From NCBI RefSeq assembly GCF_024700885.2, contig NZ_CP117016.1: a stretch of 64,000 bases of DNA. The stretch is one strand, 5' to 3'. This DNA is from Escherichia coli. Its GTDB lineage: Bacteria > Pseudomonadota > Gammaproteobacteria > Enterobacterales > Enterobacteriaceae. Shown here piece after piece: positions 1 to 64,000 of this stretch. Every line of letters starts with the position of its first letter. The first letter of the stretch is position 1. A program made the position numbers and the translations under genes. The notes under the pieces were generated by a model. The model did no database searches, had not been told where the DNA came from, and saw only the letters and a list, made by a program, of their open reading frames with translations.

Positions 1-187
1 CCTCTGAATTTCATCTTTTGTAAGCAATCAACTTAGCTGAATTTACTTTTCTTTAACAGTTGATTCGTTAGTCACCGATTACGACGGCATTAATGCGCAA
101 ATAAGTCGCTATACTTCGGATTTTTGCCATGCTATTTCTTTACATCTCTAAAACAAAACATAACGAAACGCACTGCCGGACAGACAA

Positions 188-1375
188 ATGAACTTATCCC
201 TACGACGCTCTACCAGCGCCCTTCTTGCCTCGTCGTTGTTATTAACCATCGGACGCGGCGCTACGCTGCCGTTTATGACCATTTACTTGAGTCGCCAGTA
301 CAGCCTGAGTGTCGATCTAATCGGTTATGCGATGACAATTGCGCTCACTATTGGCGTCGTTTTTAGCCTCGGTTTTGGTATCCTGGCGGATAAGTTCGAC
401 AAGAAACGCTATATGTTACTGGCAATTACCGCCTTCGCCAGCGGTTTTATTGCCATTCCTTTAGTGAATAACGTGACGCTGGTGGTGCTCTTTTTTGCCC
501 TTATTAACTGCGCCTATTCCGTTTTTGCTACCGTGTTGAAAGCCTGGTTTGCCGACAATCTTTCCTCCACCAGCAAAACGAAAATCTTCTCAATCAACTA
601 CACCATGCTCAACATTGGCTGGACCATCGGTCCGCCGCTCGGCACGCTGTTGGTGATGCAGAGCATCAATCTGCCCTTTTGGCTGGCAGCTATCTGTTCC
701 GCGTTTCCCATGCTTTTCATTCAAATTTGGGTAAAGCGCAGCGAGAAAATCATCGCCACGGAAACAGGCAGTGTCTGGTCGCCGAAAGTTTTATTACAAG
801 ATAAAGCACTGTTGTGGTTTACCTGCTCTGGTTTTCTGGCTTCTTTTGTTAGCGGCGCATTTGCTTCATGCATTTCACAATATGTGATGGTGATTGCTGA
901 TGGGGATTTTGCCGAAAAGGTGGTCGCGGTTGTTCTTCCGGTGAATGCTGCCATGGTGGTTACGTTGCAATATTCAGTGGGCCGCCGCCTTAACCCGGCT
1001 AACATCCGCGCGCTGATGACAGCAGGCACCCTCTGTTTCGTCATTGGGCTGGTCGGTTTTATTTTTTCCGGCAACAGCCTGCTATTGTGGGGTATGTCAG
1101 CTGCGGTATTTACTGTCGGTGAAATCATTTATGCGCCGGGCGAGTATATGTTGATTGACCATATTGCACCGCCAGGAATGAAAGCCAGCTATTTTTCCGC
1201 CCAGTCTTTAGGCTGGCTTGGTGCCGCGATTAACCCATTAGTGAGTGGCATAGTGCTTACCAGTCTGCCGCCTTTCTCGCTGTTTATCATCTTAGCGTTG
1301 GTGATCATTGCTGCGTGGGTGCTGATGTTAAAAGGAATTCGTGCAAGACCGTGGGGGCAGCCCGCGCTTTGTTGA
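188..1375 (+). CDS. ydeE: MFS transporter YdeE
   Basis: 395-aa ORF with a multi-TM hydrophobic profile. The N-terminus MNLSLRRSTSALLASSLLLTIGRG matches my recollection of E. coli YdeE, and synteny fits. Confidence 0.9.
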   Translation: MNLSLRRSTSALLASSLLLTIGRGATLPFMTIYLSRQYSLSVDLIGYAMTIALTIGVVFSLGFGILADKFDKKRYMLLAITAFASGFIAIPLVNNVTLVVLFFALINCAYSVFATVLKAWFADNLSSTSKTKIFSINYTMLNIGWTIGPPLGTLLVMQSINLPFWLAAICSAFPMLFIQIWVKRSEKIIATETGSVWSPKVLLQDKALLWFTCSGFLASFVSGAFASCISQYVMVIADGDFAEKVVAVVLPVNAAMVVTLQYSVGRRLNPANIRALMTAGTLCFVIGLVGFIFSGNSLLLWGMSAAVFTVGEIIYAPGEYMLIDHIAPPGMKASYFSAQSLGWLGAAINPLVSGIVLTSLPPFSLFIILALVIIAAWVLMLKGIRARPWGQPALC

Positions 1376-1501
1376 TTTAAGTCGAACACAATAAAAATTT
1401 AATTCAGCCTTCGTTTAGGTTACCTCTGCTAATATCTTTCTCATTGAGATGAAAATTAAGGTAAGCGAGGAAACACACCACACCATAAACGGAGGCAAAT
1501 A

Positions 1502-1597
1502 ATGCTGGGTAATATGAATGTTTTTATGGCCGTACTGGGAATAATTTTATTTTCTGGTTTTCTGGCCGCGTATTTCAGCCACAAATGGGATGACTAA
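1502..1597 (+). CDS. mgtS: Small membrane protein MgtS (YneM), 31 aa
   Basis: Hand-translated ATG..TAA gives MLGNMNVFMAVLGIILFSGFLAAYFSHKWDD. An SD (ggagg) lies upstream. It is below the ORF-track cutoff. Confidence 0.85.
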   Translation: MLGNMNVFMAVLGIILFSGFLAAYFSHKWDD

Positions 1598-1624
1598 TGA
1601 ACGGAGATAATCCCTCACCTAACC

Positions 1625-1663
1625 GGCCCCTTGTTACAGTTGTGTACAAGGGGCCTGATTTTT
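1625..1663 (+). terminator. Rho-independent terminator after mgtS
   Basis: 10-bp stem ggccccttgt/acaaggggcc followed by tgattttt. Confidence 0.7.
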
Positions 1664-1672
1664 ATGACGGCG

Positions 1673-1770
1673 AAAAAAAACCGCCAGTAAACCGGCGGTG
1701 AATGCTTGCATGGATAGATTTGTGTTTTGCTTTTACGCTAACAGGCATTTTCCTGCACTGATAACGGATC
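1673..1770 (-). ncRNA. mgrR: PhoP-dependent sRNA MgrR (approximate ends)
   Basis: The minus strand carries a terminator (ccgccggtttactggcgg + 8 U) ending near 1673. A PhoP box lies about 35 bp upstream of a 5' end near 1770. Position between mgtS and dgcZ is as in K-12. The sequence is recognised from memory, not aligned. Confidence 0.6.
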
Positions 1771-1804
1771 GTTGACACAGTAGCATCAGTTTTCTCAATG
1801 AATG

Positions 1805-1821
1805 TTAAACGGAGCTTAAAC
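1805..1821 (-). promoter_or_regulatory. PhoP box (GTTTAA-N5-GTTTAA) of the mgrR promoter
   Basis: The minus strand reads gtttaagctccgtttaa, a direct hexamer repeat with 5-bp spacer. It overlaps the dgcZ stop codon. Confidence 0.55.
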
Positions 1822-2706
1822 TCGGTTAATCACGTTTTGTTCGTCAATAAACATACAGCGATTTCTTCCGGTTTGCTTACCCTCATACATTGCCCGGTCC
1901 GCTCTTCCAATGACCACATCCAGAGGCTCTTCAGGAAATGCGCGACTCACACCTGCAGTCACGGTAATGTTGATATGCCCTTCAGAATGTGTGATGGCAT
2001 GGTTATCGACTAACTGGCAAATTCTGATACCTGCACGACATGCTTCTTCATCATTAGCCGCTTTGACAATAATGATAAATTCTTCGCCACCGTAGCGATA
2101 AACCGTTTCGTAATCGCGCGTCCAACTGGCTAAGTAAGTTGCCAGGGTGCGTAATACTACATCGCCGATTAAATGCCCGTAGGTATCATTAACCAATTTA
2201 AATCGGTCAATATCCAACAACATTAAATAAAGATTCAGAGGCTCAGCGTTGCGTAACTGATGATCAAAGGATTCATCAAGAACCCGACGACCCGGCAATC
2301 CCGTCAAAACATCCATATTGCTACGGATCGTCAGCAAATAAATTTTGTAATCGGTTAATGCCGCAGTAAAAGAAAGCAACCCTTCCTGAAAGGCGTCGAA
2401 ATGCGCGTCCTGCCAGTGATTTTCAACAATAGCCAGCATTAATTCCCGACCACAGTTATGCATATGTTGATGGGCAGAATCCATTAGCCGAACGTAAGGT
2501 AATTCATCGTTATCGAGTGGTCCCAGATGATCAATCCACCGACCAAACTGGCACAGTCCATAAGAATGGTTATCCGTTATTTCTGGCTTACTGGCATCTC
2601 TCGCGACTACGCTGTGAAACATACTTACCAGCCACTGGTAGTGGGCATCGATAGCCTTATTGAGATTTAACAAGATGGCATCAATTTCCGTTGTCTTCTT
2701 GATCAT
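1816..2706 (-). CDS. dgcZ: Zinc-sensing diguanylate cyclase DgcZ (YdeH); CZB + GGDEF domains
   Basis: The ORF contains the GGEEF motif (RYGGEEF). The start was moved to MIKKTTEID (ATG at 2706), giving 296 aa. Confidence 0.9.
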   Translation of the reverse strand: MIKKTTEIDAILLNLNKAIDAHYQWLVSMFHSVVARDASKPEITDNHSYGLCQFGRWIDHLGPLDNDELPYVRLMDSAHQHMHNCGRELMLAIVENHWQDAHFDAFQEGLLSFTAALTDYKIYLLTIRSNMDVLTGLPGRRVLDESFDHQLRNAEPLNLYLMLLDIDRFKLVNDTYGHLIGDVVLRTLATYLASWTRDYETVYRYGGEEFIIIVKAANDEEACRAGIRICQLVDNHAITHSEGHINITVTAGVSRAFPEEPLDVVIGRADRAMYEGKQTGRNRCMFIDEQNVINRV

Positions 2707-2960
2707 TGCCACTCCTTTTTCACAGTTCCTTGTGCGCGCTATTCTAACGAGAGAAAAGCAAAATTACGTCAATATTTTCATAGAAATCCGAAGTTATGAG
2801 TCATCTCTGAGATAACATTGTGATTTGAAACAAAATCAGCAGATAAAAAAGTGTTTAATTCTGTAAATTAAGCCTGCATTATCGCAATTAAAAGGATGAC
2901 AAATAGCATAACCCAATACCCTAATGGCCCAGTAGTTCAGGCCATCAGGCTAATTTATTT

Positions 2961-3353
2961 TTATTTCTGCAAATGAGTGACCCGAACGACGGCCGGAGCG
3001 CTTTTCTTATCCAGACTTCCGCTAATGTTGATCAGCTGGTCCGGCTGAACTTCTCGTCCATCAAAGACTGCCGCAGGAATAACAACATTAATTTCACCGC
3101 TCTTATCGCGAAAAACGTAACGGTCCTCTCCTTTGTGAGAAATCAAATTACCGCGTAGTGAAACCGAAGCGCCATCGTGCATTTTTTTTGCGAAATCAAC
3201 GGTCATTTTTTTTGCATCATCGGTTCCGCGATAGCCATCTTCTATTGCATGAGGCGGCGGTGGCGCTGCATCCTGTTTTAATCCGCCCTGGTCATCTGCC
3301 AACGCATAAGGCATGACAAGAAAACTTGCTAATACAATGGCCTGAAATTTCAT
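2961..3353 (-). CDS. ydeI: Periplasmic OB-fold (BOF family) protein YdeI
   Basis: 130-aa ORF with signal peptide [19 protein letters not shown]. Synteny fits. Confidence 0.85.
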
Positions 3354-3595
3354 ACTGACTCCTTAATTGCGTTTGGTTTGACTTATTAAGTCTGGTTGCT
3401 ATTTTTATAATTGACAAATAAGAATACTGCCAATTGTTATAAGGCATTTAAAATCAGGCAACTAGCTGTCAAATATTCAGAGAATTTTACTCACTAAAGT
3501 AAGAAGAAGATTAAAGAGTCTTAAACATATTTCAGAACAATCAGATTTATAAATTTGAAAATTATTATAACGGAAGGGTATACAAAAAAAGTAAT

Positions 3596-3673
3596 TTTGC
3601 TGGCGACTGCGAAACGGCATTCGCATTAGCGGTGAAGTTTGCCCTCACCCAGCTGCTGCAATTACTGCTATAA
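3596..3673 (+). pseudogene. ydeJ: Possible 3' remnant of ydeJ (CinA-C/PncC-like)
   Basis: The frame reads FAGDCETAFALAVKFALTQLLQLLL* but an in-frame stop lies about 80 nt upstream and there is no start codon. K-12 has ydeJ between ydeI and dcp, whereas only 365 bp are present here. The assignment is from memory of CinA-family C-termini. Confidence 0.35.
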
Positions 3674-3717
3674 CGAGGCTGGTCTGGCGATAAATCCAGG
3701 CCAGCCATTGGTGGTGT

Positions 3718-5763
3718 TTATACGTTCAAGCCACGATGTTGCAGCATCGGCATAATCTGAGGTGCCTTACCGCGCCATTGTCGATACAGGCGTTCCAGAT
3801 CTTCGCTGTTACCTCTGGAAAGAATCGCCTCGCGAAAACGCCGCCCATTTTCACGCGTTAATCCGCCCTGCTCAACAAACCACTGGTAACCATCATCGGC
3901 CAACATTTGCGTCCACAGATAAGCGTAATAACCTGCGGCATATCCGCCACCAAAAATATGGGCGAAATAACTGCTGCGATAGCGTGGCGGTATAGCAGGA
4001 AGATCCATATTTTCCGCCACCAGCGCCCGCAATTCGAAATCATCGACATCCTGCATTGCTTCGTTTTCTTCCAGGCAATGCCAGCGCATATCGAGAAGTG
4101 CGGCGCTAAGCAGTTCGCTCATCTCATACCCTTTATTGAACAGGCTGGCATTACGCATTTTCTGTTGCAGTTCATCAGGCATTGCTGCCCCGCTCTGATA
4201 ATGCCGGGCGTAGCGAGCGAATACCTGCGGATGCGTTGCCCAGTGTTCGTTGATTTGCGACGGAAATTCGACAAAATCACGCGGCGTGTTGGTGCCGGAA
4301 AGCGTGGCATAACGCTGGCGGGCAAAGAGGCCGTGTAGCGTATGACCAAATTCATGGAATAAGGTTATGACATCATCCCAGAGTAACAACGCAGGCTCAC
4401 CGGCAGCGGGTTTCTGATAATTGCAGACGTTATAAATTACCGGATGCGTTTCATTCAGCGTTGATTGCTCAACAAAATTGCCCATCCATGCACCGCCGCT
4501 TTTTGAATCACGGGCGAAGAAATCACCGTAAAATAACGCCAGCCCCACGCCATTATGATCAAAAATTTCCCATACACGAACGTCAGGATGGTAGACAGGA
4601 ATATCAAAACGTTCGACAAACTTAATACCGAAGAGCTGATTCGCAGTCCAGAATACGCCTTCATTCAACACCGTGTTTAATTCGAAATAAGGCTTGAGCT
4701 GCGCTTCATCGAGATCGAATTTCTCACGTCTTACCTGCTCGGCATAAAATGCCCAGTCCCACGGCTGCGCGCTAAACCCGCCCTGCTGCTTATCGATAAC
4801 CGCCTGTATGGAGGCTAATTCATCGCTCGCACGTTGACGCGCCGCTGGAACAATTTCCCGCATAAAGTTGAGTGCTGCTTCTGGCGTTTTTGCCATCTGA
4901 TCGGCGATTTTCCATGCGGCATAATGAGGGAAACCAAGCAGTTTCGCCTGCTGCGCGCGGATCTCCACCAGACGTTGAATGATAGCGCGGGTATCATTGG
5001 CATCATTTTTTTCCGCTCGCGTCCAGCCCGCAGTGAACAGTTTTTCACGCGTCGCACGATCGCGCATTTCGGCAAGCGCCGGTTGTTGGGTGGTATTCAG
5101 CAGCGGAATCAGCCATTTGTTATCCAGACCTTTCTCGCGAGCCGCCTCTGCCGCCAGCGCAATCTCTTGCTCACTTATTCCTGCCAGCTGCGCGATATCG
5201 TTCACAACCAGACCGCCGGATTTATTTGCTGCCAGTAACCGCTGGTTAAACTGGCTGGTCAGGGTCGCAGCTTCTGTATTCAGTACTTTTAATTTTGCTT
5301 TATCAGCTTGCGCAAGTTTGGCTCCGGCAAGGACAAAACGTTGATGAATGACCTCCACCAGGCGGATGGATTCACTATCAAGCCCCAGGGATTCTCGGCG
5401 CTGCCAGACAGCATCTACCCGCGCGAATAATTCACCGTTCAGATAGATATCATTAGCCAGTTCCGCCAGTTCAGCGGAAAACTGTTCATCAAGACGCTGT
5501 AATTCATCATTGGTATGCGCCGCAGTCATCGCAAAAAAGACGCTGGTAACGCGGGTAAGTAATTCTCCGCTTTGTTCCAGTGCCAGAATAGTATTGTTGA
5601 AATCAGGCGTTTGCGGGTTAAGCGCGATGGCAGTAATTTCTGCCCGCTTTTGCAGCATTCCCTCATCGAATGCCGGGCGATAGTGATGATTGGAAATTTG
5701 ATCAAAATGGGGAGCCAGATACGGCAGTGTGCTTTGCACAAGGAAAGGATTCATTGTTGTCAT
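3718..5763 (-). CDS. dcp: Dipeptidyl carboxypeptidase II (M3 family)
   Basis: HEFGH zinc motif is present. The start was set at MTTMNPFLVQ (ATG 5763), giving 681 aa. Confidence 0.92.
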   Translation of the reverse strand: MTTMNPFLVQSTLPYLAPHFDQISNHHYRPAFDEGMLQKRAEITAIALNPQTPDFNNTILALEQSGELLTRVTSVFFAMTAAHTNDELQRLDEQFSAELAELANDIYLNGELFARVDAVWQRRESLGLDSESIRLVEVIHQRFVLAGAKLAQADKAKLKVLNTEAATLTSQFNQRLLAANKSGGLVVNDIAQLAGISEQEIALAAEAAREKGLDNKWLIPLLNTTQQPALAEMRDRATREKLFTAGWTRAEKNDANDTRAIIQRLVEIRAQQAKLLGFPHYAAWKIADQMAKTPEAALNFMREIVPAARQRASDELASIQAVIDKQQGGFSAQPWDWAFYAEQVRREKFDLDEAQLKPYFELNTVLNEGVFWTANQLFGIKFVERFDIPVYHPDVRVWEIFDHNGVGLALFYGDFFARDSKSGGAWMGNFVEQSTLNETHPVIYNVCNYQKPAAGEPALLLWDDVITLFHEFGHTLHGLFARQRYATLSGTNTPRDFVEFPSQINEHWATHPQVFARYARHYQSGAAMPDELQQKMRNASLFNKGYEMSELLSAALLDMRWHCLEENEAMQDVDDFELRALVAENMDLPAIPPRYRSSYFAHIFGGGYAAGYYAYLWTQMLADDGYQWFVEQGGLTRENGRRFREAILSRGNSEDLERLYRQWRGKAPQIMPMLQHRGLNV

Positions 5764-5899
5764 TTTCTTCTCCTGAACGCGAGGTGTTCCATAGCGTAGG
5801 CTTACTGATAACGGAGTGCAATCTTGCAAACCAGTATTACCCGCTCTTAAGCATCACGTGCTATGTTATTGACACACAAAAGCGTTGAGGAACAGTGAG

Positions 5900-6646
5900 A
5901 TGATCGTTTTAGTAACTGGAGCAACGGCAGGTTTTGGTGAATGCATTACTCGTCGTTTTATTCAACAAGGGCATAAAGTTATCGCCACTGGCCGTCGCCA
6001 GGAGCGGTTGCAGGAGTTAAAAGACGAACTGGGAGATAATCTGTATATCGCCCAACTGGACGTTCGCAACCGCGCCGCTATTGAAGAGATGCTGGCATCG
6101 CTTCCTGCCGAGTGGTGCAATATTGATATCCTGGTAAATAATGCCGGTCTGGCGTTGGGCATGGAGCCTGCGCATAAAGCCAGCGTTGAAGACTGGGAAA
6201 CGATGATTGATACCAACAACAAAGGCCTGGTATATATGACGCGCGCCGTCTTACCGGGTATGGTTGAACGTAATCATGGTCATATTATTAACATTGGCTC
6301 AACGGCAGGCAGCTGGCCGTATGCCGGTGGTAACGTTTACGGTGCGACGAAAGCGTTTGTTCGTCAGTTTAGCCTGAATCTGCGTACGGACCTGCATGGT
6401 ACGGCGGTGCGCGTCACCGACATCGAACCGGGTCTGGTGGGTGGCACCGAGTTTTCCAATGTCCGCTTTAAAGGCGATGACGGTAAAGCGGAAAAAACCT
6501 ATCAAAATACCGTTGCATTGACGCCAGAAGATGTCAGCGAAGCCGTCTGGTGGGTGTCAACGCTGCCTGCTCACGTCAATATCAATACCCTGGAAATGAT
6601 GCCGGTTACCCAAAGCTATGCCGGACTGAATGTCCACCGTCAGTAA
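5900..6646 (+). CDS. ydfG: NADP-dependent 3-hydroxy acid dehydrogenase YdfG (SDR)
   Basis: TGATAGFG Rossmann motif and YxxxK are present. ATG at 5900 gives 248 aa. Confidence 0.92.
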   Translation: MIVLVTGATAGFGECITRRFIQQGHKVIATGRRQERLQELKDELGDNLYIAQLDVRNRAAIEEMLASLPAEWCNIDILVNNAGLALGMEPAHKASVEDWETMIDTNNKGLVYMTRAVLPGMVERNHGHIINIGSTAGSWPYAGGNVYGATKAFVRQFSLNLRTDLHGTAVRVTDIEPGLVGGTEFSNVRFKGDDGKAEKTYQNTVALTPEDVSEAVWWVSTLPAHVNINTLEMMPVTQSYAGLNVHRQ

Positions 6647-6653
6647 TTTTTAT

Positions 6654-6680
6654 ACCCGGCGTAACTGCCGGGTTATTGCT
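6654..6680 (+). terminator. Hairpin terminator after ydfG
   Basis: Stem acccggc/gccgggt followed by a T-rich tail. Confidence 0.5.
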
Positions 6681-6734
6681 TGTCACAAAAAAGTGGTAGA
6701 CTCATGCAGTTAACTCACTCACAAGCAAGAACGA

Positions 6735-7421
6735 ATGACCGTCGAAACGCAACTTAATCCCACACAGCCTGTCAATCAGCAGATTTATCGTATTCTTCGT
6801 CGCGACATTGTCCATTGCCTGATTGCACCAGGCACACCGTTGTCGGAAAAAGAAGTTTCTGTTCGTTTCAATGTGTCACGCCAGCCGGTTCGTGAAGCCT
6901 TTATTAAACTGGCGGAAAACGGCCTGATTCAAATTCGTCCGCAGCGTGGCAGCTACGTCAACAAAATTTCCATGGCCCAGGTGCGCAACGGCAGTTTTAT
7001 CCGTCAGGCCATTGAGTGCGCGGTGGCGCGTCGGGCGGCGAGCATGATTACCGAAAGCCAGTGCTACCAACTGGAACAAAATCTTCACCAGCAGCGCATT
7101 GCCATTGAGCGCAAGCAACTGGATGATTTTTTTGAACTTGATGACAACTTCCATCAACTCCTGACCCAGATTGCCGACTGTCAACTGGCGTGGGATACCA
7201 TTGAGAACCTGAAAGCGACCGTTGATCGCGTGCGCTATATGAGTTTCGACCACGTTTCTCCACCAGAAATGCTGTTACGCCAGCATCTTGAGATTTTCTC
7301 TGCCCTGCAAAAACGTGATGGCGATGCGGTAGAACGTGCAATGACGCAACATTTGCAGGAAATCAGCGAATCCGTGCGCCAGATCCGTCAGGAAAACAGC
7401 GACTGGTTTAGCGAAGAGTAA
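6735..7421 (+). CDS. ydfH: GntR/FadR-family regulator YdfH (RspR)
   Basis: 228 aa with an N-terminal GntR wHTH ([20 protein letters not shown]). Synteny fits. Confidence 0.88.
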
Positions 7422-7597
7422 TTCATTTCCTCTCATCCCATCCGGGGTGAGAGTTTTTCCCTCCGTCATATGGCTCATGCATGCATCAAAAAAGATGTGA
7501 GCTTGATCAAAAACAAAAAATATTTCACTCGACAGGAGTATTTATATTGCGCCCGTTACGTGGGCTTCGACTGTAAATCAGAAAGGAGAAAACACCT

Positions 7598-7801
7598 ATG
7601 ACGACCTACGATCGTAACCGTAACGCAATCACCACTGGCAGCCGTGTTATGGTTAGCGGCACCGGTCACACTGGCAAGATCCTGTCGATTGATACTGAAG
7701 GTCTGACCGCAGAGCAAATCCGCCGCGGAAAAACCGTAGTTGTTGAAGGTTGTGAAGAGAAACTGGCACCTCTGGACCTGATTCGTCTCGGCATGAACTA
7801 A
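7598..7801 (+). CDS. ydfZ: Small protein YdfZ
   Basis: 67-aa [20 protein letters not shown] with a good SD (aggag). Synteny fits. Confidence 0.85.
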
Positions 7802-7808
7802 GCGTGTG

Positions 7809-7837
7809 AATGCCGCCGATGGCGGCATTGCTTTTTT
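7809..7837. terminator. Bidirectional terminator between ydfZ and ydfI
   Basis: Stem aatgccgcc/ggcggcatt followed by gctttttt. Confidence 0.75.
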
Positions 7838-9296
7838 ACTTCACGGAATATTTCGCCACGGTCGCTTTCGCACCATGCGCTAATAAAGACAAGTACGCTT
7901 CCGTCACTTTTGCAGTAAACAAGCTATTGTCTGGCAAATCATCACCAAAGATTGCCTTAATCGCCAGCAATGACTGGACGCGCGCTTTCCCTTCGGCACT
8001 ACTTTGTACAGCCTTCTGAATAACAGGTAACAGTGGGTCACTGATTTCTATCGGATTTCCCTGTTCATCAACACCACCCACATAACGCATCCAACCTGCG
8101 ACGCCCAGCGCCAGCAGATCGAACTTGCTGTCATGCGCCAGATGCCAGCGAACAGAATCCAACATCCGCTGTGGCAATTTCTGGCTGCCATCCATCGCAA
8201 TCTGCCAGGTTCGATGACGTAACGCCGGGTTGCTATAGCGTGCAATTAATCGGTTAGCGTAATCTTGCAAATCAACGCCCTGCACTTTCAGCGTCGGCGC
8301 TTGTTCCTGCAACATCAAGCCATACGCCGCATGACGATAATGTTCATCTTCCATACAGTCATTAATGTGCTGATATCCAGCAAGATAACCCAGATACGCC
8401 AGGAATGAATGACTGCCGTTGAGCATGCGCAACTTCATCTCTTCATAAGGCAGCACATCGCTAACCAGTTCGGCTCCCGCTTTTTCCCATTCCGGACGTC
8501 CGGCAACAAAGTTATCTTCGATTACCCACTGGCGGAAAGGTTCACAGGCAACGCCAGCAGGATCGCGCACACCGGTAAGTTGTTCGATTTTCGCCAGCGT
8601 ATCCTCTGTCACTGCGGGCACAATACGGTCCACCATTGTTGATGGGAAAGTCACGTTATCTTCGATCCATTGTGCCAGTTTTACATCAACGGCTTGCGCG
8701 TAGGAAGTGACAACGTCACGCATAACATGACCGTTTTCTGGCATGTTGTCACATGACATGACGGTAAATGCGGGAAGTCCTGCCGCTTTACGGCGAGCCA
8801 GCGCCTCGACAATCACCCCTGTTGCAGTTTTCGGCTGGTGGGGATTTTGTACGTCGGCAACGACCATCGGGTGATCGAGCATTAACTGTCCGGTCGCCGG
8901 AGAGTGGAAATACCCTTTTTCGGTGATTGTCAGAGAGACAATCGCGATTTGCGGTTCACACATCGCAGCCAACACGGTTTCTAAGCCATCAATCTGTACG
9001 TGCAAGGCTTTTTTAACGACGCCAACGACGCGAGCCGTCCACGCATCGGCCGACATTTCCGCAACGGTATAAAGATTATCTTGCTGTTGTAAATCGGCAA
9101 TTTGCTGTTCGCCGCCGATTAAGTTGACCTCATAATATCCCCATTCACTGAAATGTTCCGTAGCAAGAATATCGGCATACACGCCCTGATGCGCACGGTG
9201 AAATGCACCAAAGCCTAAATGAACAATTCTTGGGGCCAGGTTATTACGATCATAAACAGGGAGTGTCGCTTTTGCTGATAACAAATTATTTCCCAT
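7836..9296 (-). CDS. ydfI: Mannitol-dehydrogenase-family oxidoreductase YdfI
   Basis: 486-aa ORF with a long-chain mannitol/mannonate DH-like sequence. Synteny fits. Confidence 0.88.
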
Positions 9297-9384
9297 AACA
9301 ATTCCTTAAATATAAATATGGCAAGCTACATGTTTTGTTATATGAATAAAAATCCCCTCTCCGGTAAGAGAAGGGATTGAGGAT

Positions 9385-10752
9385 TTAAAGACTTCTGGAA
9401 GGTTGCGCAGCTCTGACAACACGCGGTTGATCTTCCGCAGCGTCTTCCAGCGCACTTAAATCACGGTCTTTCACTTCTGGCATTTTCAGCGCAGAGATTA
9501 AACCAATCACTGAATATGCCATGATCATAATGGCGATCGGATACCAGGATTCCGTCATGGTGCAGAAAATACCCGCCAGGATAGGACCAAAACCGGAAGC
9601 GATAAGACCACCAATTTCTTTAGAAATCGCCATCCGGGTAAAGCGGTTTTTACAGCCGAACATTTCTGCCATGGTAATGTTTTCCAGAGCAAATAATCCC
9701 AGCACCGCACAGTTATGAATCACAATCAGTGCAACCATAATGGTGCTCGGGGCATAGCTTTTATCTACGATGATAGAAAGCATTGGCCATGCCAGCACAA
9801 TCGCGGAGGTATTCATAATAATATACGGGATCCGGCGACCAATTTTATCGGATAACCAACCAAGGAACGGAATGGTCATAAAGCCGAGAATCGAACTGAT
9901 CATCAATGCATCTGTTGGAATTGCTTTGTTAAACAATAACGTCTGTACTAAATAGCCTGCAAGGAAAGTCTGAATTAAACCGGAGTTACCAGCCTGACCA
10001 AAACGCAGCCCTGTTGCCAGCCAGAAGGATTTGCTCTGGAACATGCTACCAGCAGGTGCAGGTTTTGCTGTCGGTTGGTTGCTGTCGTTAACCTTCTCAA
10101 AGACCGGGCTTTCTTTAAGATTCATACGCAACCAGATAGCAAAGACCATCACGACAACGCTCGCCAGAAACGGTATACGCCATCCCCACGCCAGCAGTTC
10201 TTCTTTACTGAGAATGAAGAACATAAAGGCCCAGATTGCCGTTGCGCTTAAGGTTCCGCAGTTAGTTCCCATAGCCACAAATGAGGAGATAATTCCGCGC
10301 TTACCTTTTGGTGCATATTCCGCCAGCATCGTGCCGGCACCGGAAATTTCCGCGCCTGCCCCCAGCCCCTGAATAATACGCAGCGTCACCAGCAAAATTG
10401 GCGCAAACACACCAATTTGTGCATAGGTCGGCAGCACACCAATTAAGGTGGTACAGATCCCCATCATAGTGATGGTAATAAAGAGCACTTTTTTACGCCC
10501 GATTCTGTCGCCCATTTTGCCGAAAATAAATGCTCCGACAATACGCGCCACATAACCTGCACCGTAGGTTCCCATTGCCAGAATTAACGCCATTGCCGTT
10601 GATGATTCAGGAAAAAATATTTCATGAAACACTAACGCTGCGCCGAGCGAATATAACTGGAAATCCATAAATTCAAGCGCAGTGCCCAGCCATCCCGATA
10701 CTGCTGCTTTCACCAAATCCTTAGTGCTTCTTTCGTGTTTTTCTATTGTCAT
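9385..10752 (-). CDS. ydfJ: MFS metabolite:H+ symporter YdfJ (intact form)
   Basis: 455-aa multi-TM ORF. In K-12 this gene is truncated by prophage Qin, but here it is uninterrupted. Confidence 0.85.
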   Translation of the reverse strand: MTIEKHERSTKDLVKAAVSGWLGTALEFMDFQLYSLGAALVFHEIFFPESSTAMALILAMGTYGAGYVARIVGAFIFGKMGDRIGRKKVLFITITMMGICTTLIGVLPTYAQIGVFAPILLVTLRIIQGLGAGAEISGAGTMLAEYAPKGKRGIISSFVAMGTNCGTLSATAIWAFMFFILSKEELLAWGWRIPFLASVVVMVFAIWLRMNLKESPVFEKVNDSNQPTAKPAPAGSMFQSKSFWLATGLRFGQAGNSGLIQTFLAGYLVQTLLFNKAIPTDALMISSILGFMTIPFLGWLSDKIGRRIPYIIMNTSAIVLAWPMLSIIVDKSYAPSTIMVALIVIHNCAVLGLFALENITMAEMFGCKNRFTRMAISKEIGGLIASGFGPILAGIFCTMTESWYPIAIMIMAYSVIGLISALKMPEVKDRDLSALEDAAEDQPRVVRAAQPSRSL

Positions 10753-10809
10753 AATGGTTATCTCTAAAAAAGAGGTAAGATGCGTACTACTTACTCGCCG
10801 TTATTGGTA

Positions 10810-11829
10810 TTATTCAGAAAAAGTGAGTAAGACTTTGCAGCAATGCTTTTGATCCTGTTCAAATAAACTAATGGCATCAGCAACATGCTGGAAATCAAAC
10901 GTATGGGTAATTAATTTTTCTGGTTTAATTAACCCTTTACTTAACCAGTCGATAACGACCGGGAATTTATTTGCATTTAAGCGTGAAGAGAAAATAGAGA
11001 GTTCTTTTCCGGTAATTCCTTGCTGAATCACTTCAGACGGTTCACTGGAGAAGCCCATCAATACAATACGTGCCGCTGGAGAAGCCAGCGTTACGGCCTC
11101 TTTCAGGATAGAAGGATGACAAGCCGCATCGATAATTAATGTCGGCTTTATGCCTTTTTCAGCGAAAATCTCGCCAAGCGGTGTCTGGCTGTTATTAATC
11201 GCCCAGTCAGCCCCGCTCTCTTTCGCTTTTTCCAGTCGTTCATCAATGCGATCGGCAACAATCACATTTTTAACGTTATAGACGCCTTTTAATACCTGAA
11301 CGATCGTCAGGCCGATTGGACCGGCACCGTAAACCAGAACGGTATCATTTTCAGTCGGTTGACCATGACCGGTTACGTTAGCCGCAATGGTAAAAGGTTC
11401 GATCATCACCGCATATTGATCGGCCACTGCTTCAGGAATTTTCCACGCATTTTTTGCCGGAACCACGGCATATTCACTGAAACCACCGTCAGCGTGCACA
11501 CCTAATACAGCCAGTGTCGTACAAACGTTCGGCTTACCTATAGAGCACGGATAGCAATGCCCACAGCTGACCACCGGATCGACAGCAACGCGTTCACCGA
11601 CTCTGGCGCTTTCCACGCCTTCACCCACTGCATCAATGACGCCAAAGAATTCATGTCCAATGACGCGCGGATATTTCGCAAAAGGATTATGCCCACGATA
11701 AATATGGCTATCTGAACCACAAATCCCGGCAAGTTTCACTTTTACTCGTACTTCACCCGCTGACGGGGTGGGTATTTCACGTTCGATAATTGCCAGTTGA
11801 TTCGGTTTTTCAATTAAAATGCTTTTCAT
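10810..11829 (-). CDS. rspB: Zn-dependent dehydrogenase RspB
   Basis: GHEFFG and the GxGxxG motif are present. The start was set at MKSILIEKP, giving 339 aa. Confidence 0.9.
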   Translation of the reverse strand: MKSILIEKPNQLAIIEREIPTPSAGEVRVKVKLAGICGSDSHIYRGHNPFAKYPRVIGHEFFGVIDAVGEGVESARVGERVAVDPVVSCGHCYPCSIGKPNVCTTLAVLGVHADGGFSEYAVVPAKNAWKIPEAVADQYAVMIEPFTIAANVTGHGQPTENDTVLVYGAGPIGLTIVQVLKGVYNVKNVIVADRIDERLEKAKESGADWAINNSQTPLGEIFAEKGIKPTLIIDAACHPSILKEAVTLASPAARIVLMGFSSEPSEVIQQGITGKELSIFSSRLNANKFPVVIDWLSKGLIKPEKLITHTFDFQHVADAISLFEQDQKHCCKVLLTFSE

Positions 11830-11840
11830 TATCTTACTCC

Positions 11841-13055
11841 TTACCAGTTCCACAGCGTGCCATCTTCCAGACGTGCGACTGGCAGATAAGCAGGTTCATA
11901 GGGATATTTCGCCGCCAGCTTTTCATCGAATTCGATGCCAAGACCCGGTTTGTCTCCCGGATGCATATAGCCGTTATCGAAAGTCCAGTTGTGCGGGAAG
12001 ACTTCGAGCATTTGTTCGGAATAACCCATGTATTCCTGGACACCGAAATTGGGGACCCACAGATCAAAGTGCAGCGCCGCAGCCATGCAGACTGGTGACA
12101 AATCGGAAGGACCGTGTGAGCCAGTACGTACCTGATACAGCGAAGCAAAATCGGCAATCCGGCGCATACCGGTAATGCCACCCGCGTGGGTCAGCGTAGT
12201 GCGGATATAATCGATAAGTTGCTCTTCAATCAGTTGCTTGCAGTCCCAGATGCTGTTGAAGACTTCACCCACCGCGATGGGTGTGACGGTATGTTGGCGA
12301 ATGAGACGGAAGCATTCCTGGTTTTCCGCAGGCGTCGGGTCTTCCATCCAGAACATGCGATAATCTTCAATGCTTTTACCAAAGCGCGCCGCTTCAATAG
12401 GCGTTAAGCGATGGTGCATGTCATGCAGCAAATGTTCATTAAAACCAAACTTGTTACGTACCGCGTCAAACAATTTCGGCATGAAATCGAGGTATTTCTC
12501 CGTCGACCACAGCTGCTCTTCCGGCCACTGTCCTTTGGTTGCGGGTTCATAAGCCAGACCTTTACCTTTCGACATGCCGTAGGTGGTTTTCATACCAGGG
12601 ATTCCGCACTGCACGCGGATGGCTTTGAATCCCAGCTCCTGATGACGGGCATAATCATCCAGAGCTTCATCAATACTGTGACCGGTGGTATGGCAATAAA
12701 CCATCACCCCTTCACGAGACGCGCCGCCGAGTAACTGGTAAAGCGGCATGTTGGCAGCTTTGGCTTTAATATCCCACAGCGCCATATCAACCGCTGAAAT
12801 GGCCGACATCGTCACCGGGCCGCGACGCCAGTAAGCTCCTTTATAGAAAAACTGCCAGATATCTTCGATACGGTGTGCATCGCGACCAATAAGCTGCGGA
12901 CAAAGGTGATCCTGCAAATAAGAGGCAACGGAAAGCTCACGTCCATTGAGGGTGGCATCCCCAAGGCCCGTAATACCGTCCTCAGTGGTGATTTTTAATG
13001 TGACGAAATTACGCCCCGGACAGGTAACAAAAACTTCAGCCTTTACGATATTCAT
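11841..13055 (-). CDS. rspA: Enolase-superfamily mannonate dehydratase-like RspA
   Basis: The start was set at [17 protein letters not shown], giving 404 aa. Synteny with rspB fits. Confidence 0.9.
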
Positions 13056-13260
13056 GTTCGATTCCTTGCATCGCTTGTCGTGATGCATGAAATCTACGCA
13101 ACTGAGCTACTACCATACAAGTATGAAGATCAAAAAAAGCCGGAGTGATCACAAAAAAAGGCGTATATTTGCGCTGTGAATGGTTGACAAAAGATGAAAT
13201 AGAATACCTTTTGTCAGCTGACACTTCCTCGTATCTTATTGATAAAATGGATTTATGTTC

Positions 13261-13587
13261 CTACGTGCGCCCCCATCCCGCAACAATGATCAACATGCCG
13301 CAAAGCGCAATCAACGCCCCCGTCCAGTCATAAAGAGTCAGTTTCACGCCATCCACAACGCGCAGCCACATCAACGCCGTGCAGACATAAACGCCACCAT
13401 AAGCCGCGTAAACACGCCCACTCGCCGCAGGATGCAACGTTAACAACCAGACAAACAGCGCCAGTGAAATCCCCGCCGGAAGCAACAGCCAGATACTGGC
13501 GTTTCGTTTTAACCACAACCAGGGCAGAAAGCATCCAATAATTTCACACAGCGCAGTAGCAAAAAATAGTAACGTTGTTTTAATCAT
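13261..13587 (-). CDS. ynfA: UPF0060 membrane protein YnfA
   Basis: 108 aa from [16 protein letters not shown], with 4 TM segments. Confidence 0.88.
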
Positions 13588-13721
13588 CTTTGTCACTTAT
13601 TGACATCATGTATAGTTATAGGGCGACATAATATCATCAATATAAACACCCTCCTGGTACGTTTTGCGTTCGCTGTGGATGGTGTAGAATCACCTTTAAT
13701 CATTCATACAGGGAATGAATT

Positions 13722-14063
13722 ATGAAAATTACTCTCAGCAAACGAATTGGCCTGCTCGCTTTTCTGCTGCCTTGCGCAATGGCATTGAGCACAACTGTTC
13801 ATGCCGAAACTAACAAACTGGTGATTGAGTCTGGCGACAGTGCGCAAAGCCGCCAGCACGCCGCTATGGAAAAAGAGCAATGGAATGACACGCGCAATCT
13901 GCGCCAGAAAGTGAATAAACGCACTGAAAAAGAGTGGGATAAAGCCGACGCCGCTTTTGATAACCGCGATAAATGTGAGCAAAGCGCCAACATCAATGCC
14001 TACTGGGAGCCAAATACTTTGCGCTGCCTGGACCGTCGAACTGGCCGCGTTATTACCCCCTAA
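13722..14063 (+). CDS. ynfB: UPF0482 secreted protein YnfB
   Basis: 113 aa with a signal peptide. Synteny fits. Confidence 0.85.
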
Positions 14064-14097
14064 CCTGTTATTGATTTAAGGAATGTAAGGACACGTT

Positions 14098-14658
14098 ATG
14101 CCAAGCGCCCACAGTGTTAAGCTACGCCCGCTGGAGCGTGAAGATTTACGCTATGTACATCAACTCGACAATAACGCCAGTGTGATGCGTTACTGGTTTG
14201 AGGAACCCTACGAAGCCTTTGTTGAACTCTCTGATCTGTACGATAAGCATATTCACGATCAGAGCGAACGGCGCTTTGTGGTGGAATGTGACGGCGAAAA
14301 AGCCGGTCTGGTGGAGCTGGTGGAAATTAACCATGTTCATCGCCGCGCAGAATTTCAGATAATTATCTCCCCGGAATATCAGGGGAAAGGTCTGGCAACG
14401 CGTGCCGCAAAATTAGCAATGGACTATGGCTTCACCGTTCTTAATCTCTATAAGCTGTATCTGATCGTCGATAAAGAGAATGAAAAAGCGATTCACATTT
14501 ACCGCAAGCTTGGCTTTACGGTTGAAGGTGAATTGATGCATGAGTTCTTTATTAATGGTCAATATCGGAATGCCATTCGCATGTGCATATTCCAGCATCA
14601 GTATCTGGCAGAGCACAAAACACCGGGTCAGACTCTCCTGAAGCCGACCGCACAATAG
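14098..14658 (+). CDS. speG: Spermidine N1-acetyltransferase
   Basis: 186-aa GNAT protein ([17 protein letters not shown]). Confidence 0.93.
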
Positions 14659-14660
14659 CA

Positions 14661-15371
14661 TTAATAATAATCGATAGTATTTTTGATGGTGTAAACCCGT
14701 TCGACGGCGGGTTTTACTCCTTCATCAACAATGATTAGCTGACAGTCCACCGGATTGGCGTGACTGTCATATTCACAGCTCTGTTTTACATTACCAACCC
14801 GTTGATTATTCAGTAAAGTAACCGCTGTGTAATCTAATTTTTTGATCGGATCCGTTGATGGCGTGGCGCTGACAGATAATGTTTTGTCGTTACTTTTCGT
14901 GGTTTTACCCAGCGGATACCCCTGGTCATCATAGCGATATTCCATCTGCATCTGTTTGCTGCTGGCTTTAATCACAAAGCCATTATCATCGGTTTCCCAA
15001 CTCACCCCAGCAGAAGGTAATTCTGCTAGCTGGCATTTTCCCTGCAAACGAACTCTTTTCTCCAGTGTCTGGGCATCACGGTAATAATTGGCGTCCAGTA
15101 CCAGGGCAACCACGGTATTATTTTCCAGATCCAGTAATTCGAGTGAATCAAAACAGCCTTCTTCCGACAAAGTCCCCGAAACACGTTTCGTCACTTCACC
15201 TTGCTCATCCATTAATGTCTGAGTGAAATCTTTTACCGGACCACGCAGCGGATCAAAATCGAATTCATTAGAGAAACTGGCCATCTCAGGGGTAAATGAA
15301 AGTGTTACCTCTGTGCGGTCACATCCTGTGAGGAATATCGCGAGTAAGCATGGCAGTAATTTGTATTTCAC
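14661..15371 (-). CDS. ynfC: Lipoprotein YnfC (UPF0257)
   Basis: GTG start at 15371 gives (M)KYKLLPCLLAIFLTGC with a lipobox, 236 aa. Confidence 0.85.
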   Translation of the reverse strand: MKYKLLPCLLAIFLTGCDRTEVTLSFTPEMASFSNEFDFDPLRGPVKDFTQTLMDEQGEVTKRVSGTLSEEGCFDSLELLDLENNTVVALVLDANYYRDAQTLEKRVRLQGKCQLAELPSAGVSWETDDNGFVIKASSKQMQMEYRYDDQGYPLGKTTKSNDKTLSVSATPSTDPIKKLDYTAVTLLNNQRVGNVKQSCEYDSHANPVDCQLIIVDEGVKPAVERVYTIKNTIDYY

Positions 15372-15478
15372 AACAGTCACCAGAGAGTAGAGATGATTCT
15401 CAATCATAGTAGCAAATACAGTACTTTACACGTTAAATGCTATGCTTAAAGAAGTTATCTTCGCGTAAGGAGCTTATG

Positions 15479-15784
15479 ATGAAACTCTCAACCTGCTGTG
15501 CCGCGCTTCTGCTCGCCCTCGCCTCACCCGCGGTACTCGCCGCGCCGGGATCCTGTGAGCGCATACAGAGCGATATATCACAGCGCATTATCAATAATGG
15601 CGTACCCGAAAGCAGCTTCACGTTAAGTATTGTACCCAATGACCAGGTTGATCAGCCTGATTCCCAGGTCGTCGGGCATTGCGCTAATGATACGCATAAA
15701 ATTCTCTACACCCGCACCACCAGCGGTAACGTCTCTGCTCCCGCGCAGTCTACCCAGGATGGCGCGCCTGCCGAACCGCAGTAA
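15479..15784 (+). CDS. ynfD: DUF1161 secreted protein YnfD
   Basis: 101 aa from MKLSTCCAALLLALASPAVLA. Confidence 0.85.
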   Translation: MKLSTCCAALLLALASPAVLAAPGSCERIQSDISQRIINNGVPESSFTLSIVPNDQVDQPDSQVVGHCANDTHKILYTRTTSGNVSAPAQSTQDGAPAEPQ

Positions 15785-15982
15785 CACATTATCGACTGCA
15801 CGCCGGATACGACACATCCGGCGATTTGAACATACAACATAATCCCACCTTATTACTCATACCCTTCTATTGATATGGATTAATAATTCTTAACCCAAAA
15901 TAGGTAGACTGCCTCTATTGTTAGCGCGCTAAATATTAAATATATAAACTTTTATATAACGATAAAGAACAGGGAGTGAGTT

Positions 15983-18409
15983 ATGTCCAAAAATGAACAA
16001 ATGGTGGGCATCAGCCGCAGAACACTCGTTAAATCTACCGCGATAGGTTCTCTGGCGCTGGCTGCAGGCGGTTTTTCTTTACCGTTCACCCTGCGCAGTG
16101 CAGCGGCAGCGGTACAACAGGCCAGCGAGAAAGTGGTCTGGGGTGCCTGTTCCGTCAACTGTGGTAGCCGCTGTGCACTTCGTCTGCATGTTAAAGATAA
16201 TGAAGTGACCTGGGTGGAAACTGACAACACCGGCAACGACGAGTATGGCAATCATCAAGTACGTGCCTGTTTGCGCGGTCGCTCCATCCGTCGGCGTATT
16301 AATCATCCCGATCGCTTGAATTACCCAATGAAACGCGTGGGCAAACGCGGCGAAGGCAAATTCGAACGGATTAGCTGGGATGAAGCCCTGGATACTATCG
16401 CCAGTAGCCTGAAAAAAACCGTCGAACAATATGGCAATGAGGCTGTATATATTCAGTACTCTTCGGGGATTGTTGGCGGCAATATGACCCGCTCTTCACC
16501 ATCAGCCTCGGCGGTCAAACGCCTGATGAACTGCTACGGCGGTTCACTCAATCAGTATGGCTCCTACAGTACCGCGCAAATTTCCTGTGCCATGCCCTAC
16601 ACCTACGGCAGTAATGATGGCAACAGCACCACGGATATTGAAAACAGCAAGCTGGTCGTGATGTTTGGTAACAACCCGGCAGAAACCCGCATGAGCGGTG
16701 GTGGCATCACTTATCTTCTTGAAAAAGCGCGCGAGAAATCGAACGCCAAAATGATTGTTATCGATCCGCGATATACCGATACGGCTGCCGGTCGTGAAGA
16801 CGAATGGCTTCCTATTCGCCCGGGCACCGATGCCGCGCTGGTTGCGGGGATTGCCTGGGTATTGATTAACGAAAATCTCGTTGATCAACCTTTTCTCGAT
16901 AAATACTGCGTCGGCTATGACGAAAAAACCTTACCCGCAGATGCACCAAAAAATGGTCACTATAAAGCCTATATTCTTGGTGAAGGTGATGATAAAACAG
17001 CGAAAACGCCGCAGTGGGCTTCGCAAATTACCGGTATCCCGGTGGACCGTATCATCAAACTGGCGCGTGAAATTGGCACAGCAAAACCCGCTTATATCTG
17101 CCAGGGCTGGGGACCGCAACGCCAGGCAAACGGCGAGCTGACTGCACGCGCTATTGCGATGTTGCCTATTCTGACGGGCAATGTCGGCATCAGCGGCGGG
17201 AATAGTGGCGCGCGTGAATCGACCTATACCATTACCATAGAACGCCTACCGGTGCTTGATAATCCGGTCAAAACGTCAATCTCCTGCTTCAGCTGGACGG
17301 ATGCTATCGATCATGGTCCGCAAATGACGGCAATCCGCGACGGTGTCCGGGGCAAAGATAAACTGGATGTACCCATTAAGTTCATCTGGAACTATGCGGG
17401 AAATACCCTGGTTAATCAGCATTCTGACATCAACAAAACGCATGAAATTCTGCAAGACGAATCGAAATGCGAAATGATTGTGGTCATCGAAAACTTTATG
17501 ACCTCATCGGCAAAATATGCCGACATTCTGCTGCCAGACCTGATGACCGTTGAGCAGGAAGATATTATTCCTAACGACTACGCAGGTAACATGGGATATC
17601 TCATTTTCCTTCAGCCAGTCACCAGCGAAAAATTCGAACGCAAACCGATTTACTGGATCCTGAGTGAAGTCGCGAAACGTCTTGGACCTGACGTCTATCA
17701 AAAGTTCACAGAAGGTCGCACGCAGGAACAATGGTTACAACATCTGTACGCCAAAATGCTTGCCAAAGATCCGGCGTTACCGTCTTACGACGAACTGAAA
17801 AAAATGGGTATCTATAAGCGTAAAGATCCCAATGGTCATTTTGTCGCCTACAAAGCATTTCGTGACGACCCCGAGGCAAATCCACTTAAAACGCCTTCCG
17901 GTAAGATTGAAATTTACTCCAGCAAGCTGGCGGAAATTGCCCGTACCTGGGAACTGGAAAAAGATGAAGTGATAAGCCCACTGCCGGTTTATGCCTCAAC
18001 CTTTGAAGGCTGGGACTCCCCTGAACGTAGTACCTTCCCACTGCAACTGTTTGGTTTCCATTACAAATCCCGTACTCACTCGACCTACGGCAACATTGAT
18101 GTCCTGAAGGCAGCCTGCCGTCAGGAAGTGTGGATCAACCCTATAGACGCACAGAAACGTGGGATTGCCAACGGCGATATGGTGCGGGTGTATAACCATC
18201 GTGGCGAAGTTCGGCTACCAGCCAAAGTGACACCACGCATTCTCCCTGGGGTTAGCGCTATGGGCCAGGGAGCCTGGCACGAGGCCAATATGTCTGGCGA
18301 TAAAATCGACCACGGCGGCTGTGTGAATACGCTAACCACTCTGCGCCCTTCACCACTGGCGAAGGGAAACCCACAGCACACTAATCTGGTCGAGATCGAA
18401 AAAATATAA
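15983..18409 (+). CDS. ynfE: Molybdopterin oxidoreductase YnfE (DmsA paralogue, putative selenate reductase)
   Basis: 808 aa with a Tat signal (SRRTLVK), the 4Fe-4S Cys cluster CSVNCGSRC and an MGD-binding domain. Confidence 0.92.
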   Translation: MSKNEQMVGISRRTLVKSTAIGSLALAAGGFSLPFTLRSAAAAVQQASEKVVWGACSVNCGSRCALRLHVKDNEVTWVETDNTGNDEYGNHQVRACLRGRSIRRRINHPDRLNYPMKRVGKRGEGKFERISWDEALDTIASSLKKTVEQYGNEAVYIQYSSGIVGGNMTRSSPSASAVKRLMNCYGGSLNQYGSYSTAQISCAMPYTYGSNDGNSTTDIENSKLVVMFGNNPAETRMSGGGITYLLEKAREKSNAKMIVIDPRYTDTAAGREDEWLPIRPGTDAALVAGIAWVLINENLVDQPFLDKYCVGYDEKTLPADAPKNGHYKAYILGEGDDKTAKTPQWASQITGIPVDRIIKLAREIGTAKPAYICQGWGPQRQANGELTARAIAMLPILTGNVGISGGNSGARESTYTITIERLPVLDNPVKTSISCFSWTDAIDHGPQMTAIRDGVRGKDKLDVPIKFIWNYAGNTLVNQHSDINKTHEILQDESKCEMIVVIENFMTSSAKYADILLPDLMTVEQEDIIPNDYAGNMGYLIFLQPVTSEKFERKPIYWILSEVAKRLGPDVYQKFTEGRTQEQWLQHLYAKMLAKDPALPSYDELKKMGIYKRKDPNGHFVAYKAFRDDPEANPLKTPSGKIEIYSSKLAEIARTWELEKDEVISPLPVYASTFEGWDSPERSTFPLQLFGFHYKSRTHSTYGNIDVLKAACRQEVWINPIDAQKRGIANGDMVRVYNHRGEVRLPAKVTPRILPGVSAMGQGAWHEANMSGDKIDHGGCVNTLTTLRPSPLAKGNPQHTNLVEIEKI

Positions 18410-18469
18410 CCCACTACGACCATAAATTTTGACATGACATTTTGTTTGAAAAGCAATAAGTGAGTAATG

Positions 18470-20893
18470 ATGAAAATCCATACCACAGAGGCGCTCATGA
18501 AGGCTGAAATCAGCCGTAGAAGTCTGATGAAAACCTCCGCACTTGGCAGTCTCGCGCTGGCAAGCAGTGCTTTCACTCTGCCATTTTCCCAAATGGTCCG
18601 AGCGGCAGAGGCACCGGTAGAAGAGAAAGCGGTCTGGAGTTCCTGCACCGTTAACTGCGGGAGCCGCTGTCTGTTACGTTTGCATGTGAAAGATGACACC
18701 GTGTACTGGGTGGAGTCTGATACGACAGGTGACGACGTTTACGGTAATCATCAGGTTCGGGCATGTTTACGCGGGCGCTCTATCCGCCGACGGATGAATC
18801 ATCCTGACAGGTTGAAATATCCCATGAAGCGCGTCGGCAAGCGCGGTGAAGGTAAATTTGAACGGATAAGTTGGGACGAAGCCCTGGATACCATCAGTGA
18901 TAATCTTCGGCGGATCCTAAAAGATTACGGCAATGAGGCTGTACATGTTCTCTATGGAACAGGCGTAGATGGCGGAAACATCACCAACTCAAACGTCCCG
19001 TACCGTCTGATGAACTCTTGCGGTGGTTTTCTCAGTCGCTATGGCAGCTACAGTACCGCACAGATCAGTGCCGCAATGAGTTATATGTTCGGTGCCAATG
19101 ATGGCAACAGCCCGGATGATATCGCCAATACGAAGCTGGTCGTTATGTTCGGAAATAACCCGGCAGAAACGCGGATGAGCGGCGGTGGTGTCACTTACTA
19201 CGTCGAGCAAGCCCGCGAACGTTCAAATGCACGCATGATCGTCATCGATCCACGTTATAACGACACAGCTGCCGGACGTGAAGATGAATGGCTGCCCATT
19301 CGCCCTGGCACTGATGGCGCACTGGCCTGTGCGATTGCTTGGGTACTGATTACTGAAAACATGGTCGATCAGCCATTTCTCGACAAATATTGTGTTGGTT
19401 ACGATGAAAAAACGCTGCCCGCCAACGCACCACGTAACGCGCATTATAAAGCCTATATTCTGGGCGAAGGGCCTGACGGCATAGCTAAAACGCCGGAATG
19501 GGCAGCAAAAATCACCAGCATCCCGGCAGAAAAAATTATCCAGTTGGCACGAGAGATCGGTTCAGCAAAACCTGCTTATATTTGTCAGGGTTGGGGGCCA
19601 CAACGACACTCCAACGGCGAGCAAACGTCCCGCGCTATTGCCATGCTTTCCGTTCTCACCGGTAACGTCGGCATAAACGGTGGCAACTCAGGTGTACGCG
19701 AAGGTAGCTGGGATCTGGGGGTAGAATGGTTCCCGATGCTCGAGAATCCTGTTAAAACGCAGATTTCCGTCTTTACATGGACAGATGCCATCGACCATGG
19801 TGCGGAAATGACCGCGACCCGTGATGGTGTTCGTGGAAAAGAAAAACTGGATGTCCCCATCAAGTTTTTATGGTGCTACGCCAGTAACACATTAATCAAT
19901 CAACATGGCGACATCAATCACACCCATGAGGTGCTTCAGGATGACAGCAAGTGCGAGATGATTGTTGGCATTGACCACTTCATGACGGCCTCGGCTAAGT
20001 ATTGCGATATCCTGTTGCCCGACCTGATGCCAACAGAGCAAGAAGACCTTATCTCTCATGAATCTGCAGGGAATATGGGCTATGTGATCCTCGCCCAACC
20101 CGCAACCTCAGCAAAATTTGAACGCAAACCCATCTACTGGATGCTGAGTGAAGTCGCCAAACGCTTAGGACCGGACGTTTATCAAACCTTTACTGAAGGT
20201 CGCAGTCAGCATGAATGGATCAAATATCTCCATGCGAAAACGAAGGAACGTAACCCTGAGATGCCCGACTACGAGGAGATGAAAACGACCGGGATCTTTA
20301 AGAAAAAATGCCCGGAAGAACACTACGTCGCTTTCCGCGCATTCCGTGAAGATCCACAGGCAAACCCGTTGAAAACACCTTCGGGGAAAATCGAAATTTA
20401 TTCTGAACGACTGGCGACGATTGCGGATACCTGGGAATTGAAAAAAGATGAAATTATTCATCCCCTTCCTGCGTATACCCCAGGTTTTGATGGCTGGGAC
20501 GATCCCCTGCGGAAAACCTATCCACTGCAGTTAACGGGCTTCCACTACAAAGCACGTACCCACTCCAGCTACGGCAATATTGATGTGTTACAGCAGGCCT
20601 GCCCACAAGAGGTGTGGATCAACCCCATTGATGCTCAGGCACGCGGTATCCGTCATGGCGATACCGTGCGGGTATTTAACAATAATGGAGAAATGCTGAT
20701 TGCCGCAAAAGTGACTCCGCGTATTCTACCTGGCGTTACCGCCATCGGGCAAGGTGCGTGGCTTAAAGCGGATATGTTTGGTGACCGGGTCGATCACGGC
20801 GGCAGTATCAATATTCTGACCTCTCACCGCCCTTCACCGCTGGCAAAGGGAAACCCGTCGCACAGCAATCTTGTCCAGATCGAAAAGGTTTAA
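18470..20893 (+). CDS. ynfF: Molybdopterin oxidoreductase YnfF (DmsA paralogue)
   Basis: Tandem paralogue of ynfE with Tat signal SRRSLMK. The start could be either of two adjacent ATGs (18467 or 18470). Confidence 0.9.
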   Translation: MKIHTTEALMKAEISRRSLMKTSALGSLALASSAFTLPFSQMVRAAEAPVEEKAVWSSCTVNCGSRCLLRLHVKDDTVYWVESDTTGDDVYGNHQVRACLRGRSIRRRMNHPDRLKYPMKRVGKRGEGKFERISWDEALDTISDNLRRILKDYGNEAVHVLYGTGVDGGNITNSNVPYRLMNSCGGFLSRYGSYSTAQISAAMSYMFGANDGNSPDDIANTKLVVMFGNNPAETRMSGGGVTYYVEQARERSNARMIVIDPRYNDTAAGREDEWLPIRPGTDGALACAIAWVLITENMVDQPFLDKYCVGYDEKTLPANAPRNAHYKAYILGEGPDGIAKTPEWAAKITSIPAEKIIQLAREIGSAKPAYICQGWGPQRHSNGEQTSRAIAMLSVLTGNVGINGGNSGVREGSWDLGVEWFPMLENPVKTQISVFTWTDAIDHGAEMTATRDGVRGKEKLDVPIKFLWCYASNTLINQHGDINHTHEVLQDDSKCEMIVGIDHFMTASAKYCDILLPDLMPTEQEDLISHESAGNMGYVILAQPATSAKFERKPIYWMLSEVAKRLGPDVYQTFTEGRSQHEWIKYLHAKTKERNPEMPDYEEMKTTGIFKKKCPEEHYVAFRAFREDPQANPLKTPSGKIEIYSERLATIADTWELKKDEIIHPLPAYTPGFDGWDDPLRKTYPLQLTGFHYKARTHSSYGNIDVLQQACPQEVWINPIDAQARGIRHGDTVRVFNNNGEMLIAAKVTPRILPGVTAIGQGAWLKADMFGDRVDHGGSINILTSHRPSPLAKGNPSHSNLVQIEKV

Positions 20894-20903
20894 GGAGTAG
20901 CCC

Positions 20904-21521
20904 ATGACCACACAATATGGATTTTTTATCGATTCCAGCCGCTGTACTGGCTGTAAAACCTGCGAACTGGCGTGCAAAGATTTTAAAGATCTTGGCCCGG
21001 AAGTCAGTTTCCGCCGTATTTATGAATATGCTGGCGGCGACTGGCAGGAAGATAATGGCGTCTGGCACCAGAACGTGTTCGCTTATTATCTCTCCATCTC
21101 CTGTAACCATTGCGATGACCCCGCATGTACAAAAGTCTGCCCCAGCGGCGCAATGCATAAGCGTGAAGATGGCTTTGTGGTGGTTGATGAAGATGTTTGT
21201 ATCGGCTGCCGCTACTGCCACATGGCTTGTCCGTACGGCGCGCCACAGTACAATGCTGAAAAAGGGCACATGACGAAGTGCGATGGTTGTTATTCGCGCG
21301 TCGCCGAGGGGAAACAACCCATATGTGTCGAATCCTGCCCGCTGCGTGCACTTGAGTTCGGTCCAATTGAAGAGCTGCGCCAGAAGCACGGCACTCTGGC
21401 TGCCGTCGCGCCACTGCCGCGCGCGCATTTCACAAAACCCAATATCGTTATCAAACCTAACGCTAACAGCCGCCCGACCGGCGATACCACTGGTTATCTG
21501 GCTAATCCGGAGGAAGTGTAA
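20904..21521 (+). CDS. ynfG: 4Fe-4S subunit YnfG (DmsB paralogue)
   Basis: 205 aa with four CxxCxxCxxxCP-type clusters. Confidence 0.92.
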   Translation: MTTQYGFFIDSSRCTGCKTCELACKDFKDLGPEVSFRRIYEYAGGDWQEDNGVWHQNVFAYYLSISCNHCDDPACTKVCPSGAMHKREDGFVVVDEDVCIGCRYCHMACPYGAPQYNAEKGHMTKCDGCYSRVAEGKQPICVESCPLRALEFGPIEELRQKHGTLAAVAPLPRAHFTKPNIVIKPNANSRPTGDTTGYLANPEEV

Positions 21522-21522
21522 A

Positions 21523-22377
21523 ATGGGAAATGGATGGCATGAATGGCCACTGGTTATCTTTACCGTATTGGGTCAATGCGTAGTAGGCGCGCTGATTGTT
21601 AGCGGAATTGGCTGGTTCGCCGCCAAAAATGACGCAGACCGTCAGCACATTGTTCGTGGCATGTTTTTCCTCTGGCTGTTGATGGGCATCGGGTTTATTG
21701 CCTCTGTCATGCACCTGGGATCCCCACTGCGGGCGTTTAACTCGCTGAATCGAATCGGAGCTTCTGGTCTGAGTAACGAGATTGCTGCCGGTTCCATATT
21801 TTTTGCCGTTGGCGGATTATGGTGGCTGGTGGCAGTCATCGGTAAAATGCCGCAAGCGTTGGGGAAACTCTGGTTACTTGTCAGCATGGCGCTCGGCGTC
21901 ATTTTCGTCTGGATGATGACCTGCGTGTATCAAATCGACACAGTGCCAACCTGGTATAACGGTTACACTACGCTGGCTTTCTTCCTGACAGTATTGTTGA
22001 GCGGTCCAATACTTGCTGCCACAATTCTGCGGGCAGCCCGCGTTACATTTAATACCACACCCTTTGCCATCATTAGCGTTCTGGCGCTGATCGCTTGTGC
22101 CGGGGTGATTGTGCTGCAAGGTTTGTCTCTGGCGTCTATTCACTCATCCGTACAACAAGCCAGCGAGCTGGTACCAGATTACGCCTCCTTACAGGTCTGG
22201 CGTGTGGTATTGTTATGCGCAGGTCTAGGATGCTGGCTTTGTCCGCTCATTCGTCGCCGTGAACCTCACGTTGCCGGACTTGTTCTGGGGCTAATCCTCA
22301 TACTTGGCGGTGAGATGATCGGGCGTGTGCTCTTTTATGGCCTGCACATGACGGTAGGAATGGCTATTGCAGGTTAA
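21523..22377 (+). CDS. ynfH: Membrane anchor subunit YnfH (DmsC paralogue)
   Basis: ATG at 21523, 1 nt after the ynfG stop. MGNGWHEWPLVIF, 284 aa, multi-TM. The longer track ORF is rejected. Confidence 0.88.
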   Translation: MGNGWHEWPLVIFTVLGQCVVGALIVSGIGWFAAKNDADRQHIVRGMFFLWLLMGIGFIASVMHLGSPLRAFNSLNRIGASGLSNEIAAGSIFFAVGGLWWLVAVIGKMPQALGKLWLLVSMALGVIFVWMMTCVYQIDTVPTWYNGYTTLAFFLTVLLSGPILAATILRAARVTFNTTPFAIISVLALIACAGVIVLQGLSLASIHSSVQQASELVPDYASLQVWRVVLLCAGLGCWLCPLIRRREPHVAGLVLGLILILGGEMIGRVLFYGLHMTVGMAIAG

Positions 22378-22419
22378 CAAATTGGTGCGGGGCAACCCGC
22401 ACATTTCAGGATGTTAGGA

Positions 22420-23034
22420 ATGACCCATTTTTCACAGCAAGATAATTTTTCTGTTGCGGCGCGCGTGTTGGGCGCGCTGTTTTATTACGCTCCGGAGAGT
22501 GCGGAAGCCGCACCTCTGGTTGCGGTACTCACCAGTGACGGCTGGGAAACTCAGTGGCCTCTACCAGAAGCGTCATTAGCGCCGCTGGTGACGGCTTTTC
22601 AGGCACAGAGTGAAGAGACTCGCGCCCAGGCCTGGCAGCGTTTGTTTGTCGGCCCGTGGGCTCTGCCGTCTCCGCCGTGGGGGTCGGTCTGGCTGGATCG
22701 CGAATCTGTGCTGTTTGGCGATTCAACATTGGCACTTCGTCAATGGATGCGCGAGAAAGGCATTCAGTTCGAAATGCAGCAAAACGAACCGGAAGATCAT
22801 TTTGGTTCACTGCTGTTGATGGCTGCGTGGTTGGCGGAGAATGGTCGCCAGACAGAATGCGAAGAATTGCTGGCATGGCACCTTTTTCCGTGGTCAACAC
22901 GTTTTCTTGACGTTTTTATCGAAAAAGCAGAACACCCTTTCTACCGTGCACTGGGTGAACTGGCTCGCTTAACGCTGGCGCAATGGCAATCACAACTGTT
23001 AATTCCTGTCGCGGTTAAACCACTCTTTCGATAG
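22420..23034 (+). CDS. dmsD: Tat proofreading chaperone DmsD
   Basis: 204 aa from MTHFSQQDNFSVAARVLG. Confidence 0.9.
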   Translation: MTHFSQQDNFSVAARVLGALFYYAPESAEAAPLVAVLTSDGWETQWPLPEASLAPLVTAFQAQSEETRAQAWQRLFVGPWALPSPPWGSVWLDRESVLFGDSTLALRQWMREKGIQFEMQQNEPEDHFGSLLLMAAWLAENGRQTECEELLAWHLFPWSTRFLDVFIEKAEHPFYRALGELARLTLAQWQSQLLIPVAVKPLFR

Positions 23035-23228
23035 GATCACCGTAATATTGCCGGATGGTGACGATTACGCGCAATTCGGCAATAATAGGTTACAGTGTCA
23101 CGTTTTTTTGTCTCTTAAAGCACGCACTGCTTTTGCGGCTGGCCTCTTTTGCCGCAAAATAGTCGCCCGTGTTTCATTGCCCATTTCTGCTCATGCATCA
23201 TCTACACATCTATCCGGATCTGCGCACT

Positions 23229-24485
23229 ATGTTCCGCCGTCTGCTTATCGCAACAGTCGTCGGTATTCTTGCGGCCTTTGCCGTTGCCGGGTTTCGTCAT
23301 GCGATGCTGCTACTGGAGTGGCTGTTCCTCAATAATGACTCGGGCAGTCTGGTCAATGCAGCTACAAATCTTTCCCCGTGGCGACGGCTGCTAACTCCGG
23401 CGCTCGGCGGACTGGCGGCGGGTTTGTTGCTGATGGGCTGGCAGAAATTTACCCAGCAACGCCCTCATGCGCCGACCGATTACATGGAAGCGTTGCAAAC
23501 CGATGGGCAGTTTGATTACGCAGCAAGCCTGGTTAAATCCCTTGCCTCTCTGCTGGTAGTAACCAGCGGCAGTGCAATTGGTCGCGAAGGTGCGATGATT
23601 CTTTTAGCTGCCCTTGCCGCCTCCTGTTTTGCCCAACGTTTTACGCCTCGCCAGGAGTGGAAATTATGGATCGCCTGTGGAGCTGCGGCGGGAATGGCTG
23701 CGGCCTATCGCGCCCCGCTTGCTGGCAGTTTATTTATAGCCGAAGTGCTGTTTGGCACTATGATGTTGGCCTCTCTCGGCCCGGTGATTATTTCCGCTGT
23801 CGTGGCGTTGCTGGTTAGCAATCTTATTAATCATAGCGACGCGTTACTCTACAGCGTACAACTCTCAGTGACGGTTCAGGCTCGTGACTATGCGCTGATT
23901 ATCAGTACAGGTGTGCTGGCAGGTCTGTGCGGACCACTGTTGTTAACGTTAATGAACGCCTGTCATCGTGGATTTGTAAGTCTCAAACTTGCGCCGCCCT
24001 GGCAACTGGCACTGGGCGGGTTGATCGTGGGTCTGCTTTCCCTGTTCACACCTGCAGTGTGGGGCAACGGCTATAGCACCGTACAATCCTTTTTAACCGC
24101 CCCGCCACTGTTAATGATCATTGCCGGGATCTTCCTCTGTAAACTGTTTGCCGTGCTGGCGAGTAGTGGTTCTGGCGCGCCCGGTGGTGTCTTTACACCG
24201 ACGCTATTTATCGGTCTTGCCATTGGCATGTTGTATGGTCGTAGCCTGGGATTATGGTTCCCTGATGGCGAAGAAATGACGCTTTTACTCGGATTGACCG
24301 GGATGGCGACACTGTTGGCGGCAACCACGCACGCGCCGATTATGTCGACGTTGATGATATGTGAAATGACCGGGGAGTATCAGCTACTCCCCGGTTTATT
24401 GATTGCCTGCGTAATTGCGTCGGTAATTTCGCGGACGTTACACCGTGACTCTATCTACCGCCAGCACACTGCGCAGCATAGCTAA
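23229..24485 (+). CDS. clcB: ClC-type voltage-gated chloride channel ClcB
   Basis: 418 aa from [12 protein letters not shown], with the GREG and GxFxP ClC motifs. Confidence 0.9.
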
Positions 24486-25133
24486 GCGGATGTATTGCCC
24501 CAGTTCACGCTGTTCGGCGCGCGGCAGATAAGGCAGTTCACCAATGAGCGGTGCCGGAAGTTTTTTACCCAGCACATCAATGATTTCCGCATAATGCGCC
24601 AGTCCTGGATTGATTCGGTTAGCCACCCAGCCAATGAGCGGCAGCCCGTCGTTGGCAATCGCCTGAGCTGTTAGTAGTGCATGGTTAATGCAACCTTCCT
24701 GAATACCGACAACCATCAATACCGGCAGTTGTTCCTGCACCACCCATTCAGAGAGCGGACGCAAATCATTCATCAGACTGCGCCAGCCGCCAGTCCCTTC
24801 TACCACCACATGATCGACTTTATCGGTCAGGTTTGCCAGGCCGTTTGAAATGAGGGTGTAATTGATTGGGCAACTGTGCGCCACGCTACTTTCTTCTTCG
24901 CTTAACGCGATAGGATTAACTGCTTCATAAGGCAGTTCGATGGTTGAAACACTCTGCAACACCAGGGCATCTTTATTACGCAGCCCTTCGGGTGTCTCTT
25001 TGCTCCCCTTCGCTACGGGTTTATATCCCGCAACCGTTTTTCCCTGGGAGGCTAACGCTTGTAGCAATGCGCGGGAAACCACCGTTTTCCCTACAGAAGT
25101 GTCTGTACCGGTAATAAAGAAACGCTTCAGCAT
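24438..25133 (-). CDS. bioD2: Dethiobiotin synthetase paralogue BioD2 (YnfK)
   Basis: 231 aa from [17 protein letters not shown] (P-loop). Its 3' end overlaps the clcB 3' end by 48 bp. Confidence 0.88.
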
Positions 25134-25257
25134 CACTAACTCCACCGTTATGCTTCACAAATATAAACCAGGAAAATAATTAACCTTGAAAGTCTAAGTT
25201 ATGCTTTCCTGGCCCAAATTGAGATAGCGCAAATTTTGGTAGAACAGTTAAAAAATG

Positions 25258-26478
25258 TTAACCCTGCAACAGACGAATCAACAAAGAACCGTTATACATC
25301 GCGTCTTTTACCAGCGCAGCCCCTGCCATCGTGCCCTGGTTAGAAAACTGAGTACTCTCAACGCTAATGTGCTGACTATACGCAGGAAGGGCCTGCTGAC
25401 GGATGCTATCTGAGATGACCGGGAAGAGGATATCTGCCGCTTTACTTAACGGTGAGCCAATCAGTATTTTTTGTGGGTTAAATAAATTCACCATGATGGC
25501 AAGAATGCGCCCTACATGCGCGCCCACCCCGGTAATGATGTCTTTTGCCAGCAGATCGCCGCGCAATGCCGCCTGACACAATGAGTCCACGGTTAACGGC
25601 TGTCCATGTAACATCGAGCTCATGGATTGATTGAGACGCAGCTGTGCCAGCTCAAGAATACTGTCCACACTGGCGATGGTTTCGAGGCAACCGTGATTCC
25701 CGCAATAACAGCGTTTCCCATACGGGTCGACCTGTGTGTGGCCTATTTCCACGAGGCTACTGCTGCCTGCGTGTAGCAGATGACCATCGGTAATGACGCC
25801 CGCCCCCACGTTGTGATCGATAACCACCTGAATCACATCGCGCGCCCCGCGTGAGGCACCAAACAAGGCCTCTGCCATCGTCCATGCGCTGATATCATGC
25901 TGAATATAAACCGGTACGCCGGTATGCTGCTCCAGCGCCTCGCCGAGCGGCATCTCTTTTACATCCTCGTAGAACGGCATGCGATGTACGATGCCATTTT
26001 CCGTATCAATAATTCCCGGCAAGGTTATGGCAATCGAAGTTAGACGCTCAAGTTTTTTCTGGTGGCGGATAAAAAACTGATCGATATGGGAAATGATACG
26101 ATCCAGCAATGGTGAGTCATCTTTTAACGCCAGTTCCTGCGCCTCCTCCACCACCAGTTTGCTGCTCAGATCGCGCAGAGCAAGGAAAATCTCCCCGCGA
26201 CTAATGCGCAGAGAAAGATAGTGCCAGGCTTCAGTTTCAACCACCAGCCCCACCGCCGGACGGCCACGGTTCCCCGCTTCTTTGATTTCCAGCTCTTGCA
26301 CCAGGTGTGCTTCGAGCATCTCACGGACAATTTTGGTGATACTGGCAGGAGCCAGTTGCGCCAGACGGGAAAGATCGATACGCGAGACTGGACCAAGCTG
26401 ATCAATCAGGCGATAAACCGCGCCCGCGTTGGTCTGCTTTATTTGATCAATGTGTCCAGGCTGGTTTTCAGCAACCAC
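25258..26478 (-). CDS. mlc: ROK-family global regulator Mlc (DgsA)
   Basis: 406 aa with a GTG start (MVAENQPGHIDQIK) and ROK Cys/His motifs. Confidence 0.92.
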   Translation of the reverse strand: MVAENQPGHIDQIKQTNAGAVYRLIDQLGPVSRIDLSRLAQLAPASITKIVREMLEAHLVQELEIKEAGNRGRPAVGLVVETEAWHYLSLRISRGEIFLALRDLSSKLVVEEAQELALKDDSPLLDRIISHIDQFFIRHQKKLERLTSIAITLPGIIDTENGIVHRMPFYEDVKEMPLGEALEQHTGVPVYIQHDISAWTMAEALFGASRGARDVIQVVIDHNVGAGVITDGHLLHAGSSSLVEIGHTQVDPYGKRCYCGNHGCLETIASVDSILELAQLRLNQSMSSMLHGQPLTVDSLCQAALRGDLLAKDIITGVGAHVGRILAIMVNLFNPQKILIGSPLSKAADILFPVISDSIRQQALPAYSQHISVESTQFSNQGTMAGAALVKDAMYNGSLLIRLLQG

Positions 26479-26612
26479 CGCATACTCCCTATATTTTCGC
26501 GCTCCGAAATAATCTGTAGGCTATGGTGAAGCACTTCAATACGTGTCGTCAAATTTTTACTTAGGCATGTGATTAACAGCACATTTTTCGGGCTTTTTCG
26601 CTGAAATTTCCC

Positions 26613-27506
26613 TCACCTGAGAGCATTCAGCAGATGAATACGAAAGTTACGCGCAGCCGGACTTTGTTCATGATGTTTCGGCCAGACCAACCACATTTCA
26701 GAAACCGCATCCTCTTCAGCAATCGGCACCCAGCGCATTTCGTTGAGCTGAACACGTTTAAATGACGCAGGCAAAATTGAAACACCCAGACCGGCGGAAA
26801 CCAGACCGATGATGGTCATTGCCTCACCCACCTCCTGAGTGATGACGGGCGTCAAATGGTAACGTCGCATCAGCCCGAGAATATCGTCATACAGCCCTGT
26901 CCCGACGTGCGGATCAAAAAAGACAAAGGGTTCTTTCGCCAGTTCAGCCAGCGTTACACTCGGGTTATTTGCCAGGGGATGATCGTGCGGGATCATCGCC
27001 ATAAGCGGTTCATGGACGATGACTGCGTGTTCAAGCGTCTCCGGTAACGCTGTGTTACGCAGCAATCCCATATCCAGCGTTCCTTCAATGAGCGGAGCGA
27101 TTTGCTCGCGAGTGTTCATTTCGCGGGTTTGTAAATGGACATCGGGATAATCACGGCGAAACAGCGATAACGTATCGGACACTGCCCGAATAAAAGGAGC
27201 GGACGAAGTAAAACCAATGCGCAACTCCCCCGCTTCGCCCTGATGCAGCCTTTCAGCGCGAGCGGCAGCATCATCCACCATAGACAAGATTTGCCGACTA
27301 TCTACAAGAAACTGTTTTCCTGCTGCCGTCAGCAATACACTGCGATTGGTCCGTGCCAGCAGTCGGGCACCAATTTGTTGCTCCAGCGCCTGAATCTGCT
27401 GACTTAGCGGCGGTTGCGAAATATTCAGGCGGGCAGCGGCGCGCCCGAAATGCAGCTCTTCTGCAACAGCAACAAAGTAACGCAGATGACGAAGTTCAAT
27501 ATTCAT
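26613..27506 (-). CDS. ynfL: LysR-family regulator YnfL
   Basis: 297 aa with an N-terminal LysR HTH (MNIELRHLRYFVAVAEELHFGRAA). It is divergent from ynfM. Confidence 0.88.
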   Translation of the reverse strand: MNIELRHLRYFVAVAEELHFGRAAARLNISQPPLSQQIQALEQQIGARLLARTNRSVLLTAAGKQFLVDSRQILSMVDDAAARAERLHQGEAGELRIGFTSSAPFIRAVSDTLSLFRRDYPDVHLQTREMNTREQIAPLIEGTLDMGLLRNTALPETLEHAVIVHEPLMAMIPHDHPLANNPSVTLAELAKEPFVFFDPHVGTGLYDDILGLMRRYHLTPVITQEVGEAMTIIGLVSAGLGVSILPASFKRVQLNEMRWVPIAEEDAVSEMWLVWPKHHEQSPAARNFRIHLLNALR

Positions 27507-27612
27507 ATTTAAAACATCTTATTTGAGATTATTAATATATTAGACAGAACAATTCGATTTTCCTAATCTATTCATAAGCCTGATCCACAGGCATATTTAG
27601 CAAGGATTTCAA

Positions 27613-28866
27613 GTGAGCCGTACTACAACTGTTGATGGCGCTCCGGCAAGCGACACTGACAAGCAAAGCATTTCTCAGCCAAATCAATTTATTAAACGCG
27701 GTACGCCGCAATTTATGCGCGTCACCCTGGCGCTGTTCTCTGCCGGACTGGCAACCTTCGCACTTCTCTATTGTGTGCAACCTATCCTTCCGGTGCTTTC
27801 GCAGGAGTTTGGCTTAACGCCCGCGAACAGTAGTATTTCACTGTCCATTTCCACGGCGATGTTGGCTATCGGTTTGCTGTTTACTGGCCCGTTATCCGAT
27901 GCCATTGGTCGCAAACCAGTGATGGTAACGGCGCTACTGTTGGCCTCCATTTGTACGTTACTTTCGACAATGATGACCAGCTGGCACGGCATTTTGATTA
28001 TGCGCGCCTTGATTGGGCTTTCGTTAAGTGGCGTAGCAGCTGTCGGCATGACTTATCTTAGCGAGGAAATCCACCCCAGTTTCGTGGCCTTTTCTATGGG
28101 GTTGTATATCAGCGGCAACTCTATTGGCGGCATGAGCGGACGCTTAATTAGCGGTGTCTTCACGGACTTTTTCAACTGGCGAATTGCGCTGGCGGCAATC
28201 GGTTGTTTCGCGCTGGCCTCGGCGTTAATGTTCTGGAAAATCCTCCCGGAATCACGCCATTTTCGTCCGACTTCGCTGCGACCTAAGACGTTGTTTATCA
28301 ACTTTCGTCTGCACTGGCGTGACCGGGGATTACCGTTATTGTTCGCAGAAGGCTTTTTGCTGATGGGGTCGTTCGTCACGCTGTTTAATTACATCGGCTA
28401 TCGGTTGATGCTTTCCCCCTGGCATGTCAGTCAGGCCGTGGTTGGCTTATTATCGCTGGCTTATTTGACCGGTACATGGAGCTCACCCAAAGCCGGAACC
28501 ATGACCACCCGCTATGGGCGCGGTCCGGTGATGTTGTTTTCGACGGGGGTTATGCTGTTTGGTTTACTGATGACCTTATTTAGCTCGCTGTGGCTGATCT
28601 TTGCCGGAATGTTACTCTTCTCAGCCGGATTCTTCGCAGCCCACTCAGTAGCCAGCAGCTGGATCGGCCCCCGCGCAAAACGCGCTAAAGGCCAGGCCTC
28701 CTCGCTGTATCTGTTCAGTTACTATCTGGGGTCGAGTATTGCCGGGACGCTGGGTGGTGTTTTCTGGCATAACTATGGCTGGAACGGCGTCGGCGCATTT
28801 ATTGCTCTGATGCTGGTCATTGCTCTGCTGGTCGGGACGAGTTTGCATCGTCGTCTGCACGCCTGA
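27613..28866 (+). CDS. ynfM: MFS transporter YnfM
   Basis: 417 aa with a GTG start and 12-TM-like profile. Confidence 0.88.
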   Translation: MSRTTTVDGAPASDTDKQSISQPNQFIKRGTPQFMRVTLALFSAGLATFALLYCVQPILPVLSQEFGLTPANSSISLSISTAMLAIGLLFTGPLSDAIGRKPVMVTALLLASICTLLSTMMTSWHGILIMRALIGLSLSGVAAVGMTYLSEEIHPSFVAFSMGLYISGNSIGGMSGRLISGVFTDFFNWRIALAAIGCFALASALMFWKILPESRHFRPTSLRPKTLFINFRLHWRDRGLPLLFAEGFLLMGSFVTLFNYIGYRLMLSPWHVSQAVVGLLSLAYLTGTWSSPKAGTMTTRYGRGPVMLFSTGVMLFGLLMTLFSSLWLIFAGMLLFSAGFFAAHSVASSWIGPRAKRAKGQASSLYLFSYYLGSSIAGTLGGVFWHNYGWNGVGAFIALMLVIALLVGTSLHRRLHA

Positions 28867-29289
28867 AAAATAAGTCCGGACTGCGGTAAATACCCATCCG
28901 GACTTATTGCCTGCTCAAACCAACGTTAATAGCCATCCTAAAATAGACGAAGCGCCAGCCAATTCCCGCAGCGCATCTAGCGTCATCAGGACTATAAGTA
29001 CCCAAATAAACGGATTCATTTTGCTGTGTGTCATTTATTACTGATGCGCAGTTATTCTACCGCTTTGTAAGTAGTAAAATAGTTAACCTGATCAAGACTA
29101 CTATTATTGGTAGCTAAATTTCCCTTAAGTCACAATACGTTATTATCAACGCTGTAATTTATTCAGCGTTTGTACATATCGTTACACGCTGAAACCAACC
29201 ACTCACGGAAGTCTGCCATTCCCAGGGATATAGTTATTTCAACGGCCCCGCAGTGGGGTTAAATGAAAAAACAAATTGAGGGTATGACA

Positions 29290-29598
29290 ATGAAAAAAGT
29301 ATTAGCTCTGGTTGTTGCCGCTGCTATGGGTCTGTCTTCTGCCGCCTTTGCTGCAGAGACTGCGACCACACCTGCTCCGACTGCGACGACCACCAAAGCA
29401 GCGCCGGCGAAAACCACACATCATAAAAAACAGCATAAAGCAGCACCTGCCCAGAAAGCGCAGGCGGCTAAAAAGCATCATAAGAATGCGAAAACTGAAC
29501 AGAAAGCCCCTGAACAAAAAGCGCAGGCAGCGAAGAAACACGCCAAGAAACACAGCCATCAGCAACCGGAAAAACCTGCTGCACAACCCGCAGCGTAA
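29290..29598 (+). CDS. asr: Acid shock protein Asr
   Basis: 102 aa from [21 protein letters not shown], followed by a Lys/Ala/His/Gln-rich repetitive region. Confidence 0.9.
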
Positions 29599-29690
29599 GT
29601 TTTCAACAGTAATACTGGCGCGCCCCCTCGCGCCTGAAAATTACGGTGCTAAGCGGGTAACGTTTAGCACCGCCTTTAGCGGAGGGTAGT

Positions 29691-29774
29691 ATGGTGGGCC
29701 GTTATCGCTTTGAGTTCATTCTTATCATCCTTATTTTATGCGCACTGATTGCCACCCGTTTTTATCTTTCCTGA
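29691..29774 (+). CDS. ydgU: Small membrane protein YdgU (27 aa)
   Basis: Hand-translated as MVGRYRFEFILIILILCALIATRFYLS*, with SD ggaggg upstream. Confidence 0.7.
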   Translation: MVGRYRFEFILIILILCALIATRFYLS

Positions 29775-29873
29775 TCGTAGTTATCTGATTTTACTCCCAC
29801 TTTCATCCCGTCCCGTCTATAGTATTTATGAGGGTTTGCTTTTAATAATCATAATTACCCACCAGAGTGTGAT

Positions 29874-30695
29874 ATGCGTACAACCATTGCTGTAGTGTTG
29901 GGTGCAATTAGTTTGACGTCTGCTTTTGTGTTTGCAGATAAACCAGACGTTGCCAAATCGGCAAACGATGAGGTCAGCACCCTGTTTTTTGGTCATGATG
30001 ATCGTGTGCCAGTGAATGACACGACCCAATCACCGTGGGATGCGGTTGGCCAACTGGAAACGGCCAGCGGCAATTTATGTACGGCGACGCTGATTGCACC
30101 CAATCTGGCATTAACGGCAGGACACTGTTTATTGACGCCGCCAAAGGGTAAAGCCGATAAAGCGGTAGCGCTGCGTTTCGTGTCAAATAAAGGTCTTTGG
30201 CGCTATGAGATCCACGACATAGAAGGCCGCGTTGATCCGACACTGGGAAAGCGGTTAAAAGCAGATGGGGATGGTTGGATTGTTCCTCCCGCAGCTGCAC
30301 CATGGGACTTCGGCTTGATTGTGCTGCGTAATCCCCCTTCTGGCATTACACCATTGCCGTTATTTGAGGGAGATAAAGCCGCGCTTACCGCCGCATTAAA
30401 AGCGGCAGGTCGTAAAGTGACTCAGGCGGGATACCCTGAAGATCATCTCGATACGTTGTACAGTCATCAAAACTGTGAAGTGACTGGCTGGGCGCAAACG
30501 TCGGTGATGTCGCATCAGTGCGATACCTTGCCGGGTGACAGCGGTTCGCCTCTGATGTTGCATACCGATGACGGCTGGCAATTAATTGGGGTGCAAAGTT
30601 CGGCTCCTGCCGCGAAAGATCGCTGGCGCGCCGATAACCGGGCCATTTCTGTTACCGGTTTTCGCGACAAGCTGGATCAACTGTCGCAAAAATAA
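29874..30695 (+). CDS. ydgD: Secreted trypsin-like serine peptidase YdgD
   Basis: 273 aa with a signal peptide, TAGHC (His) and GDSGSP (Ser) motifs. Confidence 0.9.
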
Positions 30696-30733
30696 TGTTC
30701 AAACGCTGCCCGACAGCGCGGGCAGCGTGTTCA

Positions 30734-31063
30734 TCAGGCAAGTTTCACCATGATCATTCCAGCCAACAGCAAGACCAGGCCAATCCAGCCTTTACGATTT
30801 AACCGTTGACCAAACAAGATCCAACCTGCGGCTAACGTGGCGGCAATACCAAACCCGCCCCACAATGCATAAGCGACAGACAAGTCGATCCCTTTAACGG
30901 CCTGAGAAAGCGCACTAAAGGCAGCCAGCACCGCCGCCAGGGAGAGCAAGCCAAATATTTTGCGACGAAAGCCGTCAGAAAATTTCAAAAAGACGTTAGC
31001 AACGATTTCCAGCACGATTGCCAATGCCAGCCAGGCGGCGTGAACCCATTCAAACTGCGCCAT
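30734..31063 (-). CDS. mdtI: SMR spermidine exporter subunit MdtI
   Basis: 109 aa with 4 TM segments. It overlaps mdtJ. Confidence 0.92.
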
Positions 31064-31415
31064 GGTTCACCTCCAGTTCAGGTTTACGCGCTTTACGGGT
31101 ACCTGATTTGATCAATACAATCCCGGCCACCAGGGTGGTTAACCCGGCAATTTTCATCAGCGATAAACTTTCGTCGAATAACAAAACGCTAAACAAGGTA
31201 ATAAATAAAATACCGATACCTTCCCACAGCGCATAAGCTACGCCTAAGGCGATCTTTTTAACGGCGAAAGAGAGAAATATATACGACAGAGAAATCATCA
31301 CCAGCATTAAAATAAAGCCGCCATTTCCCTCACTGACGCTCGCCCATTTCATAGACAGCGTACCGGTAATTTCTGTAGCAATAGCCAGACCTAATAAAAT
31401 CCAATAAATATACAT
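31050..31415 (-). CDS. mdtJ: SMR spermidine exporter subunit MdtJ
   Basis: 121-aa SMR family protein. Confidence 0.92.
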
Positions 31416-31826
31416 TGTCCTTCTCCTGCAAGAGAATTATTTTAATTTTCGCTTAATTCAGCGAAACCAAAGTAAAGTGGTCAAGCCCCGCGCATAGCGC
31501 AAGCTTAAGCAGAAGAAAGGACTAAAGCGCGTTGCGCCAGTGCTGCTCACCTACGAGCAAGATAGTGGATGAGGTACGAAGATGGGTAAATGTAGAAAAT
31601 AACGTCCTGAACAAATTGTCCATAATATTACAATTATCCGCAGTGTTGCTTCTCGTCATCGCGGATGATAATTGTCCTCGGTAGTTGAACACGCCTGATT
31701 TGTATCATAGCTTAAGAATTAACTCAAAATATTTTCACTTCTTTACCTGAGCGGTTTGATTTTCGTTATGATGACGGAGCGAAAAAGACATTATTATTAG
31801 CCAAGGAAGAAAAAACGGGGACAAGC

Positions 31827-31991
31827 ATGGCAAAGCCGATCATCACGCTCAATGGCCTAAAAATCGTCATTATGTTGGGAATGCTGGTCATTATTCTCTG
31901 CGGTATCCGTTTTGCCGCCGAGATCATCGTGCCGTTTATTCTCGCATTATTTATTGCTGTTATATATAACTTATTTCGCATAACACATTGA
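31827..31991 (+). pseudogene. tqsA: tqsA (AI-2 exporter) 5' fragment, truncated by island insertion
   Basis: [45 protein letters not shown] runs into island DNA (IYNLFRITH*). The continuation [11 protein letters not shown] resumes at 47227. Confidence 0.9.
31955..31963. repeat. att core copy (integrase-distal junction; I call it attL by window position)
   Basis: TGCTGTTAT, identical to 47218..47226. Confidence 0.85.
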
Positions 31992-32037
31992 TTTAATTAA
32001 ATAATTAACACCGCAAAAAGTGCCAAAAATCGCAAAA

Positions 32038-32060
32038 TGACTACACCAGTGACTACACCG
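32038..32060 (+). repeat. 23-bp arm repeat TGACTACACCAGTGACTACACCG (left arm)
   Basis: A perfect copy lies at 47068..47090 in the same orientation. It is internally a tandem GACTACACC x2. Similarity continues for about 10 more bp (TCG[G/T]TGCAC). Confidence 0.85.
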
Positions 32061-32077
32061 TTCGGTGCACTGTATGA

Positions 32078-32102
32078 AACAACGTGGAACAAATAGACAC
32101 AA
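32078..32102 (+). repeat. 10-bp-phased (A/C)ACAA array, left arm (3 units)
   Basis: AACAA at 32078 and 32088, CACAA at 32098. Confidence 0.7.
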
Positions 32103-32415
32103 GAAATATACAGGCGGATCATCTTTCCAGGGGGAAGCACACCAATTCATGAGGGGCGTTAATGTCGATATGGGGATCCCCACCTACCGGAATTTTTTTC
32201 CGGTTAAACGTTAATCAGGCTGGTGGGCTTTACCTGTTCGGTAGGTGTTATGATTATCGTAATACCTTTCCCCCAATGGGGTAAAAGCATCAACCGTAAC
32301 GAAAGTCGTTATGGTTGCCACTGATACCCCAAATTTGGGTATCACGAGTAAGCCCCAAAATCTGGGTGTTACTCTTACTACCCAAACTACGGGTAGTTTC
32401 CGTAGTTTCATGGTC

Positions 32416-32435
32416 GAGTTGCAGATCTGCAACTC
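32416..32435. repeat. Perfect 20-bp palindrome GAGTTGCAGATCTGCAACTC
   Basis: Read directly from the sequence. It lies in a non-coding 0.7-kb island end, next to three CCCAAA..GGGT dyads (about 32324-32396) and a tandem GTAGTTTC x2. Confidence 0.8.
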
Positions 32436-32689
32436 CCCCATTAACCACAGGCGAATTTCCGCCTTCGGTCATTCCTTAATCATCTGCGTAATCATAATGA
32501 TTATTCAGCAAGCGCAATTTTGCGCTTTGCTTAAAGTTCAGCGAGTTACCGCGCCGACTTCCTCAAATTGAGGTTTCCGAAAATATCAGCGGGTTAGCGA
32601 TTAAGCTGACCATTAATTAAACTGCGAAAATGTCGTAGTTGTGAGGGGTGTAGCCAACCCATTTTTGGGCCGTCGGGAATATCAACCAG

Positions 32690-32971
32690 TTACCGCCGCA
32701 ACCGCTCCGGCTTCTTCCAGTGGTACGTTATTTTCTCCTTCTCCCGATACATCTCCACGCGGCGACGGTAGGCCAGCAACTCAAGAACTCTGGTTCGTAT
32801 GTTGCGCATATCCACGCCATTAAGTTCTATACCATCACGGCGCATCACCTCAGCAACAACACGCGCATAGTTTTCGGCTGTCACGCTGTCCGGCTGCGTG
32901 GCCTGTTCGTCAGCCTGCTGGCTGATTCCGGCAACGCGGCGGATTAATCCCGTTATTTCGGCTTCTGTCAT
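32690..32971 (-). CDS. Hypothetical protein (93 aa) downstream of terL
   Basis: ATG with SD gaggt. It lies 13 nt after the TerL stop. No family was recognised. Confidence 0.6.
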   Translation of the reverse strand: MTEAEITGLIRRVAGISQQADEQATQPDSVTAENYARVVAEVMRRDGIELNGVDMRNIRTRVLELLAYRRRVEMYREKEKITYHWKKPERLRR

Positions 32972-32984
32972 GCTGCTGACCTCA

Positions 32985-34646
32985 TTACACCCCGCTAAAT
33001 TCTTCCAGTTTCTGGCGGTGGCTGTCGCTTATATCAAAAGCAAAATCCTCATGCTCTGCCTGGAATGTACCAAACGCCATCAGCGCCGCCACGCTCGGGT
33101 CTATCTTGTTCGGTGATTTTTTCTTGTTCGGCTTGATATTGGCGTTCGCGTCACTCTGCATCACGACGTTACTCATCGACCAGGACAACACCGGATCGCC
33201 ACGATGCACAATCACCCTGCGGTTAACAAAAACTTCGAACGATTTCGCCGCCGGACTGAATCTGAGGTAGGTTTGCGGGAACGGCTCCACCTCAAAACCT
33301 GCCCCCTGTAATTGCGTTCTGAGATGCGTGGCGTTCCACGTATCAAAGCCCACCAGCCTGATATTAAATTTCTCCGCGTCCTGCATGATGTCATCTCTGA
33401 TCCGGTCGTAATCAATGCAGTCGCCAGGCGTTGTGCGTATCCAGCCTGCTTTAGCCCACTGACGATAGATGGCGCGGTTTTTATTGGCGGGGTTCTGTAG
33501 CTGAAATTCCGGCAGATAGTGACGGGAAACCAGCATAATGGTTTTACCGACCGGAAAGGCATAGCACACGCTGGAAATATCGCTGGTTGATGATAAGTCC
33601 AGCCCCGCGTAACACTCCTGGCCGTGTAAATCTTCCTCCGTGAACGTTCCGGCACACTCAGCCCATGCGCCGTTACCCATCCACGGGGTAGCCCCCTGGC
33701 ACCAGATATTAAATCGCTTTGTCATCATCTCCACCCACTGCGACGGAATACCCCGCGCTTTCTGGATGGTTGAGGCCAGTTTTTCACGATCGACGGAAAC
33801 ATCAATATTAGGGTTCGCCTTTATCCACATCGCCGGATCATCAACCTCGTTTTCGTCGTCCAGTTCGTAAATCAGTACAAAAATTGAATCGTTAACCTCT
33901 TCGCCGTCCAGGATCTGGCAGCAATAATCATAGTGCTGCTTACAGGCTGAAACGACGTTGCTGCCTGATGTGGTAATGGCAAATAACAGCCCTTCGGGAC
34001 GTGCGCCCATCCCCAGCTCAAGCGCGGAATAAACGCCGTTATCGGGGTGCAAGTGGTATTCGTCCACGATGGAAAGGCTGGGGTTTGTTCCCTCGATGGT
34101 TGCCGCTTTTGCTGCCAGCGGCTTTAACAGGCTGTTGCTTTTCGGGTGTATCACCTTATGCGCCTGAATATTCACCCGCCTGCGTAACGGTCGGGATAAA
34201 AGGCACATCTGACGCGCATCATCAAAGACGATCCGCGCCTGGTCACGGCTCACCGCTGCGGTGTAGATATCCTGCTGACCGTTCTCCATAATCAGAAACC
34301 AGTTAGCCAGAATCGCGGCGGTCGTGGATTTCGCATTTTTGCGCGGCACTTCGATAAAGGCGCTCGTGTATTTGCGCCGTCCGGTGGCCTTAACCTTAAA
34401 GCCGAGGATGCACGCAAAGGCGAACTGCTGCCACGGCTCCAGCTCAATGGGTCTGCCACGCATCGGTCCTTTTACGTGCGGGCACACCCTGGAAAAGGCA
34501 ATAAACCGCTCCACAACCTCACGATCGAACGTGTAAAGGGGGCTTTTAAGGTCCGAAAAGTACCGTTTAACGGCCTGTTTCAGCCGTTTACAGGCCGGAA
34601 TTTTGCCCGTTTTTACGTCTTCTGCGTACTTATTCCAGGCGGTCAA
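32985..34646 (-). CDS. terL: Terminase large subunit (Terminase_1-type)
   Basis: 553 aa with an ATPase region (VPRKNAKST Walker A-like, IVDEYH Walker B) and a C-terminal nuclease. The TTG start overlaps the terS 3' end and has SD gagga. Confidence 0.85.
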   Translation of the reverse strand: MTAWNKYAEDVKTGKIPACKRLKQAVKRYFSDLKSPLYTFDREVVERFIAFSRVCPHVKGPMRGRPIELEPWQQFAFACILGFKVKATGRRKYTSAFIEVPRKNAKSTTAAILANWFLIMENGQQDIYTAAVSRDQARIVFDDARQMCLLSRPLRRRVNIQAHKVIHPKSNSLLKPLAAKAATIEGTNPSLSIVDEYHLHPDNGVYSALELGMGARPEGLLFAITTSGSNVVSACKQHYDYCCQILDGEEVNDSIFVLIYELDDENEVDDPAMWIKANPNIDVSVDREKLASTIQKARGIPSQWVEMMTKRFNIWCQGATPWMGNGAWAECAGTFTEEDLHGQECYAGLDLSSTSDISSVCYAFPVGKTIMLVSRHYLPEFQLQNPANKNRAIYRQWAKAGWIRTTPGDCIDYDRIRDDIMQDAEKFNIRLVGFDTWNATHLRTQLQGAGFEVEPFPQTYLRFSPAAKSFEVFVNRRVIVHRGDPVLSWSMSNVVMQSDANANIKPNKKKSPNKIDPSVAALMAFGTFQAEHEDFAFDISDSHRQKLEEFSGV

Positions 34647-34986
34647 GCTCGTCCTCTTCTTCTGTTTCCGGTGGGTTTTTACGGCGGCTTATCGGGTCAA
34701 AACCGAGCAAGGAGGCCATTTTTATCATCACCCTTTCAGCGTCTGATTTCGCGCTTAATGCGGGGTTTCTGCTCTCGCCGCCCTGACTGTTAACAATGCT
34801 GAACCCGCGCGCCGCAAGGTCTGCGACGGCTTTCCGGTAAATGGAGTAGTTGACACAATACAGTTCCAGATTGCTCCAGTCGGCGGGGGTCAGGTCTCCC
34901 CGTTCCGCAAGCTGCCGCGATTTTTCCCGCCACTGCTTCACGGCGATGTCATCCAGGTAGGCGGGGGCTTTCGGTGGTCTTGCCAT
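34630..34986 (-). CDS. terS: Terminase small subunit, P27 family
   Basis: 118 aa; MARPPKAPAYLDDIAVKQWRE...LELYCVNYSIYRKA is typical of P27-family TerS. Confidence 0.8.
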   Translation of the reverse strand: MARPPKAPAYLDDIAVKQWREKSRQLAERGDLTPADWSNLELYCVNYSIYRKAVADLAARGFSIVNSQGGESRNPALSAKSDAERVMIKMASLLGFDPISRRKNPPETEEEDELDRLE

Positions 34987-35108
34987 GCTTATTTTTCGTC
35001 AGATTATTTTTCAAAAAATTCCCGTGCATAAAAATTTGAGGAGGCGTTCGGTGCCCGGCGGGGTCGGGTTTGTCCTGAAAACGCCCCCCACCCCGTCATA
35101 CAGCCTCA

Positions 35109-35282
35109 TCAGCGATTGCGGAAACATTCCATAACCTCGCGGTCACGGTCGGTTAATCGCTTCGCTGTGATGCGTTCTGCGCGTCCTGACGCTTTATCTT
35201 TATGCCCTGTTTCCTGTGTCTTCCATGCGTCACGCTGCCTTATAAGTCCACGGATAAGGCGGTTTTGTTCCCGCTCATTCAT
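35109..35282 (-). CDS. Small hypothetical protein (57-60 aa) between HNH and terS
   Basis: This is the C-terminal part of track ORF 35109..35513. The ATG at 35282 (or 35291) overlaps the HNH stop. The rest of that ORF is out of frame inside the HNH gene. Confidence 0.4.
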   Translation of the reverse strand: MNEREQNRLIRGLIRQRDAWKTQETGHKDKASGRAERITAKRLTDRDREVMECFRNR

Positions 35283-35715
35283 CAGCGTCATACATCCAGT
35301 TATTGCGGTTAGCGGCCCGTTCTTCCTCTTCACGAAATCCACCTGCGGCACGCTTGCTTTTTGTTGCCGGATCAAGCCATTTCGTTTTCTGGTTATGACA
35401 CGCCTGGCACAATGGTTGATGGTTCCATTCGGGCCAGAAGAGAACATCATCACCGCCATTAATCGGGATAATGTGATCCACCACCACGGCGGGCGTATAT
35501 ATCCCCTTCTCAAGGCATCGCACGCATAACGGGTTTTTACTCAGATACATGGCGCGGTATTTGTCCCACTGTCTGGAATATCCACGCGCGCGGCGGTGTC
35601 CTCGTCTGGCATCCTCTGCACGCCATGCCGCCCGCCTGTGCTCCTCACACTTGCCGGATTTAACGCGCCTGTTACAGCCTGGTTCTGTGCATCGTCTTAA
35701 TGGTTGCCACGGCAT
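35275..35715 (-). CDS. HNH endonuclease (packaging-associated)
   Basis: 146 aa with Cys pairs and DHIIP...N..LCQACHNQKT, an HNH motif. It sits beside terS as in HK97-like cos phages. Confidence 0.85.
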   Translation of the reverse strand: MPWQPLRRCTEPGCNRRVKSGKCEEHRRAAWRAEDARRGHRRARGYSRQWDKYRAMYLSKNPLCVRCLEKGIYTPAVVVDHIIPINGGDDVLFWPEWNHQPLCQACHNQKTKWLDPATKSKRAAGGFREEEERAANRNNWMYDADE

Positions 35716-36011
35716 CAGTACACCCCCACATCACGGTAAGCCGTCCAGAGTGCGCCTATCGTCATGGGTACGCGTGTTTTTGCGTTATCCGCGACAATCT
35801 GGCGATTTTCATACAGGTGAGCGATAAACATCATGCAGCCAATCTTTATGGCTGGCGTGAACTCCAGCCCGTCATCAAAGCGCCTGCCTATGTGTATCTG
35901 GCACGCCTCAAGCGATGCGGCAATGTATCCGCTGATTAACTGGTCTTCATCGTCGCCATCGATGCGGCAATGGAGTTTCACTTCTTCCAGGGTGATAAGT
36001 TCTTCTGTCAT
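35715..36011 (-). CDS. gp6-like head-tail connector protein
   Basis: 98 aa. MTEELITLEEVKLHCRIDGDDEDQLISGYIAAS is the typical Phage_connect_1 N-terminus. ATGA overlap with the upstream gene. Confidence 0.75.
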   Translation of the reverse strand: MTEELITLEEVKLHCRIDGDDEDQLISGYIAASLEACQIHIGRRFDDGLEFTPAIKIGCMMFIAHLYENRQIVADNAKTRVPMTIGALWTAYRDVGVY

Positions 36012-36346
36012 TTTTCCGCGCCCTCACGACAAAGAATTTCAAGGCGTGTCCTGGCGGCATCCGGCAGCGGCTGCCCGATGATATTCAGTACACGCCCCGC
36101 CAGCGGCCCCGTACTGACCTTTATCCGGCTGGTGGCGTTGATGTCCTTCCGGTACCGTATCCAGATCCTTACGGTACCAATCGCCAGCTCTGCGCCCGAT
36201 GAAATGGCCTCCTTGCTGCTGACCATGTTCACGCTTGCCCAGAGTGTGTGACCGTCCTCCCACGTTTCGAGTATTTCGCCGGTTATATCCCTGGTCTGTT
36301 TCAGGGTCTGAATCGTTATCCTGTCACGCAGTCGCCCTATGTTCAT
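36008..36346 (-). CDS. Head-closure / head-tail adaptor protein (SPP1 gp16-like)
   Basis: The start was set at MNIGRLRDRITIQ (ATG 36346, ATGA overlap with the portal stop), giving 112 aa. Confidence 0.7.
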   Translation of the reverse strand: MNIGRLRDRITIQTLKQTRDITGEILETWEDGHTLWASVNMVSSKEAISSGAELAIGTVRIWIRYRKDINATSRIKVSTGPLAGRVLNIIGQPLPDAARTRLEILCREGAEK

Positions 36347-37554
36347 TCCGGTTTTTCTCCCTCGCTGATTTTTACTTCCTGTTTCCATGCCTGGCTGAAC
36401 TCATCACCACCATCACGCGGTGACAGACCTTCACGTTCGCGGGCTTCGTTCGGACACATAACGCCGGATTTGATGCCGCGCTCATAGGTGGCAAAGCGTT
36501 CGCCAGGTGTGGCCCGTAACAGGTCCGCGCTGTCAAACTCCACCTGATACCGGATACCAGGTACAGGCGAGGCCACCAGCAGGGCGTTTTTTATCTGCTG
36601 CTCAAAGTTCGCCAGCCACGGGCGCATCGTCATGGTGAGAAATGCGCGGCTTGCCTCGCTGAAATTGCTGTAGGTGCTGTTGCTGTATTCCTGCAAAAAA
36701 ATCGGCGAGACGTTGAACATTCGGGCGATGTCTTCAATGGTGAAGCGACGGGAGGCCAGCCATTCAGCATCCTGATTACTCATGCCCAGCTGCTGATAGC
36801 TCATACCCCCTTCAAGGATGGGCGTTTTTCCGGCGTTTCTGGCCCCTTTGTAGCGTTCCAGTGCGGCTAATGCCTGTTTGCCCTTCACGCCGTCCAGCCA
36901 TTCGCCTGACGTGATAACCCCTGCCGCCATCATGCCATCACGCATCACGCTCGCGCCGTGGCGTTGTTGGGCCAGCCCAAGCCCCAGCGATTCGCGGCAG
37001 ATGGTTACAGGTGAGCACCCCATAAAGCCGTCATCCGTGGAGTAACGAAGGTGAAGTACTTCCCACGGTAAATAGTTGCGGGTGTTTCCGGTGTAGGCGT
37101 CAGTGATGCAGTAGCGCCAGTTGTGTTCGCCTGTCTGCTCCACGTTCACCGACTGCGGCGGGTAAGGATGTAAAGCCGCCGGAAAACCATCACGCCCCCA
37201 CTGAATCACCGCATAAGCATTACCGTTTAACAGGCAGTGGCGGATCATCATTCGCTTAAACTGGTAGGGGGTTTGCCATGCGTTCGGGCGCTCGTTGAGG
37301 ATGTGATCGACCGGATGAGAATCAAGCCACTCGCGGGCCTCCTTCCCCTTCTCATTGCGTACCAGGTACAGGTAACACGGCATGGTAGCCACCGCCTCAG
37401 AGATGACCGTCACGGCGTTCATGACGGCGGGCAGTGATTCCGCTGTCCCCGATGATACGTACTCACCCGCCCCCGTGTTCGATGTGCCAGCCAGCGCCAT
37501 AAATTCATCCAGCGTCATGCTGCGCTGCTCTTTTTTTCTTCTGAAAGGCCACAT
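36343..37554 (-). CDS. Portal protein, HK97 family
   Basis: 403 aa, recognised by family-typical sequence and position. SD gggggtg. Confidence 0.85.
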   Translation of the reverse strand: MWPFRRKKEQRSMTLDEFMALAGTSNTGAGEYVSSGTAESLPAVMNAVTVISEAVATMPCYLYLVRNEKGKEAREWLDSHPVDHILNERPNAWQTPYQFKRMMIRHCLLNGNAYAVIQWGRDGFPAALHPYPPQSVNVEQTGEHNWRYCITDAYTGNTRNYLPWEVLHLRYSTDDGFMGCSPVTICRESLGLGLAQQRHGASVMRDGMMAAGVITSGEWLDGVKGKQALAALERYKGARNAGKTPILEGGMSYQQLGMSNQDAEWLASRRFTIEDIARMFNVSPIFLQEYSNSTYSNFSEASRAFLTMTMRPWLANFEQQIKNALLVASPVPGIRYQVEFDSADLLRATPGERFATYERGIKSGVMCPNEAREREGLSPRDGGDEFSQAWKQEVKISEGEKPE

Positions 37555-37555
37555 A

Positions 37556-38128
37556 TCACACCCCCGCTAAATCCACCCACCAGCGGCGATTATCCGCACG
37601 CGGCATTTTTTCGGGGTGCTGCTCATACAGGGAACGGCGGGCCAGCTCCACGCCGGAATCGGGGTAAGCCGGTACCGATGTAACGGTAATTTCGTACAGT
37701 TCCGCCACCAGCACGGTGCGCACGCATGGATCTGTTGTGGTATCCCATACATCCTTACGGGAGCGAAAGCCAAAGCTCATCCCCGAGATGTCCCCACGCT
37801 TAACCAGTTCGATAACGTCGCGCCCTGTACTGGTATCCGGTGGGGTCAGTTCAAAGCGTAACCCTGTTTCGTCCTCTTCCAGTTTCAGCGTGCCGGAACG
37901 GGTGCGCCCCAGTAACATGCTGTGGTCATGCTCATACAGGCCGCGAACGTCATTACCCGCCGCAAGCCACTCAGTAAACGCCCCCCGCTGGAATTTTTCG
38001 TAAAACTCCCCCCATAGCAGTTCTGAAAGCTTATCCCAGCGAACAACGTAGCCCGTCAGCGTACCGGCTCCGCTGGTAGTGATTTCCGATGACCGGATTT
38101 CCATACTCTTCATAATTTTTTCACCCAT
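37556..38128 (-). CDS. Prohead serine protease, HK97 (S78) family
   Basis: 190 aa (start may be 38113). EHD...LLGR and GMSFGF motifs are present. Confidence 0.85.
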   Translation of the reverse strand: MGEKIMKSMEIRSSEITTSGAGTLTGYVVRWDKLSELLWGEFYEKFQRGAFTEWLAAGNDVRGLYEHDHSMLLGRTRSGTLKLEEDETGLRFELTPPDTSTGRDVIELVKRGDISGMSFGFRSRKDVWDTTTDPCVRTVLVAELYEITVTSVPAYPDSGVELARRSLYEQHPEKMPRADNRRWWVDLAGV

Positions 38129-38137
38129 AAAACACTA

Positions 38138-38157
38138 AAGGGGCTTTTAAGCCCCTT
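38138..38157 (-). terminator. Hairpin between capsid and protease genes (possible attenuator)
   Basis: Stem aaggggctt/aagcccctt, followed on the minus strand by ttagtgtttt. Confidence 0.4.
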
Positions 38158-38167
38158 CTGTATGCTG

Positions 38168-39325
38168 TTAATCGTCGTCCTGTGGCAGTTCCAGAATCTT
38201 GATCGCGTTCGAATCCACCACGCCACCGCCTAAATATTTCTGCGTGAAAATTTTGATGAAGCCCGGCTCTGTGAGGTTGTCCGGTCTGGTGCGAACACCT
38301 GTTTCGTGATCAACAATGTAGTAACCGCGTTTGAAGTCACCCAGGGCAATAACGTTATCCGGCATAAACTCCAGATATTCGACCGGAAGGCCCAGTAACG
38401 TATCAGGATCACCCGCCTGTAAACGGTCGCGCCAGATGTAATCACCGTTCGCGTTCTTCACCTTCTGAAGTTTTGCCGCCGTCGTGGAGTTAACCACCCA
38501 GACCGCGTTTTTGCGGTATTTTTTACGTAATGCAAATTTCAGGTCGATCAGCGGGTCCGCAGATGTCCACGCCAGAGATTCGGAAGGTTTAATTACCTGC
38601 AACGTACCAAAATCACGCTCTTTGTCGTTCTTCTCTGCACGGGGTACGGATAAAAAGCCTTTTGCTTTTTTGTCACCGTCGCCCACAACCAGATCGCTTT
38701 CTTCGGTTTCCGTGAAGTTGTCGCCAATCTCGCCCGTCAGCCATGAAAGGATGTCCACATCGGAAAAATCCACGATTTCCTGCGTGGTGCGCGGGTACGC
38801 ATAGACCGGATACAGCTTAATGCTCACCTCGTTAATCTGCGGGGTGCTGGTCTGTTCGCGTGCCTTACCCTCTTCACCGTGGTTAACGGTCGCACCGCCA
38901 GCGGAAACAAGCTGCTTAAACTCGTTGCTGCTGATTTTCTTCACGGTACAGATGCGGCGCATGGTGGATTCATCCGTCAGCATTCGCATGATTTCGGTGT
39001 TCAGTTCGGGGATAACGGTATAACCACCATCAGCGGGAACGCCTGTACTTAATGCGCGGGTTTCACCTGTCAGAATGTAGTGACGTAGTTCGGCTGGGTC
39101 AGTGGTCTGACTGCTTTTACCTGGCTTGCTGCGCTCTTCGTCTGCAATGGCTTCAAGGCGGGAAATGTCTTTATCGAGGGATTCAGCTTTAGCGCGTAAT
39201 TCGTCAAATTTTGCGCCCTCAGCATCGTTAAGACTGCGGTTTTCTTTTTCCGCGTTCTCCAGCATGTCGCGCATCTGATTTTTAATGGCGGTTTTCTGCT
39301 GGCGTAATTCGATTATTCTCGGCAT
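38168..39325 (-). CDS. Major capsid protein, HK97 fold, with N-terminal delta/scaffold-like coiled coil
   Basis: 385 aa with a charged helical N-terminus (about 100 aa) followed by an HK97-family capsid body. Confidence 0.88.
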   Translation of the reverse strand: MPRIIELRQQKTAIKNQMRDMLENAEKENRSLNDAEGAKFDELRAKAESLDKDISRLEAIADEERSKPGKSSQTTDPAELRHYILTGETRALSTGVPADGGYTVIPELNTEIMRMLTDESTMRRICTVKKISSNEFKQLVSAGGATVNHGEEGKAREQTSTPQINEVSIKLYPVYAYPRTTQEIVDFSDVDILSWLTGEIGDNFTETEESDLVVGDGDKKAKGFLSVPRAEKNDKERDFGTLQVIKPSESLAWTSADPLIDLKFALRKKYRKNAVWVVNSTTAAKLQKVKNANGDYIWRDRLQAGDPDTLLGLPVEYLEFMPDNVIALGDFKRGYYIVDHETGVRTRPDNLTEPGFIKIFTQKYLGGGVVDSNAIKILELPQDDD

Positions 39326-39539
39326 AAAAAAAGTCCTGGGGTTAAGTAAGGAACTCCAGGACGCGGCAAAAACTCAACCGTTTTTCATAAGGAAATCAGC
39401 AATCGCACCGATCGTTTTCCCGCCTGGTAATGAATATTGGCGAGAACATTAACAGGCGGAAAAGTGGCCCCAGCGTCCTGGCACCACGGGCGAGAATAAT
39501 CATGATTCAGTTCGGGTAAAATATGCCGATCCGCTCAGT

Positions 39540-39565
39540 GAACAACGTGGAACAACCACGAACAA
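39540..39565 (+). repeat. Three GAACAA units at exact 10-bp spacing upstream of the capsid operon
   Basis: GAACAA at 39540, 39550 and 39560. Confidence 0.8.
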
Positions 39566-39583
39566 ATAATTTACAAAACATGA

Positions 39584-39606
39584 CAAAAAGCCGGATTGCT
39601 CCGGCT
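39584..39606 (-). terminator. Rho-independent terminator ending the early/replication operon
   Basis: The minus strand reads agccggagcaatccggct + ttttgt, immediately after the stop at 39613. Confidence 0.7.
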
Positions 39607-39612
39607 GTGTGA

Positions 39613-39894
39613 TTATCTGTCCTGGTAATTTCGCCATATTTCATTACCAGCACCATCCATACCCATTTCGGCATAAGTGCGATCGACCGCCTTTTTCAGG
39701 TCTCCGTAGTTATCCGGCGGCTCCGGTGGCCTCTGTGCCTTCCTGGAACATTCCAGCCGTCGCATCGTGATGTGATGCCGTTCCTTGTCTGTCTCCACCA
39801 GTTGCATGACTTCACCCCATCGCGCCGACGCTCTCCGGTAAAAGCCTTTCGCCTCCAGTTCTTCCGCTATGCGGTCATGTACCATCGTCCCCAC
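39613..39894 (-). CDS. PerC-like transcriptional activator (candidate)
   Basis: 93 aa. IAEELEAKGFYRRASARWGEVM matches the (L/F)(W/Y)RRAxxRWxEV motif I recall for the PerC/Pch family. Not verified by search. Confidence 0.5.
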   Translation of the reverse strand: MGTMVHDRIAEELEAKGFYRRASARWGEVMQLVETDKERHHITMRRLECSRKAQRPPEPPDNYGDLKKAVDRTYAEMGMDGAGNEIWRNYQDR

Positions 39895-39897
39895 CCC

Positions 39898-40308
39898 TCA
39901 GAACGGAATATCATCACCGTAAGGGTCATCGCCTCCCGCTGGTGGCTGATTACCCTGTGTGCCTGTGGTCTTGCGTCGGCTCCCACCAGGACGTGCCGCA
40001 CGGGCACTGATTACGCTGTCTGCAATAACCTGATAACCCTGCCGCGTTTCCCCGTTCTGTCCGGTCCACTGGCTGACCTGCATCGTGCCGGATACGCTGG
40101 CAACGTCGCCTTTTTGATGTTTAGCCAGGAAGTCGGCCTGCTTACCAAATGCGATGACCGATAGCCATAACGTCGCCTGTCCATCCTGTGCCTGGCTGCA
40201 TGGCAGCGATACCGCCATACGCGCCAGCGTCATCGGTGTACCCTTGCTGGTCTGTTTTACCTGCGGGTCGTCCACCAGCCGCCCGTAAGCTGCTATCTGT
40301 GCTGTCAT
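39898..40308 (-). CDS. ssb: Single-stranded DNA-binding protein
   Basis: 136 aa with an OB-fold N-terminus, a Gly/Pro-rich linker and the acidic tip DDIPF. Confidence 0.88.
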   Translation of the reverse strand: MTAQIAAYGRLVDDPQVKQTSKGTPMTLARMAVSLPCSQAQDGQATLWLSVIAFGKQADFLAKHQKGDVASVSGTMQVSQWTGQNGETRQGYQVIADSVISARAARPGGSRRKTTGTQGNQPPAGGDDPYGDDIPF

Positions 40309-40583
40309 GATTCCACCTCTCCGGTTTTAACGTTGATGGTTGTTACCTGTTCCGCTTCGGCAATCTCCCGCTCTGTCAGCGTGGCAAAATTTGCCGCCGT
40401 CGTGGTCATGAATGCGCTTATCAGTTTGGGATGTGCTTTCGCGTATCCTTCCCCCGCGTGGCGGTCTATCGTTCTGATTGCCACCTTTAAAGCGTGCTCT
40501 GTCATGTCTAACGCGCGATATTTCGGTTCTGTTCTGTCTCTGCGTTTTTTGAGTGATTTATTAAATTTCCCTGAAGTGTGCAT
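40305..40583 (-). CDS. Hypothetical protein (92 aa)
   Basis: ATG at 40583. Its stop overlaps the ssb start (ATGA). Confidence 0.5.
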   Translation of the reverse strand: MHTSGKFNKSLKKRRDRTEPKYRALDMTEHALKVAIRTIDRHAGEGYAKAHPKLISAFMTTTAANFATLTEREIAEAEQVTTINVKTGEVES

Positions 40584-40632
40584 ATTTATTTTTACCCCCT
40601 CGTTTAAAAAGTTTTGAGTTGTGCCTCCCCTT

Positions 40633-40855
40633 GTCTACCTTATCTACCTTAGTGGCCCTCATACCAGTAATGGCGCGGCTTTCAGCGGGGTAGAGTGCTT
40701 TTATCCACTATCTACCCCGTGTCTACCTCCCTGTCTGATTCAGGTAAAATCAGGTAGAGAGGGTAGATAGTGGGTAGACAGTAAAAAAAGGTTATCTACC
40801 TAACTTAATGCACTGAATTAAATGTATTTTTCTTTACTCAGGTAGACAGGGTAGA
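40633..40855. repeat. Iteron cluster / candidate island replication origin
   Basis: 11 copies of the hexamer GGTAGA/TCTACC. TCTACC starts at 40634, 40644, 40711, 40722 and 40795. GGTAGA starts at 40689, 40753, 40762, 40773, 40841 and 40850. They flank an AT-rich stretch (40801-40840) directly downstream of the primase stop. Confidence 0.75.
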
Positions 40856-40871
40856 CAGCAATTACAAAAAA

Positions 40872-42626
40872 TTATAAAAACGCGTCGCACTCGTCTGTTG
40901 TTATTGCGTTAGTCTGCGTTACTCCCTTAACTTTCCGCGTAATATATTCATGTCCGTAAACTTTCGCGGCTGGCTTCATAGCCTTGCCAAAGTCATTTAC
41001 GTTTAGCGGTTTGCTCCTGCCTGCGTACGCCATAAACGCCAGATAGACGCGGTAAAGGCTGTTTCTGGTCGTGTACTTCACTGAATCGCCACCGCCGCCC
41101 ATCATCAGGCCGCGTGCTTCCTCCAGAAAATTCAGGAACTGGCAAAACTCAATAACCGGATCCGTCTGTTGCTTTATTGCCAGAGCTTCATCACCGTCAC
41201 GCTGTTCCAGTAGTAAAGCCCGTGCCTTCTCAGGGTCGGTAAAGTTCGCCAGCAATCGGCGGATAATGACAGGGATTTCAGCCGCGATCTTTTCCGGTAG
41301 CTCCCTGTCTTTTTCGGCCTCACTGACGATATTGTCGAAACGGAAAATCACGCGACGACGTGCCACACCTCCGGCCCGTTCGGTGAATATCATCGGGTTA
41401 TTGTTGGTCGCCAGCACCACCGCCCTGATTACCGCCGTGAAACGCTTTTCGTATTTCGGGTTAATTTCCACGGGGTCACCGCCCGTGATTTTCTTGATGC
41501 CCGTTCCTTCGCCTGTATATTTCGGCTGGTCAGCCAGGACGATAAGACGACTCCCGACAACCTGCGCACGTCCACCAGCATCATCAAGCGATGTCATTTC
41601 AGCGCTTACCGTGTTCTGTTTCCCTGCCAGAAGGCTGGCTATGTGTGTGAATGTACTTTTACCGCTCCCGCCGTCTCCGGTGGCCTCAATAAACATCTGC
41701 CAGTCGTACCGGTTCGCCATAATCATGTACAGCGCGGCACATATACGCATCATCTTGCGCGGGTCTTTTCCGGCTGCGTGCTCAAGCCATTTATGAAAGT
41801 TTGGCGCGTTATCGCGGATGTTCTCCCCTGGTGCTGGTGGCGTGTACTCAATGCCGTTGTGCGTGGTGATCCAGTTCTCCGGCGTGTGCGGGGAAAATTC
41901 CCCCGTTTTCAGGTCAAGCGCACCATTGGCGAACGGCAACAAATCGCCGGACGGCTCGCCCATTGGTTCGGCAATAACTTTTAACGCTTCCACGGCGTTA
42001 TTGATTACGCGCTTGCTGAAAGTGGCCCTGTGCTCTGAATAGATCGCCACCATTTCGCGGCTAAGTTCCATTGTGCTGACCGGACACCATACCCCGCCGC
42101 GCCATACGTGAACGATTTCACTTTCAGGATGTACGCAAACGCCATCAAAGCGATCGGCAAGCAGTTGCGCGCGCTCACTGTCCGCCATCTGCGAAAGTTG
42201 CGCCTTTTGCTTTACCGGAAGCTCAATGACCAGACCATCAGAAAGATTCTGGCGCTCACGGGCCAGATATTCGCGCCAGTTCTCCACCTTCTGACCGTGC
42301 ATACCATCAGGGTAAAAATTTGCATCCTGTACGCCTGCCGCCGCCAGCTTCTGACCAATCGCCTTTATCATTACTGGCGCAAGATATCCGGCCCTGAATA
42401 TGCGCACGGATTTTCTGCCTTCCGGCACAATTTGCAGCTTATCCAGTTCGGATAACTGCTGCTCCCCAAGCCACACAGGAGGCTCATTATCTCCGGCCAT
42501 ACGCGCGTCATGTTCCTGCCATTGTTTTGCGTGTGACCAGGCATCACTACCCGCAAAAATAATGACTTCTGTTTCTTTGTGTTTTATGCCGCGTGACTGC
42601 TGTTTTACGTTCGGTGCCAGTTTCAT
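40872..42626 (-). CDS. P4-family primase/helicase (pri-rep)
   Basis: 584 aa with Walker A GDGGSGKST and Walker B LIVLADQP. The C-terminal architecture is D5/P4-alpha-like. Confidence 0.82.
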   Translation of the reverse strand: MKLAPNVKQQSRGIKHKETEVIIFAGSDAWSHAKQWQEHDARMAGDNEPPVWLGEQQLSELDKLQIVPEGRKSVRIFRAGYLAPVMIKAIGQKLAAAGVQDANFYPDGMHGQKVENWREYLARERQNLSDGLVIELPVKQKAQLSQMADSERAQLLADRFDGVCVHPESEIVHVWRGGVWCPVSTMELSREMVAIYSEHRATFSKRVINNAVEALKVIAEPMGEPSGDLLPFANGALDLKTGEFSPHTPENWITTHNGIEYTPPAPGENIRDNAPNFHKWLEHAAGKDPRKMMRICAALYMIMANRYDWQMFIEATGDGGSGKSTFTHIASLLAGKQNTVSAEMTSLDDAGGRAQVVGSRLIVLADQPKYTGEGTGIKKITGGDPVEINPKYEKRFTAVIRAVVLATNNNPMIFTERAGGVARRRVIFRFDNIVSEAEKDRELPEKIAAEIPVIIRRLLANFTDPEKARALLLEQRDGDEALAIKQQTDPVIEFCQFLNFLEEARGLMMGGGGDSVKYTTRNSLYRVYLAFMAYAGRSKPLNVNDFGKAMKPAAKVYGHEYITRKVKGVTQTNAITTDECDAFL

Positions 42627-42922
42627 TTTTTACCCCTGAATCCGTTAATCATGGTTTTCAGCTTCTGGATGTTTGCCCGTGCCCTGGCGTTGCTGGTGGA
42701 CACGTTATGCGGCGCGGTCTGTACCAGAGAAAAATCACGCCGGAACTGATAAACAGGCATCACGCAATCATATTCGTAACCTTCACGGCGGTAGGTTACG
42801 CGCCGTTCTTCCACGCCCTTAATCATTACCGTGCCGCCGTACTGGTCGCGGTAAATATCGCCGCGCGTAAATTTAGGGTGAGTGTTGCCACTGGCAGTTA
42901 AGCCAGAATATTTAAGTTTCAT
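42623..42922 (-). CDS. Hypothetical protein (99 aa)
   Basis: SD ggaga. ATGA overlap with the primase start. Confidence 0.55.
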   Translation of the reverse strand: MKLKYSGLTASGNTHPKFTRGDIYRDQYGGTVMIKGVEERRVTYRREGYEYDCVMPVYQFRRDFSLVQTAPHNVSTSNARARANIQKLKTMINGFRGKK

Positions 42923-42927
42923 TATTT

Positions 42928-43161
42928 TTATTCTCCGGTGTGCTGTTCTTTATATCTGTCGTGCAATAGATCTATTTCTTGCAGTTCCATTATTACAGGC
43001 TCAAGAAGCGTTATTAATGCCGTGGCAATTCTTGATTTTTGTTTGTCGCGTTCATTGTCGCCAAGTGTTTCAAGCCATATGCGCAATATTTCCAGCATGT
43101 TTTCACTGTGAGAAAGTGCAAGAAATGCGCGGTCTATTGTTTCGTGGTAAATATCACGCAT
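42928..43161 (-). CDS. Hypothetical protein (77 aa)
   Basis: ATG with SD gagga. Part of the packed operon. Confidence 0.5.
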   Translation of the reverse strand: MRDIYHETIDRAFLALSHSENMLEILRIWLETLGDNERDKQKSRIATALITLLEPVIMELQEIDLLHDRYKEQHTGE

Positions 43162-43387
43162 GGCTTACATCCTCAGGAAATTTTCTTCTATAACGCGCCT
43201 CTGCCACATATTCCGCATAATCGGCGGCGATATTCAGTACATCAAGCCCCGTTGATTTATATTCTCTCGTGGAAAGTAAGAAAAAAGCCGCTCTAATAAG
43301 TTCTGGCATTGACGAAAGCGCATCAGCCGCATCATCAGGAACGCCGGAAAATTCCTGTTTCAGGGAATTAAAACGATCATCACGCAT
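43154..43387 (-). CDS. Hypothetical protein (77 aa)
   Basis: ATG with SD gggggg. It has 8-nt overlaps with both neighbouring genes. Confidence 0.5.
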   Translation of the reverse strand: MRDDRFNSLKQEFSGVPDDAADALSSMPELIRAAFFLLSTREYKSTGLDVLNIAADYAEYVAEARYRRKFPEDVSHA

Positions 43388-43745
43388 GTTTACCCCCCTG
43401 AATGACCTGATAACCGCAACTGGTCAGCAACTCGATAAATTCCGGCAGTGTGCCGAAACAGCAATCATCACGCAGCCGTTCACAGGATACCTCGACGCCG
43501 TTTTCGTAGTGACTCACCATACATCCGGTAAAATGCAGATCATCATCGTGATGGCTCGTTGACGGCTTAATCAGTCGCGCACGTTCCGCCAGTTCCAGCA
43601 ATGCTTCAACGCTTCCGGCAATTGCACCATCCGGCAGGTGATAATTACGCACTATGCGCCCGTTCTCCACATTGACCAGCAACTGCCCGGTAAATTTCTC
43701 ATCAAACTGAATGCTGTTAAGGTCAGAAATTGACAGATTATGCAT
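43380..43745 (-). CDS. Hypothetical protein (121 aa)
   Basis: The start was moved to MHNLSISDL (ATG 43745), preceded by a strong SD aggagg. Confidence 0.55.
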   Translation of the reverse strand: MHNLSISDLNSIQFDEKFTGQLLVNVENGRIVRNYHLPDGAIAGSVEALLELAERARLIKPSTSHHDDDLHFTGCMVSHYENGVEVSCERLRDDCCFGTLPEFIELLTSCGYQVIQGGKHA

Positions 43746-43962
43746 GGTGCACCTCCTGCACATCAGCCATGATAATTTTTCCGGCCTTATCCAGTGCCTG
43801 ATCGGCTTTTAGCTGCACAAATGCTAAATAATGGAAGATGCATTCTGATTCTCTGGCTGCGTGTTTATGCGCCCTGTCAGCAATAACAGAAATATCAATA
43901 AGCGCGTGCATCAGCGTAGTGAGCGCGGCGGCGGCTGCGTCCGGTGTGGTTTTATTGCACAT
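43738..43962 (-). CDS. Hypothetical protein (74 aa)
   Basis: The start was moved to MCNKTTPD (ATG 43962), preceded by SD ggagggg. Confidence 0.5.
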   Translation of the reverse strand: MCNKTTPDAAAAALTTLMHALIDISVIADRAHKHAARESECIFHYLAFVQLKADQALDKAGKIIMADVQEVHHA

Positions 43963-44182
43963 GTACCCCTCCGCATTTTTTTTCGTTAGAAATAAGCGTT
44001 CTTCTTTCCTGTTCATCGCTCAGGAATACGCAGACCTCACCGCTAAGGCGTTTAAGTAAGCCGATGATTGCCCCTGATTCGCTGTCGGTCATCATGCCAG
44101 GGTAATCCTCTGCCAGTGCGCAAATAACTTCGATTTGGTGGGCGCGTTCTGCTGCCTGTTGTAGTGTGATTTCCTGGCTCAT
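43952..44182 (-). CDS. Hypothetical protein (76 aa)
   Basis: ATGA overlap with the icd-like stop. Confidence 0.5.
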   Translation of the reverse strand: MSQEITLQQAAERAHQIEVICALAEDYPGMMTDSESGAIIGLLKRLSGEVCVFLSDEQERRTLISNEKKCGGVHVQ

Positions 44183-44379
44183 AAGCCTACCCCCTGACGA
44201 ATACGGGCAGCAAATACCATCACGCAGCCAGCCGGAGATTGCTGGCGTGCTTCCTGTTCGCTGGTGGCCTCAATGGTAATCACGCGCGGTTGTGCCGTGC
44301 TCAGGGCGATAAAACGCCAGATGTATTTATTCAGGTTGTGCGAGTCCCGCCCTTGCGGGTGTGTGGTATGATTTCTCAT
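44179..44379 (-). CDS. Icd-like host cell-division inhibitor (66 aa)
   Basis: This is the C-terminal 66 codons of the 340-aa track ORF. ATG at 44379 with SD gaggt. YIWRFIAL...ATSEQEARQ...VFAARIR resembles Icd-like proteins of P4-type elements, from memory. Confidence 0.55.
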   Translation of the reverse strand: MRNHTTHPQGRDSHNLNKYIWRFIALSTAQPRVITIEATSEQEARQQSPAGCVMVFAARIRQGVGL

Positions 44380-44475
44380 AGCTACCTCGATACTTTCGCT
44401 ATCGTTGGTGGTTAGAAGCCCGGTTAGTGTTAGCGCACTGCCGGGTTTCGTCGTTTCTGCACCTTGCGCCAACAA

Positions 44476-44529
44476 GGTGTTGAACACCAATTTAAACCCA
44501 GGTGTTAAACACGTCAAGTGTTGAACACT
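44476..44529. promoter_or_regulatory. Three operator-like 13-bp dyads (GTGTT-N-AACAC) in a divergent promoter region
   Basis: GGTGTTGAACACC 44476-88, GGTGTTAAACACG 44501-13, AGTGTTGAACACT 44517-29. A putative rightward promoter, TTGAAC(44521)-17 nt-CATACT(44544), overlaps the third dyad. Confidence 0.65.
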
Positions 44530-44578
44530 TATTTTTTTTCCTGCATACTGCATTTGTTTTTTATGAGGGGTACACCAC

Positions 44579-44758
44579 ATGGCGACAAAAGCGGTAAACG
44601 CAAAATCACAAACCGTTGCGGCAAGGGTTCCGCATGAAGTTATGAACAATGTTGAGGCGGTAAAAATGCCTGGCGAAAGTACGGGGCAATTTGTTACTGC
44701 GGCATTAAAACGAGAAGTTGAATATCGCCAGCGGCGCAAGGCCAAAGAACCAGAGTAA
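44579..44758 (+). CDS. Ribbon-helix-helix (Arc/CopG-like) DNA-binding protein, 59 aa, candidate island repressor
   Basis: Hand-translated as MATKAVNAKSQTVAARVPHEVMNNVEAVKMPGESTGQFVTAALKREVEYRQRRKAKEPE*. SD gagggg. It has a beta-strand-helix-helix pattern. It is below the ORF-track cutoff and is one of only two plus-strand genes in the island. Confidence 0.5.
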   Translation: MATKAVNAKSQTVAARVPHEVMNNVEAVKMPGESTGQFVTAALKREVEYRQRRKAKEPE

Positions 44759-44800
44759 TCACCATCAGCGCCGTGGTGTAAGGTATTACGGCGCATTGCT

Positions 44801-44989
44801 ATGCAGGACAACACAATGACCGATAAAGAATTGACCAAAACATTATCACCGGCACGGAAAAGACGGCGCAGAAAGATAGAGCATGAATCAGAAAGATTCG
44901 CGCCATGTGCTTTTGCCCTTGAGCAATTCCTTAAAGAGTACAGGGAAAAGCGCTCATTGCAGGTATGGCAACGAACTGAACCAGACTGA
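44801..44989 (+). CDS. Hypothetical basic protein (57-62 aa)
   Basis: Downstream of the RHH gene and before the plus-strand terminator. Contains an ARKRRRRK stretch. The start may be 44816. Confidence 0.4.
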   Translation: MQDNTMTDKELTKTLSPARKRRRRKIEHESERFAPCAFALEQFLKEYREKRSLQVWQRTEPD

Positions 44990-45084
44990 TTGCATTGCCC
45001 ACCAGCCTGATAACGGCTATCATCCCCGTGCTTATGTTTGGGATCACACACACAAACGGCGCAGCGGGTTATCTGTTCAGAAAG

Positions 45085-45112
45085 GCGGCTCCATTTCGGG
45101 GCCGCTTTTTTT
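45085..45112 (+). terminator. Rho-independent terminator of the rightward RHH unit
   Basis: Stem gcggctcc/ggggccgc (8 bp, one G-U pair) followed by 7 T. Confidence 0.7.
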
Positions 45113-45258
45113 ATACCTGAAAAACCCCAATTTTGTTGTTTTTCAGTTTCACCAGGGCGAACGAATCCCCGCCCACGTTCTGGCGTATATTCAATCTTCA
45201 TGGTTATAGCTCTGTGTTCAGATGATTGATGTGTGGCGGCTGCGTGCCGCCAGCGTGA

Positions 45259-45447
45259 TTAATGAACTGCCTTGCAGCTATCCTTCCAGGCCAGAACCTC
45301 GGATAAAGACCAGCCAACGGAACGACCGCCAAGTTTACGACGTGATGGGAATTGTCCGGCCTTTTCCAGGCGGTAGCGACACGTACGGCTAAGGCCGGTT
45401 AGTTTTTCGCATTCTTTTTCACGTATAAACCGATCAGTGCTTAACAC
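45259..45447 (-). CDS. alpA: AlpA-family regulator / excisionase-type HTH
   Basis: FIREKECEKLTGLSRTCRYRLEKAGQFPSRRKLGGRSVGWSLSEVLAW is the typical AlpA/Phage_AlpA motif. The favoured start is the GTG at 45447, 5 nt after SD aagggggg. The track ORF extends to a TTG at 45528. Confidence 0.8.
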   Translation of the reverse strand: MLSTDRFIREKECEKLTGLSRTCRYRLEKAGQFPSRRKLGGRSVGWSLSEVLAWKDSCKAVH

Positions 45448-45720
45448 TATTGCCCCCCTTTCGTTTCTTAAAGAGTCATCAGGTGTCTTATTGTGTCGTA
45501 TTGTTCCCGCTAGAGTGATGAATGGCAAATACTGAGGATGTATGATTTACAGAAAATGAAACAGTAAGAATAAAATTTTTTAAATTCATGTTAATACAAA
45601 GGCATAAAATATTGTTCCATGCCTTTTTTCTCGCTCTTTAAAGAGTGATTCGCTAGTGTACAAAAAACCAGTAACGCATTAAAAATCAGCTACTTATAAA
45701 TCCGTACGCTTTTTCGCCTC

Positions 45721-45765
45721 TTGTTCGTAGTTGTTCCACATTGTTGCTCATTGTTGCACGTTGTA
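45721..45765 (-). repeat. Five TTGTT/TTGTA units at exact 10-bp spacing (inverse orientation of the GAACAA arrays), int-alpA intergenic
   Basis: Units start at 45721, 45731, 45741, 45751 and 45761. Confidence 0.8.
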
Positions 45766-45812
45766 TCTGTTCGCATATCCAGTATGCGCATACTGAAAAA
45801 ACACGAAAAAAA

Positions 45813-47042
45813 TTATTTTCTTCTGGCTACGGGTAGCGTGGTTACGTTTTCATGTGTTCCCGCCAGTATCCCTAACCGCTCCGTCCACATATCCAGCGCA
45901 TTGCGTTTCGCATCCAGATAACGGGAATGATTATAAACTCGCTGCATTCCTGGCATCTGGTGGCCTGTAAGCTGCTCCACGACATGCGGATCAACGCCTA
46001 AATCGTTCAGCATGGTTGTAAAGGTGCGCCGGATGTCATGCAGTGACCAGTGAGGGTGATTAAGCCTCCTGTACGCTAATCTTCCATACTGCGATACGCT
46101 GGCCTCCTGTTTCACTTCCCCCAGCAATAAGCCCGTGTGCCTGTTCTGCTCCACCAGCTGCGTGACGAACGGCAGGATCGCTTCCGGTATGGGCCGGAAT
46201 ATTGCGACCTTCGTTTTGCTGTGCTCCTTCGGAACGGTCCATAGCATTTCCGTAAAATCCCACTCCCCGATCTCCGATAACCTCAGTTCTACCGTTCTGG
46301 CTCCGAAGACAATCAGGAGGCGGATTAACGCGACGTAGTAAGGGGAGAATATTTTTTTGTCCAGTGCCTGCAATAATTCGCCAAGTTCTTTGTTACTTAA
46401 GACACGTTCGCTTATATCCGGTTTTTTCCCAACGTCCGCAACGTTCAGATCGTCCAGAACGTTGCTGATTGCATAGCGCCGCCTACGGCAGAACTTAAGC
46501 GCCTGTTTGCACGCCTGTAGCACGAATCCGGCAGTAACAGGCGTTCGCTTTGCCACCTGGTCAAAACAGGCCAGCCAGTGCCGTAGCTCGCATTTATCCA
46601 GCGGCATAGCACCAATCTGCTGTATTACGTGATTATTAAGTCGCCTTTTCAGGGCGATATAATCCACGCGGTTTTCCTTTACGTAATACTCAAGCCAGTA
46701 GGTGAGCGCATCGCCAACCGTTACGGGCTTTAACGCTTCCTGTACGGTGTAATTCATCTCATGACGTGGATTTTTCCCCTCAGCCAGCCATGTGCGACAC
46801 TGTGCGGCTTTTTCCCTGGCTGCTTTCAGGCTCAGATCAGGATAACTTCCCAGCTTAATGCGTTCGGGTCGTGTCTCCCTTCCCGTTCCGGCCCTGTATG
46901 TGAAATACCAGGTCAATTTCCCTGATGTTAAATATTTCACGCTCAGGTTTCCGCCATCACTATAAAACGTGTTTTTCTCCGCTGGCTTACCATGAAGTTT
47001 CCTTAGCAAGGTATCGCTCAGTTTGTTCATTGCTCTGCTCAC
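45813..47042 (-). CDS. int: P4-type tyrosine integrase (DUF4102 arm-binding N-terminus + catalytic core)
   Basis: 409 aa, with either a GTG at 47042 or an ATG at 47030 (MNKLSDTLLRKL). The N-terminus is GKLTWYFTYR...LGSYPDLSLKAAR. Catalytic motifs HDIRRT and Y in VYNHSRY are present. Confidence 0.9.
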   Translation of the reverse strand: MSRAMNKLSDTLLRKLHGKPAEKNTFYSDGGNLSVKYLTSGKLTWYFTYRAGTGRETRPERIKLGSYPDLSLKAAREKAAQCRTWLAEGKNPRHEMNYTVQEALKPVTVGDALTYWLEYYVKENRVDYIALKRRLNNHVIQQIGAMPLDKCELRHWLACFDQVAKRTPVTAGFVLQACKQALKFCRRRRYAISNVLDDLNVADVGKKPDISERVLSNKELGELLQALDKKIFSPYYVALIRLLIVFGARTVELRLSEIGEWDFTEMLWTVPKEHSKTKVAIFRPIPEAILPFVTQLVEQNRHTGLLLGEVKQEASVSQYGRLAYRRLNHPHWSLHDIRRTFTTMLNDLGVDPHVVEQLTGHQMPGMQRVYNHSRYLDAKRNALDMWTERLGILAGTHENVTTLPVARRK

Positions 47043-47067
47043 GTTTTACCCCCTCTTTACGAAAAAG

Positions 47068-47090
47068 TGACTACACCAGTGACTACACCG
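47068..47090 (+). repeat. 23-bp arm repeat TGACTACACCAGTGACTACACCG (right arm)
   Basis: Perfect copy of 32038..32060, in the same orientation. Confidence 0.85.
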
Positions 47091-47108
47091 ATCGTTGCAC
47101 AAAGGGCT

Positions 47109-47132
47109 ACAACGTGAAACAAGCTGGAACAA
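47109..47132 (+). repeat. 10-bp-phased ACAA array, right arm (3 units, a 4th at +12)
   Basis: ACAA at 47109, 47119 and 47129, and another at 47141. Confidence 0.7.
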
Positions 47133-47217
47133 GGAAAATCACAAATCTATTGATAATCAAAAACATAATGCACAGCCTGAAACATTATGAAACAGCAAAA
47201 AACACTAAATGATAAAA

Positions 47218-47226
47218 TGCTGTTAT
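47218..47226. repeat. att core copy (integrase-proximal junction; I call it attR by window position)
   Basis: TGCTGTTAT, identical to 31955..31963. Confidence 0.85.
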
Positions 47227-48124
47227 TCTTAACCCGCTGGTGCAACACATGGTCCGCTGGCGTGTGCCGCGTGTACTGGCAGTGTCGATTTTGATGACCA
47301 TCATCGTGATGGCGATGGTGTTGCTGTTAGCTTATCTGGGTTCCGCACTCAACGAGTTGACGCGGACGTTACCGCAATATCGCAACTCTATTATGACGCC
47401 GCTGCAAGCTCTTGAACCGTTGTTGCAACGCGTAGGGATTGACGTCTCAGTTGACCAACTGGCGCATTACATTGATCCGAACGCGGCGATGACGTTGCTC
47501 ACCAACTTATTGACGCAGTTATCTAATGCCATGTCATCAATCTTTTTATTGCTGCTGACGGTGCTGTTTATGCTGCTCGAAGTGCCACAATTGCCCGGAA
47601 AATTTCAGCAAATGATGGCGCGTCCGGTTGAAGGGATGGCGGCGATTCAGCGTGCGATTGACAGTGTGTCTCATTATCTGGTGCTGAAAACAGCCATCAG
47701 CATCATCACCGGCCTGGTCGCCTGGGCGATGCTCGCCGCACTCGATGTTCGCTTCGCTTTTGTCTGGGGATTGCTGGCCTTTGCGCTTAATTACATCCCG
47801 AATATTGGTTCAGTTCTCGCGGCAATCCCCCCTATTGCTCAGGTACTGGTGTTTAATGGCTTCTACGAAGCGTTGCTGGTGCTGGCGGGATATCTGCTGA
47901 TTAATCTGGTCTTCGGCAATATTCTGGAGCCACGCATCATGGGGCGTGGGCTGGGGCTTTCCACATTGGTGGTATTTTTGTCGTTGATTTTTTGGGGATG
48001 GTTGTTAGGACCGGTGGGTATGCTGCTTTCCGTGCCGTTGACAATTATTGTCAAAATTGCGCTTGAACAAACAGCGGGAGGTCAAAGCATCGCCGTTCTG
48101 TTAAGCGATCTCAATAAAGAGTGA
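47218..48124 (+). pseudogene. tqsA: tqsA 3' fragment (codons ~44-344)
   Basis: The frame continues (A)[21 protein letters not shown]...LSDLNKE*. An in-frame TAA lies at 47213-15 just upstream, so there is no island-provided N-terminus. Confidence 0.9.
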
Positions 48125-48144
48125 CGGCCTCCGCAGAGGCCGTC
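48123..48144. terminator. Shared hairpin between convergent tqsA and pntB
   Basis: Stem gacggcctc/gaggccgtc with a 4-nt loop. Confidence 0.6.
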
Positions 48145-48148
48145 AGGG

Positions 48149-49540
<1,392 letters not shown>

Positions 49541-49547
49541 TTACCCC

Positions 49548-51143
<1,596 letters not shown>

Positions 51144-51603
51144 TCATGTACGAGCTAAATGTTACTCCGTTAAAATAAATTAGTAACAAACGCCCTATAA
51201 CGTACTGAAAATTATGCCTGTGATCTAGCGCCAAAAATCAGTATTTCGGCGTGAACTCGCAAAATATTAACGATTCAGCCGTGATAGTGGGATAAACACC
51301 TTAGAACGGCGGATAAAGACTGATAATTGTCTTCGGCGGTCGGGTAAAACGAGACATCGCCCCGGCACGAATCACTACTTAACATTAAATTAACTTATAC
51401 AATTCAGTTGCTTCAGTAGTAATGATGCTGATACGGCTGTTTTTTAAGCATAGACGGTCATTTGAGCAGGATTAAAATTGGCTTAAGGAATGTGATATGA
51501 AAAATGACGCAGACAGTTACACCGTTTAAATGCAATAATCAGCCACGTTTCTCGTTAATAACAATACCAGTACCTGGTTTGCGCAAGGCGAAGGATTATT
51601 TTT

Positions 51604-52548
51604 ATGAAGCTTAAGAACACCCTCCTGGCGTCGGCACTGCTTTCTGCTACGGCATTCTCCGTTAACGCAGCAACAGAACTGACACCGGAGCAAGCGGCAG
51701 CGGTTAAACCTTTTGACCGTGTAGTGGTTACCGGTCGTTTTAATGCTATTGGCGAAGCGGTGAAAGCCGTTTCTCGTCGCGCAGATAAAGAAGGTGCCGC
51801 CTCTTTTTATGTTGTCGACACTTCTGATTTTGGTAACAGCGGTAACTGGCGTGTGGTCGCTGACCTCTATAAAGCCGATGCTGAAAAAGCAGAAGAAACA
51901 AGTAATCGCGTAATTAACGGTGTTGTCGAACTGCCGAAAGATCAGGCCGTTCTGATTGAACCGTTTGACACGGTCACCGTCCAGGGCTTCTATCGTAGCC
52001 AGCCAGAAGTCAATGATGCCATCACCAAAGCGGCAAAAGCGAAAGGTGCCTACTCTTTCTACATCGTTCGTCAAATCGATGCCAACCAGGGCGGCAACCA
52101 GCGTATTACTGCATTCATCTATAAAAAAGATGCTAAGAAACGTATCGTCCAGAGCCCGGATGTGATCCCGGCAGATTCCGAAGCAGGACGTGCAGCTCTG
52201 GCTGCCGGTGGCGAAGCTGCGAAGAAAGTTGAGATCCCGGGTGTTGCGACTACCGCATCACCAAGTTCTGAAGTCGGTCGCTTCTTTGAAACCCAGTCAT
52301 CAAAAGGCGGGCGTTACACCGTCACGCTCCCGGATGGCACTAAAGTCGAAGAACTGAACAAAGCGACCGCAGCGATGATGGTCCCGTTCGACAGCATCAA
52401 ATTCTCTGGCAACTACGGCAACATGACTGAAGTCTCCTATCAGGTTGCGAAACGTGCCGCGAAGAAAGGTGCTAAGTATTACCACATCACCCGCCAGTGG
52501 CAGGAACGTGGTAATAACCTGACCGTCAGCGCAGATCTGTATAAATAA
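51604..52548 (+). CDS. ydgH: Periplasmic DUF1471-repeat protein YdgH
   Basis: 314 aa with a signal peptide and three YdgH/BhsA-like repeats. Confidence 0.88.
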   Translation: MKLKNTLLASALLSATAFSVNAATELTPEQAAAVKPFDRVVVTGRFNAIGEAVKAVSRRADKEGAASFYVVDTSDFGNSGNWRVVADLYKADAEKAEETSNRVINGVVELPKDQAVLIEPFDTVTVQGFYRSQPEVNDAITKAAKAKGAYSFYIVRQIDANQGGNQRITAFIYKKDAKKRIVQSPDVIPADSEAGRAALAAGGEAAKKVEIPGVATTASPSSEVGRFFETQSSKGGRYTVTLPDGTKVEELNKATAAMMVPFDSIKFSGNYGNMTEVSYQVAKRAAKKGAKYYHITRQWQERGNNLTVSADLYK

Positions 52549-52566
52549 CTATTCAGTTACTCCTAT

Positions 52567-52597
52567 AAGGCGGCTTGATGCCGCCTTTCGCATTTTT
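52567..52597 (+). terminator. Rho-independent terminator after ydgH
   Basis: Stem aaggcggc/gccgcctt followed by tcgcattttt. Confidence 0.75.
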
Positions 52598-52733
52598 AGT
52601 CACAAATTTCCCCGCGACCATTGCATGCAGACACATCTCTTCGTAAAATCCCGCGCTTCAGTGGCAAACTCCATTTTTATGCGTTTTGCCCTAATATTTA
52701 TTCTTCTTATCACGTTTTAATCACTGGATATCG

Positions 52734-54116
52734 ATGGAAAAGAAACTGGGACTGAGCGCACTCACCGCGCTGGTATTAAGCTCAATGCTGGGCGCGGGTG
52801 TTTTCAGTCTGCCGCAAAATATGGCGGCAGTTGCCAGCCCGGCAGCACTGCTCATCGGCTGGGGCATTACTGGCGCTGGCATTTTATTGCTGGCCTTTGC
52901 CATGCTGATCCTCACGCGCATTCGTCCCGAACTTGACGGCGGTATCTTTACCTATGCCCGCGAAGGGTTTGGCGAGCTAATCGGCTTTTGTTCCGCATGG
53001 GGATACTGGCTGTGCGCAGTCATCGCCAACGTCTCCTATCTGGTGATCGTTTTTTCCGCGTTAAGCTTTTTTACGGACACGCCGGAATTGCGCCTGTTTG
53101 GCGATGGTAATACCTGGCAATCGATCCTCGGTGCATCGGCTTTATTGTGGATTGTTCACTTTTTGATCCTGCGCGGAGTGCAAACCGCTGCCAGCATTAA
53201 CCTGGTGGCGACACTGGCAAAATTGTTGCCGCTGGGTCTGTTTGTTGTGCTGGCGATGATGATGTTCAAACTGGATACCTTCAAGCTCGACTTCACCGGA
53301 CTTGCACTTGGCGTACCCGTTTGGGAACAGGTGAAAAACACCATGCTGATCACCCTGTGGGTTTTCATTGGTGTGGAAGGTGCCGTGGTTGTTTCTGCGC
53401 GTGCGCGTAATAAACGTGATGTTGGCAAAGCGACACTGCTGGCGGTTCTCTCCGCTCTGGGCGTTTACTTGCTGGTAACGCTGCTTTCGCTGGGCGTGGT
53501 GGCACGTCCTGAACTGGCTGAAATTCGTAACCCGTCAATGGCCGGTCTGATGGTGGAAATGATGGGACCGTGGGGCGAAATCATCATCGCTGCCGGTTTG
53601 ATCGTTTCCGTTTGCGGCGCGTACTTAAGCTGGACCATCATGGCGGCAGAAGTTCCGTTCCTGGCTGCCACTCATAAAGCATTCCCGCGCATTTTTGCGC
53701 GCCAGAACGCACAAGCTGCGCCATCCGCCTCACTGTGGTTGACCAACATCTGCGTGCAAATTTGTCTGGTACTCATCTGGCTGACCGGTTCCGATTACAA
53801 CACGTTGCTGACCATCGCCTCAGAAATGATTCTGGTGCCCTATTTCCTGGTCGGCGCGTTCTTGCTGAAAATCGCAACCCGTCCACTGCATAAAGCGGTA
53901 GGTGTCGGTGCCTGCATTTATGGCTTATGGTTATTGTACGCCTCTGGTCCAATGCACTTGCTGTTATCCGTTGTTCTGTATGCGCCGGGGCTGCTGGTTT
54001 TCCTGTATGCGCGTAAAACGCATACACATGATAACGTACTGAACCGCCAGGAAATGGTGCTAATTGGCATGCTGTTAATTGCCTCAGTTCCGGCGACCTG
54101 GATGCTGGTGGGATAA
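52734..54116 (+). CDS. ydgI: APC-family putative arginine:ornithine antiporter YdgI (ArcD)
   Basis: 460 aa, multi-TM (MEKKLGLSALTALVLSSMLGAGVF). Confidence 0.9.
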   Translation: MEKKLGLSALTALVLSSMLGAGVFSLPQNMAAVASPAALLIGWGITGAGILLLAFAMLILTRIRPELDGGIFTYAREGFGELIGFCSAWGYWLCAVIANVSYLVIVFSALSFFTDTPELRLFGDGNTWQSILGASALLWIVHFLILRGVQTAASINLVATLAKLLPLGLFVVLAMMMFKLDTFKLDFTGLALGVPVWEQVKNTMLITLWVFIGVEGAVVVSARARNKRDVGKATLLAVLSALGVYLLVTLLSLGVVARPELAEIRNPSMAGLMVEMMGPWGEIIIAAGLIVSVCGAYLSWTIMAAEVPFLAATHKAFPRIFARQNAQAAPSASLWLTNICVQICLVLIWLTGSDYNTLLTIASEMILVPYFLVGAFLLKIATRPLHKAVGVGACIYGLWLLYASGPMHLLLSVVLYAPGLLVFLYARKTHTHDNVLNRQEMVLIGMLLIASVPATWMLVG

Positions 54117-54152
54117 CGTTCATCCCATCGTTGGATAGCAAAGGAGATAACG

Positions 54153-54875
54153 ATGGGTAAAGCCCAGCCCTTGCCAATATTAATTACTGGCGGAGGTCGT
54201 CGCATCGGCCTCGCACTCGCCTGGCATTTCATTAATCAAAAGCAACCGGTGATTGTCAGCTATCGGACGCACTATCCAGCCATTGATGGACTGATTAAGG
54301 CAGGTGCGCAGTGTATTCAGGCTGATTTTTCGACCAACGACGGTGTGATGGCGTTTGCCGATGAAGTACTAAAAAGCACCCATGGTCTGCGTGCTATTTT
54401 GCATAACGCCAGCGCGTGGATGGCGGAAAAACCGGGAGCGCCACTGACCGACGTACTGGCTTGCATGATGCAGATCCACGTTAATACCCCATACCTGCTC
54501 AACCATGCGCTGGAAAGATTACTGCGTGGGCACGGACACGCCGCCAGTGATATCATTCACTTTACCGATTATGTGGTGGAGCGCGGTAGCGACAAACATA
54601 TTGCCTATGCTGCAAGCAAGGCGGCACTGGATAATATGACCCGCTCGTTTGCCCGCAAGCTGGCACCGGAAGTGAAAGTGAATTCTATTGCGCCATCGCT
54701 GATCCTGTTTAATGAGCATGATGATGCCGAATATCGACAACAGGCGCTGAATAAATCACTGATGAAAACCGCGCCTGGCGAGAAAGAAGTGATCGACCTG
54801 GTCGATTACTTACTTACCAGCTGCTTTGTCACCGGACGCAGTTTCCCTCTTGATGGCGGTCGTCATCTGCGTTAA
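54153..54875 (+). CDS. folM: Dihydromonapterin reductase FolM (SDR)
   Basis: 240 aa (MGKAQPLPILITGGGRRIG). Confidence 0.92.
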   Translation: MGKAQPLPILITGGGRRIGLALAWHFINQKQPVIVSYRTHYPAIDGLIKAGAQCIQADFSTNDGVMAFADEVLKSTHGLRAILHNASAWMAEKPGAPLTDVLACMMQIHVNTPYLLNHALERLLRGHGHAASDIIHFTDYVVERGSDKHIAYAASKAALDNMTRSFARKLAPEVKVNSIAPSLILFNEHDDAEYRQQALNKSLMKTAPGEKEVIDLVDYLLTSCFVTGRSFPLDGGRHLR

Positions 54876-55207
54876 TGCAGCTTAATCCAGCATATAATCA
54901 ACACCCATGCGCTTATCCCCCAGCATGCAACAGAACCAACAAAAGCGGCGGGCAAGCGCATCATTCCGGTGAAATACCACAGCGACGCCAGGTAAACAAA
55001 ATAGGGAATAATCGACCACATGCTAAAAATGATGGTTGCGCGTAAGGCTTCAATGCCGCGTTCGCTGGCAACAATATAATGCGCGATGAGCGCAAAGGTC
55101 GGGAAAAGTGGAATCAGCCCGGCGATATAATAATTTTTCGTTTTTGCTAAAACACCAATCAACAGCACTACCAGCGCACCGAGCGCGGCTTTGATTACCA
55201 GCCCCAT
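54872..55207 (-). CDS. ydgC: GlpM-family inner membrane protein YdgC
   Basis: 111 aa with 3-4 TM segments. It has a 4-bp convergent overlap with folM. Confidence 0.88.
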   Translation of the reverse strand: MGLVIKAALGALVVLLIGVLAKTKNYYIAGLIPLFPTFALIAHYIVASERGIEALRATIIFSMWSIIPYFVYLASLWYFTGMMRLPAAFVGSVACWGISAWVLIICWIKLH

Positions 55208-55262
55208 CTTTTTACCTTAACACCTCCATAACAAGTCATCAGTAGAATACCTGATGAAAGCT

Positions 55263-55279
55263 TGTTTAGAAACGATTGA
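55263..55279 (+). promoter_or_regulatory. Possible PhoP box upstream of rstA
   Basis: TGTTTAgaaacGATTGA, one good and one degenerate half-site. rstA is PhoP-activated in K-12 (recollection). Confidence 0.4.
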
Positions 55280-55335
55280 TAGTAAGTAAAAACAGCGCGG
55301 TGTATTGTGACGTTTTTATATCTACCGTGAATGTT

Positions 55336-56055
55336 ATGAACACTATCGTATTTGTGGAAGATGATGCGGAAGTCGGTTCACTGATTGCCGCGTACCTGGC
55401 AAAACATGATATGCAGGTTACCGTAGAGCCGCGCGGCGACCAGGCCGAAGAAACCATTTTGCGAGAAAATCCGGATTTGGTGTTACTCGATATCATGCTA
55501 CCAGGCAAGGACGGCATGACCATTTGTCGTGATTTACGCGCAAAGTGGTCCGGACCGATTGTTCTTCTAACCTCTCTCGATAGCGATATGAACCACATCC
55601 TGGCACTGGAAATGGGTGCCTGCGACTATATTCTCAAAACGACGCCCCCTGCTGTTTTGTTAGCGCGTTTACGTTTGCATTTGCGTCAGAATGAGCAAGC
55701 CACACTGAGCAAAGGTCTTCAGGAAACGTCTCTGACTCCCTACAAAGCCCTGCATTTCGGCACGTTGACCATCGATCCTATCAACCGCGTAGTCACCCTG
55801 GCTAACACTGAAATCTCGCTCTCGACAGCTGATTTCGAATTATTGTGGGAATTAGCTACCCATGCTGGGCAAATCATGGACCGCGATGCATTGCTGAAAA
55901 ATTTACGTGGCGTCAGTTATGACGGACTGGATCGTAGCGTGGACGTGGCTATTTCGCGGTTAAGAAAAAAACTGCTCGATAACGCCGCAGAACCTTATCG
56001 CATTAAAACTGTGCGTAACAAAGGCTATCTTTTTGCGCCTCATGCATGGGAATAA
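55336..56055 (+). CDS. rstA: OmpR-family response regulator RstA
   Basis: The start was set at MNTIVFVEDD, giving 239 aa with receiver and winged-helix domains. Confidence 0.93.
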   Translation: MNTIVFVEDDAEVGSLIAAYLAKHDMQVTVEPRGDQAEETILRENPDLVLLDIMLPGKDGMTICRDLRAKWSGPIVLLTSLDSDMNHILALEMGACDYILKTTPPAVLLARLRLHLRQNEQATLSKGLQETSLTPYKALHFGTLTIDPINRVVTLANTEISLSTADFELLWELATHAGQIMDRDALLKNLRGVSYDGLDRSVDVAISRLRKKLLDNAAEPYRIKTVRNKGYLFAPHAWE

Positions 56056-56058
56056 GCG

Positions 56059-57360
56059 ATGAAAAAACTGTTTATCCAGTTTTACCTGTTATTGTTTGTC
56101 TGCTTCCTTGTGATGTCTCTGCTGGTCGGGCTGGTGTACAAATTTACCGCCGAACGCGCGGGCAAACAGTCGCTGGATGATTTGATGAACAGTTCGCTGT
56201 ATCTGATGCGTAGCGAATTGCGTGAGATCCCCCCACACGACTGGGGTAAGACGCTGAAAGAGATGGATTTAAATCTCTCTTTCGATCTGCGTGTCGAGCC
56301 ACTGAGTAAATACCATCTGGATGATATTTCCATGCACCGGCTGCGTGGCGGCGAAATTGTCGCTCTGGACGATCAGTACACCTTTTTGCAACGTATCCCG
56401 CGCAGCCACTACGTGCTGGCAGTTGGTCCTGTTCCTTATCTTTATTACCTCCATCAGATGCGATTACTGGATATCGCCCTGATCGCTTTTATTGCCATTT
56501 CCCTCGCCTTTCCGGTGTTTATCTGGATGCGTCCGCACTGGCAGGATATGTTAAAACTGGAAGCAGCGGCGCAACGATTTGGCGATGGGCATCTCAGTGA
56601 GCGTATCCACTTTGATGAGGGTTCGAGCTTTGAACGACTTGGCGTCGCATTTAACCAGATGGCGGACAATATCAACGCCTTGATTGCCAGCAAAAAACAG
56701 CTTATCGACGGAATCGCTCACGAACTGCGAACGCCGTTAGTGCGCTTGCGTTATCGACTGGAGATGAGTGATAACCTGAGCGCCGCCGAATCCCAGGCAT
56801 TGAATCGCGATATCAGTCAACTTGAAGCTTTAATTGAAGAGCTACTGACTTATGCCCGACTCGATCGCCCACAAAACGAGCTTCATCTTAGCGAACCAGA
56901 CCTGCCGTTGTGGCTGTCAACGCATCTGGCAGACATTCAGGCAGTAACACCCGATAAAACGGTACGGATTAAAACGCTCGCGCAAGGCCATTATGCGGCG
57001 TTGGATATGCGCTTAATGGAGCGTGTGCTGGATAATTTGCTCAATAACGCCCTGCGCTACTGCCATTCAACGGTTGAAACCAGCCTGCTACTGTCGGGGA
57101 ATAGAGCGACATTAATTGTTGAGGATGATGGCCCAGGGATTGCCCCAGAAAACCGCGAACATATCTTTGAACCTTTTGTTCGCCTCGATCCCAGCCGGGA
57201 TCGCTCAACCGGCGGCTGCGGGCTGGGGTTGGCGATTGTCCACTCTATAGCACTGGCAATGGGCGGTACGGTTAATTGTGACACCAGCGAACTGGGTGGT
57301 GCCCGCTTCTCGTTTAGTTGGCAGTTATGGCATAACATCCCGCAATTTACCTCTGCCTGA
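56059..57360 (+). CDS. rstB: Sensor histidine kinase RstB
   Basis: 433 aa with 2 TM segments, a HAMP domain, an H-box (IAHELRTPL) and N/G boxes. Confidence 0.93.
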   Translation: MKKLFIQFYLLLFVCFLVMSLLVGLVYKFTAERAGKQSLDDLMNSSLYLMRSELREIPPHDWGKTLKEMDLNLSFDLRVEPLSKYHLDDISMHRLRGGEIVALDDQYTFLQRIPRSHYVLAVGPVPYLYYLHQMRLLDIALIAFIAISLAFPVFIWMRPHWQDMLKLEAAAQRFGDGHLSERIHFDEGSSFERLGVAFNQMADNINALIASKKQLIDGIAHELRTPLVRLRYRLEMSDNLSAAESQALNRDISQLEALIEELLTYARLDRPQNELHLSEPDLPLWLSTHLADIQAVTPDKTVRIKTLAQGHYAALDMRLMERVLDNLLNNALRYCHSTVETSLLLSGNRATLIVEDDGPGIAPENREHIFEPFVRLDPSRDRSTGGCGLGLAIVHSIALAMGGTVNCDTSELGGARFSFSWQLWHNIPQFTSA

Positions 57361-57402
57361 CACTACGCGCACGGTGGTCAAGTCACCACCATTGTGCTAT
57401 AA

Positions 57403-59765
<2,363 letters not shown>

Positions 59766-59877
59766 GGCCTGCTCCTCACCTGATTAATTTTTTCTTTCTG
59801 TTTTGCTTTCGTTAAGCAACTTTTAGCTCACTCATTATTTACTATTTGATAACAAATGTTTGGTCTTTCGTGCCATG

Positions 59878-59902
59878 TAAAAAAACCGCCCCGAAGGGCG
59901 GC
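59878..59902 (-). terminator. Rho-independent terminator after fumA
   Basis: The minus strand reads gccgcccttcggggcggt followed by 7-8 T. Confidence 0.8.
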
Positions 59903-59907
59903 TCTGT

Positions 59908-61554
59908 TTATTTCACACAGCGGGTGCACTGTGTGAGTTGTATCTGCTGGAAGAAGTCATTTCCTTTATCATCCACAAGGATAAACGCCGGGAAATCTTC
60001 CACTTCAATTTTCCAGATGGCTTCCATTCCCAGTTCCGGATATTCAACACATTCCAGGCTCTTAATGCTTCCCTGCGCCAATACAGCTGCCGGACCACCG
60101 ATACTACCGAGGTAGAAACCGCCGTGTTTTTTACAAGCATCCGTCACCTGCTGGCTGCGGTTGCCTTTCGCCAGCATGATCATACTTCCGCCCTGCGCTT
60201 GCAGTTGATCGACATAAGAATCCATCCGTCCGGCGGTCGTTGGGCCAAGAGAACCGGAGGCATAACCTTCCGGCGTTTTGGCCGGACCCGCATAGTAAAT
60301 CGGATGATCTTTGATGTACTGCGGCAGCCCTTCACCGTTATCCATCCGCTCTTTCAGTTTGGCGTGAGCAATATCACGACCGACGATAATCGTGCCGTTA
60401 AGCGATAAGCGTGTAGAAACGGGGTACTGCGACAACTGTGCGAGGATCTCTTTCATCGGACGGTTAAGGTCAACGCGCACCGCTTCGCCTTCTCCCGTTT
60501 TGCGCAGCTCTTCCGGAATATATTTGCCTGGATTATGTTCCAGTTTTTCGATCCAGATCCCCTGACGGTTGATCTTCGCTTTGATATTACGGTCAGCGGA
60601 ACAGGAGACGCCCATTCCGACCGGGCAGGATGCGCCGTGACGTGGCAGGCGAATCACGCGGATGTCGTGAGCGAAGTATTTACCACCAAACTGCGCACCC
60701 AGACCAAGATTTTGCGCTTCGATCAGCAATTCTTTTTCCAGTTCCACATCGCGGAACGCCTGACCGTGCTCATTCCCTTCCGTTGGCAATTCATCATAGT
60801 ATTTAGCGGAAGCCAGTTTCACCGTTTTAAGGTTCGTTTCCGCAGAAGTTCCACCAATCACAAATGCAATATGATAGGGAGGACAGGCCGCCGTACCCAG
60901 CGTGCGCATCTTCTCAACCAGGTAATTTTTCAGTTTCCCCGGCGTTAGTAACGCTTTGGTTTCCTGATAGAGATACGTCTTGTTTGCCGAACCGCCACCT
61001 TTGGCGATACAGAGGAATTTGTACTCGTCGCCATCAACGGCATAAAGATCGATCTGCGCTGGTAGATTGGTGCCGGTATTCACCTCTTTATACATATCCA
61101 GCGGCGCGTTTTGCGAGTAGCGCAGATTATCTTCGATATAAGTGTTATAGACACCGCGTGCCAGCGCCGCTTCATCACCGCCACCGGTCCATACACGCTG
61201 CCCTTTTTTACCAACAATAATCGCGGTGCCGGTATCCTGACAGGTTGGCAGAACGCCTTTCGCCGCGATGTCGGAGTTGCGCAGGAATTGCAGCGCCACA
61301 TATTTATCATTTTCGCTGGCTTCCGGGTCACGCAGAATGTCGGCCACCTGTTGTTGGTGAGCCGGACGCAGCATAAATGACGCATCATGAAACGCCTGAC
61401 GCGCCAACAAAGTTAACGCTTCGGGTGCGACTTTCAAAATCTCCTGCCCTTCAAATTCAGATACGCTAACGTGTTCGCTGGTTAGCAGGTAATACTCAGT
61501 ATCATCTTTTTTGAGTGGAAAAGGAGCCTGATAATGAAAGGGTTTGTTTGACAT
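59908..61554 (-). CDS. fumA: Class I (Fe-S) fumarate hydratase
   Basis: 548 aa ([24 protein letters not shown]). Confidence 0.95.
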
Positions 61555-61752
61555 TGTTCTCTCACTTACTGCCTGGTTTGGTTATGCTCTGGGCGGGTGT
61601 TCCGTTGCCCTGTTAAAAGCGAGTAACAATATCCTACACACTTTTTTAACAAAAACTGAGACTAGTACGACTTTTTGCGGCTCCAGGTTACTTCCCGTAG
61701 GATTCTTGCTTTAATAGCGGGATTAATTTCCACATTAAAACAGGGATTGATC

Positions 61753-62928
61753 ATGCAAAAACTCATTAACTCAGTGCAAAACTATGCCTGGGGCAGCAAA
61801 ACGGCGTTGACTGAACTTTATGGTATGGAAAATCCGTCCAGCCAGCCGATGGCCGAGCTGTGGATGGGCGCACATCCGAAAAGCAGTTCACGGGTGCAGA
61901 ATGCCGCCGGAGATATCGTTTCACTGCGTGATGTGATTGAGAGTGATAAATCGACTCTGCTCGGAGAGGCCGTTGCCAAACGCTTTGGCGAACTGCCTTT
62001 CCTGTTCAAAGTATTATGCGCAGCACAGCCGCTCTCCATTCAGGTTCATCCAAACAAACGCAATTCTGAAATCGGTTTTGCCAAAGAAAATGCCGCAGGT
62101 ATTCCGATGGATGCCGCCGAGCGTAACTATAAAGATCCTAACCACAAGCCGGAGCTGGTTTTTGCGCTGACGCCTTTCCTTGCGATGAACGCGTTTCGTG
62201 AATTTTCCGAGATTGTCTCCCTACTCCAGCCAGTCGCAGGTGCACATCCGGCGATTGCTCACTTTTTACAACAGCCTGATGCCGAACGTTTAAGCGAACT
62301 GTTCGCCAGCCTGCTGAATATGCAGGGGGAAGAAAAATCCCGCGCGCTGGCGATTTTAAAATCGGCGCTCGACAGTCAGCAGGGTGAACCGTGGCAAACG
62401 ATTCGTTTAATTTCTGAATTTTACCCGGATGACAGCGGTCTGTTCTCCCCGCTGTTGCTGAATGTGGTGAAATTGAATCCTGGCGAAGCGATGTTCCTGT
62501 TCGCTGAAACGCCGCACGCTTACCTGCAAGGCGTAGCGCTGGAAGTGATGGCGAACTCCGATAATGTGCTGCGTGCGGGTCTGACGCCTAAATATATTGA
62601 TATTCCGGAACTGGTTGCCAATGTGAAGTTCGAAGCCAAACCGGCTAACCAGTTGTTGACCCAGCCGGTGAAACAAGGTGCAGAACTGGACTTCCCGATT
62701 CCTGTTGATGATTTTGCCTTCTCGCTGCATGACCTTAGTGATAAAGAAACCACCATCAGCCAGCAGAGTGCCGCCATTTTGTTCTGCGTCGAAGGCGATG
62801 CAACGCTGTGGAAAGGTTCTCAGCAGTTACAGCTTAAACCGGGTGAATCAGCGTTTATTGCCGCCAACGAATCACCGGTGACTGTCAAAGGCCACGGCCG
62901 TTTAGCGCGTGTTTACAACAAGCTGTAA
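61753..62928 (+). CDS. manA: Mannose-6-phosphate isomerase
   Basis: The start was set at MQKLINSVQNYAWGSK, giving 391 aa. Confidence 0.95.
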   Translation: MQKLINSVQNYAWGSKTALTELYGMENPSSQPMAELWMGAHPKSSSRVQNAAGDIVSLRDVIESDKSTLLGEAVAKRFGELPFLFKVLCAAQPLSIQVHPNKRNSEIGFAKENAAGIPMDAAERNYKDPNHKPELVFALTPFLAMNAFREFSEIVSLLQPVAGAHPAIAHFLQQPDAERLSELFASLLNMQGEEKSRALAILKSALDSQQGEPWQTIRLISEFYPDDSGLFSPLLLNVVKLNPGEAMFLFAETPHAYLQGVALEVMANSDNVLRAGLTPKYIDIPELVANVKFEAKPANQLLTQPVKQGAELDFPIPVDDFAFSLHDLSDKETTISQQSAAILFCVEGDATLWKGSQQLQLKPGESAFIAANESPVTVKGHGRLARVYNKL

Positions 62929-63028
62929 GAGCTTACTGAAAAAATTAACATCTCTTGCTAAGCTTATTAAAGGCTTATAACACCTTCAGGCGGCCAGTCC
63001 GCCTGATTTCATTTTATGGATAATCATT

Positions 63029-64000
63029 ATGAATAAATCGCTGGTAGCGGTAGGCGTCATTGTTGCGCTAGGCGTAGTCTGGACAGGCGGCGCATGGTAT
63101 ACAGGCAAGAAGATTGAAACCCATCTCGAAGACATGGTCGCGCAGGCGAACGCGCAACTCAAACTGACCGCTCCTGAATCCAACCTGGAAGTCAGTTATC
63201 AAAACTATCATCGCGGCGTATTCAGCAGCCAGTTGCAACTGTTGGTGAAACCCATTGCCGGGAAAGAAAATCCGTGGATTAAAAGCGGTCAGAGCGTCAT
63301 CTTCAACGAATCGGTTGATCATGGTCCCTTCCCCCTTGCCCAGCTAAAAAAACTGAACCTGATCCCGTCGATGGCATCAATTCAAACCACGCTGGTTAAT
63401 AACGAAGTTAGCAAGCCACTGTTTGATATGGCAAAAGGTGAAACGCCTTTTGAGATTAACTCCCGCATTGGTTACAGCGGAGATTCCAGTTCCGATATTT
63501 CGCTCAAGCCGCTGAATTACGAGCAAAAGGATGAAAAAGTCGCCTTTAGCGGCGGCGAGTTCCAGTTAAATGCGGACAGAGACGGCAAAGCTATCTCCCT
63601 TTCCGGGGAGGCGCAAAGTGGTCGGATAGACGCAGTTAACGAATACAACCAGAAAGTGCAGTTGACCTTTAATAATCTGAAAACCGACGGTTCCAGCACG
63701 CTGGCAAGTTTTGGTGAGCGCGTAGGAAACCAAAAACTGTCACTGGAAAAAATGACCATTTCAGTGGAAGGCAAAGAACTGGCACTGCTGGAAGGCATGG
63801 AGATCAGCGGTAAATCGGATCTGGTCAATGACGGTAAAACGATCAATAGCCAACTGGATTACTCGCTAAACAGCCTGAAGGTACAGAATCAGGATCTGGG
63901 CAGTGGCAAGCTGACTCTAAAAGTCGGCCAAATTGATGGCGAAGCCTGGCATCAGTTTAGCCAGCAATATAACGCGCAAACTCAGGCGCTGCTGGCACAG
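63029..64000 (+). CDS. ydgA: DUF945 protein YdgA (5' partial, runs off the window)
   Basis: ATG at 63029 (MNKSLVAVGVIVALGVVWTGGAWYTGKK). The frame is open to the window end. It is absent from the ORF track because there is no stop. Confidence 0.85.
   Translation, partial: MNKSLVAVGVIVALGVVWTGGAWYTGKKIETHLEDMVAQANAQLKLTAPESNLEVSYQNYHRGVFSSQLQLLVKPIAGKENPWIKSGQSVIFNESVDHGPFPLAQLKKLNLIPSMASIQTTLVNNEVSKPLFDMAKGETPFEINSRIGYSGDSSSDISLKPLNYEQKDEKVAFSGGEFQLNADRDGKAISLSGEAQSGRIDAVNEYNQKVQLTFNNLKTDGSSTLASFGERVGNQKLSLEKMTISVEGKELALLEGMEISGKSDLVNDGKTINSQLDYSLNSLKVQNQDLGSGKLTLKVGQIDGEAWHQFSQQYNAQTQALLAQ

Follow-up and report, generated by a model that had tools for sequence, protein, structure and literature searches.

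A probable immunity switch of a P4-lineage satellite in Escherichia coli, with a putative ribbon-helix-helix repressor, matched operators and a predicted antisense RNA

Introduction

The immI region of phage P22 encodes the ribbon-helix-helix (RHH) repressors Arc and Mnt, together with the divergent promoters Pant and Pmnt and the sar antisense RNA. In phage P1, the c4 RNA of immI comes from the same transcript, and it works in trans at target sites that are repeated. The immunity factor of satellite P4 is likewise an RNA, processed from the sense strand (Rfam C4, with isrK/c4-a1b1 targets), and P4 carries a long open frame (8821-8168) which overlaps the vis stop and ends as Kil, a member of the Icd-like family. 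According to the part of PMC10111431 that cites Forti 1999, translation of P4 eta prevents Rho-dependent termination. A layered form of repression has been described for SymE/SymR of E. coli K-12, in which a protein repressor bound at the promoter is combined with an antisense RNA (PMC1891008).

In the phage-inducible chromosomal islands (PICIs) of Gram-positive hosts, the repressors Stl and Rpr are large helix-turn-helix proteins which are inactivated by helper proteins (PMC6092414). In the Gram-negative island EcCICFT073, helper phages raise the transcription of alpA, and over-expression of AlpA alone, with no phage present, suffices for excision and replication (PMC6092414). Later literature has taken AlpA as the sole master regulator. 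Here, we analysed the region between alpA and the early operon of a related island in a 64-kb stretch of E. coli DNA (hereafter the window). A previous sequence-only reading had pointed to three dyads and an RHH gene in this region, and had compared the arrangement with Stl and with a phage immunity region. The second of these comparisons proved apt, and the putative repressor described below, previously uncharacterised, probably fills a gap in the understanding of Gram-negative island control.

Results

The island in the window is a capsid-forming PICI-like satellite of E. coli. Its int, alpA and primase genes are co-directional, as expected of a Gram-negative PICI, and the RefSeq annotation of an identical region also gives it capsid, protease, portal and connector genes of its own. 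The layout agrees with that of EcCICFT073 and with a published description (bioRxiv 10.1101/2022.09.08.507074). The prototype EcCICFT073 carries the same module as the window, with ORF2 and two early-operon proteins identical between the two. The combination of putative repressor gene, operators and predicted antisense RNA between alpA and the early operon was found in EcCICFT073; among complete E. coli genomes, 9-31% have it. In the window, three exact or near-exact GTGTTnAACAC dyads lie within 52 bp, flanked by the leftward icd-like-to-primase operon and by a rightward unit which holds a 59-aa RHH gene, a 57-aa gene (ORF2) and a strong terminator (Table 1).

Table 1. Positions of the features of the control region in the window
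Feature	Position	Strand	Details
Icd-like gene, P4 kil family homologue, first gene of the early operon	44179-44379	-	66 aa; NCBIfam NF033153, E 1.4e-19
Open frame, eta-like in layout	44179-45201	-	340 codons, in phase with icd-like; first ATG 45201
Extended -10 TGgTATGAT, predicted antisense-RNA promoter	44364-44372	+	inside the first icd-like codons; read from sequence
Predicted cis-antisense RNA	44380-44459	+	about 80 nt; two hairpins, U-rich tail after the second
O1 GGTGTTGAACACC	44476-44488		centred on the predicted P_L start site; position conserved in related loci (about -102 relative to the RHH ATG)
P_L, predicted leftward early promoter	44489-44517	-	-35 TTGACG 44517-44512, 17-nt spacer, -10 TAAATT 44494-44489; consensus scan
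O2 GGTGTTAAACACG	44501-44513		in the P_L spacer, 2-nt overlap with the -35; -77 in all YlcI-type loci
O3 AGTGTTGAACACT	44517-44529		adjoins the P_L -35, includes the P_R -35 TTGAAC
P_R, predicted rightward promoter of the RHH unit	44521-44549	+	TTGAAC 44521-44526, 17-nt spacer, CATACT 44544-44549; read from sequence
RHH protein, YlcI/YnfO family, putative immunity repressor	44579-44758	+	59 aa; GAGGGG Shine-Dalgarno sequence 8 nt upstream
ORF2, basic two-helix protein	44816-44989	+	57 aa; ATG at 44816, AGGA 7 nt upstream
Intrinsic terminator of the rightward unit	about 45079-45113	+	hairpin and U-run
alpA	45259-45447	-	62 aa, GTG start (PGAP); Pfam Phage_AlpA E 1.5e-16

The 59-aa protein had been proposed to be an unannotated RHH protein. 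RefSeq does hold it, as WP_000201461.1, 'YlcI/YnfO family protein', in a family with no assigned function; only the Arc-like counterpart in the O157:H7 island, an unrelated RHH protein with its own dyads, is unannotated. The match to the YlcI/YnfO model (NCBIfam NF041551) scored 59.7 bits against a cut-off of 30 (E 2e-16). The AlphaFold2 model (pLDDT 82.5) shows an extended N-terminus followed by two helices, and Arc was among its structural matches. The elements that define the RHH (Arc/MetJ/CopG) superfamily, namely an N-terminal beta-strand, two helices and a short G-x-S/T-type turn, are all present. The RHH assignment is thereby borne out, and computation shows, at the level of a predicted structure, that the fold of this YlcI/YnfO-family protein is ribbon-helix-helix. 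Searching PDB sequences with a profile gave no match, and a Pfam search returned no family for the RHH protein, ORF2 or the long open frame described below.

Exact matches to GTGTTNAACAC occur in the whole 64-kb window only at O1, O2 and O3, where about 0.06 would be expected by our own arithmetic; with at most one mismatch allowed, five sites were observed against a mean of 1.96 in a shuffle test. The three near-identical dyads between divergent units were thus just as the sequence-only reading had described them. Related loci carry 3-4 sites with one common core, at about -102, -77 and -32 from the RHH ATG, plus one at -61 that occurs only in the GTGTTnAACAC class (the window, L020, L025 and L032); the -32 operator, found in most loci, is absent from the window. 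The positions are constant among related loci and cover the conserved leftward promoter. An inverted repeat, CACCTTG-N6-CAAGGTG (44460-44479), adjoins O1 and may give the P_L transcript a 5' hairpin. At the start codon of alpA, a fourth near-operator (45437-45447) was set aside as probably a coding coincidence, since the same alpA sequence stands beside unrelated operators in L021 and no other locus has extra sites.

The predicted P_L is the analogue of P4 PLE; as placed here, its start site falls on dyad 1, its spacer takes in dyad 2, and its -35 borders dyad 3. Of 22 YlcI-type loci, 19 have the -35, in the form [CT]GTCAA, at -67 relative to the RHH ATG (one at -66 and two at -68 included); L002 has none, and that of L017 lies at -52. 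The rightward promoter had been predicted to overlap the third dyad. O3 does include its -35 and the position of its -10, in the form TAnnnT, is kept in all related loci, but P_R is a weak match, with only 8 of 12 consensus positions, and lies under the scanner threshold. Since operators overlie each of the two divergent promoters, the natural reading is that the early operon is repressed and the RHH gene, as previously suggested, autoregulated.

We then compared the operators with the RHH proteins across about 25 related loci, which fall into at least seven classes. The central 5 bp of the operators vary jointly with RHH beta-strand residues 11-15 (Table 2). The rule derived from the first set of loci correctly predicted two loci added later, L025 from Klebsiella and L032 from a P4-like E. 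coli. Proteins encoded in the flanks are unchanged where operators differ; the window and the O157 island, with its GGTAATTACC dyads and Arc-like RHH protein, encode one and the same AlpA, WP_000953272.1. The identity of ORF2 and of two early-operon proteins between the window and EcCICFT073 is a second such case, the two islands being of different operator types (QTVAA and QALKA). Within one class (E. coli, Klebsiella, Edwardsiella), the operator-promoter block is better conserved than the RHH coding sequence. The covariation is partly linkage, as the operators adjoin the N-terminal half of the RHH gene. On the strength of the concerted change with the beta-strand residues, sequence comparison shows the three dyads to be putative operators matched to the RHH protein.

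Table 2. RHH residues 11-15 and the operators found with them
Residues 11-15	Operator
QT[VIL]AA	GTGTTnAACAC
Q[SA]LK[SA]	GTGTGGCCCAC
[KR]KLEA	GTGTCAGCCAC
KRFDV	GTGTCGGACAC
KKIDV	GTGTCTGACAC
QS[VL]TA	GTGTAAGACAC
QALRA	GTGTAGACCAC

ORF2 had been described as a highly basic protein of 57-62 aa. It is indeed basic (pI 9.9, net charge about +4.6), but not extremely so, and is best read as 57 aa. It matches phrog_21027 (E 1.6e-15) and belongs to a family restricted to E. coli and Shigella, in which the motif ERFAPCxFxL is invariant and indels keep the frame. ORF2 is missing from most RHH loci (Xenorhabdus, Edwardsiella, L032), the slot being filled elsewhere by unrelated genes, and it occurs beside two unrelated RHH types. 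PADLOC gave no hits, with no toxin-antitoxin or defence family matched, and a tblastn search of 50,697 phage records found no ORF2 relative. The AlphaFold2 model of ORF2 is a helical hairpin (pLDDT 71); a fold search from it was set aside because the model was too uninformative. Downstream, the clean terminator previously noted for the rightward unit folds at -25.4 kcal/mol (z -3.7) on the + strand, compared with -15.7 kcal/mol (z -1.2) on the - strand.

On the leftward side, the predicted RNA of about 80 nt is fully complementary to the icd-like leader, including its Shine-Dalgarno sequence. The TGnTAnnnT pattern upstream of it is conserved (alignment A2), and the U-rich tail after hairpin 2 is present on the + strand only. 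Its structure comprises 24 pairs, 12 of which show compensatory changes. In the alignment, 95% of cells pair on the + strand and 81% on the - strand, because 55 G-U cells of the + strand are A-C mismatches on the other; the z-scores of the fold are -4.45 on the + strand and -1.35 on the - strand. The covariance model also matches loci outside the set from which it was built. The sole Rfam family matched was SymR (RF01809), repeatedly at the homologous place, with 33.3 bits in the window (E 0.0036), 41.1 in L025, 32.4 in L030, 30.3 in L020 and 28.5 in L006. All of these lie under the gathering score of 61, so that by the Rfam criterion the RNA is SymR-like in layout and not a family member. Searches for the immunity RNAs C4, isrK and c4-a1b1 gave nothing at E <=1 in window positions 36000-48000 or in 15 related RHH loci, whereas all three were detected in P4 with the same settings.

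The long - strand frame crosses, in antisense, the control region, the RHH gene, ORF2 and the terminator, and is free of stops back to the alpA stop (45259-45261). Over 879 nt the icd-like phase has no stops, while the other two frames have 21 and 15, and the simulated chance of such a frame in the window is about 5e-6. In L022 the open frame spans 1562 nt. Antisense to the RHH gene, frame f1 is open in all 20 loci and frame f0 in none of the 20. ATGA start-stop overlaps with good Shine-Dalgarno sequences are found in L003 and L017, and the intergenic part of the open frame has stops in 6 of about 20 loci. PGAP annotates the frame as 'Icd-like, pseudo'. We rejected a real folded protein in favour of a maintained open frame, since the translation is unconserved, rich in cysteine, serine and arginine, and without a recognisable domain, while its apparent motifs are antisense translations of terminators. 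The sequence-only reading did not place the leftward promoter, and missed both the antisense RNA and the open frame.

Discussion

The window and P4 share a gene order in which an AlpA-family gene is followed by a long frame, running from its stop and ending as a 65-66-aa Icd-like/Kil protein, and then by the primase operon. In both, the frame is in phase with kil from near the AlpA/Vis stop, a promoter lies within it, and the first gene belongs to the Kil/Icd-like family (P4 Kil matches NF033153 with E 1.6e-21). The differences concern immunity. The CI RNA and the seqA/seqC targets of P4 (C4, isrK and c4-a1b1) were not found in the window or in the 15 RHH loci scanned; instead, the frame contains a putative protein repressor gene on the opposite strand with its operators, plus the predicted cis-antisense RNA. 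P4 Eta has an Ash domain as its N-terminal part, and the window frame no recognised domain. We read the locus as a P4-type left operon in which CI-RNA immunity has been replaced by an RHH cassette and a cis-antisense RNA.

The cassette itself resembles P22 immI, where small RHH repressors also act on operators within overlapping divergent promoters and a short antisense RNA spans the ribosome-binding site of the gene downstream. However, there is no detectable sequence relationship, P22 has two RHH proteins and the window one, the P22 target is an antirepressor while the operon targeted here serves satellite replication and morphogenesis, and the window cassette, unlike immI, is nested in an antisense open frame. 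P1 immI also has an Icd-family gene translated first in its operon and gated by a small RNA, but the window has no C4 match. SymE/SymR offers the same pairing of protein repressor and antisense RNA, although the target here is an Icd/Kil-type protein instead of SymE and the context a satellite early operon. As with Stl/Rpr, the repressor is divergent from the replication operon of a phage-inducible island; it differs in being a 59-aa RHH protein and in that the evidence favours a bypass from the alpA side.

We consider it probable, though well short of certain, that the region serves a P4-lineage satellite as its immunity switch, made up of the RHH repressor, the antisense RNA and a bypass from the alpA side. 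From the geometry, P_L would drive icd-like (kil) through primase, RHH dimers on O1, O2 and O3 would shut P_L, and O3, by covering the P_R -35, would let the RHH protein regulate its own gene. The antisense RNA, started from the extended -10, is predicted to add a second layer by blocking icd-like translation, by likeness to SymR/symE, P1 c4/icd and P4 CI/kil, and this block would lead to premature termination of transcripts that escape repression. Together, repressor and RNA probably keep the island silent. In a third layer, helper activation of the alpA promoter would send transcription, coupled to translation of the long frame, across the cassette and on into the early operon, bypassing both repressor and RNA and probably also disturbing their promoters. 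Statistical maintenance of the frame and the P4 precedent suggest that its translation may avert Rho-dependent termination as in P4. An antitermination route modelled on P. aeruginosa AlpA was set aside; that protein reads DNA through residues 128-142 and has an N-terminal ring (PMC9371919), and its mechanism is not simply transferable to an island AlpA of only 62 aa.

A different view of induction, in which the RHH protein is an Stl-like master repressor removed by a bound helper-phage protein as in SaPIs, had also made it the expected target of helper anti-repression. The divergent gene arrangement and the operators on the early promoter would suit it, and an arms race with helper proteins might account for the many RHH classes. 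We nevertheless find it unlikely. The variable residues are those of the predicted DNA-reading strand and vary in step with the operators; this is the signature of immunity specificity, where escape from a protein inducer would not leave it. Helper phages raise alpA transcription in EcCICFT073, an island with this module, and phage-free AlpA over-expression suffices there (PMC6092414), so the repressor is not an absolute block; this, with the antisense nesting of the cassette in a conserved alpA-to-icd open frame, points to read-through from upstream. Immunity is thus probably bypassed by helper-activated upstream transcription, and not lifted by anti-repression. That the dyads are instead read by AlpA or by a host or helper factor, the RHH protein having an unrelated role, is highly unlikely. 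AlpA of E. coli binds DNA and is encoded 500 bp away, yet an identical AlpA stands beside unrelated operators in the window and in L021, and all sites of a locus change with the RHH beta-strand while flanking genes remain as they are. The 13-bp dyads, whose half-site centres are separated by about 6 bp, fit one beta-ribbon in one major groove, and not a helix-turn-helix dimer.

The sequence-only reading had offered a small toxin-antitoxin-like pair as an alternative. A type II pair formed by the RHH and 57-aa genes and autoregulated via the dyads is very improbable: the pairing is not conserved, with ORF2 absent from most RHH loci, the 59-aa RHH protein has no C-terminal toxin-binding part, PADLOC and Pfam are silent, and it is the core of the divergent early promoter that the operators occupy. 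To our knowledge, a helical hairpin of 57 aa is also below the size of the known partner toxins. For the RNA and the long frame, one may suppose that the hairpins are only a leader structure of the leftward mRNA (an attenuator or stabiliser) and the frame a functionless by-product. The leader does fold on the - strand too, the Rfam match is sub-threshold, and the frame is interrupted in six loci and lacks any recognised domain. We regard this as quite unlikely, as pairing and z-scores both favour the + strand, where alone the U-rich tail is found, and the conserved TGnTAnnnT lies at the right distance upstream; the chance estimate for the window, the length of the frame in L022 and the ATGA-coupled starts speak against a by-product.

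Under the proposed switch, the operator/beta-strand classes would be heteroimmunity types. A wider proposal, which we hold tentatively and with some doubt, is that many Gram-negative PICIs, capsid-forming PICIs and P4-like satellites share this design, with an interchangeable RHH-operator cassette (at least seven classes), an antisense RNA and, on the strand opposite the cassette, an eta-like transit frame that selection would keep stop-free while its protein is not conserved, and through which helper-activated, head-on read-through from alpA both bypasses and silences immunity. If the switch is confirmed, the quiescence and superinfection immunity of these islands become directly testable, their immunity types become predictable from sequence, and the module has to be considered in engineered PICI 'drones'. 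It would also exemplify clearly how a cassette can lie antisense inside a frame kept for translation only.

The YlcI/YnfO family would, on the same condition, gain a function; in the searchable literature it appears only as an accessory 'prophage-associated protein' (PMC13612085). The tblastn search of 50,697 phage records found a single RHH relative; the record that holds it, an 'induced prophage' of 16.5 kb, is probably a satellite too.

Island setting and features

The window lies in the E. coli chromosome with 100% identity to strain CFSAN061761, and its island is inserted at tqsA, adjoining pntAB. The island's gene layout matches that published for a capsid-forming PICI (bioRxiv 10.1101/2022.09.08.507074). 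According to RefSeq, a small early-operon gene is frameshifted in L001, a strain identical to the window (L001 8018-8238; window about 43167-43387). An int-alpA RNA motif (Rfam RF02996) was found between int and alpA in three related loci (L002 6853-6921, L003 6893-6961 and L029 4045-4114), and none was detected in the window's int-alpA spacer.

Features of the control region and neighbouring island genes (window positions)
Feature	Position	Strand	Remark
int	45813-47042	-	
alpA	45259-45447	-	
Stop-free frame, alpA stop to icd-like end	44179-45258	-	antisense to two real genes, the terminator and the control region
Terminator	about 45079-45113	+	strong on + strand only
ORF2	from 44816	+	best read as 57 aa
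RHH gene	44579-44758	+	59 aa, good Shine-Dalgarno sequence
Dyad O3	44517-44529		predicted operator
Dyad O2	44501-44513		predicted operator
Dyad O1	44476-44488		predicted operator
P_L, predicted leftward early promoter	-35 44517-12; -10 44494-89	-	TTGACG; TAAATT
Inverted repeat CACCTTG-N6-CAAGGTG	44460-44479		adjoins O1
Predicted two-hairpin RNA	44380-44459	+	conserved; own extended -10; antisense to icd-like leader
icd-like gene	44179-44379	-	
Primase	40872-42626	-	several small genes between icd-like and primase
ssb, perC, then HK97-type capsid, protease, portal and connector genes		-	beyond primase

Predicted operators change in concert with the RHH protein

The dyads, the rightward unit with its ORFs and the terminator described by the sequence-only reading were all confirmed, and exact matches to GTGTTNAACAC in the 64 kb were limited to the three dyads. 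The RHH gene, which that reading had called unannotated, is annotated in RefSeq as YlcI/YnfO, in agreement with NCBIfam (E 2e-16), and is better termed uncharacterised; a Pfam search of the protein returned no family. Its homologues are distributed across Enterobacterales and keep an invariant MATxxxNxKS start, R16, H19 and G-E-S turn, while residues 11-15 vary. The AlphaFold2 model (pLDDT 82.5) has an extended N-terminus and two helices.

A consensus scan placed P_L amid the dyads: its start site falls on O1, its spacer holds O2, which touches the -35, and its -35 is abutted by O3. The rightward -35 TTGAAC of the RHH unit lies inside O3, 17 nt from CATACT. In EcCICFT073 and some other loci, the inverted repeat beside O1 keeps its stem but has another loop; on the leftward transcript, the repeat could fold into a 5' hairpin. 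Another sequence, GTGTTAAGCAC (45437-45447, - strand), differs by one mismatch from the operator pattern and sits precisely at the GTG start of alpA. This alpA also occurs with unrelated operators elsewhere, so the near-match is probably a coding coincidence.

We then compared about 25 related loci from Pectobacterium, Dryocola, Yokenella, Xenorhabdus, Klebsiella, Edwardsiella, Salmonella and E. coli. In every YlcI-type locus, one 11-13-bp site was present in 3-4 copies, at about -102, -77 and -32 relative to the RHH ATG, with an additional copy at -61 in one class, and the leftward -35 [CT]GTCAA kept a fixed position at about -67. The outer GTG...CAC was constant among loci, while the inner 5 bp varied and tracked RHH residues 11-15 in seven classes; a rule from the first loci gave correct operator predictions for loci added later. 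On this comparison, the concerted change of all predicted sites in a locus is beyond what linkage alone would explain. Neighbouring genes do not follow these changes. ORF2 and early-operon proteins are common to the window and EcCICFT073, whose operators and RHH class are nonetheless different, and the window and L030, another related locus, have the left flank and the RHH C-terminal half in common but differ in operators and the RHH N-terminal half; therefore, the specificity cassette would comprise operators, strand and helix 1. AlpA is identical in the window and in an O157:H7 island (L021), whose dyads are GGTAATTACC and which carries an unannotated Arc-like 57-aa RHH in the equivalent place.

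From E. coli to Klebsiella and Edwardsiella, the operator-promoter block of the GTGTTnAACAC class hardly varies, unlike the coding sequence, which drifts. Among 5426 complete E. coli genomes, the cassette of this class (query: window 44460-44760) was present in 486, and the wider region, with icd-like and the RNA added (query: 44150-45250), was matched in 1679. The breakpoints in homology, at about 44480, 44796 and 45007, are consistent with cassette exchange.

Given that the operator core tracks residues 11-15 and the sites lie on the promoter core, the earlier repressor-operator reading is supported, and we conclude from the comparison that the predicted operators are read by RHH. Since the sites occupy the promoter core, RHH would repress P_L and autoregulate P_R, the predicted promoter of its own unit. 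That RHH is the reader of the dyads and a repressor of P_L is very probable. A global repressor in Gram-negative PICIs has been called unclear, AlpA being an activator that is induced by helpers and that alone induces EcCICFT073 (PMC6092414), and the literature searched gave no link of an RHH or YlcI/YnfO protein to PICI control. The suggestion that helper phages act by anti-repression found no support.

The alternative of a toxin-antitoxin pair would make ORF2 the toxin. ORF2 is a real gene, since its family (E. coli/Shigella) has an invariant ERFAPCxFxL..LK core and in-frame indels, and its structure model is a two-helix hairpin. Most loci lack it and have unrelated genes, or none, in the slot; where present, it is found downstream of either YlcI-type or Arc-like RHH genes. 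ORF2 is unlikely to be a toxin, and the toxin-antitoxin reading found no support.

A predicted antisense RNA covers the icd-like leader

A permissive Rfam scan of 12 kb gave a single match, SymR (+ strand 44380-44452, E 0.0036, below gathering score), and a weak SymR match also occurred at the homologous position in L006, L020, L025 and L030; the predicted RNA has weak SymR likeness and is not an Rfam member. A 16-locus alignment supported two hairpins of 24 pairs, 12 of them with compensatory changes, and pairing held in 95.3% of cells, a value reached in 0/500 shuffles. Read on the - strand, pairing fell to 81%, owing to 55 cells with G-U on the + strand. Folding likewise gave -35.1 kcal/mol (z -4.45) on the + strand versus -20.5 (z -1.35) on the - strand, and a U-rich run follows hairpin 2 on the + strand only. 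A conserved extended -10 (TGnTAnnnT) lies within the first icd-like codons, at the right distance from the predicted RNA, which covers the icd-like Shine-Dalgarno sequence. The covariance model found one copy in the window and matched loci outside its training set; it gave no match in P4, nor in loci that have a first gene other than icd-like. Taken together, we consider this RNA probably real.

A long open frame recalls the P4 eta/kil layout

Over the rightward unit, PGAP annotates a - strand pseudo 'Icd-like' gene. In phase with icd-like, the - strand frame runs for 879 nt with 0 stops, as far as the alpA stop codon, itself in phase, while the remaining two - strand frames have 21 and 15 stops. 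With + strand protein codons resampled and intergenic parts shuffled, the chance of such an open frame was about 5e-6; its openness is far beyond chance. The frame recurs in most related loci, spanning 1562 nt and three + strand genes in L022. The antisense frame sharing wobble positions with RHH was open in 20/20 loci (chance 0.2-0.45 each), and the otherwise likeliest-open antisense frame was closed in 20/20. The start of the long frame in L003 and L017 has a good Shine-Dalgarno sequence and overlaps, as ATGA, the bro/rha-like gene before it. Stops interrupt the intergenic part in six loci, and comparison among loci and a domain search found no conserved sequence and no domain in the product.

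P4 and the window have a common backbone. In P4, the frame that comes after vis(orf88) runs from 8821 to 8168; its start overlaps the stop of vis, and its final 65 codons encode Kil, which matches the Icd-like model (E 1.6e-21). The window's long frame has this eta/kil layout. P4 has Rfam matches to C4, isrK and c4-a1b1, whereas these RNAs were absent from the window and the RHH-bearing loci scanned. From the backbone and this absence, the window resembles a P4-type left operon whose CI-RNA immunity would have been replaced by an opposite-strand RHH cassette and a cis-antisense RNA. Some PICIs have a 'Bro zone' with C4/isrK immunity RNAs (PMC10111431). According to that paper, citing Forti et al. 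1999, P4 PLE is located within eta, CI/seqA RNA pairing brings about the termination of PLE transcripts, and termination is prevented when eta is translated from the upstream late promoter. For the window, the odds of a read-through bypass are about even.

The region is probably a layered immunity switch. Its general kind is already known (P4, P22 immI, SymER); the combination is new and is present in prototype PICIs.

In L021 (3325-3498; NZ_CP040107, O157:H7 island adjoining roxA, presumably of EcCIEDL933 type) and L022 (4237-4410), the unannotated Arc-like gene (MSTPLEKRSPPYQMRLPEDF...) replaces the YlcI-type gene in position and has two (A/G)TGGTAATTACCATG dyads; PGAP annotates only an opposite-strand pseudo 'Icd-like' gene there. 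In EcCICFT073 (L024 7767-9053, alpA strand), the long frame has 428 codons with a sub-threshold Bro-N remnant at residues 52-91. P4 Eta carries a Phage_ASH domain in that part, and neither is present in the window frame. We speculate that the divergent RHH gene may have been overlooked in EcCICFT073 owing to the original same-strand annotation of this frame.
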